Positions 1 to 64,000 of a stretch of DNA of 64,000 nt are shown here, in pieces. Both the position numbers and the translations under genes were made by a program. The stretch's first letter is position 1; each line of letters begins with the position of its first letter. This DNA comes from Eledone cirrhosa. Its lineage: Eukaryota. The notes below the pieces were generated by a model, which worked only from the letters and a program-made list of their open reading frames with translations, had not been told where the DNA came from and did no database searches. The stretch lies in contig OZ024742.1 in NCBI GenBank assembly GCA_964016885.1, positions 244,156,001 through 244,220,000 on the forward strand, in the 5' to 3' direction.

Positions 1-2010
1 GGTACTTTCCTCCATTGCTAATTAAGTTGCCTAGATCGCAGAAGCTATTAACCACTTCTATGGGTCCTTCCTATGACTGAAATAGGTTTACATCCCTGGC
101 GTCCTTCCCCTCGGTGCATCTTCTATATACAAAGTCTTCCTTTCCTGTTAGTCTACCCATTAGCCAACTACATCTCTTGTGTATCCAAGATTCATATTGC
201 GTACATCATATGGAGTTATGCCTACTCCCTTTCTACATATTGATCAGGGCACTTCCATGAAGGAATCAGGGTCCTATCTTCTCTCCTACTCACTAATACT
301 TTAGTTTTGGCTAAGTTTACTCTCAGACGTTTTGATTCCAAATTATATTTCCATAGTTGGAACTTATTTTCTAGGTCTTTAATAGATTCAACTATAAGGA
401 CCAGATCATCTGCATAGAGAAGTTTCCATGGGCAACTGGTCTTAAACTCCTCTGTTATAGCCTGGAGAACTATAATGAATAGTAGTGTGCTAAGAACTGA
501 ACCCTGATGAACTCATACTACTACCATGAATTCCTTACTAAACTCACTTCCTACTCTCACTTTACTGACAGCTCCTCTGTACATGGCTTGCACTGCTCTC
601 ACCAGCCATTCTTCTATACCTAATTTCCTTAAAGACCACCAGATAATAGATCAAAGTAATGAACAATGGCTTATTTTTGGCTAGGAACTTCTCTTTTAGT
701 TGCCTCACTAAAAAGAGGGCATCTTTAGTACTTTTTCCAGGCATGAAACCAAACTGCATCTCATATAAATTAGACTCTTTCTCTAATTAGTTGAGCTATA
801 ACTCTTTCCATATATTCATAACTTTTTTATCCATTAGTTTTATTCCTCTTGAGTTGGTCCATTAGTTTTATTCCTCTTGAGTTGCTGCTTTCTAGAGCAT
901 CATCTTTGCCTTTATAGCAATTTATGATTGTAATACTATGCCACTCATTGGGTATGACACCGTTCTGTATAACCTGATTGACTAGGCGGGTTACTCTAAC
1001 TTCTCCTGATGCTTTTAGCAACTATCTCTGATGGTCCCACAGCTTTACCATTTGTTGTCTCTTTGATTGTTTCTTTAACCCTATAACTGTCAACTTCAAT
1101 GGCTGGTTCTTTCGTTGTGTAGATTAGAGCTATTTTCTCTTCCTCCCATTTATTTTCTACATTCATCAGTCTCTCATATTAACATTTCCAGGTCTCTTTC
1201 TTTTGAGCACCAGTGGTGCTAAATGCACAGGTATCATTTCTAACACACTTTCCCCAACAACATCACGATTCACACTGACACGCTGCCTTGCAATATGGAA
1301 TACTTCATGGCTCTGACCCTCGTGCCTCAACGTTGGCAAATTTTCTTTCTTCAGCCTTTCTCCAAGCTAGCTTTTCTCTTATTTGCCTAGTACCAGTCTG
1401 CTACCCCCATTTCCCCAATATTTCCATGCTTGTCGCCTGGCTTGAATGGCTCTATCCACGGATCTGTTCCACCAATAGGCCACCCTTGTCTGGCTGGTGC
1501 TCTGCTCCAGCCATGACTCTCGCCAGTAGTTCGCAAAAGGTTGTCACGTAAGAATTTCAAGTTGTCCTCTACATTATATGTATCTAGCTTGTTATCCCTC
1601 TCATGAAATGTATCCCATAGGGCCTTTCTAAACTTTCTGTCTCCTTATTTTCTTGCATATCTTGTTCTTGTGTTTATTTTGATGTCGCTAATAACTAACT
1701 GGTGTTGGGTGGTGGATTCTTCCCCAGAGAAGGCCTTTATGTTTATTACAGTCTGTTTATCTTGTTGTCTTACAAGTAAGTAATCAATTTGGCTTTTATG
1801 TGCACCTGATTGATATGAGATCAGGTGGCTGGGTAATTTCCTGAAATTTGTGTTGCAAATGATGAGTTCATTTGCCTTACAGAATTCCAGGAACCTCAAT
1901 CTCTCTTCATTTCTTGAGCCATAACCATAGCTGCCGTGGACTCTACTGAATCCATCCCTGTTCTGCCAAACATGCCCATTGAAGTCGCCTGCCAGGTTGA
2001 GGTCACCTTT
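1..2010 (-). mobile_element. Decayed RTE-clade LINE (APE endonuclease and RT fragments)
   Basis: Minus-strand ORF fragments GDFNGHV, QIDYLLVR, MLKASGE, MQFGFMPGKSTKDALF, collinear with the intact copy at 52045-53970; multiple stops and frameshifts. Confidence 0.92.
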
Positions 2011-2412
2011 ATCTGTACTTGAATTTACACACACACACATTAATCACTCAAAACTGCATTAGTTTATTGTCAAAAATCTTTCAACAGTTGATATCGGAGT
2101 TATTTCTTTTGCCAGTTGTTTTTAGATTTTAATCACCCTTGGAGGGATTTTTTCTTTTATCTATGTATTGCTTGGGTAATTTTAAGTGAGTTTATCATTC
2201 CAGTGTCTTGTAAAGTGAATGTTGTTAGGAATGGCATCCAGGTGTAGAAACTAAATGCAAAATGCAACATTTGAACAAAACATGGCCCTTTGACCGATTT
2301 AACCTCAGAATGTGGCCAACCCATAGAAAATAGACACTAAATGGTCATCATGATGATAGTGTGTGTACACACACACACACACACACACACATATATTACA
2401 TACACATACATA

Positions 2413-3418
2413 TAGGGTGTTCAGGCTAAATTTTTTTTTTTTTAAAGATAAAAAAAGGGAATATCTAATCAGGCAGTGTAACACCAAGTTGGTGTCTTTC
2501 TCAACTGCACCCTGCACATAATAATCCATAGGATTGCAATCATGGGAGTTAGAGTGCCAAACAATGGGGCTGGTGGGTCATAAAAATTCTGTGACAACTA
2601 CTTCTAAGTCTTCCCAGAGGTGTAGCATGGAGCTGAATCTTGCTTCCACATATATAAACTTCCAGAAGCCACCCTCTCTAAACAAGGCTTAACCACGGTA
2701 ATCAGCAACTCCACATAGCCTGCCAAATTGAGCCTGAGACCCTGTTCAAAGATATGAGGTGGCATGGCATAACTCCCACATCCAAAAACCATTACTTTTT
2801 GTGGAAACTTGGTGTTCATGACATGAGGGATGTCATATGGATTGTAGGCAAGCCATCAGAGAAGAACCAGATTGTCCTTGGTTCAACAGGATGTTTCATT
2901 TTGTTCAGGAGTTTCTTTGCCTTTGTCAGATGGTTTTCTTGAGCTTTTTCTGTTAAGAAGTTGGCATTTACGCTTCTTATATGAGTGGTAGTGGAAGTCC
3001 TCATTCAAGGCCAGCTTCATGGTGAAAGCTGCAACATTCATTTCAAGTGCTAAAGCTCACATTCCCTTGTCTGGATGTTCCATCACTTTCTCCTGCAGAT
3101 GTTGGATAAATTCTGGTGTACGGAGACAATCAAAACATCTGCTGTGTTCTTTCCTACAAGCCGCTGCCTCATAGTCTCCGTTGCAGCTCTTCATTTGACA
3201 TCTTATTGCTTTCACAGTGTTCAAAGAGCATTAAGCAGCTGTCATGATTGCGGAATTTTGATGTCCGGCACTAATCATCAAGATGCAGGTTATTTTTTTC
3301 CATTATTCAGGTGGTTTCCACTTGTCCATTTCAGTTATCTTTGATTAAGTTTCACAAGGCCGTTCACTTTTCACTGAAAAAAAATTTAGACTGTATCAAA
3401 TTTATCCCGAACACCCTG
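2413..3418 (-). mobile_element. Tc1/mariner-superfamily transposon relic (maT/DD37D-like)
   Basis: TIRs TA|TAGGGTGTTCAGGCTAAATTT and AAATTTATCCCGAACACCCTG|TA with TA target duplications. Transposase fragments WFFSD, KFPQKVMVFG, QDSAPCYT and NPMDY. Subfamily inferred from NPMDY only. Confidence 0.88.
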
Positions 3419-3474
3419 TACACACATACACACATTGGAAGGTTAGAGCACCCAGTCCATAGGACGAGACAAGT

Positions 3475-3633
3475 ATAATTAGTTAAAACAGTGACAAGTA
3501 CAGGTACTTAAGTTTCGTTGGGTTGTTCACCCCAACTCATTCAACCTAGCATATAATTCATTAAAAAATGAGTTGGGGTGAATAACCCAACAAAACTTAA
3601 GTACCTGTACTTGTCATTGTTGTAACTGATTAT
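3475..3633. repeat. Inverted repeat (about 67-bp arms, about 25-bp spacer), Penelope-like pLTR remnant
   Basis: 3475-3542 is the near-perfect reverse complement of 3567-3633. Flanked by CA/TG microsatellite and contains a hammerhead-like motif. Confidence 0.8.
3501..3548 (-). ncRNA. Minimal type I hammerhead ribozyme motif (variant core)
   Basis: Minus strand reads UAGG-UUGAAUGA-GUUGGG(GUGAACAA)CCCAAC-GAAA-C(UUAA)G-UA-CCUG: stem I, CUGANGA-like box (C3U plus 1-nt insertion), 6-bp stem II, GAAA, minimal stem III with palindromic loop, GUA cleavage triplet. Confidence 0.6.
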
Positions 3634-3943
3634 GTGTGTGTGTGTGTGTGTGTGTATATATGCACACATACACACCGCACACACTGATATGACTGAAAAA
3701 TGCCTGTTGCTTTCATTTGTTAGCTTTAAAGACCAAATCCACTCCAGTCTGCATTATCTATATTACCCAAAATGTTCGATCAATTGATCTTTTTGGAGTT
3801 ATTGCCAATAGGAACACCTTTTTAAATTCTGAGATTAATTGAATTTAGAAATCCTTTAGTTGAAAAGATTCAAGAAGGTTCATACAACATTTACAAAAAT
3901 ATAATGAATCTTTCTTCCTTTATGTTAGGCACCATAGCTTATT

Positions 3944-4155
3944 TTAACCCTTTCATGACCATATTTCTTATGAAATACATTGGGAAGGTTTTAATAAAAT
4001 AACTTTTTCATTAAGTTGGTGCTGGGAACATGACAACAAAGTTCTTACATCAAATTATGATGAAAAGTTTTAATTTAGATAAGAACATTTTAAAATGTCA
4101 CATTTTATTAAAGAATGTGAGGCACTTTCAGGCATGCTGGTATTGAAAGTGTTAA
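3944..4155. mobile_element. piggyBac-type MITE, degraded
   Basis: TTAA|CCCTTTCA...TGAAAGTG|TTAA ends. Confidence 0.55.
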
Positions 4156-6174
4156 AAATAGTTTTTAGATATCCTTGCTTCTCAAAAAACAGTTTTAATT
4201 TTATTGAACTGTTTTCCACCTCTCACCACTAACTACTAGACAGTAACATTTGTCTATGTACTGCGTAAATAATAATATTCCTTGAAGCTCAGTAAGTGTT
4301 GGTGTAAAGATGACTATCCAGCCATAGAATACTGCTTCATAAACGTTGAGTCCAACCCATGCCAGCATAGAAAAGCAGACATAAAAGCAATGATACCATA
4401 CAAATACAGCATCTCATATTACAAAATATTCCTTATGCCTCTAATTCCTTGTTGTAGTAAACACCATATACTACTTAAATTTTTATTTAAATATCATCAG
4501 CTATATGGAATTATTTATATAGCAACAATTTCTCTTGAAGCTATTTATATTAGCTTGTGATTCTAATTTACCGAATGTATTTGTATAACAACAATAAATT
4601 AAGTACTAATTGCTACTTGCTTTGATTAAACTGTACTAGTGTATCATATTGATCAATATAAACCTGGTTGTTGAATTTATTCAGTGGCCTTCATGATGAG
4701 TTTTTTTTTATGCTGAATCTCAATTACTAGCATCTATTGATAATTTCCATTTTATTTATCTTATTTACATCACTCTTTTCTTCATTTAGTAACTGTTACA
4801 GACTATTTTTAGTGCTCTACAATGGCTTATTTGTTTTCTGTAAACCTGGTGATTCAAAAAAGATTTGTTTGTGGGTTTTTTTCCTCCTCCCTGTAAGAAG
4901 CCTCACACTTAATTGAATTTATTCTGATATTAGTGTCTGCAGTTCTGTAATAGAGCAGAATGGCGAAATAATTATTGGAATGGCATAAAATGGAGTTGCA
5001 TTTGGTCCTAGTTTTAAGTTGAATGTTGTGCAAAGAAACAGTAAATGTTTGTTTTGTTAATCTGAATAAAAACAAACAAAACAATTATTGAATTTCACCA
5101 GATTGTAACTTGAATAGTATGATAGTTTCTAGCATTGTTATCTTTTATTGTATATATGAGAAATGTTCTCAAATGTGTTTATCAGTGAAGATTAGGGTTT
5201 TTTCTGTAATATCAGGCAACTAAAAATTATATCTCACATGCAAGGTAAGCTCTAGTGCTATTCTTGAATTGGTTAATAAAAGCAATGAATCAATGTTTGC
5301 AATAACAAAAGAGACCTCAGCAAAATCTAAAGCTGCTTTCTCTACTAACTAGCATACATGGCCTATAAAAATGTTCATTCATGAACATATGAAGGCAGCA
5401 TTCAATCTCAAACTAATTGACTGAATTCCAGAACATTTTTTAAAGGTCAATTATTTTTGTGGGGACAAAAAAGAAAGCAGAGTAAATGGAAGGTGTGGTT
5501 TAGTGAGTTTGCTCTCCCATACCTCACAATAATACTAATTATTACTAGGAGGTTCTGAGTTCAAATCTTTGCCTGTCATTTTACTGTGATCAATAAAATA
5601 CCAGACAAGCACTGGGGTTGATTTCATTGACTTTCCTCTCCCCAAAATGACTGGCCCTCTGCCTAAAATATTATATTTAAAGAAAGAAATATTCACCACT
5701 ATCCAGGGTAGTTGAGTAGCAGAAATGATACTGCCGGGCTAATGTTGGATTTAGTTACAGTATCTATGTTTCAATTTCATCTGGGTTCATTTTCCCCTTT
5801 ACATCATTGTAGAATCAATAAAAGAAGCATTAGGATTTATTCAACTGACTTACAAAATTTGTGAAATAAAAAAAAATATTATTGCCTATAAAGTTAATAA
5901 TAGTTTATCTTTTAATGATAGGTTTTTTTAAAAAGTTAGTTCATAATATAGCCATTATATTATTAAAAGTAAAAACAAACCATCATATATAACTGAAAAG
6001 TATGTGAAATGATATTATTATAACTTGTTTTGCAGTTATATAGTGGCTGCAATTATGTGTATGTCTTCTTCATCGGTATATACTGTATAAGCATCGTATG
6101 TAAATTGTTTCTAACTGCAATTATCATCTAACACTCTTCCTGCTACAATACTTACTGTTGTATGCGGTAACTGT

Positions 6175-6720
6175 GAAGGTGCATGGCACAGTGGTTAGAA
6201 CGTTGGGCTTACAGTCATGTGGTTGTGAGTTCAATTCCCAGACTGGACAATATGTTGTGTCTTTAACCCTTTAATGTTCAAACCGGCCAGAATTCTCTAC
6301 CTCTTTCTGTTGAAACTGGCTGTAACTGGCCGCTCAAACTGATGTTAAGGTATTGTTCTCAAAATAAATACTTTAAAAATCTCATAGATTCGATATTATG
6401 TGAGATATTATGCGAGGTTTACCATGCTAATATAATAGTATATATAGAGTAATGTGAATGCTAAAGGGTTAAGCAGGACATTTTATTTCATATTGCTCCA
6501 GTTCACTCAGCTGTAGAAATGAGTTGCAATGTCACTGGTGCCAAGCTGTATCGGCCTTTGCCTTTCCACTGGAGATCATTGGTGGCATAAAGAAAGGGAG
6601 AGTGATTTTATGGGTGACTGCTTGTCTTCCTCAAACAACCTTGCCAAGACTTGTGCCTCGGAGAGGGAACTTTGTAAGTGCTAATCCCATGGTCATTCGT
6701 GACCAAACGGAATCTTTACC
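6175..6720 (+). mobile_element. tRNA-derived SINE (second, CORE-like family) interrupted by a MITE
   Basis: A-box TGGCACAGTGG, B-box GAGTTCAATTCC. Body resumes after the TTAA insertion (gcaggacatttt...ttgctccagttcactcagctg). Related to minus-strand copies near 51190-51338 and 63700-63985. Confidence 0.75.
6263..6472. mobile_element. piggyBac-type MITE
   Basis: TTAA|CCCTTTA...TAAAGGG|TTAA; sister copies near 15683-16121 and 38204-38425. Confidence 0.85.
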
Positions 6721-7236
6721 TTTTTATGTGGTAACTAATATTTTGTAGAGATGTTTAAGTTATTCTCATTCTTGAAATATTTAAAACCTATCATTGCAGT
6801 ATATTGCTCTGGTGTCCATTAATGAAAATTATTTGTTAAATATAATTTTATAGTTTGGCTCTTTCATTATTGTTGTATTATGGCTGGAGTGTTTTGTTTT
6901 TTTTTCCATATTAAAAGATGATATTAATAGTCAGTCCATCCATCATGCCCTCTATATAGAGGAGGGAAATACTACTCCACCTCTCACTCCACTTCCCTCT
7001 CTCTCTAACTAAAACACGAATGAAAAGAATAGTTTTTTTGTGTGTGTGTTTTTCTGTATGTCCAACATATAGACAAAGCAACACATTTGCAAAAAACTTT
7101 TACTATGACAGGTTGTTGTTATTGAGAGAGAGAAGTTTTTAAAATTTTTTTTTTTATGTGAGTGTGTGTGTATTTCTGTGTTGCAACACAGACTTCATAA
7201 AAAGACTTTCACTATAATGACTGGTAGTTGTTGTTG

Positions 7237-7436
7237 NNNNNNNNNNNNNNNNNNNNNNNNNNNNNNNNNNNNNNNNNNNNNNNNNNNNNNNNNNNNNNNN
7301 NNNNNNNNNNNNNNNNNNNNNNNNNNNNNNNNNNNNNNNNNNNNNNNNNNNNNNNNNNNNNNNNNNNNNNNNNNNNNNNNNNNNNNNNNNNNNNNNNNNN
7401 NNNNNNNNNNNNNNNNNNNNNNNNNNNNNNNNNNNN
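7237..7436. other. Assembly gap (200 N)
   Basis: Run of N. Confidence 1.
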
Positions 7437-7474
7437 GCATTAAGAACCCCCCTCTCCCCTAGGCTACAGCTAGT

Positions 7475-8205
7475 AATAATTGTTTCTACTTTTGGCACAA
7501 GGCCACCAATTACTCAGTGTATTACTGGTACTTTATTTTATCGACCCCGTAAGGATGAAAGGCAAAGTTAACCTCAGCGGGATTTGAACTCAGAATGGCA
7601 AGGGCCGTAACTCAATGCGTCAAAGCATGACGGCCGACCCTCTACCGATACTGCCAATTCACCGCCCTTACAACTAGTAATAATAATGATAGCATTACTA
7701 GGCACATATTACAAAGAGTACTCTCAATATAGAAAAAAATAACACCACCAGAAACCACACTGTACATACCCAATGCAGTGACGATGCACAATAAAAATAA
7801 GACTAACAATAATTTCCTATTTAAGCACAAGGTCAGCGATTTGGGGGAAGGGGAAAGCTGATTATATCAACCCTAGTACTTTACTGGTACTTTATTTATA
7901 TATAAGGATGAAAGGCAAAGTTGACCTCAGCAAGATAGGAACGTAGGAAGTTGTAACTGAAGACCCCAAAAGCATTTTGTTCAATACTTTACCAACATTG
8001 TCAGTAATAATAATAATAATTGTTTCTATTTTTGGCACAAGGCCAACAATTACCCCAGTGCATTACTGGTGCTTTTTATTGACACCGTAATGATGAAAGG
8101 CAAAGTTAACCTCGGCGGATTGGGACTCGGAACGTAAATGGCCATAACTCTATGCTGCAAAGCATGGTGTCTGATGCTCTACCGATACTGCCAAACCTCC
8201 GCCCT
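7475..8205 (-). mobile_element. Cluster of three tRNA-SINE copies (main family)
   Basis: Reverse complements of the 10825-11015 consensus, separated by (AAT)n-rich spacers. Confidence 0.85.
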
Positions 8206-9029
8206 TTAATAACAATACTAATAACAACAACAATAATCATGATAATTTCTAATATAGGTAGAAACCACCTATTTGATGGAGGTAGTGAGTCGAATCGGTT
8301 GATTCCAGTAATTAATTAGGTCTTATTTATATCCACGTGGAAGAATAACAGACAAAGTTAATCCCAGCAAGTATATCTGTTAAAATATTTGAATGTGACA
8401 GGTATAAAGTTAAATAGAATTGGATTAGCTTTCCTTTCTATGTACTCCTATAGAATTATTACAGAAATTTACACTTCCCATATTTTCACTGTCTCATTCA
8501 ATTCAACATAGCTAAACATTCTTCACACCTGGCGCTTTGTTTTGAAGAACGATTTAAACACCTGCTCCAACAATTCATGCAAATGATAACTCATAATGTG
8601 GATTTTCAGAATTACTCAAGCTATCTAGCATGGAGAAAACAAATGCAAAAATGTTTAAAATATAGATATATCAAGAGTGGATAGTAAAATAACAGGTGTG
8701 ATGAAAGTTAGGTTATATTAGAAATAAATATAAGGAGTTTTGGTAACTGACATAGATTACTGCTCATTTTAGTTGTGAAATTAGCCTATTTTCACCAGAG
8801 TATTTGAAAGTATAATGTTAATGTAAACATGTTTTAAACTAACCTAGAACAGTTGCACTTGAAAGTTTTGATATTTACATGTTGAAATAAGTATTTATAG
8901 AAATGGTTGCACTTTCTACTTCTAACACTCAACTGTGAAGCGAGAGAACACCCTATCTTTTAGCTATGCTTTTGGGCAACAAGTAGAATAATGTATCATG
9001 CTCAAGTGATCTTATATATCATATTTTGA

Positions 9030-9165
9030 TTATCATCATCACCATCGTTTAACGTCCATCTTCCACGCTTGCATGGGTTTGGACGGGAATTTTCCCACTT
9101 GAGGCAAGATTGTTGTCTTGCTCGTATAGGACTGTCTGGCGAGTTTTCTACGGCTGGATGCCAGG
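9030..9165 (-). mobile_element. RTE 3'-tail fragment
   Basis: (CAT)n-cgtttaacgtccatcttccacgcttgcatgggtttggacggg, reverse complement of the RTE 3' end at 54225-54372. Confidence 0.8.
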
Positions 9166-9169
9166 AGCC

Positions 9170-9735
9170 AACTGGAAAGCCGCTTTCTAAAAATAACTAA
9201 CTCCAGCTCTTCTAGTCATATGCTGCCTATCAAGGTTCTCTCCTGGCAAATGCTGATCTTTAACAAAGCAAAGACAGCACTTCAATGACTGCCCTTCCTT
9301 TTTAAACCATAAAATATTTCAGCCCCCAACAACTACTCAATGTCTACAAGGCTGAAGTGTGACTAACTGGTGTATTACTCCCACATTTGTTACACACATG
9401 CACACACACACAGCATCCAAAGAAATACCACTCAAATGATTGGCAGGAATCCACTCACAAACACTCCCCAACCTCTGGCCCATAGACATGTTGTTGCTCT
9501 AGCTTGTCTTGTATAACCTCTGCTCAGGCATTCTTAAGTCTTTATTTCTACTTGCTGAAGCTCCTTACTATTATTACACCTAGACTTTTTCTCCCCAGAA
9601 TTTTGGCCCTCTGGAATTCCTTCTCTGCACATATTATGTGGCCATTTATTTATAACTATTCAGGAGGAATGTTAGTGAATGGCATGAATCTTAACAGTTT
9701 CAAGCAAGTGCAAAGGCTGTGGACATAGACCCTTC
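9170..9735 (+). mobile_element. Old CR1/L2-type LINE, RT C-terminal remnant
   Basis: Fragments LNVYKAEV, IQRNTTQMIG, PLAHRH, PRILALWNSF, LNSFK resemble CR1-group ORF2 C-termini. Confidence 0.55.
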
Positions 9736-10824
9736 TTCCAACTCAACCAAAAATCCAGTTATCTTTAACTCCTACCAACCCTCTTCAGTTTCAAATTGCC
9801 AATTCTTAGGAGTTAAAACAAGTTTTCTATCTAAAGCCATCCAACACTCATCATCTGTTTACTTTATCAGTTAAGTGCACCAACTAGTTCTGAACTATAT
9901 ATTTATTAGGTATAAAAGTAATTTTATCTTGTAAAACTTCAACATACTAAAGCAACATTATTCTCTTTCATAACTATATCCCCTCTCATGCGACTTTCTG
10001 TAACAGAAACTGAAATTGACCTTGTCCTCTTATAAAAGAGATGCTGTTTATCATATTTTTGAACAATGATTGTATTTGTAATCATAAAGTTGATGTTTCT
10101 ATAATTGTGTCTTAACTAACAGGCATTTTTGTGGAGTTACTGAGGGCAAGTGTAACAATATATATTATCATCATCACTGTTTGATGTCCATTTTCCCACA
10201 TTAGCATGGATTAGGTGAGTTGTCCTGTTGTGAGACCATGTCTTGCCCATACAGACTGAATAATAATTATTTTTACAATAATGAGCTACCAAACAAAAAA
10301 TCGTACTTGGTAATTAAAAAAACAAAACAATTAGATATCTCCTATTAACTTTGTTCAACATGTAACTTGAAATTCATCCATAGATCTCACACACTTGATG
10401 ATGTACCATAATTCAGTCTGGTAAAAAGAAACTATGTTGTGCACTCCAACATAATGTTTTGTTGTTTGTGATGCAGAGTAACAGTTTGGGCGCTTTCCAA
10501 CCAGTCTATTCTTTGTCTAAAGTGTTTTATAGTGATTATAGTAATGCCAAACAATGTGGATTTGTTTCATCAAAGTAGTTTTGATACCTTAAGATTAGCA
10601 TTGCCATGTAGGCATGAATGTGGAAGCTGATGCTATTTACAGGCATATATTTTATACTTGTTTAAATCAGTTGATTGGTCATTTAGTTGTTGTTTCTCTT
10701 TCAACTATAGAAGCCTTAATTATAATTGTATGCAATAAATTAAACATTTTATATGTATTAAAATTGACATGATATATATTTTTAAGACAGTTAAGCAGTC
10801 CACTCTTTATACTATTAAATGTAA

Positions 10825-11015
10825 GGGCAGTGTATTGGCAGTATCGGTAGAGGGTCAGGCGCCGTGCTTTGCAGCAAAGAGTTACGGCCCTTTATGGTCT
10901 GAGTTCAAATCCCGCCGAGGTTAACTTTGCCTTTCATCCCTACGGGGTCGATAAAATAAAGTACCAGTAATACACTGGGATAATTTCTGGCCTTGTGCCA
11001 AAAGTAGAAACAATT
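10825..11015 (+). mobile_element. Full-length tRNA-derived SINE (main family) with 14-bp TSD
   Basis: A-box TGGCAGTATCGG, B-box GAGTTCAAATCC, central GCCTTTCATCC...GGGGTCGATAAAATAAAGTACCAG, end AGAAACAATT. TSD ATTAAATGTAAGGG at 10814-10827 and 11013-11026. Confidence 0.93.
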
Positions 11016-14000
11016 AAATGTAAGGGTTATGCTATGTCATCTGCTGTTTTGACTGAAACAAGAAACTAAAGCTGTTATACCTATAATGCTGATTTCAGGA
11101 TTTAATCTCCAAATCTTCAGGATTAATATTCATGCATCTAAATCGTTCAGCCTCTTCATATTTCTTTTAAGTATGTAGTACTAATATCTACTTATGTTTA
11201 GTTCATAATGAACTAGGGAAATCTTCAAACTATGCCTGCACTATGTTGCTTTATTTGAAATAATTTTGGAGGATTCTTTGTTGTATATTTTTAACAACCA
11301 CAATATTGTCATTAGTGAAATTTAAAAGGTTATCTACAACTTTGAGAATGACACTTGCAACATCAAAATCCAGGTCCTTTACTACAGTTTGGTCTTCTAA
11401 CTTTTAAGCTCATATAGAATCTTTGACATTTTAAGTGGGAAGTAAATAACTGTTGAGCTGTGATTTGATTGGGTTATTTCTAAACAAAATTTTAGTTTTG
11501 CCACTTCACATTATCTTCCATTTAAAGCTAAAAGAATGAGTATTAGTAATAGTGGATAGTGTTGTAAAATCAATGAATAATAACAACTGCTCATTGGTGT
11601 ATCTGTAGGTAGAAGTCAGTGAAAGCCGAGACTTTAGCTGTCTCCACCTACAGATGGCTACTTGACATTTTCATACATATCCTGTACATGGTTTGAACAA
11701 AAATGTACTTTCCATTGTAGCTTCTTTGTTGATAAGTTGTTTCCTTTCCCTTATTTTATTTCTCTGAGAGAAAATGGATAACTGGGATTAAAATGGGATG
11801 AGACTGAAAAATACCTTATTGAATCTCAGATTTAACTTCAATGTTTTTAAAGGCCTTAGAAATTGTGCTAAACAAAGGGTCAAGAGAACTCTTCGGCTGT
11901 GTAAAAGACATGGCAACCTCCCTAGTGCTGGTGGCATGATAAAATGCTCTTAGTAGAATGCAGTCCAATAGAGCATGTGAAAGTATGTAAGTGAAATGTG
12001 GGCCCCCAACCCATCTGAGGAGTCAATAGTTCCACTTGTGAACTGACCTGGTCTGTGAAGTCCCGTCCAAATGTTAAATGGTGATGATTCCTTTTTTAAC
12101 TAAAATTATGAAAAAGTTGGCATTTTCAATGCTCCTTACCATTTATGAAGTATAAAGTATAAGTTAGCTAGAGAAGTAGTGCTGTGTCCAGTTAATGGAA
12201 AGCCTATAAAAGGTATATCTCATTGAGATAATAATAGATATTAATTTTTTTCTACATTTAGTATTCTATTCAGAACACAACTAGAACCATTTTCTCGAAA
12301 TCCAATTTTAAACTCATCATGATGATGGTGATGCTTAAAGGTTAATAAAATCAACATTATTATAATTTAGCTTAGCTTACACCCCAGTAATTTTCTTAAA
12401 ATTCCAAGGACCCTATTGCAAATTTGGTTATACCAAATTGCTTTTCATACTATTATTGAGTTTGGCCATAAACTTTTACCAGCTGAAACCTAAGTTTATG
12501 CCAACATCTTTAAGTTTTTTCATAGAGAGATAAGGAGTGTTACAAACTTAATATTTGTGATATAGTCTAGTTTTTAACATTATTTCTATCCAGTTTACTA
12601 GTATAAAGCTTGCTAAATTAATGTGGTTTAAACTCAGCCAACATTATGGTCTGACCCAATAACTGAAAGCAAGTTAATGACTTAGAAAGTTATGTAGGGT
12701 TTATTGATCAACACTTTTATTAGACATGTAGTCTAACTTCAAATTGTAAATATATAGCTGTAATATTGGCAAGTTGAGAATTTTAACAGGAAACTCTTTT
12801 GAGTGTCTTGTCTCTGGTATGTTATGAGTTATTTGTTTCTCTACCAAATAAATACACTCCATTCATAACAGTTGAAACAAGTCATGCAACCTACACTACT
12901 CATGAAATACAATGAATTCTGTAGTAGAAAATGTCTGTTATTACCTAGATGTAATTGATGAAGTTTATGGGAGGAAAAATGCAATAATTAATATTTATGA
13001 AATAAGCAAGAATTTAGACTGGTCTCGTAAAACAACTATAAACGTTAGTTTATGGATATACAAACATGCTCTTTGGAACACAATTTAACAAAGGGTTCTT
13101 AAATCTATTACATAAGTAATTTTTCAAAACTACTCTAATTAGAGGTAAATACAGGTAACTTTTGTAAAATGTAAAATTATTTTGAAAATTTTGTTTGAAT
13201 ATCACCATATAAAATGAATTATTAGCCAATATTCAACACGATTGTAATGTAGAAGAATTGAACACATTATTGAATTTTGAATGGAACTTGAGTGCATATA
13301 AAACAGAAGCATTCTAAAGGTAGTATAATGGAATTTATGTTTGAATAAAACTACAAAATGAAATAAATTTATTCACACATACTAAATTACAAAATAAAAT
13401 GGATTCATACATACTTAAATACACACAATAATGATTCATTAACCACATAATGTCATTCACCTTATATGTAAATTAAAATTATACAAATTAAATCATGTTT
13501 TTTTTTGTTTTTTTTTTCATTGAAAGATGTAAAACACCCCATCTGCATAATGCAACTTTGCAGAATGCACAGCGGAAAGTTGTTACAAATGACTGGCCAC
13601 TGAAAGTTTTCCTATTTTTATGATTACATTCTTGGCACTTTTTTTATTTTTTTGTTTCCCCCAATTTTATGTACATCAGAGTTCAGAGCGATATTTGACT
13701 CACAAGCTTTTGCCTTCCTTCCAAGAGATTTTGTTTTTAAAGAATACCTTGCTCTCAACTGCATTGAACTGCTCATAACTGTAGATGGGTCACAATGCTT
13801 TACTTATATTTACTATATACCAAACCAGATATAGTCACCACTTATTACCTGATTCATCAGATCTACACCATCCATATATAGTTTAACATGAGTGAACAGA
13901 AAATTAATTTGCCGCATCCTAGTATTTTGTTGCTAGTAAATTTATTTTTATATCATTGGATAATATCCTCTCTTTTTTAAAAATCATATTTAGCAGCAAC

Positions 14001-14171
14001 CCTTTTCTATATGTAGTCACTGTAGCACACATGTTTGCACAGCTTCTAAGTCCTCCACAAGTCTTACTAAACTGATAAAGCAGTCAAACTGGTTATGGTA
14101 TGGTAGTGATTTCCAGACCACATCATACCCTAGGCCATGCTGACTTGAAACACTGTCTCTCTTCTCTGTAT

Positions 14172-14363
14172 AAATAATTGTTTCTACTTTAGGCACAAGG
14201 CCAGCAATTACCAGTGCATTACTGGTACTTTATTTTATCGACCCTGTAAGGATGAAAGGCAAAGTCAACCTCGGCGGGATTTGAACTCAGATCATAAACG
14301 GACGTAACTATGCTGGAAAGCATGGCGTCCGACCCTCTACCGACACTGCCAATCCACCGCCCT
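14172..14363 (-). mobile_element. Full-length tRNA-SINE (main family)
   Basis: Near-identical reverse complement of the 20573-20760 copy. Confidence 0.9.
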
Positions 14364-15682
14364 TGCAGAAGTATCCTAGTGCACAATTCGAAAATTTTCC
14401 AGACATTGAACACTCCTCCTCACTTTGTAGTCTTGTTTGGCATATGTTGCTTGATATGTATCCAACTGTTATACCCTACCATCCCTTTGACAATAGATAG
14501 TCTTTTTTTATTTTGTCTTATTGTAGGGTTTATATCTACTTCAGACATAGTCCAGAAGTGGTATACTGATGTACTGCTAATGTCTATGTGGAAGTACTGG
14601 CAAAATTTTATGAAATATGTTCAGATCATTATAGTGGAAACATAGTAGTCAATGAAAGATTCATCTGTTTCCAGTAGTTGGTAATCCTGAACAGCTTCCT
14701 GGTGCCTGCTTTAATATTTATGGCAAAACTACCTGAATTTCCTCCAAGCATGGAAGAAACCATAATCAATCTCTCTTCTCACTTTGTTTACATTCTGTGT
14801 AGTGATTAATTTCTGTAATTATTGCCATAAATATTTGAAGTGGAGGGGAAGGAGGCAGAAATACTGATCCACAGCTTTTGCATCGCCAGAAAGATTGTGA
14901 TTAGGTTGTGTCTCTTCAGAAAATATTTGAAGAGTATTTTTCAAACTTTTGCCCCATTCTTCTTAGAAAATATAATCTTCTTTATCTGTATCATTGCTGT
15001 AATTAAGATATCTGACTCAAAGTTCCCAATGTGGTTTTGCTTATAATCAGCTTCTTTTGTAAAATCCTTCAAATTTGGAGTCACTGCTCATGAATATGAA
15101 GCTGGTATCCATTTTTTTTTGTTTTTAAACATTTACATACATTAACAGAGAATTTTTAAATTTTGACATGGAAAAAATATCTGAAAATTCTGAGAGCACA
15201 AATTTTGTGATGAAAAATGATGGAATAATTCTAACAATTGTTTATTTTACCTAGCAAAGTTGCATGTTATGGATATAAAATAAAATTTGTGTTGATATTC
15301 TCATTTAAATATAATTAGGCAAATTAGGGTGGGTTGGTATTATTAGACCGAAAAGTTTGGGTGCGATTTGGGATATGTTGATATCAAATGGGTTAGGGTT
15401 AGTTATATTTTAAATTAATTGAAAATCACAGGCAGTGTCTTTCACTATAAATATGGTAAGAAAAGGGTTTAAGAAGGTGAAAACTATGTGATGTGACATT
15501 TACAGCAGACAAGAATAGTAGATAATGATACTGCTAGATTAATACAATATATAATTAAGATGAATAAATAATGTACAGCTTAGTTTCTTAACAGTTGAAC
15601 AAACATAAAAGCTATATTCCTAAATTAGAAACTGTAAAAACATCTGATGAAAGCAAGAAACTATTTTTTACTGTTGTTAGTC

Positions 15683-16121
15683 TTAACCCTTTAGTGTTAA
15701 AACCGGCCAGAATTCTCTACCTCTTTCTGTTGAAACTGGCTGTAACTGGTCACTCAAATTGTTTCTAACTGCAATTATCATCTAACACTCTTCCTGCTAC
15801 AATACATACTGTTGTATGCAGTAACTGTGAAGGTGCATGGCACAGTGGTTAGAACGTTGGGCTTACAGTCATGTGGTTGTGAGTTCAATTCCCAGCCTGG
15901 ACAATATGTTGTGTCTTTAACCCTTTAATGTTCAAACCGGCCAGAATTCTCTACCTCTTTCTGTTGAAACTGGCTGTAACTGGCCACTCAAACTGATGTT
16001 AAGGTATTGTTTTCAAAATAAATACTTTCAAAATCTCATAGATTCAATATTATGTGAGGTAAAGCCTTTACCATTAAAATATAATAGTATATATAAAATA
16101 ATGTGAATGCTAAAGGATTAA
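15683..16121 (+). repeat. Composite MITE containing a local duplication of 6102-6472
   Basis: MITE 5' end (15683-15758) followed by a highly similar copy of 6102-6472 (unique flank, SINE head, whole MITE). Confidence 0.88.
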
Positions 16122-16451
16122 AGCAATCATTACAGACTTTACAGGACCCTAATTGAAAAATTTGCTCTAAAATGAGCAATTAAAATATTGTAGATAAAGG
16201 AGTCCTCAATGCAGGCCATCCGATTTAGGTGAATTCAAGATATCTATCAGGTATCAATAGTTGATTTTTTTTTAAATTTTATTTTCCAATACCTATAGAT
16301 ATCAAGGCAAAAGTTTGAACAATTCTCATTTGGCTTTCCATTACCAGGCAGATTTATCTTTACATTATAAAACCTTGCTTTAATAGGTCCCCATTTTAAC
16401 AAAATGAATCATCATTTTATGTCAATTTTCCATGCTTGCATGAGTTGGATA

Positions 16452-17005
16452 ATAATTGTTTCTACTTTTGGCACAAGGCCAGTAATTACCCCAGTGCATT
16501 ACTGCTACTTTATTTTATCGACCCCGTAAGGATGAAAGGCAAAGTTAACCTCGGCGGGATTTGAACTCAGACTGGCAAGGGCCGTAACTCTATGCATCAA
16601 AGTATGGCGTCTGACCCTCTACCGATACTGCCAATCCACCACCCTTTGGATAATAATTGTTTCTACTTTTGGCACAAGGCCAGCAATTACCCAGTACATT
16701 ACTGGTACTTTATTTTATTGACCCTGTAAGGATGAAAGACAAAGTTAACCTCGATTAAAATACATTAATAAATAAGAATGATAAGAAATTAAAATTTAAG
16801 TGATCAAGTAAACTTATGAGGGTTTCTGAGGGGAAAGTCGATTAAATCGACTCTAGTGTGTTATTGGGGCTTTATTTCATTGACCCCATAAGGACGAAAG
16901 GCAAAGCAAACCTCAGTGGGATTTGAACTCAGAACGTAAAGGGCCGTAACTATATGCAGCAGAGCATGTTGTCCAATGCCCTACTGATACTGTCAATCTA
17001 GTGCT
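16452..17005 (-). mobile_element. Tandem/nested tRNA-SINE cluster (three copies)
   Basis: Full copy 16452-16645 with TSD TTGGATAATAATT, partial copy 16650-16753, and a copy at about 16828-17005. Confidence 0.88.
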
Positions 17006-19559
17006 CATTACAAGTTAACTTATAATGAATGACAACTGTTCCCATCCAGTATTTTAGGAATATCTAGGAGTAAATTGTCCAACAGGTCCTTCAATTTTTT
17101 AAAGTCCTGGTTCAAAAGAGATCTGACTGCTGTTTCTAGTATGCTTAACGATTACACAGTGGATCCGTTGTTGGCCTGAAACTGAACAGTGTGAAATGCA
17201 TTTGTTTTGGATAATGTGAAAAGACTCATTTTAGGTCTCAGTCAGCCTCAAACTTCTTTATGGTCAGGTTGTATAGATATTCTTCAACTTATTTCAATTT
17301 GGACTGCAAAAATGCCATGTTGTCCCCCAAGTGTACCGATGTCCAACTGGGAAAACATCAAATGCAAATCCACCTTCAGGCAGATTGAGTCTTGGACCAA
17401 CACCGTCTTGCAACCAAACAGTGACACGTAGCTCAATTCAGTGCCTTCCTGTGTGCACCCGCATTAGGGTGACACTGTGCCTCTGCCTCCATGTGTGTAA
17501 GCCACACAGATGTTGTAGTGGAGCAGTGGTCAACAAGTTCTGTCTGCACCCATTATCTTGCCACCTTAGTGCAGGCCACTCTGAATATCATTACCAGAAT
17601 TACTAAACACATCCAGTTTTCTATCACAATTGGAGCTGGCTGGCCTTCACCATGGCGATGGCAAACACCCCCAGTGGATTAACCCTCTTCCCTTTCAAGG
17701 GGAGAGGGGAAAATCCCTAATTTGAGGTGTGATGTGCAACAACTCATTTCTCTGCTTCCAACCATGTCACTTCAGTCACAAACCCAGGCTTTGCCGCCCA
17801 CAATGTGGAGGAAAAGAGGGTAGTTAAATACCAGTGCCTGACAAACTGCTTCCTCTTTGCACTGGTTTCTCTCAAGATCTCTGGTGTACTTGGTCCCTAC
17901 CTTGCTGATATTCTCCATAAAACCAGAAAGCCGGTGGTCCACTTGAGGAGGTGGCACTGTTGCAGTAGGTGTCCCTTGCCATTCTCAGTGGTAACACGTT
18001 TGCCATTTTATCTGTGGAACATGGCTGAGACACACCACTCAGGTTGGAGTGTGGTGTTTGTCCATTCCCCTCTCCCTTTTTTTCATTGCTTGGTCTTTTT
18101 TCTTTTTTGTTCCCTTTAATAGTATGTTTTGTTTTTATTAGACAGTGCTCACTTATTTTTATGTAATTTAAGAAACTATTTTTAATTTACTGATTTCAAT
18201 AAATTATCTATTTAGGAATTGATGACAATAATAGTATATATTAAATTAAAGCTTTTCTTACATTGAAAAATTAAGGATTAAAAAAAAATAGCTGTTAAGT
18301 AAACTTGCTTTTAATGGACTTTCAACAGTAACACATAAAGGTTTACTATATTTTAAACTAATAAAACAATTATATGCAAATACAGTAATGGTCAGAGTTT
18401 TGATCTTTAATATTTCAGCAGCTATTATTCAATATAATCTTGTTCAGTACATGGAGAAACTTCATTATCTGGCGATAACTTAGACTGATACATAGGATAT
18501 TTAATGAAACTCTAACAGTTTCAATATAAACTTGAATTGTTTAAAATGTACCTCATGCAAGTCTGTGGCAGTGTTGATGGAATGAGTTATGATAAAATGG
18601 TGTTTAGTGCTGCTAATAGGCAGCTGAAATCTGACGAAATAGAATTGATTGATGACAATTAAATCAGTTTATGATAATAAACATCTTAAGAGCTGTGATG
18701 ATCATCTGGTCCTCAGTGCAGCAAGTTTGCAACATCTGCAGTGAAGTCAGTGGGTCCTGTATTAGTGTTTTCACCCTTGCCTGTGCCCATCACCAGCTGC
18801 CCTAAAGAACACCATTGTCAGCTTTGATAGATTATAAAGAAATGAGTGTGTGTGTGTGTGTGTGCAGATGCACATGATGCAACACTCTATCTATATCTTT
18901 GTGTTGCTACTGAATTGGGTGAATATAAGCTAAATAGATTTTGAAACAGCTTCTTATCACCTTTCCAAATGTTTCCAGGTTAATACTGGGTAATTGCTGG
19001 TCTTGTGCCAAAAGTAGAAACAATTAATTAGGATTATAGTTTTCACCTCTATTCATTTGTACTTTGCAATTTTGTCACATAAGCCTGATAAAATATTTTA
19101 CAATGTTGTCTCAGTTAGGATTTGATTAAATTTGTATCAATGTTTTTTTCTTTTTCTTTTTTCAAATTTTTCAAAAATATTTTCCAGAAAATAAAATAAA
19201 TCGTACAAACTTCAATAAGTCATTCCAGGTTTTATCTTATTACTCTTATCAATAACCCCCCTTTTTTTAATTGTATATTCCTTAGGAACTTAAGTTAACT
19301 CAGGATTATATTAATGTTATTATAATGATGTTTTGTAAAATTAAAATAAATGTTAATTATATTAGAGAGTGTGTGTGTATGTTAGTGTGTACATATGTCA
19401 GTGTTCCTGTTGAGTTGGTCTCTCTTTATGTCTAAAAGTATTATCCACTGAAACGCAGTAATACAGAAGACTCGCCTTGCCTATGTACAAAGCGAAACCT
19501 ACAAATATACACCCCAATCCATTACCTCTACCCTATCCTCCCACTCCTACCAACACCAC

Positions 19560-19890
19560 CCTCTCTCTGTAAAGTTGGTACCACAACGTCCAGTCCAAAT
19601 AAATGAGATAATGAGATCGAGATCGTGTAGGTGTCACGACAAAAAAAAAAAACACAGTCCACGCTGTAATGTGGCCGTGTAGGTAACATGGTAAAAAGTT
19701 CCCAGTTCCACACTGTAAATGAGGTTGGTGTTAGGAAGGGCATCCAGCCGTAGAAAACCTGCCAGATAGTCCTATATGAGCGAGACACGGTCACCCGACC
19801 TACCTTGCCTCAAGTGGGACAACTCCCATCTAACCCATGCTAGCGTGGAAGATGGATGTTAAACAAAGATGATGATGATGGTGATGATGA
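19560..19890 (+). mobile_element. RTE 3'UTR-only copy with (TGA)n tail
   Basis: Collinear with 54050-54372 (gagatcgtgtaggtgtcacgac...gttaaac...gatgatgatg). Confidence 0.88.
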
Positions 19891-20572
19891 AACCCTTGAA
19901 GGTGGTGGTGATCCAGCATGACTGCAGTCCAATGACTAAATCCAATAACAGAAAAAGACAAATTCATAGTACATTAATAGCATTGTGTATTATGTTTTTC
20001 TCTTTTTTTTCTTTTTATAGTTAATGATGAAAGCTATTCTTTTGAGCATTTCAATTGTTAATTATCTCATTTGGTATCTTAAATATATTTAAAACAATCA
20101 TGTTTACGAACACTTTAGCAGGAATATAACTTGTTTTATATTACTCATTGCTAATTTGGGTATTGATATTTGTCACCTGAAATAAGGAGTGACAACTTAT
20201 CTTCAGTCTAGCACCCTCAAAATGTTCTCATTTTCAACAATCATTTTGTATTGGATCTACACCATATATTAAAGAGAAAGAAAATTTACTAACATGTATG
20301 TATCAATTATGTTCTGCAATCAATACTTACATTGATTAAACATCAGTTGAAGACATTGGTTAGCCTTTACTATTTACTAATTTAAATTTTTTCTAATTCT
20401 CCAACTCTCCAATATTGAAATGTTCCAATAGATCTCTATTACCTTCCCAACAACACCTGTCTTGGATATAATTTTTATCTCCTCTTAATATATATTTGTT
20501 TAGCTTTTACCCCTAAGATTCACCAGCTCACCAACTAGCTTATAGTTCTATACTGTATTATCTGTCTTAACA

Positions 20573-20760
20573 AGGGCGGTGGATTGGCAGTATCAGTAGA
20601 GGGTCGGACGCCATGCTTTCCAGCATAGTTACGTCCCTTTACGATCTGAGTTCAAATCCCGCCGAGGTTGACTTTGTCTTTCATCCTTACGGGGTCGATA
20701 AAATAAAGTACCAGTAATGCACTGGGTAATTGCTGGCCTTGTGCCTAAAGTAGAAACAAT
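20573..20760 (+). mobile_element. Full-length tRNA-SINE with 16-bp TSD
   Basis: TSD ATTATCTGTCTTAACA at 20557-20572 and 20759-20774; intact A and B boxes. Confidence 0.93.
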
Positions 20761-21608
20761 TATCTGTCTTAACACATATATCCTTCTAATGTTTTATAGT
20801 CATTTATATTCAACTGAAACATGCGCTGACATTGTTATTTCTTTATCTTGGTGTAGCTATAGGATATAAATTAGCCTTAAAGATATTGTACTGATAAGTT
20901 AGAGACAACAATTTTACACAGGGGAATGTTTTGCTTTTGAAACATTGAAAGAAAAGCATCACACCAAAATCTGAACCCATTCTGATAACACTCTCAATAG
21001 CTCTGTTATTGGTATTGGTGATATTATCACTTTTTTTTCATTGTAGCAGCAGCAAAACAAGCAGTAATCTTATTTAGATTAAATATGTTTATTGTATTCA
21101 TACATTTAATTGAAATGTTACACAAAATGTTGCTGTAGTTCATATAATTATGCCAGGATATTTTCTGTTAGTGGTAACAATGACTACCTTGAAAAAAATG
21201 ATATAATAATTGGCCAGATAGGTAAAATATTTCCATTGCGGTTTATATTACGCTAATGGTCTCATCATCTGTTTGACTGCAGTAGTAGACTAACACAACC
21301 CTTTACACCAGTTGGATTACTCATCCTACATATCACACCCTACTCCCACTCATCTGGCCACCCTGCTTCTTTTTAATTGCTCAGAAAGTCTGCATAGGAT
21401 TAGAATCTAGAGTGATTGATTAAAGATTTGGAGTAAAAAGTAGGATGCTGGTACTGAAATAAAGCTGGTTATGTATGTACCTGGTTGCTATTGAAGCTCT
21501 ACCTGTACAACTGTAAGGTGAACTTCTTTTAGGTTGTATAGAAATCAGCTTTTGTCTTCTTGTTAAGAGAAGCATTAGCATAAATAGGGCTTATGTGTTT
21601 TTGACTGT

Positions 21609-21649
21609 TGTGTGTGTGTATACATATATATATATGTGTGTGTGTGTTG

Positions 21650-21685
<36 letters not shown>

Positions 21686-21770
21686 ATGTATATGTGTGTG
21701 TGTGTGTGTGTGTATATATGTATATATGTGTGTGTGTATGTGTGTGTATGTATGTGTGTGTGTGTGTGTG

Positions 21771-21813
<43 letters not shown>

Positions 21814-22272
21814 GTGTGTGTGTATATATATGTGTGTGTGTATATATGTGTGTGGTGTATGTATATATGTGTGTATGTGTGTGTGTGTGTATGTATATAT
21901 GTGTGTGTGTATGTATATATATGTGTGTGTGTGTGTATGTATATATATGTGTGTGTGTGTGTATGTATATATATGTGTGTGTATGTATATATATATATAT
22001 GTGTGTATGTATATATATATATGTGTGTGTATGTATATATATATATGTGTGTGTATGTATATATATATATGTGTGTGTATGTATATATATATGTGTGTGT
22101 GTGTGTATATATATATGTGTGTGTGTGCGTGTATGTATATATATATATGTGTGTGTGTGTGTGTATGTATATATATATGTGTGTGTGTATGTATATATAT
22201 ATATGTGTGTGTATGTATATATATATGTGTGTGTGTGTGTGTGTATGTATATATGTGTGTGTGTGTGTATGC

Positions 22273-22316
<44 letters not shown>

Positions 22317-22332
22317 ATATATATATATATAT
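21609..22332. repeat. Compound (TG)n/(TA)n microsatellite, about 720 bp
   Basis: Direct reading; source of six spurious ORFs. Confidence 0.98.
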
Positions 22333-22627
22333 AGCCCTGTTTTACTTTGTTCATAAGCTAAACATGTAGACATACACATTACTAACTAGCTATATGTGTG
22401 TGTGTAATGTTGAATTAGAACAAAGTTAGGTTGTTATTAATAACTACCTAACTTTGTTATTCTTTCATTGTTCAACATTATGTATTTGACTTTGTTGTTT
22501 AGAACATTCACTATGAGGGGATCATTGTACCACACAAGTGGATGGCACTCTGTATCAATTGAGTATTCACATCAGTACTACATAGTTCTAACATGGTTAA
22601 AAGCCCTGTCTTGACTAGACACAATGG

Positions 22628-22628
<1 letters not shown>

Positions 22629-22723
<95 letters not shown>
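22629..22723. repeat. (TA)n(GA)n microsatellite
   Basis: Direct reading. Confidence 0.97.
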
Positions 22724-22724
<1 letters not shown>

Positions 22725-25700
22725 TTTGTGCATCTGGAGTGTGAATTATATATATAATTCACACTCACACAAGCACAAATCTATAGCATATATCTTGAAG
22801 CAGATTGTATATGTAAAACAAGATGTTTTTGCAGTCTACTAATTAATGAGTTGCTTATTTACTTCAAGCTAGGAGATGGCAAGAGGACGAAAAAAAAGAG
22901 AGAGAGAGAGAATGAGAGTAATCTATCTCCCTTGAAGGTTACATTACTGATTGACTGATAAATTTACATGCTATTTTAGCCAGGCTGTACTACAGCATTG
23001 CTCTAACATTAACTGGGAAGTGTTTAATAAAATTTTTTTTTTTTTAAATACATCAAAGGCAAGGAGAAAAAAACCAAACTAAGCATAGTTAGCCTACAAT
23101 TACTTTATTGATATGGTATTAACTGTGCCACACTACTCCCCACAGGAATTAAATTAGCTTCCTATCTGTAAATACTTTTATTTTCTAGCTTTATCTCTCT
23201 CTTTGTTTTGTTTTTCTTTTCTCTCACTCACTCACTCACTGAATCACACACACATACAATGTTTTCTCTGGCAAAGTGTGTGTAGTGTATATATATATAT
23301 ATATATATATTGAGGGCAAGGAAAGTATATATTTTTCATCCAGTCAAAGATATTAATATATAGTATATGTTGTTTTTTACAACCTTGACATAAAGTATAG
23401 TCAGTATATTTTGTTTATTGTAAAGTAGAGCAATTAAAACCAACTTAAGTCTTATCACAGTTATTGTATTGTCCCCTTAAAGACAATACCTGTTGAGGAG
23501 CTTAAAAAAAATTAAGAATATATATAACAAACATGTGTTGTGCAATAATCTAACACCTTTTTATTGCTATTCTTTCACTGACCCTTTTCATCTAAACCAA
23601 AGCCTTTCAATAATTGCTGATTGAAATAACTAGTCCTAGTTGAACAGCTATTGAACTCAGTTATTCAGTTGTTAAATATCCAATATTTATGGACATTTAA
23701 AAATAGGAAGTGTCATTACTTTTTGTCTTTATCTTCAGAACTATGCTTCTATGTTTCCTTTATATTGTCATAGGGCTGCCTTTTAATCACTTGTGTACAA
23801 TAAATAACAGCAAGAATAGGCTTGCTTTCATTTTATAAATTGGCATAGATCATCTTCAATGGATAGTATTTATTATTAGATATACTCTGAACCATACATA
23901 TCTTTATAGCTTTGCCAGTTCAAAAGTACTTGCTAATTAACAGGTTTTCTCTCAAGTCTCCCCTCTCACCCTCTTTCCTAAACCACTTTTTTTTTAAAAT
24001 GAAATCCTACTAGGCAAAAGAAGAAAAAAAACAATCCTCACCTCAGCAATTATGTGAAATAGCAGATTAGCAATTTATTTGAAATAGTTTAAGTAAAATT
24101 AGGAGTGTTGATTTCTATTTTAAAACAAATTAATCAATAAAAAGAAATAAGCCTGAAATGGTGATTCCACATAACAAACAACCAGTTTGTTCATAAACTA
24201 ATGAATGCAGATAGAAGGATTATATTTCTTTGTGCCCTTTGACTCAGAATAATTAATTGGTCCAGCTTTTGTAACATAAGTGATTAGCACAAGCCAAGGG
24301 AGGAGCTCTTTGGGAGTTACTCAACCTGCTAGAAATAACAACTGAGTCTACTTTGAATCATTACTATTTTTAAAAAAGGATATATTGGATAATGTAATCC
24401 TAGATTGACTATGAATGTAAACAACAACAATAAAATAAAAAAACAGGATAGTCATAGCTGAATATCTTTGTTTATAGGTCTGCTTGAACAGGTCTAAACA
24501 GCCTCAGCTGTGATTACTAAGCCATGTTCTATATAGAGGAAAATATAAATAGAGCAACACTTTAGCAGCAAATCTTAGAGAAGTAGAGCAACAAACATTG
24601 CTATGTCGACATGCTCTATTATAGGAGTCTATCATTTACAGTAATTAATAAAATAATATGTTCTCTGATCCACCCTGAAACTGTAATCCCACATTAAAAT
24701 GTCTGACAGTGCATAAAATGCACCACTCCATCTGTTATAGCTAAATTGGCTCTTATGTGCCAGGAAAACAGGAGATTGGGTTGTTAGCTTTTCTTCGACA
24801 TATAACTGGTTAGAGATTATGACTCATGTTTTCTTGTGTAAGATGATAATCAGAGCAAAAAAAAATAAAAAAATAAATATTTTTTTGGAAAAGATGGTAA
24901 AAAGTAAAATAATATTAGAAGAAATGTTTATATCTATCTAGTCTCAATTATCATATAAACAAATCTATTTTGAAGAATATGGTAAACACTGTCTACTGAT
25001 ATTTATAAGGAAGGTAGGATACATGGTACATTAAAACTCCACCCAAATAAAAAAGAAATTAAGAATAATCCATGTTTTTTAAGATAAGTGTTGAAGTTAG
25101 AGATAGAAACCAGTGTTCCTTAGTATTTTTGTGATATTTTAAACTAACTGAAGAAATGCTAGCATAAATGTGTGTGTGGAAATATTTTAGAAAATATTTC
25201 CCTGGGTATCTAGTAATACTACATTTATCTCATTGATACCCATTAAATGATGCCTTTCATATTCAGAAAATTGCTTTGTTTAAATGTTTAAATTAAAAAA
25301 AAAATAACGAAACTCTTTAAAATATTTGGAGAGATATCAATTATGCAATATTAATACCATTCCATACAAGATGATTTGTTTAGCCAATGCAACCAGGAAA
25401 GAGCTGTGAAAAAAACAAAACAAAAAAAAATAAAAGTGAAATGGAGGAGATATAAAGAGAAGTAAATTGGTTTAGATGTTTTACAAAGAATATGCTTTTG
25501 TTTTGGAAATTTGCTTCTATTTTCACTTCTATCTCTCTCTTGTCAATAAAATAAGCATTTGTAGCATACTGGGATATTGGAATAAGGATTTGTGTTGAGT
25601 TTGTTACTCTTCAAATGTTTGGTTAAGTAGCTGCATGTTATAGTTTGCCTCAAACAAAGCTGGGTGACACTCTTTAATAACTACAGCAATTTATAAAATG

Positions 25701-26602
25701 GCAGTATTGACAATGATAGTGGTAGTCAATTTTTTTCCCAAGAGAATGTTACAATTATTTTCCTTTTTTGTTAATTCTTCAGTTGAGTTAGTTTCATAAG
25801 ATTGGACGAGAGTTTGTTTGTTTTTTAAAAATGGTTGAGCCTATCTCAGTTACTACAAGCAACAACTTTAATTGAATGCTAGATACAACTTCCACATTAG
25901 CTTTGAAACCTTTAATTTTAATATTGATTTCTTTTACATAATGCACTATTATTCATTGACCCTGGTCAATTCTGCTTTATCAGACATATAGACACACAAA
26001 CTGCGTAGTAGATAAACACTTTCAATATGTTTGAGTTAGAATGATCCATCTTTTCTATTGGTATACTCTTTTTAAAACTTAAAACCTAAAGCATACAGTT
26101 ACTATTTTAAATACAGTAACAAGTTTATTGAGGAATTTATTTTCTACATTAGGCATGTCAAGAGACGATAGAAGTTCTTTTGCTTATATTCTTTTCTAAA
26201 GTGCCAATGAAATCTTTTTAAAATCAAAAGATTATATATTTTGAGATGACCTGAAAAAAGAAAGTGGAAATGATAAATTGATTAGTTTCTTGTAAAGGTA
26301 TTAAAGTTGACGCCTGCTATAAAGTCATTGTTTGGTTGGCACAAAATAACACAGAAATTAACTTGAAAATGAATTTGAGTTTGACAAAAACAGAGGTATT
26401 CAAAACGAAACCGACTTGTTAAAAGCAATAGTCATTGTTTATATTTTACAATGTACGATAATTCTTCAATGTACTATAAGAAAAGGAATTTTATATATTT
26501 ATTTTTGAAAACTACACTCACTTGTCTCATTATTTACACCCAATCATGCATCTAAATAATATATATTTTATTGAAATCAATTTACTTTTGAAATAGATCC
26601 AG

Positions 26603-26649
<47 letters not shown>

Positions 26650-26652
26650 TCT

Positions 26653-26798
26653 GAAAATGTATGACCCTGACGGCAGAGCTCAAGCCGTTTTGACAGGGGT
26701 CATACATTTTCCTATTACCCACTTTACCACCCTCAGTATTGAGTACTCTGGTGCGTCCATCTGGTTCCTTACCACAACTCCTTCGTTATATATATATA
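26653..26798. mobile_element. Hairpin-headed short repeat next to (TC)n; sibling of 55195-55406
   Basis: GAAAATGTATGACCC...GGGTCATACATTTTC stem, then shared tail CTATTACCCA...AGTATTGAGTACT...CTGGTTCCTTACCACA..TCCTTCGTTATATA. Confidence 0.75.
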
Positions 26799-26966
26799 TT
26801 TACCAAAAATATGTATTATTACATTGTAGTTCTTGTGAATTGTATTTAGTTTGGAAGATCATTCAAATAGATTCAATTCTAACAGTTTCACTTACTGATT
26901 GTTATTGTTGTATTCATGCACTAAAAATGTTAAAAAATTTCTGAGGATGTAACTTTTATGTTTCAG

Positions 26967-27102
26967 CTATGCTCTCGATGTGGTGTGAGGAGCTGGGAAG
27001 GTTATTGTTATTAAGACATCAGAAGACACGCACGCCTGATTCGGCTAAAAGCCCAGGCATGCATCATCAGCTGCAAAAGAATATGCCTGCTGTACCTCAA
27101 AA
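26967..27102 (+). CDS. ZMIZ1: ZMIZ1-like internal coding exon (N-terminal helical region)
   Basis: tttcag|CT...AA|gtaagt splice sites. Translates (A)[44 protein letters not shown](N); [15 protein letters not shown] is the conserved ZMIZ1 N-terminal motif as I recall it. Phase 1 start, phase 2 end. Too short for the ORF track. Confidence 0.93.
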
Positions 27103-27779
27103 GTAAGTCAAGTTTCTCTTCATTTAGTTGCTTATTGTTTTTGTTGCTGTTGTTGTATTGATTTCTCACTATCGATGTTCTTTCATTAGTCAGTTGTCTA
27201 CTTATTACAATTCTTGATCAATATGCATTATTTTTCTTCACTTGCCAACTTCTGCACAAAATATAACCGGCATCAAAATGCATTATGCTGCCTTTTGTAA
27301 ATGTTAGTAGGTTTGTCACAAACCCAACCTAGATTCCAGATCACCACTACTCACTATCCAGATTCCCTCCATTATTCACTTTGCAGATTCCCTTTAGTTT
27401 TAATCACATCACCTGCATTGATATACCAGAAAAACTCAATCACCTTCCTACTTGATATACATATAACATATGAATCTCTTTCTTAAGCAACACATTTACC
27501 AATCCTTTACAGTAGAACAGTTTCTACAATCGAATCACAGCAGGCTGAACACTCTACTTGTATTTTCTGTTGATAGTGAACTTTCAAAACTTTTAAGAAA
27601 TTTTTCTCAAAAAACTATGCAGCATTACTGATAATGTTTTCTTTTTATTGGTTTTTAACATTGGTACAAGCACTTCAGTGATGACCGAGCAGACCTATAA
27701 GGAAAAGTGTTTCAGACATTATCATTCTGGCTCTGAATTTTTGTTTCTTTTTTCCTTGACATAGTGTATTTAGGACTAC

Positions 27780-28052
27780 ATTATTGAATGTGTCATTTTT
27801 ATTTAAAAAAACAAAACAATAGAGCATGATTTGAGGGTGCTAGTGATTTTATTGACACTAGTATATTACTTATGGTTAATTTATCAACCCCAGAAAGAAA
27901 AAAAAGCAAAGCTAACACTTTAGCTTTGTTTTTTTTCTTTCTGGGGTTGATAAATTAACCATAAGTAATATACTAGTGTCAATAAAATCACTAGCACCCT
28001 CAAATCATGCTCTATTGTTTTTTTTTAAAATAAAAATGACACATTCAATAAT
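27780..28052. repeat. Near-perfect fold-back palindrome (about 133-bp arms, 4-nt loop CACT)
   Basis: 27780-27914 is the reverse complement of 27919-28052 apart from small differences in A/T runs. Confidence 0.95.
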
Positions 28053-31031
28053 TCTGGCATTTGAATCCAAATATTAGAATACATTTAATTTTACACTCTT
28101 TTTTTTCAACTCCACCTGTCATGCTTTGGTGATTTAGTATTGAGAAATGCAGTAGTGAAATACATAAAATAGCAGGCTACTGAATCTGGGCTCACATCAT
28201 CATCATCATCACCGTTTAACATCCACTTTCCACGCTAGCATGGGTTAGATGGGTTGTCCCATTTGAGGCAGGTTGGGTCAAGTTAGGAATATTATTTTGT
28301 ATATAAATATTAAAAGGCACTTAGTTTGGGAGTCTTTAGAATGCTTTAATTGTGTTAAAGTAACATAAAAATACCATATATAGTCAACCCCCTATTTTAT
28401 GTCTGAGAAATAGACAAAAGTCCAAACCCTGTGTATAAGCCGAGACAGCTAATCAACACATTATGTTTAGATGGTGCAGTTTTGAAGTTCTCATGAGTGG
28501 AGAATATATTTATGAAGTTTTAATATTTTGGTATTTAAGATGTTTTGTGTTGTTTAGAGTATAGTCTATGTAATAATTATGTAATCATTTTATTACCAAT
28601 TTCTAGTCGTTTTGAAGGCCATGTTCATTCAAAACTAATTTCATCTCCAAAGCAAAAATATTTTAGCACCTTATTTACATAGTTTGAAGTTAGTGAAAAT
28701 TGGCAAAATATTGAACACTTTTACCATAGATTTTTTTTTTTTTTTTTTTTTTTTTTTGCAGGGGTGGGTCATATTTCTTGGCTTATATACGAGTATATAT
28801 GGTAATTAGTTTAAAGTTGTAAACATTTCTTATAAGCACTCTTTATTGTTTCATTTGAAGGCTACTCAAAGTTACATAGTTTGAGGAAAAGAATAAATTC
28901 CTTATGTGCAACATATTTTGGTAATAACCCTTTACCATATTGCTTATATAAATCACAGAAAGCCATATTGAACTGGATTTTAAACCAGACTTAATGATCA
29001 TGTCCTCCACTATTGATACTATTACCTCATTTGTAATAGAAAATCTTATTCCAATATAGTATATCATTTCTGTTTTATACTATATATTAGCTGGCCCCGT
29101 GCAGTCAAAAATGACGGCTAATTGTAATATCTATACATAATATAAAAAAGAGATGTTTGTTTGCTGGCTGGTTGGTTCCTTCGCGCTCACTCACACAAAT
29201 GATACAAACACACTCCTTCCTTCATCAGTCATCTCTAGTGCATTACAGGCAAATACACAAGGCTACTCCAATATAATATATCATTTCTGTTTTTACCCAC
29301 ATATTTTCTGCTAGTCCTCAAAGAAAAAATATGCTTTGATTTATCATTTTAATTACATCTGTTTTGTCTTACTTGATGTATATGATTAACAGAAGAATGC
29401 CAATTTATTTAACACCAAATTATCAAGGAGTACAAAATAAATGCTTGTGGGACAAACCTCACCTGTAAAGTGAAATGGATATAAAAGCTACCCAAATAAT
29501 AAACTAATATACCCACACACAGAATTTGTATGAGCGATCCCAAGCGATTTTACTTTATCTTAGCTTTTAGTTCATTAATTTTGTATGAAAATCATTCATT
29601 GACAGAATTTTCTTTGTTGGCAAATTAACGGAAAAGCATTTGTCATCATGATTTTCATTACTCAAATGTCTGTTACCAAATGGTTCAATCTAGGTTGACC
29701 AGGTGACAATGTATGCGAAAAGTTACAACTTTGAAGCAGGCTGTATCTTGACTATATTTAACTTAAATGGAGTAAGACTCCAGTTATAAGAGCAGACTTT
29801 ATGCTCAATACTACAACAGTTCACTACAACTTGACTCCATTTGTTAGTTATTTTTCCCCAGAATTTCATTTTACAAAAAGTCAAGATAAGACTTGTGTAT
29901 AAAGAATCTTCAAACTGGTTTTTAAAAGATTGAAAGCATTTCCAAACATGTTTCTACTCGCAGCTATTTTGATTATATCCACTTAAAATAAATAAATACA
30001 CTCATACAACTGTTCTGGTACAATGCTACAAAAATGTCTGGAGTTTAGCAGCTACTTTAATGCTGTTTAAAATAAAGAGGAAATTTTGGTTTATGTACCT
30101 GTCTTACTCCTGTCTAGCTTTTGTTAATGTTTTCATTAAGTACTAATTAGATATCTATTTGTCACTCAATAAATTTTCTGTCTTTCTACATAAGATTTTA
30201 TTTTTATTTATTATTTTTTTATCACTGGCAAAATCAGTGAGTGAGTTTTGCTGTTTTTGATTTTCTTTATTTCATACCATATTTTCTTGCTTATACTTTT
30301 GCAATGGATGACTACTTTCTCATCAATTCTTAGTGGATATTGAAGTAACTACTTCTTATTTCAACTCAATGCTCATTCATCATATCAGATAAGATTTTGG
30401 GTATACTAAACTCAGAAAAACAACTATTTATTTAAGATTATATTGAATCAAAACTAGCAAATGTTCAGCTTTATACAAATACACAAATTAGTAATATTCT
30501 TATTCTCTGTATCTGCTAAAATCAGCTTAAAGTAAAACATATTACCTTCATGTTTTAAATGAAGCTAAGGATTATAGGTACACCCTATTGAATTTATGGA
30601 AAATCTGAAAGCAGGGACACACCTTTGAGAGCAATGCCCTACATTCTTACTTTTCACTCTATCTACATCCTACAAACATTTTTTTAACACAAATAGCAAA
30701 TTTTACAAAAGTTACACTGTCTTCCAGTTCTTACATATCTTTAAACAACAACAATAGATTATCAATTGAGATTTTCAATAATATTCTTTACTGAACAGCT
30801 AAATGTAAAGTATTGTGATTAAACTGGAGTATTCAGTATATGGGTATATACACATAGTATTAAATAGGATTTCCGTTACAATTCAGTATTATTACATTGA
30901 CAAGTTAAAAAATATATTAAAAGAAGTGTTTCATTTTGATTTCGACTCTGTAGTAAATTTTGAAAGATTAGTTTAATGGCATCTGTACTTTTTTTTATAA
31001 TCTGTCATTGCCAATTTATGATCTTATTGCT

Positions 31032-31457
31032 TTAACCCTTTTGTGGTCCATGACCTGATGTTTCTTCTCCCACTGTGAGTTGACCTTACCTTCAATGTCT
31101 CCTCAGTGCTGCTACCATGATAAAAATGCACCCACCCTACTCTGTAACGTGGTAGTGATGGTGCCACAACAAAAAGCATTTAGTTTACCATGTAAGGTGG
31201 CAGTGCTAGAGTCATGATAAAATGTTCCCAGTACATTCTGTAAAGTGGTTGGTGTTAGGAAGGGCACCCAGTCATAGAAACCAAGCATGGAAAATAGATG
31301 TTAAATATTGATGAGTAGGTGGATTTCTAATAAAATACACTTTTTAATTAATTAATGAAGAATTATTTCATTACTAAGATAGGAACCCTTTAAAATCGGT
31401 GATTTGGTTTCATAGAACCAGAACTGGTTTGGGAGGATTTGGAACCAAAAGGGTTAA
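31032..31457. mobile_element. piggyBac-type MITE with nested RTE-tail element
   Basis: TTAA|CCCTTTTG...CAAAAGGG|TTAA; internal 31085-31315 matches the RTE 3'UTR motif (ctgtaaagtggttggtgttaggaagggca). Confidence 0.7.
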
Positions 31458-32089
31458 ATTTATCTCTAGTAAGGTTTGCCTTCAATATTAGCTTTGTTAT
31501 CAACTTTATATCTTTCCATGTAAAATAATAAATGTTTAAATTTTTTGTATTTTGTCTTAAAACTACTTTTTTTTTTTATAACTGAGGTATTTTGCTTTTA
31601 GCTAGCAACATTTCATCATTTAATTTTCTTAAATTTACCTTTTATCTTTGGATAGCACTTTTATTTTATTTTATTATTTTTGATGTTCAAGCTCATTCCT
31701 GAAAGGCAGTAGTATAAAGATAAACATTTTTTACTACTTCCACTGCCACCATCTGTTTGCATAGCAAGCACCAGATATAAAAATGAGTTTAAATTATAGC
31801 AGAATTCTACTGAATATAATATCAGTGATGTCTCAATTGTGTTGGTTATGTCAGTGTGTTTCAGAATTATAAATGATAATCTTGATAAAGAAAATAAAGT
31901 TAGATGAGTATTTTCTATCCGTTTGGCAATGTCATGGGGAGAATGGATGTTGAGAAGAGGAAATTGCCAAACTCTTAATTTTAGGTAAGGTTAGGTATGG
32001 AAAAGGTTTAGAGCACTAGAGTTATGTGTCTGTCTTTGGTAAATAGTTGAATTTTCAAATTTAGGTTAAGTTTCTTTTGAAGATTATTA

Positions 32090-33060
32090 TTAGCAAAAAA
32101 TTCCAACACTGTAACATCCAAGCGTCAGGCTCTGGAACGGTGGTCTGCACTAATAGCTGCAGAACTGAAATGTTTCAACATTGACTTGGCTTACTTAAGT
32201 GAATGCCGTATCTCCAAGGAGGGTGAGTTTGTGTATGGTGATTACACCTTCCTCCACTCAGGAAGACCAAACGACCAACCTAAACTTGAAGTTGTAGCTA
32301 TTGCACTCAAGAATCATCTTTGTGTATAAAGCTCAACAATACCTGCCATGCCTCAGTGATCAGTGTCTATTCAACAACCTTCAAAAGACCAGCGGAGAAA
32401 AAGACTATTCTATGATATACTCATCAGCGGTTCCTACGGGCGACTGGTTATTTCTGCTTGGGGACTTTAGTGCCAGAGTTGGTGCAGACAACACAGTGTG
32501 GCCTGGTGTTGTTGGTCCACATGGCCTAGGAGACATGAATCAGCAAGGATTACTGCTGCTTGAACTCTGTACTCACTTTGATCTTACCATCTCCAATACA
32601 ATGTTCTGCTGCCCTAACATCCATAAGGGGACATGGAAACACCCTAGATCACAAAGGTGACATCAGATAGACTTTATTATTGTGTGGTAGCATTACAAAT
32701 CTGACCTGTTTAATTTTTATGTTCGATGCAGTGCTGATTGCTGGACTGACCGATCAAATTGTCTGCACTAGGCTAATGTTATGCTTCCACAAGTCTGTCC
32801 AAAAGACATGCAATACTGGTCCCAAACGACTTAACATCAATCAAATGAAAGTTCCAGAAATAAGGGAGCAACTCTGCCAGAACTTCCCCACCAATCTGAA
32901 CCAAGTCAAAACAGCCTCCTTAGACCAACATTGGCAGTCTTTATGAGTTGTTCTGAATGAAACCACCAGAAAGACTGTTGGATTGCATAAAAGACATCAC
33001 AACACTGGTTCAATGAAAATAACCTCATCATTACAGACCTGTTTAAACTGAAATGAGGGT
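32090..33060 (+). mobile_element. Decayed RTE/BovB-like LINE, endonuclease region (second family)
   Basis: FNIDLAYLSECR, LLGDFSARVG, GLLLLELC, TWKHPRSQR*HQIDF APE motifs with stops and frameshifts. Confidence 0.85.
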
Positions 33061-33223
33061 CACCAGGAATTACATAAAATAAATAAAATTTTAGAAATAG
33101 CTAGATATTGGTTACAACTATTGTCAGATCCTGACTTTTCTTTGATTCACAGTGATAGATCTTTGTCAGTTCTTGCTAGCTAACCTAACTTCTTGCTACA
33201 AAAATACAGATTAATATATGATA

Positions 33224-33602
33224 CTAGCTGGCGCCCGGCTAGGTATACCTGGCCCCACCACTCCACTTCAAAGATACCACACACCCTCCCATGTCACATT
33301 GTCCTTCCGACTCTCTCTCTCTCTCTCTGAATAACTAACACTTTAATTGTATCTCTCTCTGTCTAACGGCCTATCTTTCTCTTTTCCCCTCCCTCTGTTT
33401 TTCTGTCTCTCTCTGTAGATGTGTGTGTGATTATAGAGAGAGGGAAGAGCGACAGAGTAAAGCAGTTAAATTATAGAGAGGGGGAATGATCTATTATAGA
33501 GAGCGGAAAGAACGAAGGAGAGCGTAAAGCTAAGAAACTATAGGGAGGTGTGTAGGATACATACATAATACATACACACGATGCTCAGCTTTATAATATA
33601 GA
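33224..33602 (-). mobile_element. Non-autonomous Helitron-like element
   Basis: Minus strand: A|TCTATATTATAAAG at the 5' end, GC-rich hairpin GGCCAGGTATACCTAGCC about 10 nt before CTAG|T at the 3' end; A-T target site; internal CT/GA microsatellites. Confidence 0.8.
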
Positions 33603-36600
33603 TTAATATAGTAATCTCCTATTATGTTAGTGAATATGTTCTCTTTCTTATGTCATTTAGAATTCTTAATAAAAACTTTATCATGGCTTTATGTGGTAAA
33701 TTTGAGGTTGTCACAAACTGTGATATTCTTTGTGTTTCTTGGTGGCTTTTCAAATATATGCACCTGCATGTATCATTAGATATGATCTTTACTAATTACC
33801 ATTGACTGGTATGTTTTGTTTTATTTGAATAACAATAGTAAAGCTTTGTAATACACTTGGCCTTAGCCTGAAGAATTGTCTGTGACAGTGGTGCCATATT
33901 TGAAGCATTGTCTCAAAAGTAAAATAAAATACTCTAAATGTTTTACTGGTAGGTGTGTGTTTTAACAGCTGAAATAGTATGAAATATCCATGGTTTAAAC
34001 AGTGGAAATTTGGTATTATATAGTTTACAGAATTTATATTTGTGTATGAGGAGGGGGCAAATAATATATGAATGATAACGGATTATTATAAACTGCAAAT
34101 TTAGAGGGCCAGAATATCTGTTTTGTAGAATTACAGAAAGTTATAAGCCAAGTTAAATGTACAGTTCCTTGTAAAAACGAACAAGAGGACTTGCTTGTGT
34201 GATCACACTGTGCAATATATGTCATCAATTCTGATCAATTCATCTTAAATATTTAAACAAAAGAAAAAAACTCACTCATATTGGAGTACTAATCACATCT
34301 ATGAGACAATTTTGTACGCTATATGCACAAATATCTTGGACCATATCCAAAAGAGGGCCATTCAACTGATTGGCAATTGTTCCTTCAACATAATTCAGTC
34401 ACTGAATTGTATATAGGCAGTATTTTCTCTTTGCTTTGTCTACCAATACTACAATGAATGACCTCCGCTTTTCTGAACTAGCTAACCTCATATCCTCTCC
34501 ACACAGCCTTCCTGTCTTTTCTCCTCTATTCACCACCCAGAATTGTAACTCTTTACTTCCCTCTACTGCCATGGTTTTCCTGTGGTCATTGACCAACAGA
34601 TGTTCAAGTTAGACATCAACTCTATCAAACACACTAGTCTAAGACAATCTCTAAAGACCATAGCACTTTTTATCCTTCACAGAATAAATAAATTATTAAT
34701 AAAGATTCTACTCAATATCTTATGTGTTCACCTGGAGGAAATTCTTTTAAGATATGACTCATTTTTTTTTGTTAGTTGGGTATTAGAGTTTAACCTTCAC
34801 AATATGCATGAATAATTTCATTAAAATATTCTTAGTTAATTTATTGTTTCTGTCAACATACATCACATAGCCCCTCCCCCCACATACACACACAGGTACA
34901 CATATGTGTCCGGGTCTCAGCTGTATATGTATGTGGCAAGTTACTATCAGCATTTAATCTATTTAACCATTGTAATGACTTGTCTCCATGTTTTACCCCA
35001 CAATTTTATGTCAATATCTACCTGTCTTGTATCAAAAGAAATATAACAATGATAATATTTAGAAGCCATTTATAAATATATTTAATTAGGCATGCATAGT
35101 TTAGCCTATTTCAATATCTATTTAATACCAATATTCATATTTTACTTTAAAAAAAATAGCAGCTGTTAATATTACTCCCTAATTTATTAACCCAAATGAA
35201 TTAAATTATAGGCAATAGATATGAATGAAAGCATTTGTAAATTTATGATAATCACTGTTCAATGCTGTGCAAAATAACTCTTGGAACAGTGCATTCTCTT
35301 TTTAATAGGTTGAATTTTTGTTCAATAAAAAAATCTTTTATATACTATGATAACTTTTTTCTTCAAAATAGAATGCTTTCATTTTATGACTCGAAAATAC
35401 TATAATCAATCTAAACAAGGTACTTTCTGTACCATTGTTTGACCTGCTAAAACTAGCAGTAAAATCTTCCTGAAATTACCCTTTTCTGAATTAAAAAAAA
35501 TGAATCTACACAGTATAATCATAGATATAAAAATAAAGCCTGAGGTAGCTATGAATCAAATATCTGTGACCCTGATTATACTCAATCAAGACAAACCTGG
35601 GCTAAACAACAGTAATCTAAATCAAGTGAACAAGGGAGTTTCTCTGCTGGAAATGGCAAACAAAATCCCTTCAAACTGCAACTTACTATTTTAAAAAGGG
35701 AAGGATGCAGTGGATAATGCGGCCCTGGATCTATTGCCTGAAAATAAGATGTGGTTGTTGTGACTAGAATGCTTTCAATTTATGTCTACTTAATCAGAGC
35801 TGACATGGGTCTAAAACATCACACTATCTTGTATTGTCTGGGACAGGTTTCCTTTTTGAAGATCAATCACATTTGTTATCTTATTTTTTAGACTTGAAAA
35901 CATTAATTTCTGAAGGGCTCTGTGAAAAACCTCCTGTTTTCCATATTGGTTTATATCTGTTCTCTTTCAACTCTAGATACAGTTATTGTTCTTTTAGTTA
36001 TAATACATACAAAAGCTGCTGTATATTGTTATATGCTGCACTGTTCATAAAAGAAATACATTTGTGTTAGTACTGACAGAAAGCTGCTAAATATTTCTAT
36101 GCCTAGTGTGGCAGGCTTTGTTTAACAAAGATCAATTTCCTTTTCTTCCTATTTTATCATTTTATATTCCTGCTGTCTTCCATGCTTGTTCCATTGTCAG
36201 TGCTATTGTGTTAGAGCCAACTGTAACATTCTTAGCCATATATATTCAGCCCATAACTATCATTTCCATTATTTCTTCATTAAAAATTGAAAAGAAAGAG
36301 GAAAATATGCAAGTGAGCCAGTACAGTTAAATTACAAATAACTATTTGAATGCTGTTGTTTTTTTAACTATCTCCACAACAGTCTTAGTGATTGATAATA
36401 TAGTGACAAACTGATTTTCTATTACTTTTCTTCTATGAAGTTGATTGAGGTTATTAACAACACATAAATAGTGTTTGTTTTGGTCTTCTTTTTTAACCTT
36501 CAATGTTTATTGATAGGTTTTTCACATATCACCTCCAAAAGAATTATTTTTATCATCATTTTTGTTCATAAAATTCATTAGAATGATCAATGCTTTAGCA

Positions 36601-36921
36601 CAATTCTCATTCATTTGCTTTCATTGATTATTGTTATTGATTAAAGCATGTTTGCAAGTGCAACTAGTTTGACAGTGAAATTTTTAGTTTAAAATATTAT
36701 ATTTCTTAATATTGGGTGAAATGTTATTGATAAGCAAGTGATAACTATTTTGTCAAGGATTTTTAACATACCTACTAAGGTTGTAAAGTGGAGTCAACAG
36801 TTTCATTTTTAATAATTTTAAGATAATCATTACTTAATAAAATTTATGACTGCTTTAGTATTTCAATAAGATCAATTTGTACAGCAATAATCTATGGACT
36901 ATGTATTCAACAGTTTTGTCT

Positions 36922-37031
36922 TCAATCCCGCCGAGGTTAACTTTGCCTTTCATCCTTATGGGGTTGATAAAATAAAGTACCAGTAATACACTTGGTAGTT
37001 GCTGGCTTTGTGCCAAAAGTAGAAACAATTA
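36922..37031 (+). mobile_element. 5'-truncated tRNA-SINE (main family)
   Basis: Matches the consensus from the B-box to AGAAACAATT. Confidence 0.85.
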
Positions 37032-38203
37032 TATTAGACTTGCTAAGAGGAATTACTAAAACTCCCACCTGAAGTTATAGTATACTCTGTAAACAGCAAA
37101 GGAAATCACAAGTGTTTCATGACCCTGGTATACAAAATGGTGAATATTTTACCTGAGAGGTGATGGTGAGGATAAGTGCTAAAAAAGCCAGTCTCTTTTG
37201 TATGACCATCTCAATCAGTGAGTAGAGAGGGACTTTGGGAACCATGAATGCTAGATACTTCCACCACCATGGGTTCGACAAAAAACCTCTCAAAGAGCAT
37301 CCAGTATTTTGTCTGTTTGCAGATTTTCAACCTGCCGAACAACAAAACTTGGATCTATTGTTTATTTCATACGGCTACCACTGGAGAAGGTGTTAATACA
37401 GGCCCCATTCCAGATTAGAGGCTTGCCATTTCAGGAAATAGGAAAATTGTGATATTCTCTGGCCAGCTTCAGTTACAATGTGAAGCCAGCTAGGTCCAAG
37501 CGATGTTTTTTAACAATATCACTAAGAGCAGCATGTTGCGGGGAGTGACTGATGCTGAAGCAATATGACAGTGAGTGGAGTTTTAAAATATTCACTGTAG
37601 AACCACAATGGCAATTATGTACTCTGATAATCTTTTCTGACAAACTAATCTATGATTGTCACAGAGTTATGATACACCTTAAGAAAAAATACAAATGAAT
37701 ATTAATCCTCTTTTTTTATTTAGAAAACCTTTATGATATTGAATACTTCCAAAAAAATCCCAATTTATTCCAAGCAAAGGAATAAAAACCAGCTTGCCTT
37801 TGATAAGGTAATTACAACCAGCTGAGGCAAGTGGTGGTGGTGGGGGCTGATAACTATGAAATAATTAGTGTCACTTAATTATAATTACTGTTCATATTTT
37901 GAATAGTTTCTAAAAGCTATTGAGTTTGTTCATACATTGGTTGAGGCAGATTTTTAGTTAATTTTGTTAATTTCATAACAACTAATAGCAACTTTATAAT
38001 TAAAAAGTATCGTACAGGTAATTACCCAGAACAAATTATCTTAACTAAAATAGGCAGTATTTTGGTTAAATTCAATGGCAAAATATTATTATCTAATTGA
38101 TTAAATTGATTGTATTTTTTTTATATATCAGGTTTTCATCTACTAGAACTTTTACACTTCCATGCCTTCTTAATATCATTTTTTTTCCCTTCTCGTTAAC
38201 CTT

Positions 38204-38425
38204 TTAACCCTTACATTATTTTATATTTACTATTGTTTTTTTCACAGTAAAGGCACATTATCTTACATAATTCTCACATGATATCGAATCTACGAGATTT
38301 TTATGTTATTTATTTTGGGAACAATACCTTAATGTAGGTATGAGCAGCCAGTTATAGCCGGTTTGAACAGAACGAGGTGTGAGAATTCTGGCTGGATATG
38401 GCTGGTTTAAATGCTAAAGGGTTAA
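38204..38425. mobile_element. piggyBac-type MITE (opposite orientation to 6263-6472)
   Basis: TTAA|CCCTT...AAAGGG|TTAA; internal similarity to the reverse complement of 6263-6472. Confidence 0.8.
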
Positions 38426-39404
38426 GGTTTCATGTATTTTAATAATGTTAACACTAGTGGTTCCCTTTTTCATGCAGATAGCATCTCTGAAATATTAATT
38501 ATTTTCCCATTTTCCTGCACCAACCAATGTATATCATCATCATCATAGGTTTATTTTCCATGCTTGCATGGGTTAGACGGGTTGTCACATTATAATTCTA
38601 GACATGTCAGATGACCATGTCTTGTTCATAGAATTCCTTTTTGGCTTAGTTTTCTACAGCTGGACACCTTTCTTAATACCAACGACATTTACTGTGTGTA
38701 CTGTTTTTTTTTTTTGTTTTATTTCTCTCTGTGTGTAGCACCAACTCTACCACCTCACAGCATGAACTGGTGCATTTTGTCATGGCACCAGTACTAGGTG
38801 AGCAGGTGGTGTGTCATGTGGCTGGCCTTGAAGAGAGTGAGTTGCATTTGACACTATATGATGGTGTGTGTCTGGCTTTCCATGCATGCAGACAGGAAAG
38901 GTATAACAGGGATGGGGGAGCATATCACCATCATCATTAAACATTTATTTTCCATGCCTGGCTGATTCAGACAAGCAGTGACACTGATATTAAACGAGAC
39001 AGGTGACCACATCTAACTCATATGTTCCATTTTGGCATGGACCCCATGGTCGGCTGCCCTTCCTTACTTAGTGATTCCTTCTTGATGAATATACTGAAGG
39101 TTATACTTTGATGATGAGGTCAGAATAAGAATTATGTCTCCTGTATTTGCCAGATAAATTAAAATAATATCAGTAGTAGTTGAATATTATTCTTTTGTTT
39201 GTTTTTTTTTCATCACCGCATAATGATTTCAAATCAGGTTTTTAAAGACCCCTTCCATTCACTAACTTAACTTTAAAATTTTGTTTTGGTTGAGATGCAG
39301 TATGCACATTAAAAGATTTAAAGTGTAGATTTCTGCACCAGGATGAGGAAACATTCCTCTAAATTTAATTTAGGGTTTGGGTTTAATGCTGATCTTCAAC
39401 TCTT

Positions 39405-39780
39405 TGAATTAGCAGTATTGACAGAATCATTTGAGCACTGGACAAAATACTTCATAGTATTTGGTTATGGCCCTTTATGTTCTGAGTTCAAATCTTGCCA
39501 GGGTTAACTTTGCCTTTCATTCTTCTGTGGTCAATAAAATAAAGTAGCAGCCATGTATTAGTGTCAGTTTAATACTATTCATACTATATTTCGGACGTCA
39601 TGCTTTGCAGCATAGAGTTACGGCCCCTCATGATCTGAGTTCAAATCCTGCCAAGGTTAACTTTGCCTTTCATCCTTACAGGGTCAATAAAATAAAGTAC
39701 CAGTCACGCACTGGGGTCAATTTAATCGACTTTCCCCTCCCCCAAAATTGCTGGCCTTGTGCCTATATAAGAAACCATTA
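39405..39780 (+). mobile_element. Tandem pair of tRNA-SINEs
   Basis: Two B-box plus central-domain units. Confidence 0.8.
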
Positions 39781-40469
39781 TTTCTTCTATTCACTTTCCT
39801 GTGCTGCTGCTTACATTTCTGACTGAGCCTAGTACTCTGTACAGCTGTTGGCTGATTGCTTCAGCATTCTATAATCTTCTGTGATACTTATAATCACTTG
39901 CTGTGGTACATTAGGTGAAAACCACTGCTCTATTGTAAATAGATATTTCTGGAATGTAGAGAATACATGCTTGTTTTTGTTTGACCATTTTATCAGGGCA
40001 CACAGCTTACCAAATATATTTTATACTGTTTATTTGGAAGTCATTGTGTTGTTTTTATTTTAAATCAAGAAGAGAAATTACGTTCATAGTAGAAAGACCA
40101 AAATAAATTAAATAGAAACAAAGCAATTTACTAACTTCCACTTATATTGTGGTGCTTCAGGGATGACAATTTTGATACTAGATGGGGAGGTTGGGAGAGA
40201 CAGGTGATGACTGTGGGAATTCAGCTCCTCTGTGTTCAGACCTGGTGTACATGTGTGTATGTTTACTTCTATTCATTCGATATTATATGTTACCCAACAG
40301 CATTGTAGCATTTTGTAGTCATATTCTTATTTTCCCTTTTCATTTCAATTTTAAAGTCAATTCATTATAAGGGCCTATTTGCAGCTGACTAACCAACACC
40401 TTGGAATAAAAATGAAATTTCATCAATCTAATACTGAAAATAGCATCATCTAGTGATGGAATTGTCATT

Positions 40470-40869
40470 AATGGTGGATTGACAACATGCTTTATGGCAT
40501 AGAATTACAGCTATTTACATTCTGAGTTCAAATCCCACCAAGGTTAGCTTTGCCTTTCATCCTTACAGGGTTGATAATATAAAGCACCAATAATGCACTG
40601 GGGTTGATTTAATTGACTTTCCTCCATCCTACCAAAATTGTTGACCTTGTGCCTAAATCAGAAACCGTTATTATACAGCGTGGTAGATTGGCAGTATCGG
40701 TAGAGAATCGGACACCATGCTTTGAAGGATAGAGTTACGTCCCTTTATGATCCGAGTTCAAATCCCGCCGAGGTTAACTTTGCCTTTCATCCTTACTGGG
40801 TCGATAAAATAAAGCACCAGTAATGCACTGGGTTATTGCTGGCCTTGTGCCAAAAGTAGAAACAATTAT
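40470..40869 (+). mobile_element. Tandem pair of tRNA-SINEs
   Basis: Older copy to about 40670, immediately followed by a younger full copy at 40678-40869. Confidence 0.87.
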
Positions 40870-43511
40870 ACACAGCTGACTGACACAATGTATCTACCCT
40901 GTTTTCTTTTTCCTGTTTCTTCACAAAGATATGAATCAGTTAATATTCCAAACATATTTCGGGACAGCTTCCACTGTTCTCCTAGTTTCCTGTAATTCAT
41001 GACAGTTTCAGTATCAGATTTGACTTCTTGAACTCTCACCAAATATTCTCATTTCTTTGCTTCACCTCCCTAAAATTAGGGGGAGAGGGGAAGAAACAAA
41101 CTTATCTTGGCTTCAATATTTACTATTGTGTGGGAAGGTAAAGGCAATGTTGTGTCTGTGTGTCTAACCACTGTAGCTTGTGATCATCATTTTTTCTTTC
41201 AACTATATTACATTATCCAATATGTTCTCTTTTGTTTTAAGCCCATTTGGGGAAGATTTGTCTGCTATTTCTAACAGACCAAATGATTATATACAGAGCT
41301 TGTCTAAACAGTTCAAAATATAGTTTTCTACTGCTTTCTACAGCATTTTGTCGCACCCATTGTGTATGTGTGTGAGAGAGAGAAAGAGAGAGAACCGGTA
41401 CTTTTGTAATTGGTTCATTTACTTTTTATGTAAGGAAGAGAAGCATATACGTTTTGTTTTGGTTTTTTTTACTTCATATATGTGTGTAAAGTGGAGAAAA
41501 TATTGCATACTTACTTAGAAAGTGAATAAAAATTATTACAAAAATGTTTATATCAAGAGCTAAGAAATTTCAGCCACCACACAGATGTAGTCTTATTGTT
41601 GTAGCATGTCCAGGTTGCAGCCAATAAAAAGGAAGGGCATGGAAATTGTGTGTACAGAGAGACTAAAAACAGGATTTTCCATAATGTTAGAAAAATAAAA
41701 AGTGTGGTCAACCTTCAGTCTTGGTAATGTGTTGTGTCCTTGAATAAAGCTTTTCATCTCCACCTAGCTAAAACATGAATACTAGCAACAGCTGGGGGTT
41801 AACATTGTTATGGGCTGGCATCCTATCCAAGGGGGAGTCATGTATTCTCAATCATTTAACACTGCATGAAACTGGTTTGAGCTCCAGCCTGATAAAACCG
41901 CTAGGCCCAAGAAATCCTTTTTTAAAATATATATACAGCAAAATCCTTCAAAGAAACTGGCAGTACTCTTCTCCAACAACAATTAACTCATAGAGTCATG
42001 AAAGTTGAGTTTCAGGTTCTTGCCCTTTATTTGGGATTGAGAAAGATACAGAATGGGATGTTATAACTTACTATATACATGTGTGTGTGTTAGATACCTT
42101 TAACTGGCATGAAGTTGTGAAATATTAAATCATTAACATTGCGTGCATGCATGTTATGTCTCTTTCTTTATGTTTTTTTTATTTCTCATATGGCTCTATT
42201 TTTCATTGTCTTTCAATTTATTTTCCTAATATGACATCTGCAATTTTTTAAAATGATGTAGAACACCAATATTAAAACGGATATCCTTTTCTTGCTATTA
42301 CTTATCCCTTGATATATATAGTAAAACATTTCTAATCAAATCTCACTTAACCTGTAATGCCAAATTCAGTTTATCTCGGTTCATTAAAGGAAATAAACTA
42401 CCATTGTTGTTTTTATGTTCTTTTTCCATGCTGGCATGAGCTGGGCAAGGATATTTTTAAGAAGTATTCTGCAGCTAGTTGGCGTCCATGGCACCAGCTA
42501 GCCCATATTTAGTTCTAAGTGTGGTACTCAGTCTACTGATTTTCACTTGTCGGACTGTTAAGCTACATGACTATTTATGCAGGACATAAACACATAGCAC
42601 CAATTGTATTTAAGTGGTGTCAACATGAAAACATACATGGAGACAAACATGCAACATGTGCGTGCACAGACACACACACATACAAGGATACCATGTAGGT
42701 TTTGTTTGTGAAATTTCACTCACAAGTTATTGCTAAAATGTTAATCCTAATAAAGATCTTGTTTGTTCAAACAATTTGTTGTAAATGATTCACTACTTAA
42801 GGTATTCTATTAGTTTGTTGTCTATTTTTCTGTTTCATCTCAGAAATTTTAACAGGTATCATAATAGCTTTCCAAAGTTTCTTCTTTAAACTGCAGTTCT
42901 TGTTACCACTACTAACACATAATGTCCATTTTACTAAACATTTTCTTCCTTCTCTTATTTACTGCACTTTAATTTAGTTTTGTTATATATCTTTTATCTT
43001 ACCTCTTACACTCAACAAATTATTTAATTTCTTCTCAAATACTGCTTATTTCCCACTTTCACTGACATGAAATAAAATAAAAAAAAAAATAAAAAGTATA
43101 TGCATGTTGAAATCTATTTTTGTATACATACAGGTGCCACTTCACTTCATTATTGTCAGTCTGGCTTTCATTTTCTTCCAGTCTATTAATTCTAGGAAAA
43201 ATGGCAAGCATCAACAAATATATTTCCTTGTAAATTCTGATTGTTCATACCTAGCATATTTAGATACATATGCACAAATACACAGTCACTTTATAACTAA
43301 ATAATGTTTTGTCTTTATTTCCTAGCCTAAATATTTGCTATTTTTCCTGTTGCTTTAGCTTGTATTTCTATTTTCTCACCACACCCTTCTAATGACTACA
43401 TGTCTTAGTAGCCAATTCGTCCTTTAGACCTGTTACAGCTTTCATTTTCGAACTTCATTACAATGAAATTCTGAGATAGTTCTATTGTGAATTTCTTTTC
43501 TTGTTTAATAG

Positions 43512-44790
43512 ATCATCATCGTTTTTACATCCGCTTTTCCACACTTGCATGGGTTGGACAGGTCCTTCTCAGCATGACATTTCTCCACATGTCATGATCC
43601 TTTGTCATCGCCACTGTGGGTTTCAGTGATTTTAGACCAGGTCTTTCTTGGTTTACCTCTACTGTAACTACCTTCCACTGGCACTTCTAAACCCAACAAT
43701 CATTGTCTATGTACATTACATATCCAAACCAACGTAGCCTTCTCTCCTGCACACCACCTCAGATTCCTCTTAAACCCAGTTTCTCCTTTAACTTGTCCAA
43801 GCTCTGCCTCTCTCTTGCATTTACACTGCACAGCCAATGGGGCATGGTTGATTCATTTCTCTCCAGTCTATGCACGTCTTCTGCTGTTGCAGCCCATGTT
43901 TCACTACCGTGCAGCATCACACTTCACACACAGACATCATACAGTCATCCTTTTGTATGCTGGGAAAAACCTTTTGTGGTCAACAGTGGGAGTAGTTCTC
44001 TGAACTTTTTCCATCCTCTCTTTATTGTAGCTATTATTCTTTCAGAGAACCCTCCTCCATTGCTAATTATGTTACCTAGATAGTAGAAGCTATCAACCAC
44101 TTCTAGGGGTCCTTCCGGTGACTGGAATAGGTTTACACCACTGGTTATCTGTCCCTCGGTTATCTCTGGATCTTCTACAAACAAAATCTTCCCTTTCTGT
44201 TAGCTTGTGCACCGAAGACTTGCATTGCGTACATTGTATGTAGTTTATGCCTACTCCCTTTCTACATATTGAGCAAGGCCACTTCCCTGAAGGAATCAGG
44301 GTCCTATCTACTCACTAACACTTTAGTTTTAGCTAAGTTTACTCTCAGACTTTTTGATTCCAAATTCTGTTTCCATAGTCGGAACTTATTTTCTAGGTCT
44401 TTAGGATTCAACTATAAGGACCAGATCATCTTCACAGAGAAGTTCCTATGGGTAGCTGGTCTTAAACTCCTCTGTGATAGCCTAGAGGGCTATAATGAAT
44501 AGTAGTGGGCTAAGAACTGAACCTTGATGAGAACCTACTTGTACCTTGAATTCCTCACTAAACTCATTTCCTACTCTCACTTCGCTGATAGTTCTTCTAC
44601 ATGACTTGCACTGCTCTCACCAACCATTCTTCTATACCTAATTTCCTTAAAGACCACCAGATAATAGATCGGGACACTGTCCTGTAATTACCTGATTGAC
44701 TATGTGGGTTACTAGTTCAACTCTTACTTCTCTTGATGCTTTTAACATCTCAGTAGTTATCCGTGATGGTCCTGCAGCTTTACCATATTG
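43512..44790 (-). mobile_element. Decayed 5'-truncated RTE LINE (RT C-terminal half and tail)
   Basis: EVVDSFYYLG and [12 protein letters not shown] fragments; (CAT)n tail at 43513; very similar to the 1-2010 copy; internal deletions. Confidence 0.92.
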
Positions 44791-45127
44791 TTAAAAATTA
44801 TGCAAGTGACTACACAAGTAGTATAGTTAGAAAATCTTTTGAAAATCTTCAAAATATTTAATATCACAATCAATTAAAGCTGAAGGTAAAATCACCAAGT
44901 AACCCTCAAGATATATTATTTAAGACAAATGCAGTTTGTGTTTATAATCTCACAAACTGTAATCTACATTTATTGGTATGTATGGATCTATAAGTCCTGG
45001 TGGGGCATTGTTTCTTGGGTATTTTACACCTGGCAGTATGTATTCCCTCACCTGGTCTGAACACAGCCAATTTCTTCGAGAGGAGGAGAGAGAGTAATAG
45101 GAAGTGAGAAATAGATATAGAAGAAGA

Positions 45128-45285
45128 ATCAACCCCAGTGCTGGACTGGTACTTTATTTATCAACTTCGAAAGAATGAAAGCTAAGTTGGTCTTAGTATA
45201 ATTTGAACTCTGAGTGCAGAGAACCAAAAAGAATACTGCAAAGCATTTTATCTGATGTTTTAATAGTCTGCCAATTCACCGCCAC
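45128..45285 (-). mobile_element. Old tRNA-SINE copy
   Basis: ctggtactttatttatcaac...atttgaactc...ctgccaattcaccgcc. Confidence 0.7.
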
Positions 45286-46225
45286 ATCATTTATTTAGTA
45301 GAAAACTATTGCCATTGTGCTTCTTTTCATTATCCATCCACCCCTGAGATATAGTTCTGGTGTTTGATTTTCAAGAATCTGTCATGTAAATATATAAACC
45401 ACTTGTCAGCAATTAAAGAGTAGGTCTGATCTCTCTTTGTCTACTTTTCATCATCTTTATTGCCATAGGAAAAATATTGACTTGAATGAATCTCTACATT
45501 TAATAACTTACATGCAATATACCTTCTCAATTGTTGTAGCTTTTATATATTATATCACTTTTCACAGACAGGGGTGGTATCTGATGTTCTTCTCCCCTTA
45601 TCCACATATACATTGGTGCCTATTATTGAAGTATACATGATCATTTAAGCATTGTGTTTCTTACAGCAGGTCTTTTACTAGCTGGCTGTCTTTATTATTA
45701 CCAACCACATATTCATGCCACATTTAGACCATTTCATTCTAATTACACTATGGGTGAATCAATACCTTCATAGGTAAAAGTAAACTAATGGTATTTGGAA
45801 AATTTTAATATATATATTTTTTTAAAATAGTGTAATTTTATTAAAAGGATACCTATCTCATTTTTAGCAGCCTACATATTGAAAAATATTAACTTTCACA
45901 CATGAGTGACAACATTATAGCCATCACCATCCTCTAATTACTGAATGAAGACTTGCTTGATTGTTTAGTTTTTATCACTTTTTAATTTCACTTTCAGTTG
46001 TTTGTTCTGTTGCATTTCTCTTGCTGAAGTTTTTCCTCTTGATATTAATGCCCACTTTCTTTCACTTCTCTCTCTCTCTTTTTCATTGTTCTCCATGGAT
46101 GCACTAATGCATATAAGATTCTTCTGGTGGCATTATCTCTTTTCAGAATTAATATTCTTAGGAATTGATTAACTTTTGTAAATTATTCCACTTACCTAGA
46201 CTCAAAAATTCTTCAAAGTTGTCCT

Positions 46226-46227
46226 TT

Positions 46228-46279
<52 letters not shown>
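46226..46279. repeat. (TTTC)n microsatellite
   Basis: Direct reading. Confidence 0.95.
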
Positions 46280-46526
46280 TTTTTTTTCCCTTCAGTGGGA
46301 AAAAAAATCTAAGATATTATTTTTTATTTCTTCTAATTTTAACCTAGAAACTGTTTATTCCATCTATAATGGAATTGTCTATTTATATTTTCAAATTTAC
46401 CTTACATTTGTCGATGGAAACCACAAGCCTGATCTCTGAGGCCTCAAAATCACCCGTAAATATTTTTCTGATATATATTTCTTTTTTCTTGAACACTCTT
46501 AAGCATTCGATTTCTTTACTTTTTAG

Positions 46527-46793
46527 TGATCCTAATGCAGCATGGCCCACAGGGAACCAAGGTGGCCAAACTCCTCAGTCTCTCTCTGTTGTGACTACAG
46601 TGTGGGGTGTTACTCAAACCACTCAAAGTGGACCTTTTACTCACAGCACACCCGGCTACACTAACACAACTATGTCTACCCCAAATTATACCCAACAACC
46701 ACAAAGTTTTGCTGGCAGTCAGATGCAAAAGGCACCGTTTAATCAACAAACTATGCCATATAGAAGGGAATCAGCAAACTACAACCGCCCAAG
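46527..46793 (+). CDS. ZMIZ1: ZMIZ1-like internal coding exon containing LSVVTTVWGVT
   Basis: ttttag|T GAT CCT...CCA AG|gtaatt. Phase 2-2, joins the previous exon in frame (AA+T = Asn). Encodes DPNAAWPTGNQGGQTPQSLSVVTTVWGVTQTTQS..., carrying the ZMIZ1/2 signature SLSVVTTVWGVT. Confidence 0.95.
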
Positions 46794-47339
46794 GTAATTT
46801 TGCATTGTTTCTTATAAAATGTCTATTTTTTTCCCCCATTCTTACACTTGTTAACACTAAAATTATATTTTATGTTAAAATTAGATATAAAACAGTACCA
46901 TTTCTTTCCCCTATCTTTATTGTTCTTTAATTTTCAAAACAAATCTTCTTAGTTTTTCTCAAATTTTTTTTTTTCATTCCAATTTTTCTTAGTTCACAAA
47001 CTTTATTTCATTAAGCTTATAAAATTCATCTCACTCCTTTTATTTAAAAGTTCATTGTGAGAACATTTTTCCATCAAGTTGTTTGCCTTATAAGAATTGC
47101 AAATGGCTTGTTCATTATCAAGCTGATATTACCAACCAAACACCTAGCAAGGTTTTCATATATTTGAACCAATGCTACTGTATTAAGACATTTATTTCTT
47201 AGTAACCCAGTCCACTTATTAAATAGATACTGTAGGGTGGTAGAGTTTATTGCTGCATATTATCAGCTTAAATTCTCTCATAAACTCCTAAAGGAAAGGC
47301 ACATCCTCCTTTAATCACTTATTGATGGACACTTCTAAT

Positions 47340-49100
<1,761 letters not shown>

Positions 49101-49489
49101 GATGGTTGCTCTGCAGTCTTTTCTTCAAATTTTGTTATGTCCCTTCTTAAATTGTAATTAATATACTATAATTAATATTCTAAAATAATACAGCTGCTTT
49201 CTATATATTTATACAAAAGCTGACAAAATAGATCAATTGAGAGTTTAAACATTTGCATAAAAAGAAAAAGAAAGTCAATAAGTTGAATTTTGACAGTAGA
49301 TTTTACTCTTTATATATTCAATTCTATGAACTAAAACAACCTGGTCTTTTCAAATAGTCATTCCTCTAAATGCCATTGCTGTATTACAAGCAACAGTGCC
49401 TTTTTGTTGATATACATGATTTGAAACCAATAATTTTATCTAGAGTTTTATGGTTGAAGAATGGAACATTGCAGCTTCATTTTGTTTTT

Positions 49490-49541
49490 TTCTTTTCTTT
49501 TCTTTTCTTTTCTTTTCTTTTCTTTTCTTTTCTTTTCTTTT
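49490..49541. repeat. (TTTTC)n microsatellite
   Basis: Direct reading. Confidence 0.95.
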
Positions 49542-51189
49542 TATAAAATAATGTCTAAACTATATGATGGAACCAGTTAGTTTGCTTTAATAGTCAATAC
49601 CTACCTACCAGAAAGAAAAACGATAATACCTAAATGTTAGTTGATTAAATACTGTCTTCCAGCAAAATTTTGTAGTTATGAATCTTGAAGTTGTTGGGTT
49701 ACTTGAGAATTTCTATGCAGAAATTCATTTCAAGTGTTGATTAGTTAATGCAAGTATATTCACAAGAAGCTGCTTTACGGCATCATAATTTTATGGAGAA
49801 TGGATCCAGCGAAGGACACTTTTATGTAGTAAGAAGCAAAAGGGTGATGAGTTAATTCAGAAAACACGCCATTGTTGTAATTGTAGAAACCTCACCCACA
49901 AAGCAAAATCTAAGCAGAATGGTTTGCAAATCAGTTAAAAGTACTGTGTGAGTAACATTTTGCTACTCAGAAAATGTATGGAAACCTATCGTGTGTTGGT
50001 GTGTGTGTCTCTGTGTATGCCAGAGTAAAATTCATCTATTTACATCAATGATCAATGAAATAAGTGCTGGGGTCAATTTGACTAACTAAAAACCCTTGAA
50101 AGCAATGACTCAGCATGGCCATAGTTCACTGACTGAAACTAGTAAAAGAATAAAACAATATTCCTTTAATGAGATTGGTGGTATAGATTTAAATATCTAC
50201 AAGATGAAATACATGGTTTTGAGTTCAAATTTTGCCGAAATGAAAGTCAACTTGACTTTTATTTGGGCACAAGTATGAACTCAAGTAAGTTGAGAGAAGC
50301 TTGCTATGTTCAAGGAAACAAGAAGTTGTTGTGGTGTGAGATGATATTACCATGGGAAGATGATTTTCCCATATCACATGGATAAGAATTAGCAAATGAA
50401 CAAGACACTGCTAATTTTAATGTTTTTATTTGTAACATTATTTACTTTAAAAACATGTGTAGCAAGAACAATGAAAAAGGATGTACGTGAGATGAAATAT
50501 GTTATGTGTGCTATTGTAGTAATATTCCCTAACCTGTATTGGTAATGATCTCAGCTAGTGCCGATTCCAGCAAGGTTGGTTAGCGAGAGTGTGTGACTGT
50601 GTATGTGGCTACATTGTTAGTTTGAAGGAAAATACCCAATCTGTCTGTTGCAGAGTTGAAAAGCTGAATGTGTCTGCCATTCGGAAATATGAATATTAGG
50701 CTGCCCAGTAAGAACTGTCCTCTTCTCAGACACCCTGACACTGTGAGCCTCGTAGAAGAGAATGTTATCTAACTTTATGGCTCTGGGGTTATGGGTCAGT
50801 CTTAAGGTGGTTGTGTGTGGCAGACTAAGAAAACCATCATGGAAAAATGTGTCAGGATTTCGCTACATTCATATCAGTGCATCATGTTTCTTTATTGGTA
50901 CTGTCTTATTTCAACATGTAGCCTGAAGGATAGTCTTCAAGGAACACTGAGTAAGAATTTGTGAAACCTACCTAGATTGAGTGCTATTTTTCTGTGTAAA
51001 AAACAGCTAATATCTCTCTCTATATATATATATCATCATTTTACGTCCGCTTTTCCCTTCCTAACACCAACCTCATTTACAGTGAGTGCTGGGTGCTTTT
51101 TTCTCGTGGCGCCTACACGTCCACTTTACAGTGTGGGCTGGGTGCTTTTTTGCCACGACCACTTTGCAGTGGAATGATAGGGAACCCAG

Positions 51190-51338
51190 TCCTATCATCT
51201 CATTTGTACAGCTGAGTAAACTGGAGCAATGTGAAATAAAGTGTCTTGCTCAAGGAAACAACACATCACCCAGTCTGAGAATTGAACTCACAACCTCTCG
51301 ATTGCAAGGCCAATGCTCTAACCACTAAGCCATGTGCC
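51190..51338 (-). mobile_element. tRNA-SINE, second family (5' part)
   Basis: Reverse complement: GGCACATGGCTTAGTGGTTAGAGC...GAGTTCAATTC...CCTTGAGCAAGACACTTT...TTGCTCCAGTTTACTCAGCTG. Confidence 0.8.
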
Positions 51339-51339
51339 T

Positions 51340-51354
51340 CTATATATATATATA

Positions 51355-51385
<31 letters not shown>

Positions 51386-51454
51386 GTGTATATATATATG
51401 TATATATATATATATATATGTGTATATATATATATGTATATATATATATATGCG

Positions 51455-51519
<65 letters not shown>

Positions 51520-51542
51520 ATATATATATATATATGTGTGTG

Positions 51543-51577
<35 letters not shown>

Positions 51578-51638
51578 ATATATATATATATGTGTGTGTG
51601 TGTGTATATATATATGTGTGTGTGTGTATATATATATA

Positions 51639-51669
<31 letters not shown>

Positions 51670-51715
51670 GTATGTATATATATATGTATGTATGTATATA
51701 TATATGTATGTATAC

Positions 51716-51746
<31 letters not shown>

Positions 51747-51920
51747 TGTATGTATATATATATGTATGTATGTATATATATATATATGTATGTATATATA
51801 TATATATATGTATGTATATATATATATATATGTATGTATATATATATATATGTATGTATATATATATATATATGTATGTATATATATATATATATGTATG
51901 TATATATATATATATGTATG

Positions 51921-51974
<54 letters not shown>

Positions 51975-52044
51975 TGTATGTATATATATATATATATGTA
52001 TGTATATATATATATATATGTATGTATATATATATATGTATGTA
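51340..52044. repeat. (TA)/(TG)/(TATG) compound microsatellite upstream of the RTE
   Basis: Direct reading. Confidence 0.98.
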
Positions 52045-53970
52045 AGGGAAGCTGAGGAAAGAAAGTTCAAGCATGTTCTACAACGCGATGACCAAAAACG
52101 TGAGGTGTTCAGGATTGCTAGGCAATGCGTCAAGGAAAACCGTGATATTGTCGGGGAGAAGTGTGTACTAAACGACGATGGCACACTTGCCATCACCGAC
52201 GCTGATAAGAAGGTAGCTTGGAAGTGTCACTATGAAAGGCTTCTAAATGAGGAGAATAATTGGGAGAAAGGCAGTCTCCCCCATATCGACCCAATAGAGG
52301 GACCAGCAGTGTTAGTCGAGGGGAGGATAATAAGTAAGGCAATCAAGGATATGAAGACTGGTAAGGCGGCTGGGCCTTCGGAAATAGTTGCTGAGATGCT
52401 GAAGGCATCTGGCACGGTGGGACACACCATGGTCACCCGCATAGTTAACCAAGTCGTACAGAATGGGGTTGTTCCGAAGGACTGGCATAGCAGCATCATC
52501 GTTAACTGTTATAAGGGTAAAGGAGACGCCCTAGATAGGAGTAACTATAGAGGCATTAAATTAATCGACCAGGTCATGAAGGTCACGGAAAGAGTAATAG
52601 CGCAACTAATCAGAGAGAGAATTGACCTAGATGAAATGCAGTTCGGGTTTGTGTCAGGCAAAAGTACCACAGACGCTCTTTTCATAGTACGACAACTACA
52701 GGAGAAGTACCTAGCTAAAGGTAAACCCCTCTACTTAGCTTTTGTCGACTTGGAGAAAGCCTTCGACAGAGTCCCCCGCTCCATTATCTGGTGGGCTCTT
52801 AGAAAACTAGGCGTTGACGAATGGCTTGTGAGGGCTATACAAGCCATGTATAAAGAAACAGTCAGCAAGGTTAGAATTAACAACGAATATAGTGAAGAGT
52901 TTAGCGTAAAAGTTGGCGTCCATCAGGGCTCTGTTCTCAGTCCACTACTATTTATTATTGCCCTTCAGGCTATAACAGAGGAGTTCAAGACAGGCTGCCC
53001 ATGGGAACTCCTATACGCAGACGACCTGACACTCATAGCGGAATCAATGGCCGAGCTAGAGAAGAAATTCCAAACATGGAAGCACGGCCTAGAATCAAAA
53101 GGACTTAAAATTAACCTGGCTAAGACTAAAGTTCTAGTTTGTAGGAAAGAAAATAAGGCGGCGGTCCCTTCCGGGAAATGGTCGTGCTCGGTGTGTAGGA
53201 AAGGCGTAGGTAGAAACTCCATTTTATGTCCTAAATGCAAAGTATGGGTGCATAAAAGATGTAGTGGGATCACAGGTAAGCTAACTAAGAACATAGATTT
53301 TACATGTGGCCGGTGCTCTGGTGCAATAAGTAGCAGCAAGTGCCCACAAACTACTAGCTCTTTCAATTGCGCAGAGGGTTCTATAGAAATAGTGGACAGC
53401 TTCCGTTACCTGGGCGATAAAATCAGCAGTGGGGGAGGGTGCTCTGAAAGTACTGTAGCTAGAGTCAGAACTGGTTGGAAAAAGTTCAGAGAGCTTATAC
53501 CACTATTAGCTGCTAAAGGGTTCTCACTAAAAATGAAAGGCAGGTTGTACGATGCCTGCATACGAACAGCAATGCTGCATGGCAGTGAGACCTGGGCATT
53601 GTGTGCAGAGGATATACGCAGACTAGAGAGGAACGAAGCTTGCATGCTCCGCTGGATGTGTAACAGTAATATACGTGAACGGCAAAGCATAAACGAACTA
53701 AGGAAAAAATTAGAGATAAGAGGGATCAGATGTTGTTTACTCGAGAGAAGGCTACGTTGGTATGGACACGTGATGCGCATGAAAGTCGATAGCTGTATAA
53801 CAAAGTGCAGGGCAATAAAGATAGACGGTAGTCACGGAATAGGCAGACCTAGAAAAACCTGGGACGAGCTGATAAACTCCGACATCACACACTTACACCT
53901 CTCCAAGACAATGTCACTGGACCGAGACCTTTGGCGGTACTCAGTAACAGAGAAGACCCGCCTTACCTAA
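52045..53970 (+). CDS. Non-LTR reverse transcriptase (partial) with internal PHD finger
   Basis: 641 sense codons from REAEERKF, with [65 protein letters not shown]. The first 237 aa of the tracked 878-aa ORF are microsatellite read-through. Confidence 0.93.
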
Positions 53971-54372
53971 ATATATAGTAAAACCTACTCCAGCCAGTAG
54001 GCATCTCTAACAAAATACACCCCGTCCCACCACCCCCACCCCCACCCGATCCACACCACCCCGTTCTATGTAAAGTTATGTTGGTGCCGCGCCATCGAGG
54101 CCGAAACAAATGAGATCGTGTAGGTGTCACGACAAAAAAACACACAGTCCACGCTGTAATGTGGCCGTGTAGGCAACACGGTAAAAACCTCCCAGACCCA
54201 CACTGTAAATGTGGTTGGTGTTAGGAAGGGCATCCAACTGTAGAAAACCTGCCAGACAGTCCTATGCGAGCAAGACAATCACTCTTGCCTCAAGTGGGAC
54301 TACCCCCGTCCAAACCCATGCAAGCGTGGAACACGGACGTTAAACGTTGATGATGATGATGATGATGATGAT
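52045..54372 (+). mobile_element. Young 5'-truncated RTE-clade LINE
   Basis: Uninterrupted RT ORF, about 400-bp 3'UTR and (TGA)n tail; CpG retained; endonuclease domain missing. Confidence 0.96.
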
Positions 54373-54755
54373 ATGTATGTATATATATATATATATATGT
54401 ATGTATATATATATATATGTATGTATATATATATATATGTATGTATATATATATATGTATATATATATATGTATGTATGTATATATATATGTATGTATAT
54501 ATATATATATATATGTATGTATATATATATGTATGTATATATATATATGTATGTATATATATATATATGTGTATATATATATGTATGTATATATATATAT
54601 GTATGTATATATATATGTATGTATATATATATATGTATGTATGTATATATATATGTATGTATATATATATGTATGTATATATATATATATGTATGTATAT
54701 ATATATATATGTATGTATATATATATATATGTATGTATATATATATATATGTATG

Positions 54756-54792
<37 letters not shown>

Positions 54793-55016
54793 GTATATAT
54801 ATATGTATGTATGTATGTATATATATATATATGTATGTATGTATGTATATATATATATGTATGTATGTATATATATATATGTATGTATGTATGTATGTAT
54901 ATATATATATATGTATGTATATATGTATGTATGTATATATATATATATATGTATGTATATATATATGTATGTATATATATATATATATGTATGTATATAT
55001 ATATATATGTATGTAT

Positions 55017-55066
<50 letters not shown>

Positions 55067-55100
55067 ATATATGTATGTATGTATATATATATGTATGTAT

Positions 55101-55134
<34 letters not shown>

Positions 55135-55157
55135 GTATGTATATATATGTATGTATG

Positions 55158-55189
<32 letters not shown>

Positions 55190-55194
55190 TATAT
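54373..55194. repeat. (TA)n/(TATG)n compound microsatellite downstream of the RTE
   Basis: Direct reading. Confidence 0.98.
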
Positions 55195-55406
55195 GAACGA
55201 GTTGGACCCCGACGGCTGAGCTCAAGCCGTTTCGACAGCTAATTCTGGACTAAATTTAGTCCAGAATTAGCCGCCGAAGCGGCTTGAGCTCAGCCGTCGG
55301 GGTCCTACTCGTTCCTATTACCCATTCTACTACCCTAAGTATTGAGTACTTTGATGCATTATGGTCCACCTGGTTCCTTACCACATTTCCTTCGTTATAT
55401 ATATAT
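55195..55406. mobile_element. 120-bp GC-rich palindrome plus conserved tail (Penelope-like remnant?)
   Basis: 55195-55314 is self-complementary about CTAAA|TTTAG with 4 mismatches; tail 55315-55406 is shared with 26710-26798. Confidence 0.75.
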
Positions 55407-57087
55407 ACCCCAACAATTTATTTTGGCCCTTAAAATTTCAAATTATCATGAATATATTATTTTTTTTATTTGAAACTTTTCTTTTTAATTTGTTTTAAAC
55501 CTAAAGAATAATTTACTAATGTTTGAGAATTAGATGATTTTTCTCAGTTTTACATCATTATTTTAATCTGCTTCAAAATATTTGGACTTTAATTGACTTA
55601 TATTTAACCTATTCTAATTAATTAGTCACCTGTGATTTTGGATACAATTGATGGTGCTTGTTTCCTCGTTTAAAACAAAAATATATTTCAATATCAGCCA
55701 GGGTGAAGATTAATTGATGTTAAAGCAAACTTAGTGAAGTATTGGAGTAATTTAGCAACAAGAACAAACATCAGAGCCAATTTACAAAATGCTCACAATT
55801 AACTTGAATTGCTTTTATTTCTTTTTTTTTTTTTTTGGAAATATTCCAAAATATGCTTACTTCATTCATTTCTGATAATTACAAAACTTCTGAGGTTATT
55901 TGGGAAAATGTATAATTTGTCTTATTGTGTAGTAGTAAATAACATTATCCTTTATTATTTGCCTAAGAAAGTAGGGTAGTGGTGTAGTTTATATTGCTGG
56001 GAGAAACAATTCACATTTTCCCACTCTGTGTCTTAAGCTTTGCCAGCAAAGAAATCTAGGATTTTTTACTTGTTTATTTATTTATTTTTCTTGAATGAGC
56101 TAAGAATTCAGCTGATAATCAAAAGCAATCTATCTGCATAAGAGATGGGGATTGATTGGTGTGTGTAATTAGAAGCAAGAAAGAACACATTTTGCTGCAG
56201 ACAGCAGACAGACTAAGCCTTTATGAATATCTCTGTAACATTAGTGACAGATTTTGTCAAGTCATTTCTCTGTGTAAACTATATTTCTTAATTGTTTCTC
56301 AACCTTCCTATTCATTTGTATTGGTTAATAAAGAAGAAGAAAAAAAGTCTTTTTCTAAATACTGACTGAAAAAATAATTTGATGAACATATTTTCATTAA
56401 GCTAATCAAGGCATCACTTTAGAAAGACATGCAATTTATGTCAGTTTAACCATTAGGGTACCATCAGAGCTACTATTTTAATGCTGAAGTGTTTCATTGT
56501 AAAACAACTCAAAACATTTGTGCTAATATAGGAATTTACACAGCCAACTAACTCATTCTAACACAGCAAACACATACTCCCTCACTTAAGCAAATGGACC
56601 TTAGTTAGCTTAAATCTATAATAACCAACTGTAGTAATAATAATAGTAATTTCTTTTATATATAAGGCTGCAAATTCCTAAAGTTGCTAGAATGTAGGAT
56701 GAAATGCTTTATGGTATTTGTTTCAGTTGTCTGCATTTTGAGTTCAGATCTCTTTATGGTTAACATTGGCCTTTCATCCTTCCAGGATCAGTAATATAAA
56801 ATACCAATTCAAGGTAGTTGATTGGAAGAGTTGCTAGAATGCCAAATGTTATTTGTTTTGGCTCTTTGCATTTTGAGTTCAAATTTCACTAGGGCGGTTA
56901 TCTTAATCCTTCGCCTCGGTCTAACACTATCACCTGGTTCTTGGATATCTTTAGCAGGGTCCACTCTGTTGTGAGCATTTGAACCAGGTCTCTGGTTTGA
57001 GGACCCCCTTCTACCCTTCCACTATTCTTGGAGGCCTTAAAATTGGTTATTAGCATTGCGCTTACTTCTGTAACTAATCAGTAAAAT

Positions 57088-57455
57088 AATAATTGTTTCT
57101 ACTTTTGACACAAGGCCAGTAATTTAGAGGGAAGGGGAAAGTCAATTAAATCAAAGCTGTAAGGATGAAAAGCAAAGCTAACTTTGGCAGAATTTGAACT
57201 CAGACCATGAAGGGGTGTAACTATATGCCTGCAAGCATGTTGTCCAAAGCTCTATTAATACAGCCAATCCATCTAATAATTATTATTACTTCTAACATTG
57301 GCACAAAGCCAACAGTTTTGTGAGAAATTATTGATCTTGTAAAGATAAGAGCCAAAGTTGACCTGGGGTATTTGAACTCAAAACGTAAATAGCTATAACA
57401 AATACCATAAAGGATTTGTTTGGTGCTCTACTGATTCTGTCAATCCACTGCACTT
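57088..57455 (-). mobile_element. Tandem pair of tRNA-SINEs
   Basis: Two reverse-complement units separated by an AAT/ATT run. Confidence 0.8.
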
Positions 57456-57707
57456 TCATTAATAATAATAGTATATTACAGCTGGGGGGAGGGGGGGGCA
57501 CTTTTTAATGATAGCTGTGAATGATTTTGTAAAGAACAAGCAAACTTTCTTTTCAGATAGAATTAAACTTTTTAAAAAGACAAGTATTTGTGTATATTTA
57601 GCAGCTCCTTCATGGGAAAGGTCAAACTAAACATGTTAACACTGATACAGATAAACCCTACTAACCTGTTTTATTCAGAGACACAGGCGGCTTATGTACA
57701 AACACAG

Positions 57708-57740
<33 letters not shown>

Positions 57741-58704
57741 GGAATTACCCCGAAGAAGAATAGACACAAATTTGTTACCTAGATCATTAACAACCATAAC
57801 TGCATATATATAACTGTTATATAATTATATGCATTACTTTTTTTTTGATACTTTTACATTACAAAATCAGGTTTCATTAGTGGCAGTTTAGAATTTTCTC
57901 TCTCACATATACATGTGCACACACACACACATTCATACAAACCCAAATATTGTACTAAAATATTTTAATTGTGAAAGAAAAGCCTAATTTTTTAGGCCTA
58001 CTGAGAAATTTCACATTGTCATATTTAACAACCATTCATTAACTATTATATACTCTCCAGAAAAAAAAAATGAGGAAATAGCTTTATATAAGCTATTGTT
58101 ATGTTTGTGTGTTTCTAAGCATATTTATATTTTTTATATGAAAAGAACTGGCCCAGTGTGTATATATGTGAGTGTGTGTAGCATGTCTAAGAAAGACATG
58201 CTTTTCATTTTTATACTTTTAAAGTTTCTAAGAATCGTGATATATTAATGAATTTAAATTCAGTTATGTTAATCTATTAATTCTGTTCTGTCCATAATTT
58301 TATTTTATTTTATTATATTTTGTTCATTGTACCTCAGTGTTTACTCATTCAAAATACTATATATTTGTGAAAGCTTGACAGATTTAATATTTTGAGCCAC
58401 TCAGTATTCCATATATATACATACATATGCATACACACACACTATGTGTGTGCATGTATGCATATTTATGAATGTATGTATGTAAGTGTGTATCCATGTT
58501 GGACTTAAGGTAAACTCTCCTGATCACCACCAAGTTTTAAGATTATTGATCTTAGAACATTAAAAAGAATCTGAACTGCTTATATTGTAATGTTGAGATA
58601 ATAGTTTTTTTTATCATTCAGATTAATTTAGTCAACAACTTAATACATTAAAGTATTAATAAAGACCTTAAACACTACTATGGGATATAAAATGTGCCTT
58701 GTTT

Positions 58705-58963
58705 TTAACCCTTTTGATACCAAATAATCTCAAACTACCCTTGGTTCTATGATGCATAGCTGTTTATTTTAAAGTGTTTATGTTTATCTAAAAACCTTCC
58801 ATCATAATTTTGTTTAAGAATCTTTCTTATGTTTCAAACACCAGCTTAATAACGAGAAGTTAGTTCTATTACTAAATCCCTCAAAATTCTTGAGTATTTT
58901 CAAAATTATTTGAAAATATTAGGCAATGTGTTTCATTATAAATATGGTAAAAAAAAGAGTTAA
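58705..58963. mobile_element. piggyBac-type MITE, old family
   Basis: TTAA|CCCTTTT...AAAAGAG|TTAA; internally similar to 60511-60770. Confidence 0.7.
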
Positions 58964-59153
58964 AGCAATTTTCTAAATACATAACTCTGTTTGTTTGATT
59001 TTAGTTGCTAATTGATTTTTATTTATTTATTTTTTATTTACAAAAAAAAAAAAAAAAAAATTTTTCCTTCAAAATTCTCAATATTTTATTGACTTTTCCT
59101 TTGATTTTGGGGAAATCCTAATTTGCTTTTGTCTTATTTATTTTTCGTTTTAG

Positions 59154-59252
59154 TGGTTATCCACCCACACCGAATACCCCGGGGTCGACCCCACTCCCTC
59201 TGCCGGGTAATCATGAATACCCTGCCCCATCACCGTCAGCCCTATCTGTTGC
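59154..59252 (+). CDS. ZMIZ1: ZMIZ1-like 99-nt symmetric (phase 2-2) exon, Pro-rich; duplicate of the start of the next exon
   Basis: Long T-rich tract, then tag|T GGT TAT...GTT GC|gtgagt. GC-rich island in AT-rich DNA. Encodes GYPPTPNTPGSTPLPLPGNHEYPAPSPSALSV in frame with both neighbouring exons. Confidence 0.85.
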
Positions 59253-60510
59253 GTGAGTAATAGTGCCTAGATGTTATATCTCCACCAGTATCTGAGAACC
59301 TTGTGAAAGTTATTTTCTTGTATTTTCAATTTCTAGTCAAGCTGTTAAACTTTCACAAGTTCTCATTTATTTGGCTTCATATTTTAATTTTTCATTTGTT
59401 TTTGTTTAATTGTTTTATTTATTACTAACACCACACACACACACACCCATACATATATATATATATACACATATACTTACACATACACACATACTACACT
59501 CATAATGTTCATGTTATAGTTACACCATTATTTTCACACATACGTGTGTGTGTGTGTGTGGCATTGTTAGCATCATTCATACTTAGTTATTAATTACCAA
59601 GCAAAATGCTTAGTAGTTTTTTTAAATGAGGAAAATAATGTTAATATTTCTTACAGTTTTCATGATCTTCAAACTTAAAAGTGTCAATGCTGTTTAAAAT
59701 TCTCATGATAGTTATGATAGTTCCAGTTAATATAAAGAATGACCTTGGGTGGCCTGAATTGAGGCCTGAATTGGTTCCAAACTCTGTAGTAAGACATCCA
59801 TTCTTCTGCAGAAGTTATTGTAAACTTGTCAATTGTCAGAGAATTGACATCACATTTTATGTTTGGGTTTTCTTATGCAACAATTGATGATGAGCAAGAA
59901 ATCTAATATGAATATCTATTGTCAGTTAGACATAGTATCCTAAATATGTTAAAAGTACCATCATACTTTTAAATGTGAGATAATACCAACTCGTGATTCT
60001 ATACTTTATTTGAAATAAAATGAAATAACTAATGTTTCCCCAACATTTTTAGCTTTTCTTCTCTACTATAAGCATATAAAATGAAATACTTCATTCATAA
60101 TCTATGTCAATAGTTTAAGTTACTATTGCAGAAATATCTAGGAAATTGCTTCAGTTAGATAAGATACTATATCTTGAAGGGGCATCTATTTCCTTATATA
60201 TAGATTACATATTTCAATGCAACCCACTTAGATTAAAGACACTCACCCAACCATCTACCTCCCATTTGTATCATCTTAATGGCTAACCTTCCAATCTAGT
60301 GCAGATTGGATTATTCTGCATGATTACTTTTGACCCCATTCCAAATCAATAGTATTTAAGATGAAGAAAATAGGTCTCCTTTAATGACATAATAAGTGTG
60401 GTAACATTTTTGTGCATAAGAGTATATTTAACTGGGACAGACTTAATGGTCGACTGGATCACCACCTAATATGTCACTAAATTCACTTGGATTTCATATC
60501 AAGCACAAGT

Positions 60511-60770
60511 TTAACCCATTTAATATTAACTTGTCTGAAACCATCCTTCTTTTCTCTATAATATGATACTGCTCATTTTGAAGTATTTATATCTAAATTT
60601 AAACTTCCTGGTATCATTTTATGAAAGGCCTTTGGCTTAATTATGTTCTAAACAGAATTTTGATCATAGAGAAATTATTTATTTATACCCATCAATGTTC
60701 TTTATTTTTAAAATTAATTGAAACATGTAGACAATGTCTTTCACTAGAAATATGGCAAAGAAAGGGTTAA
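60511..60770. mobile_element. piggyBac-type MITE, old family
   Basis: TTAA|CCCATTT...AAAGGG|TTAA; shares aattaattgaaac...aaatatgg..aagaaagggtt with 58705-58963 and 15400-15470. Confidence 0.7.
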
Positions 60771-61443
60771 TGCCATATGTTTTACAACTGAAATATCCAG
60801 ATGCCAGTTATCATATTTGAAACCTCGATACATTTTTAGATTACTTTTAGGGTTGGGTCTTTCATACCAGGAAAATTCAAATCATCTTACAATTAGATCA
60901 TATCCACCTACACAAATCATTCCAATGTTACATTTTCTTGATTTAAGCTGCTTTCCCCCACTCTTTTTTTTTTCTTTCTGTATTTCTTGTGCATGATGTA
61001 TGTTTTTAGAGGGTTTTATATATATCATACGGAACTTAACAAAACAGAAAAGCATGAAACATCTAACTGTAATTTTGTTTTCACTGTAAATTATTGCCTC
61101 CAGACTACAAAATAATAATAGTAATAATAATAATAATAATTTAAAAACAAAAATGTTTAAGCTCACCCTAAAAAGATGAATATATGTATTTTGTGTATGA
61201 TATAGAATTTTTTAAAAAATTAGTATTTTATAACAAAATTGTTTGATTTTAGCATATTTGTTTGAGAGTTTAAATTATTATTTAAGACATAGTGTTAATT
61301 AAAATGTCAGAGTTGAATGTGAATATTTGTAGATTTGTAATGTTTTTATATGTATGTTTGAAAATTATTTAAAAAAAAGAAATGTTTTGAACTGGATACT
61401 TCATTTTATTATATATATGGATGTATCGAAAATCATCAAAATG

Positions 61444-61534
61444 AAGTGTTGAGGGAATATGAAAAGCATAGAAAAATGGGAAACTCTAATAAAGTGTTGA
61501 GGGAATGTGAAGTTCATAGAAAAATGGGAAACTC
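61444..61534 (+). repeat. Two-copy tandem repeat, about 49-bp period
   Basis: AAGTGTTGAGGGAAT(A/G)TGAA...CATAGAAAAATGGGAAACTC occurs twice. Confidence 0.85.
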
Positions 61535-63058
61535 AAATGTGAGAAATAGCTGTTAAAACAACCTAATGCCGTTAACAATAACAGCATGAAAGTTGGGTAA
61601 AGATATCCCTAACGAAAGAAAATAACGGCCAGTGGCCACTAGAGAAATAGAAAGTTATGAGGTTGGATGGGTGAAAAGTATGAGTGTTTAATTGAAGACT
61701 AGAAAGAAACAATTTAATATATGTTAAACTTTCAAGGCACTAACCAATAGATTCTTTTTACATTTCCAATTAGCTATATATTCATGAACTATTTTATGCT
61801 AGATAGTTGTGTACAACTCAAAAATAAACATCAGGAGATCTGTTGAACTTTTAAACTTGTTTTCTCTTTGGATTTAAGTTTCCAGTCAGTCCTGTCTGAA
61901 CTATTTATTCAAATTTCAGATCAATAAATTTCCCCTTAAATAAATAGCTGTATTCAAATCTATATGTGTACTGTGTGTCAAGTTTAATGATTTGTTTCAA
62001 TATTATTGAAAATGTTGAGTCTTAAAACATTAAATACATTAGTGTTTCTCAAAAGAATCTTATACATGAGATGAAATGTTATCTATTTTTGATTGTTAGG
62101 TTTTTAGGATATATTGTTGTTTTTTAAGAACTAAATCAATTAATGGCATTATGATTAAACACTTACTTTGTTTTCTTTCTATTGAATAGTAAATTCATAA
62201 ACTACAATACTGCTTCAATAGTTTTAGTCATCTTCCCCATCATTAGAAATTAAATGAAAATTTAATCATTGCATATAAAGTAATATATCATGGGTTTCAT
62301 TAATTCTATGCTATAGCTGTAGTGATTTCCAGAGGTTGACAGAGGAGATGGGACTGTTTGTTGTCTTTGTCCTGTTTTGAATTCATATTCTAAAGACTTA
62401 TGCATCCTTTTTTTTCAAACTATCATATAATAGACATCACACTACCTGGTCTATCTTCCTCTATTCACCTTTCTTCCCTTTTCTATGCCTCAGTGTCATT
62501 CTTGCACATTGAGCTACAATCCATATTATTCTTTTCTGTTTTTCTATTTTTCTCCTCTGGCTAAGCCTTTTTGCACCATTCTCCTCGTTCTTTGTCAGTT
62601 GAGGCATTTTTTTTTCATCTTTATTTGTGTAATTTGTCAAAAGGCATAACTTGTCTTGTCTTTGTCTCTACCTGTTTTGTTATGTCCCAATGTGCACTGG
62701 AATGAACAGTATCAACCTTAATGAACCGAAAGTGTAGTGATTCTCAGAGGTTGACTGAGGAGATGGGACTGTCCTGTGAGTCCTCTCTTTTGTGTGTATA
62801 TATATATATGTGCATGCATATACTTCATTATAGCTGTAAAGCTACATTCAAGACTCAAGGACCTGGAGTTACTGATGTAGCTATCCTATATATATATATA
62901 TATATATATACATTTATATAAGCACATACATACTCCTCTGCTCTGCAAATTAACATAATAATTTCAAAATAAATTTGAACTTACACTGTATTAGAATATA
63001 ACATAAATCTCTCCCCGTCCCCTCTGTTTAAGCTTTAAAATATATTTTCATTTTTCAG

Positions 63059-63299
63059 TGGTTACCCTCCAACCCCAAATACTCCAGGTTCTAACCCTTC
63101 CCAGATGTCCGGCAATAATGAATACCCAGCTGCTCCAGCAGCGCTGTCTGCTGCTCTGGTAGCAGCGGCTGCCACTGCCACAGCTACAGCCACAGCCACA
63201 GCCAGCATGGTAGCTATCCAAGAGCAACAGAACCAGCAGCAACAGATGAATATGAACATGAATATGAACATGAACAATCAGTATGGTCCCCAAGTACAG
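63059..63299 (+). CDS. ZMIZ1: ZMIZ1-like exon with the Ala/Thr-rich (AAAATATATATAT) motif
   Basis: tttttcag|T GGT TAC...GTA CAG|gtattt. Phase 2 start, phase 0 end. Encodes GYPPTPNTPGSNPSQMSGNNEYPAAPAALSAALVAAAATATATATATASMVAIQEQQ...; the alanine-rich motif followed by AxQE is characteristic of ZMIZ1. Confidence 0.95.
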
Positions 63300-63454
63300 G
63301 TATTTTACATTCTTACCATCTCTTACTACTCATAATAAACATTGTTGTTATTAACATGCTAGTGCCTGAGCATTCCACAGACACGTGTATCTTTAATGTA
63401 GTGGTCCCCAAGTACAGGTATTTTACATTCTTACCATCTCTTACTACTCATAAT

Positions 63455-63665
63455 GATTTCTGATTTAGGCACAAGGTCAGCAATTTTGGGGATAGGGAAA
63501 GTTGATTAAATTGATCACAGTGCATTACTGGTACTTTATTTTATCAACCCTGTAAGGATGAAAGGCAAAGCTAACCTCAGCAGGATTTGAACAGGAAAAA
63601 TAAAGGGTTGTATGCAGCAAAGCATTTTGTCCAATGCTCTGCTGATACTGTCAGTCCACTGCCTT
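63455..63665 (-). mobile_element. tRNA-SINE (main family)
   Basis: Reverse complement of the consensus. Confidence 0.85.
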
Positions 63666-63699
63666 TAATAAAAGTTGTTGTTTTTGGACTTTTGTTGGG

Positions 63700-63985
63700 A
63701 CTGATGACACATTTTTCTAGTTCTTTGAACAGAATAGCCTGCCTGCGAAATTAACATGCAAGTGCCTGAGCATTCCACAGACCTTTAATGTAGTTCTCAA
63801 GGAGATTCAGTGTGATAAGGCTGGCTCCTCGAATTACAGGTATAACTCAATTTTTCCAGTTGAGTAAACGAGAGCAACAATAAAGTGTCTTGTTCAAGGC
63901 CACAATGTGCTGCCCAGTTTGAGAATTGAACTCATGACTTTACGATGCTGAGTCCAACACTTCAACCACTAAGCCACATGCCTTC
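63700..63985 (-). mobile_element. tRNA-SINE, second family
   Basis: Homologous to 51190-51338; A and B boxes on the minus strand. Confidence 0.8.
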
Positions 63986-64000
63986 ACTCATAATTACATG

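Follow-up and report, generated by a model that had tools for sequence, protein, structure and literature searches.

A partial tandem duplicate of the alanine-rich exon forms an additive cassette exon in ZMIZ1 of Eledone cirrhosa

The ZMIZ1 gene of Eledone cirrhosa carries a 99-nt exon that is a tandem, in-frame partial duplicate of the 5' part of the alanine-rich exon that follows it (Table 1; positions are those of the whole 64,000-nt stretch of DNA that was analysed, hereafter the window). The duplicate is an additive cassette exon: in close relatives, splicing either joins it at both ends or passes over it. Both copies are under selection, and their silent sites are near saturation. The best explanation, to which we assign a probability of about 0.55, is that the cassette derives from the acceptor and the first 32 codons of the parent exon, and that its inclusion tunes a phosphorylation-dependent interaction by placing a second YPPTPNTPGS module in front of a predicted alanine helix.

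Mapping of molluscan ZMIZ1 proteins revealed colinear exons from 26963 to ~17.6 kb past the window; the GBD-like and SP-RING regions are among them. The Pfam domain PF25527 (GBD-like) was located on two downstream exons of the same gene, and the SP-RING exons, whose identity rests on tblastn rather than Pfam, were matched at 83-90% identity. All 26 parent-exon matches with a specific family name were annotated as ZMIZ or SP-RING, the remaining matches being unnamed or hypothetical. From the N-terminal TPR domain (Zmiz1_N), only the last exon was located in the window and the 60 kb upstream of it, and that exon alone gave no Pfam match. Judged by these comparisons, the gene is an orthologue of ZMIZ1 with the Ala/Thr-rich motif, the GBD-like domain, and the SP-RING/MIZ finger. 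It shares with the PIAS-like co-activators ZMIZ1 and ZMIZ2 (Zimp10 and Zimp7) the same colinear N-terminal, Ala-rich, GBD-like, SP-RING, and C-terminal exons, as well as the NPTPPMTP motif, but differs from them in having, ahead of the Ala tract, a second module that is optional. In the host genome of 3.0 Gb, clustered protocadherin frames of ~800 codons each number at least 121; protocadherin expansion is tied to coleoid cephalopods, and together with the molluscan affinity of the ZMIZ1 protein it indicates a coleoid host.

Table 1. Features of the ZMIZ1 locus around the cassette exon.
Feature	Position	Strand	Basis and remarks
ZMIZ1 exon closing the N-terminal domain	26963-27102	+	5' boundary approximate; donor in phase 2 at 27103; 76-80% identity to molluscan ZMIZ1 by tblastn
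Upstream ZMIZ1 exon	46527-46793	+	Donor splices to the cassette or directly to the Ala-rich exon; tblastn; final 22-30 bases appear as contig loose ends preceding 59152 and 63057
Cassette polypyrimidine tract and AG acceptor	59120-59153	+	Sequence; junction in 5 of 6 runs
Cassette exon	59154-59252	+	99 nt, phase 2/phase 2; diverged copy of the parent's first 96 nt; YPPTPNTPGS module with four S/T-P sites; inclusion seen in 5 of 6 runs, skipping in 3 of 6
Cassette donor GTGAGT after TGC	59253-59258	+	Matches the consensus at 5 of 9 positions; in register with the point where the parent's Ala tract begins; read-through leads to an immediate in-frame TGA
Intron separating the copies	59253-63058	+	3806 nt; table of contig joints; duplicated intron sequence not found by blastn
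Parent (Ala-rich) exon	63059-63299	+	In 6 of 6 runs; YPPTPNTPGS module, then Ala/Thr tract and Gln/Met/Asn segment

The AG of the cassette acceptor ends at 59153, the upstream exon ends in AG/GT at 46793, and every junction is in phase 2. Residues 1-11 are identical between the copies, and 9 of the 11 corresponding codons are silently different. When the copies were aligned with one codon gap, positioned near the end of the alignment so as to maximise identity, 22 of 31 residues were identical, with pS of 0.67 and pN of 0.16 (Fisher P 3e-6; dN/dS ~0.1); the ungapped comparison gave pS of 0.69 and pN of 0.26. Constraint on the copy is uneven. There were zero replacements in codons 1-11, codons 12-17 diverge freely (pN 0.5), and from codon 18 onward 10 of 14 residues are identical (pN 0.13). 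The invariance of codons 1-11 next to the free divergence of codons 12-17 suggests selection on the motif and not on length alone. The cassette nonetheless scores below the parent against all 15 outgroup modules, suggesting that constraint on the cassette is relaxed relative to the parent.

The local score of the cassette against its parent was 118, with a P value of 0.0002 from 5000 shuffles. A profile of the module matched only these two exons in 84 kb of the six-frame translated gene region, and the same two exons were the only matches to the main exon in the whole genome at E < 0.05. Blastn between the copies found no intron similarity around them. Past the donor, 8 of 18 bases match (P 0.06), a similarity too weak to choose between a whole-exon and a partial duplication event. 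An assembly artefact was rejected, as the copies are identical at only 60 of 99 bases and both are present in independent contigs. A preliminary description of this DNA had given the coordinates, peptides, phase, and length of the exon as we find them, and had proposed an old duplication under purifying selection from the identity of the first 11 residues and seven quoted pairs of silent codons; all seven pairs are correct, and the divergence values above bear the proposal out. It had also called the cassette donor strong, which does not hold: by a crude count, the donor agrees with the consensus at only 5 of 9 positions, compared with 7 of 9 in each of three neighbouring donors.

Splicing was assessed in assembled transcript-like contigs of close relatives, which carry no tissue labels and from which rare forms drop out. 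Of 24 runs listed, none of which is recorded as RNA, 21 were guessed to be RNA, and six of them, from six studies and under four organism labels (A-D), were examined. Relative to the window, organisms A-D have two changes among the 99 cassette bases, one silent and the other replacing Glu with Asp; RNA editing was rejected as their source, the changes being A>C and A>T. The junction 59252>63059, with GT..AG ends, was present in runs X1, X5, X6, X7, and X11. The same five runs contained the junction 46793>59154, seen as loose ends that match the end of the exon at 46793, and the skip junction 46793>63059 was represented in X5, X6, and X19 by the same loose letters before 63057. All three junctions proposed as a check in the preliminary description are therefore present.

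The two forms coexist as splice bubbles in X5, at a depth of 282 for inclusion versus 180 for the 54-nt skip arm (~61% inclusion), and in X6, at a depth of 21 versus 7.9 (~73% inclusion). No skip arm was seen among the X1 matches listed. In X7 and X11, one contig each passes through both copies in series. This arrangement, together with the presence of the parent exon in all six runs, led us to reject mutually exclusive splicing of the two exons. Run X19 showed only the skipped form, with a 2296-nt skip contig, plus a low-depth unspliced piece. Organism C was thus represented by included-only (X7), mixed (X6), and skipped-only (X19) states in three separate studies, although the included-only and skipped-only states may partly reflect sequencing depth, which was 24 in X19. 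Overall, five of the six runs, covering the four organism labels, had the included form as their major or only isoform. The cassette showed 2 changes in 99 bases versus 6 in 88 bases of the intron flank, a difference that is not significant (P 0.15) and comes from a single contig at a depth of 3.7.

The ZMIZ1 cassette is a further instance of a well-known process, tandem exon duplication. In the available text of two studies, this process is treated mostly in connection with mutually exclusive exons (PMC8373072, PMC9013439), and most duplicated exons become constitutive (PMC8373072). The ZMIZ1 pair resembles mutually exclusive tandem exons, as described there, in its adjacent paralogous exons, acceptor phase, age, purifying selection, and alternative splicing, but the copy is partial and additive, with both exons in one transcript. 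The H2d exon of vertebrate COE/EBF is likewise the product of a tandem exon duplication confined to one lineage, and it too repeats a short motif in a transcription regulator; according to the part of that report available, its inclusion is mandatory and the repeated unit is a helix (PMC2394523), whereas skipping persists for the ZMIZ1 cassette, which repeats a predicted disordered motif. A KLF4 isoform also contains an optional insert of ~33 residues with proline-directed phospho-sites in a transcription regulator, but there the insert is a retained intron with a tested degron (PMC8955265, available text), in contrast to a duplicated exon with a poor degron fit. Splicing rates in octopus were reported, in the accessible part of the study, not to depart from those of other invertebrates (PMC9699675), and a single cassette is therefore no sign of special cephalopod complexity.

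The distribution of the module was compared in 87 region-covering sequences among 97 listed from 178 members of ten clusters. A single module was found in 84 of these 87 lophotrochozoan sequences, including those of chiton, gastropods, bivalves, and Lineus, and two modules were recognised by pattern in the other three, all from Tubulanus. In the first search, all but one of the non-arthropod matches had a single module before the Ala tract. The module pattern was absent from all 109 further proteins, mostly of fish with some from amniotes and chelicerates, and in a vertebrate-heavy set with the Ala tract a diverged YPGGPN counterpart was single in 38 of 91 proteins and double in none of the 91. 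The phase-2 acceptor is common to all three mollusc-like metagenome loci, and no copy was found in either of the two loci that reach the upstream exon (L023 and L025). An Atlas search was uninformative (best score 0.78), and one protein with six matched stretches (P0238) was dropped as an unrelated tandem-repeat ORF.

The score of the cassette against its parent is above those of all 15 outgroup modules (67-105). The GN-x-EYPA pattern was absent from the stored proteins, save one identical to the exon of the window, and a search of 50%-identity representatives returned 38 matches, including one identical ORF (P0224). Since the cassette is closest to its own parent and the module is single in other classes, these sequences place the duplication after the split from the other molluscan classes and before the organisms sampled diverged from one another; the relatives compared did not include squid, cuttlefish, or Nautilus, and the homologue searches returned no cephalopod-named ZMIZ1. 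Cassette and parent differ silently at 9 of 11 codons, compared with 6-11 for bivalve-like loci, and this saturation of silent sites precludes dating the duplication from them. The preliminary description had called the cassette lineage-specific, which stands with respect to other molluscan classes but has to be qualified by a possible parallel doubling in a nemertean. It had also considered that the repeat might occur throughout Metazoa; the repeat is not general, as the counts of 84 of 87 and 109 of 109 illustrate.

The possible parallel case is ZMIZ1 of Tubulanus polymorphus (P0015, P0165, and P0166), in which, as in the window gene, two module-like segments precede the Ala tract, 35 residues apart; unlike in the window gene, both segments are present in all three annotated isoforms. 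The first copy is degenerate, with 12 bits alone, less than 10 bits in the whole protein, and P 0.005 against its neighbour. A profile search of 267 whole proteins found no second module domain at 10 bits. The first Tubulanus copy scores 43 against the cassette and 51 against the parent exon. Being no closer to the cassette than to the parent, this weakly supported doubling would be independent of the cassette, if real.

The YPPTP[NT]TPG core is invariant in 122 of 123 stored single-module proteins. Disordered stretches are not usually so invariant, and the pattern would rather be typical of short linear motifs. The cassette contributes four S/T-P sites and the parent segment two, so that inclusion takes the stretch from two to six; the earlier claim that a TP/SP-rich module is doubled is right for the module, but the S/T-P sites are tripled. 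AlphaFold2 predicted, at low confidence, a coil over residues 1-26 of the parent exon and one helix over residues 27-74. The cassette copies the predicted coil and the first five residues of the helix, and ends before the Ala/Thr tract.

These features can be accommodated in the following scheme. The original duplication would have covered the acceptor of the exon and its 5' part, if not more, and a new, weak donor may then have arisen at the start of the Ala tract, leaving the copy in frame, the tract single, and the exon easily skipped. In human ZMIZ1, the Ala-rich motif has the highest disease-variant load and a missense cluster, with no mechanism known according to the available text of the two reports (PMC12170594, PMC9008544). 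This clustering suggests why a copy of the full exon might not be tolerated. The twin Thr-Pro sites would be targets of proline-directed kinases of the MAPK, CDK, or GSK3 type, and the increase from two to six S/T-P sites could alter the avidity or the threshold of partner binding in a disordered region. Splice-controlled copy number of a candidate phospho-dependent docking motif would then be the likeliest function, with skipping provided by the weak donor, and the isoform differences from run to run may reflect control by tissue or stage. Levels of human ZMIZ1 react to ERK, p38, and JNK inhibitors (PMC8955265, in the part available), although the vertebrate counterpart of the motif has diverged and the human data do not test the cephalopod motif.

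We consider it unlikely that the exon is a tolerated leftover with variable, unregulated inclusion, on which selection acts only to keep it harmless. The weak donor and the faster change of the cassette relative to its parent would fit such a history, as would the fact that the runs carry no tissue labels and that conservation was assessed among close relatives only. However, a leftover would not be expected to show dN/dS of ~0.1 across the copy, to be included as the major or only isoform in five runs under four labels, or to retain its coding frame while the similarity of the introns is gone.

That the cassette acts mainly as a spacer, shifting the alanine helix 33 residues away from the upstream motifs, or as a short decoy of the helix start, is unlikely as well. 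The end of the copy does correspond to the opening five residues of the predicted helix, within the conserved last 14 residues, and the region is disordered in human ZMIZ1 according to the available text of one study (PMC12170594). A spacer, however, does not require that 11 of 11 residues be retained through saturation of the silent sites.

It is rather improbable that the cassette supplies ZMIZ1 with a second FBXW7 (SCF) phosphodegron, such that inclusion shortens the half-life of the protein. As far as the available text of PMC8955265 goes, human ZMIZ1 is a substrate of FBXW7, degraded through a MAPK-dependent site at residues 517/521 that is likely the NPTPPMTP motif, and the degron of KLF4 sits in a 34-residue splice insert. 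Within the cassette, TPGSTP fits the liberal pattern [TS]P..[TS]P, which the TPGSNP of the parent does not. However, this liberal pattern appears in 10% of cassette shuffles and also in the single module of chiton and Lineus, and so is not new to the copy. The best sites of the cassette carry two departures (Asn at P-1 and Gly at P+2) from the optimal [^R][PLIVMFY][PLIVM]TPP[^RG][ST] (PMC8955265, same text) and thus fall outside the limit of at most one departure that we applied; multiple relaxations of the pattern were mostly negative or weak when tested in that study. Moreover, the gene already retains a conserved NPTPPMTP with one departure. The TPGSTP of the cassette could thus be at most a weak helper site.

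A use of the exon as an alternative last exon, in which failure of the weak donor leads to a stop and hence either to a short product of the N-terminal part or to a transcript that is degraded, is very improbable: an in-frame TGA lies at 59254-59256, AATAAA-type signals are found at 60014 and 60232, and X19 contains a low-depth unspliced contig from the cassette into the intron, but that contig also contains the upstream intron, as expected of pre-mRNA or DNA, no contig joining the upstream exon to the cassette and then the intron was found, and the bins from 59670 to 60285 have zero depth in 4 of 4 runs.

We found no description of this ZMIZ1 exon in the literature, mostly outside subscription papers, although octopus annotations or the isoform file of PMC9699675 may list the isoforms. 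ZMIZ1 is not mentioned in the available text of PMC8373072 or PMC9013439, and one ZMIZ1 paper that brings in octopus uses an octopus protein only in an alignment. Events of this class are common, and the exon would be more than moderately surprising only with neural regulation or conservation throughout the coleoids. Within that class, it illustrates clearly how a partial copy of an exon can turn into an additive cassette through a new donor.

ZMIZ1 is described as a dosage-sensitive co-activator in the accessible text of PMC13687641. A second copy of the motif has been retained in front of the alanine tract and yet is optional, which marks a little-studied linear motif as functional, and the cassette offers a natural comparison of one copy with two. 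A broader proposal, which we regard as unlikely, is that a splice switch under neural control, common to all coleoids, sets how many copies of a lophotrochozoan phospho-motif lie beside the alanine helix of ZMIZ1, where human neurodevelopmental variants concentrate, with the same motif doubled independently in a nemertean. If this were true, the motif would be a dosage-sensitive control point of a co-activator of brain development.

The donor of the parent exon (the Ala-rich ZMIZ1 exon) has a second copy 119 nt downstream, derived from a repeat of the flanking bases: the donor region at about 63282-63332 is duplicated at about 63401-63451. Use of this duplicate donor was seen in none of the transcript-like contigs assembled from six runs of close relatives. 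On the 3' side of the cassette (the 99-nt exon), the short elements listed in the table are candidate splicing-factor sites by sequence, their counts having been taken without a control.

Features around ZMIZ1 and elsewhere in the genome (window-extended coordinates unless stated)
Feature	Position	Strand	Location
LINE, 5'-truncated	52042-54372	+	sense to ZMIZ1, intron 5' of cassette
ACTAAC element, CA repeats, YCAY clusters, UG repeat	59424-59560		170-300 nt 3' of cassette
Common dispersed repeat, fragment	63359-63432		shortly 3' of parent exon
NPTPPMTP motif, intact	about 69490-69530 (L007, about 5490-5530)		
Imperfect trinucleotide satellites, long	about 110300-115800 (L011-L012)		3' of ZMIZ1
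Protocadherin genes, single-frame, dense tandem clusters	237.7-241.8 Mb and 251.6-253.7 Mb, both approximate (contig G000 C2)		

The intronic LINE, a putative member of the RTE clade, keeps one frame open over 642 codons, in which RVT_1 and a PHD-like finger are encoded; it is closed by a (TGA)n tail and flanked on both sides by TA-rich microsatellites. The element looks young.

Beyond the window, the NPTPPMTP motif likely corresponds to the FBXW7 degron that human ZMIZ1 has at residues 517/521 (PMC8955265), and the same motif occurs in one fish orthologue at residues 518/522. The satellites translate into Pro/Gln/His/Thr runs, and matches to them swamped the unfiltered tblastn searches. Protocadherin matches numbered at least 121 across the whole genome; their sole use was in assigning it to the coleoids.

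In the nemertean Tubulanus polymorphus, residues 240-315 of the ZMIZ1 protein may represent an independent doubling of the module (the YPPTPNTPGS motif preceding the Ala tract), with weak statistical support; all three annotated isoforms contain this possible doubling. At a mollusc-like ZMIZ1 locus from metagenomes (L025), a phase-0 donor near 2982 on the minus strand ends the upstream exon early, and thus the exon structure 5' of the module varies among lineages.
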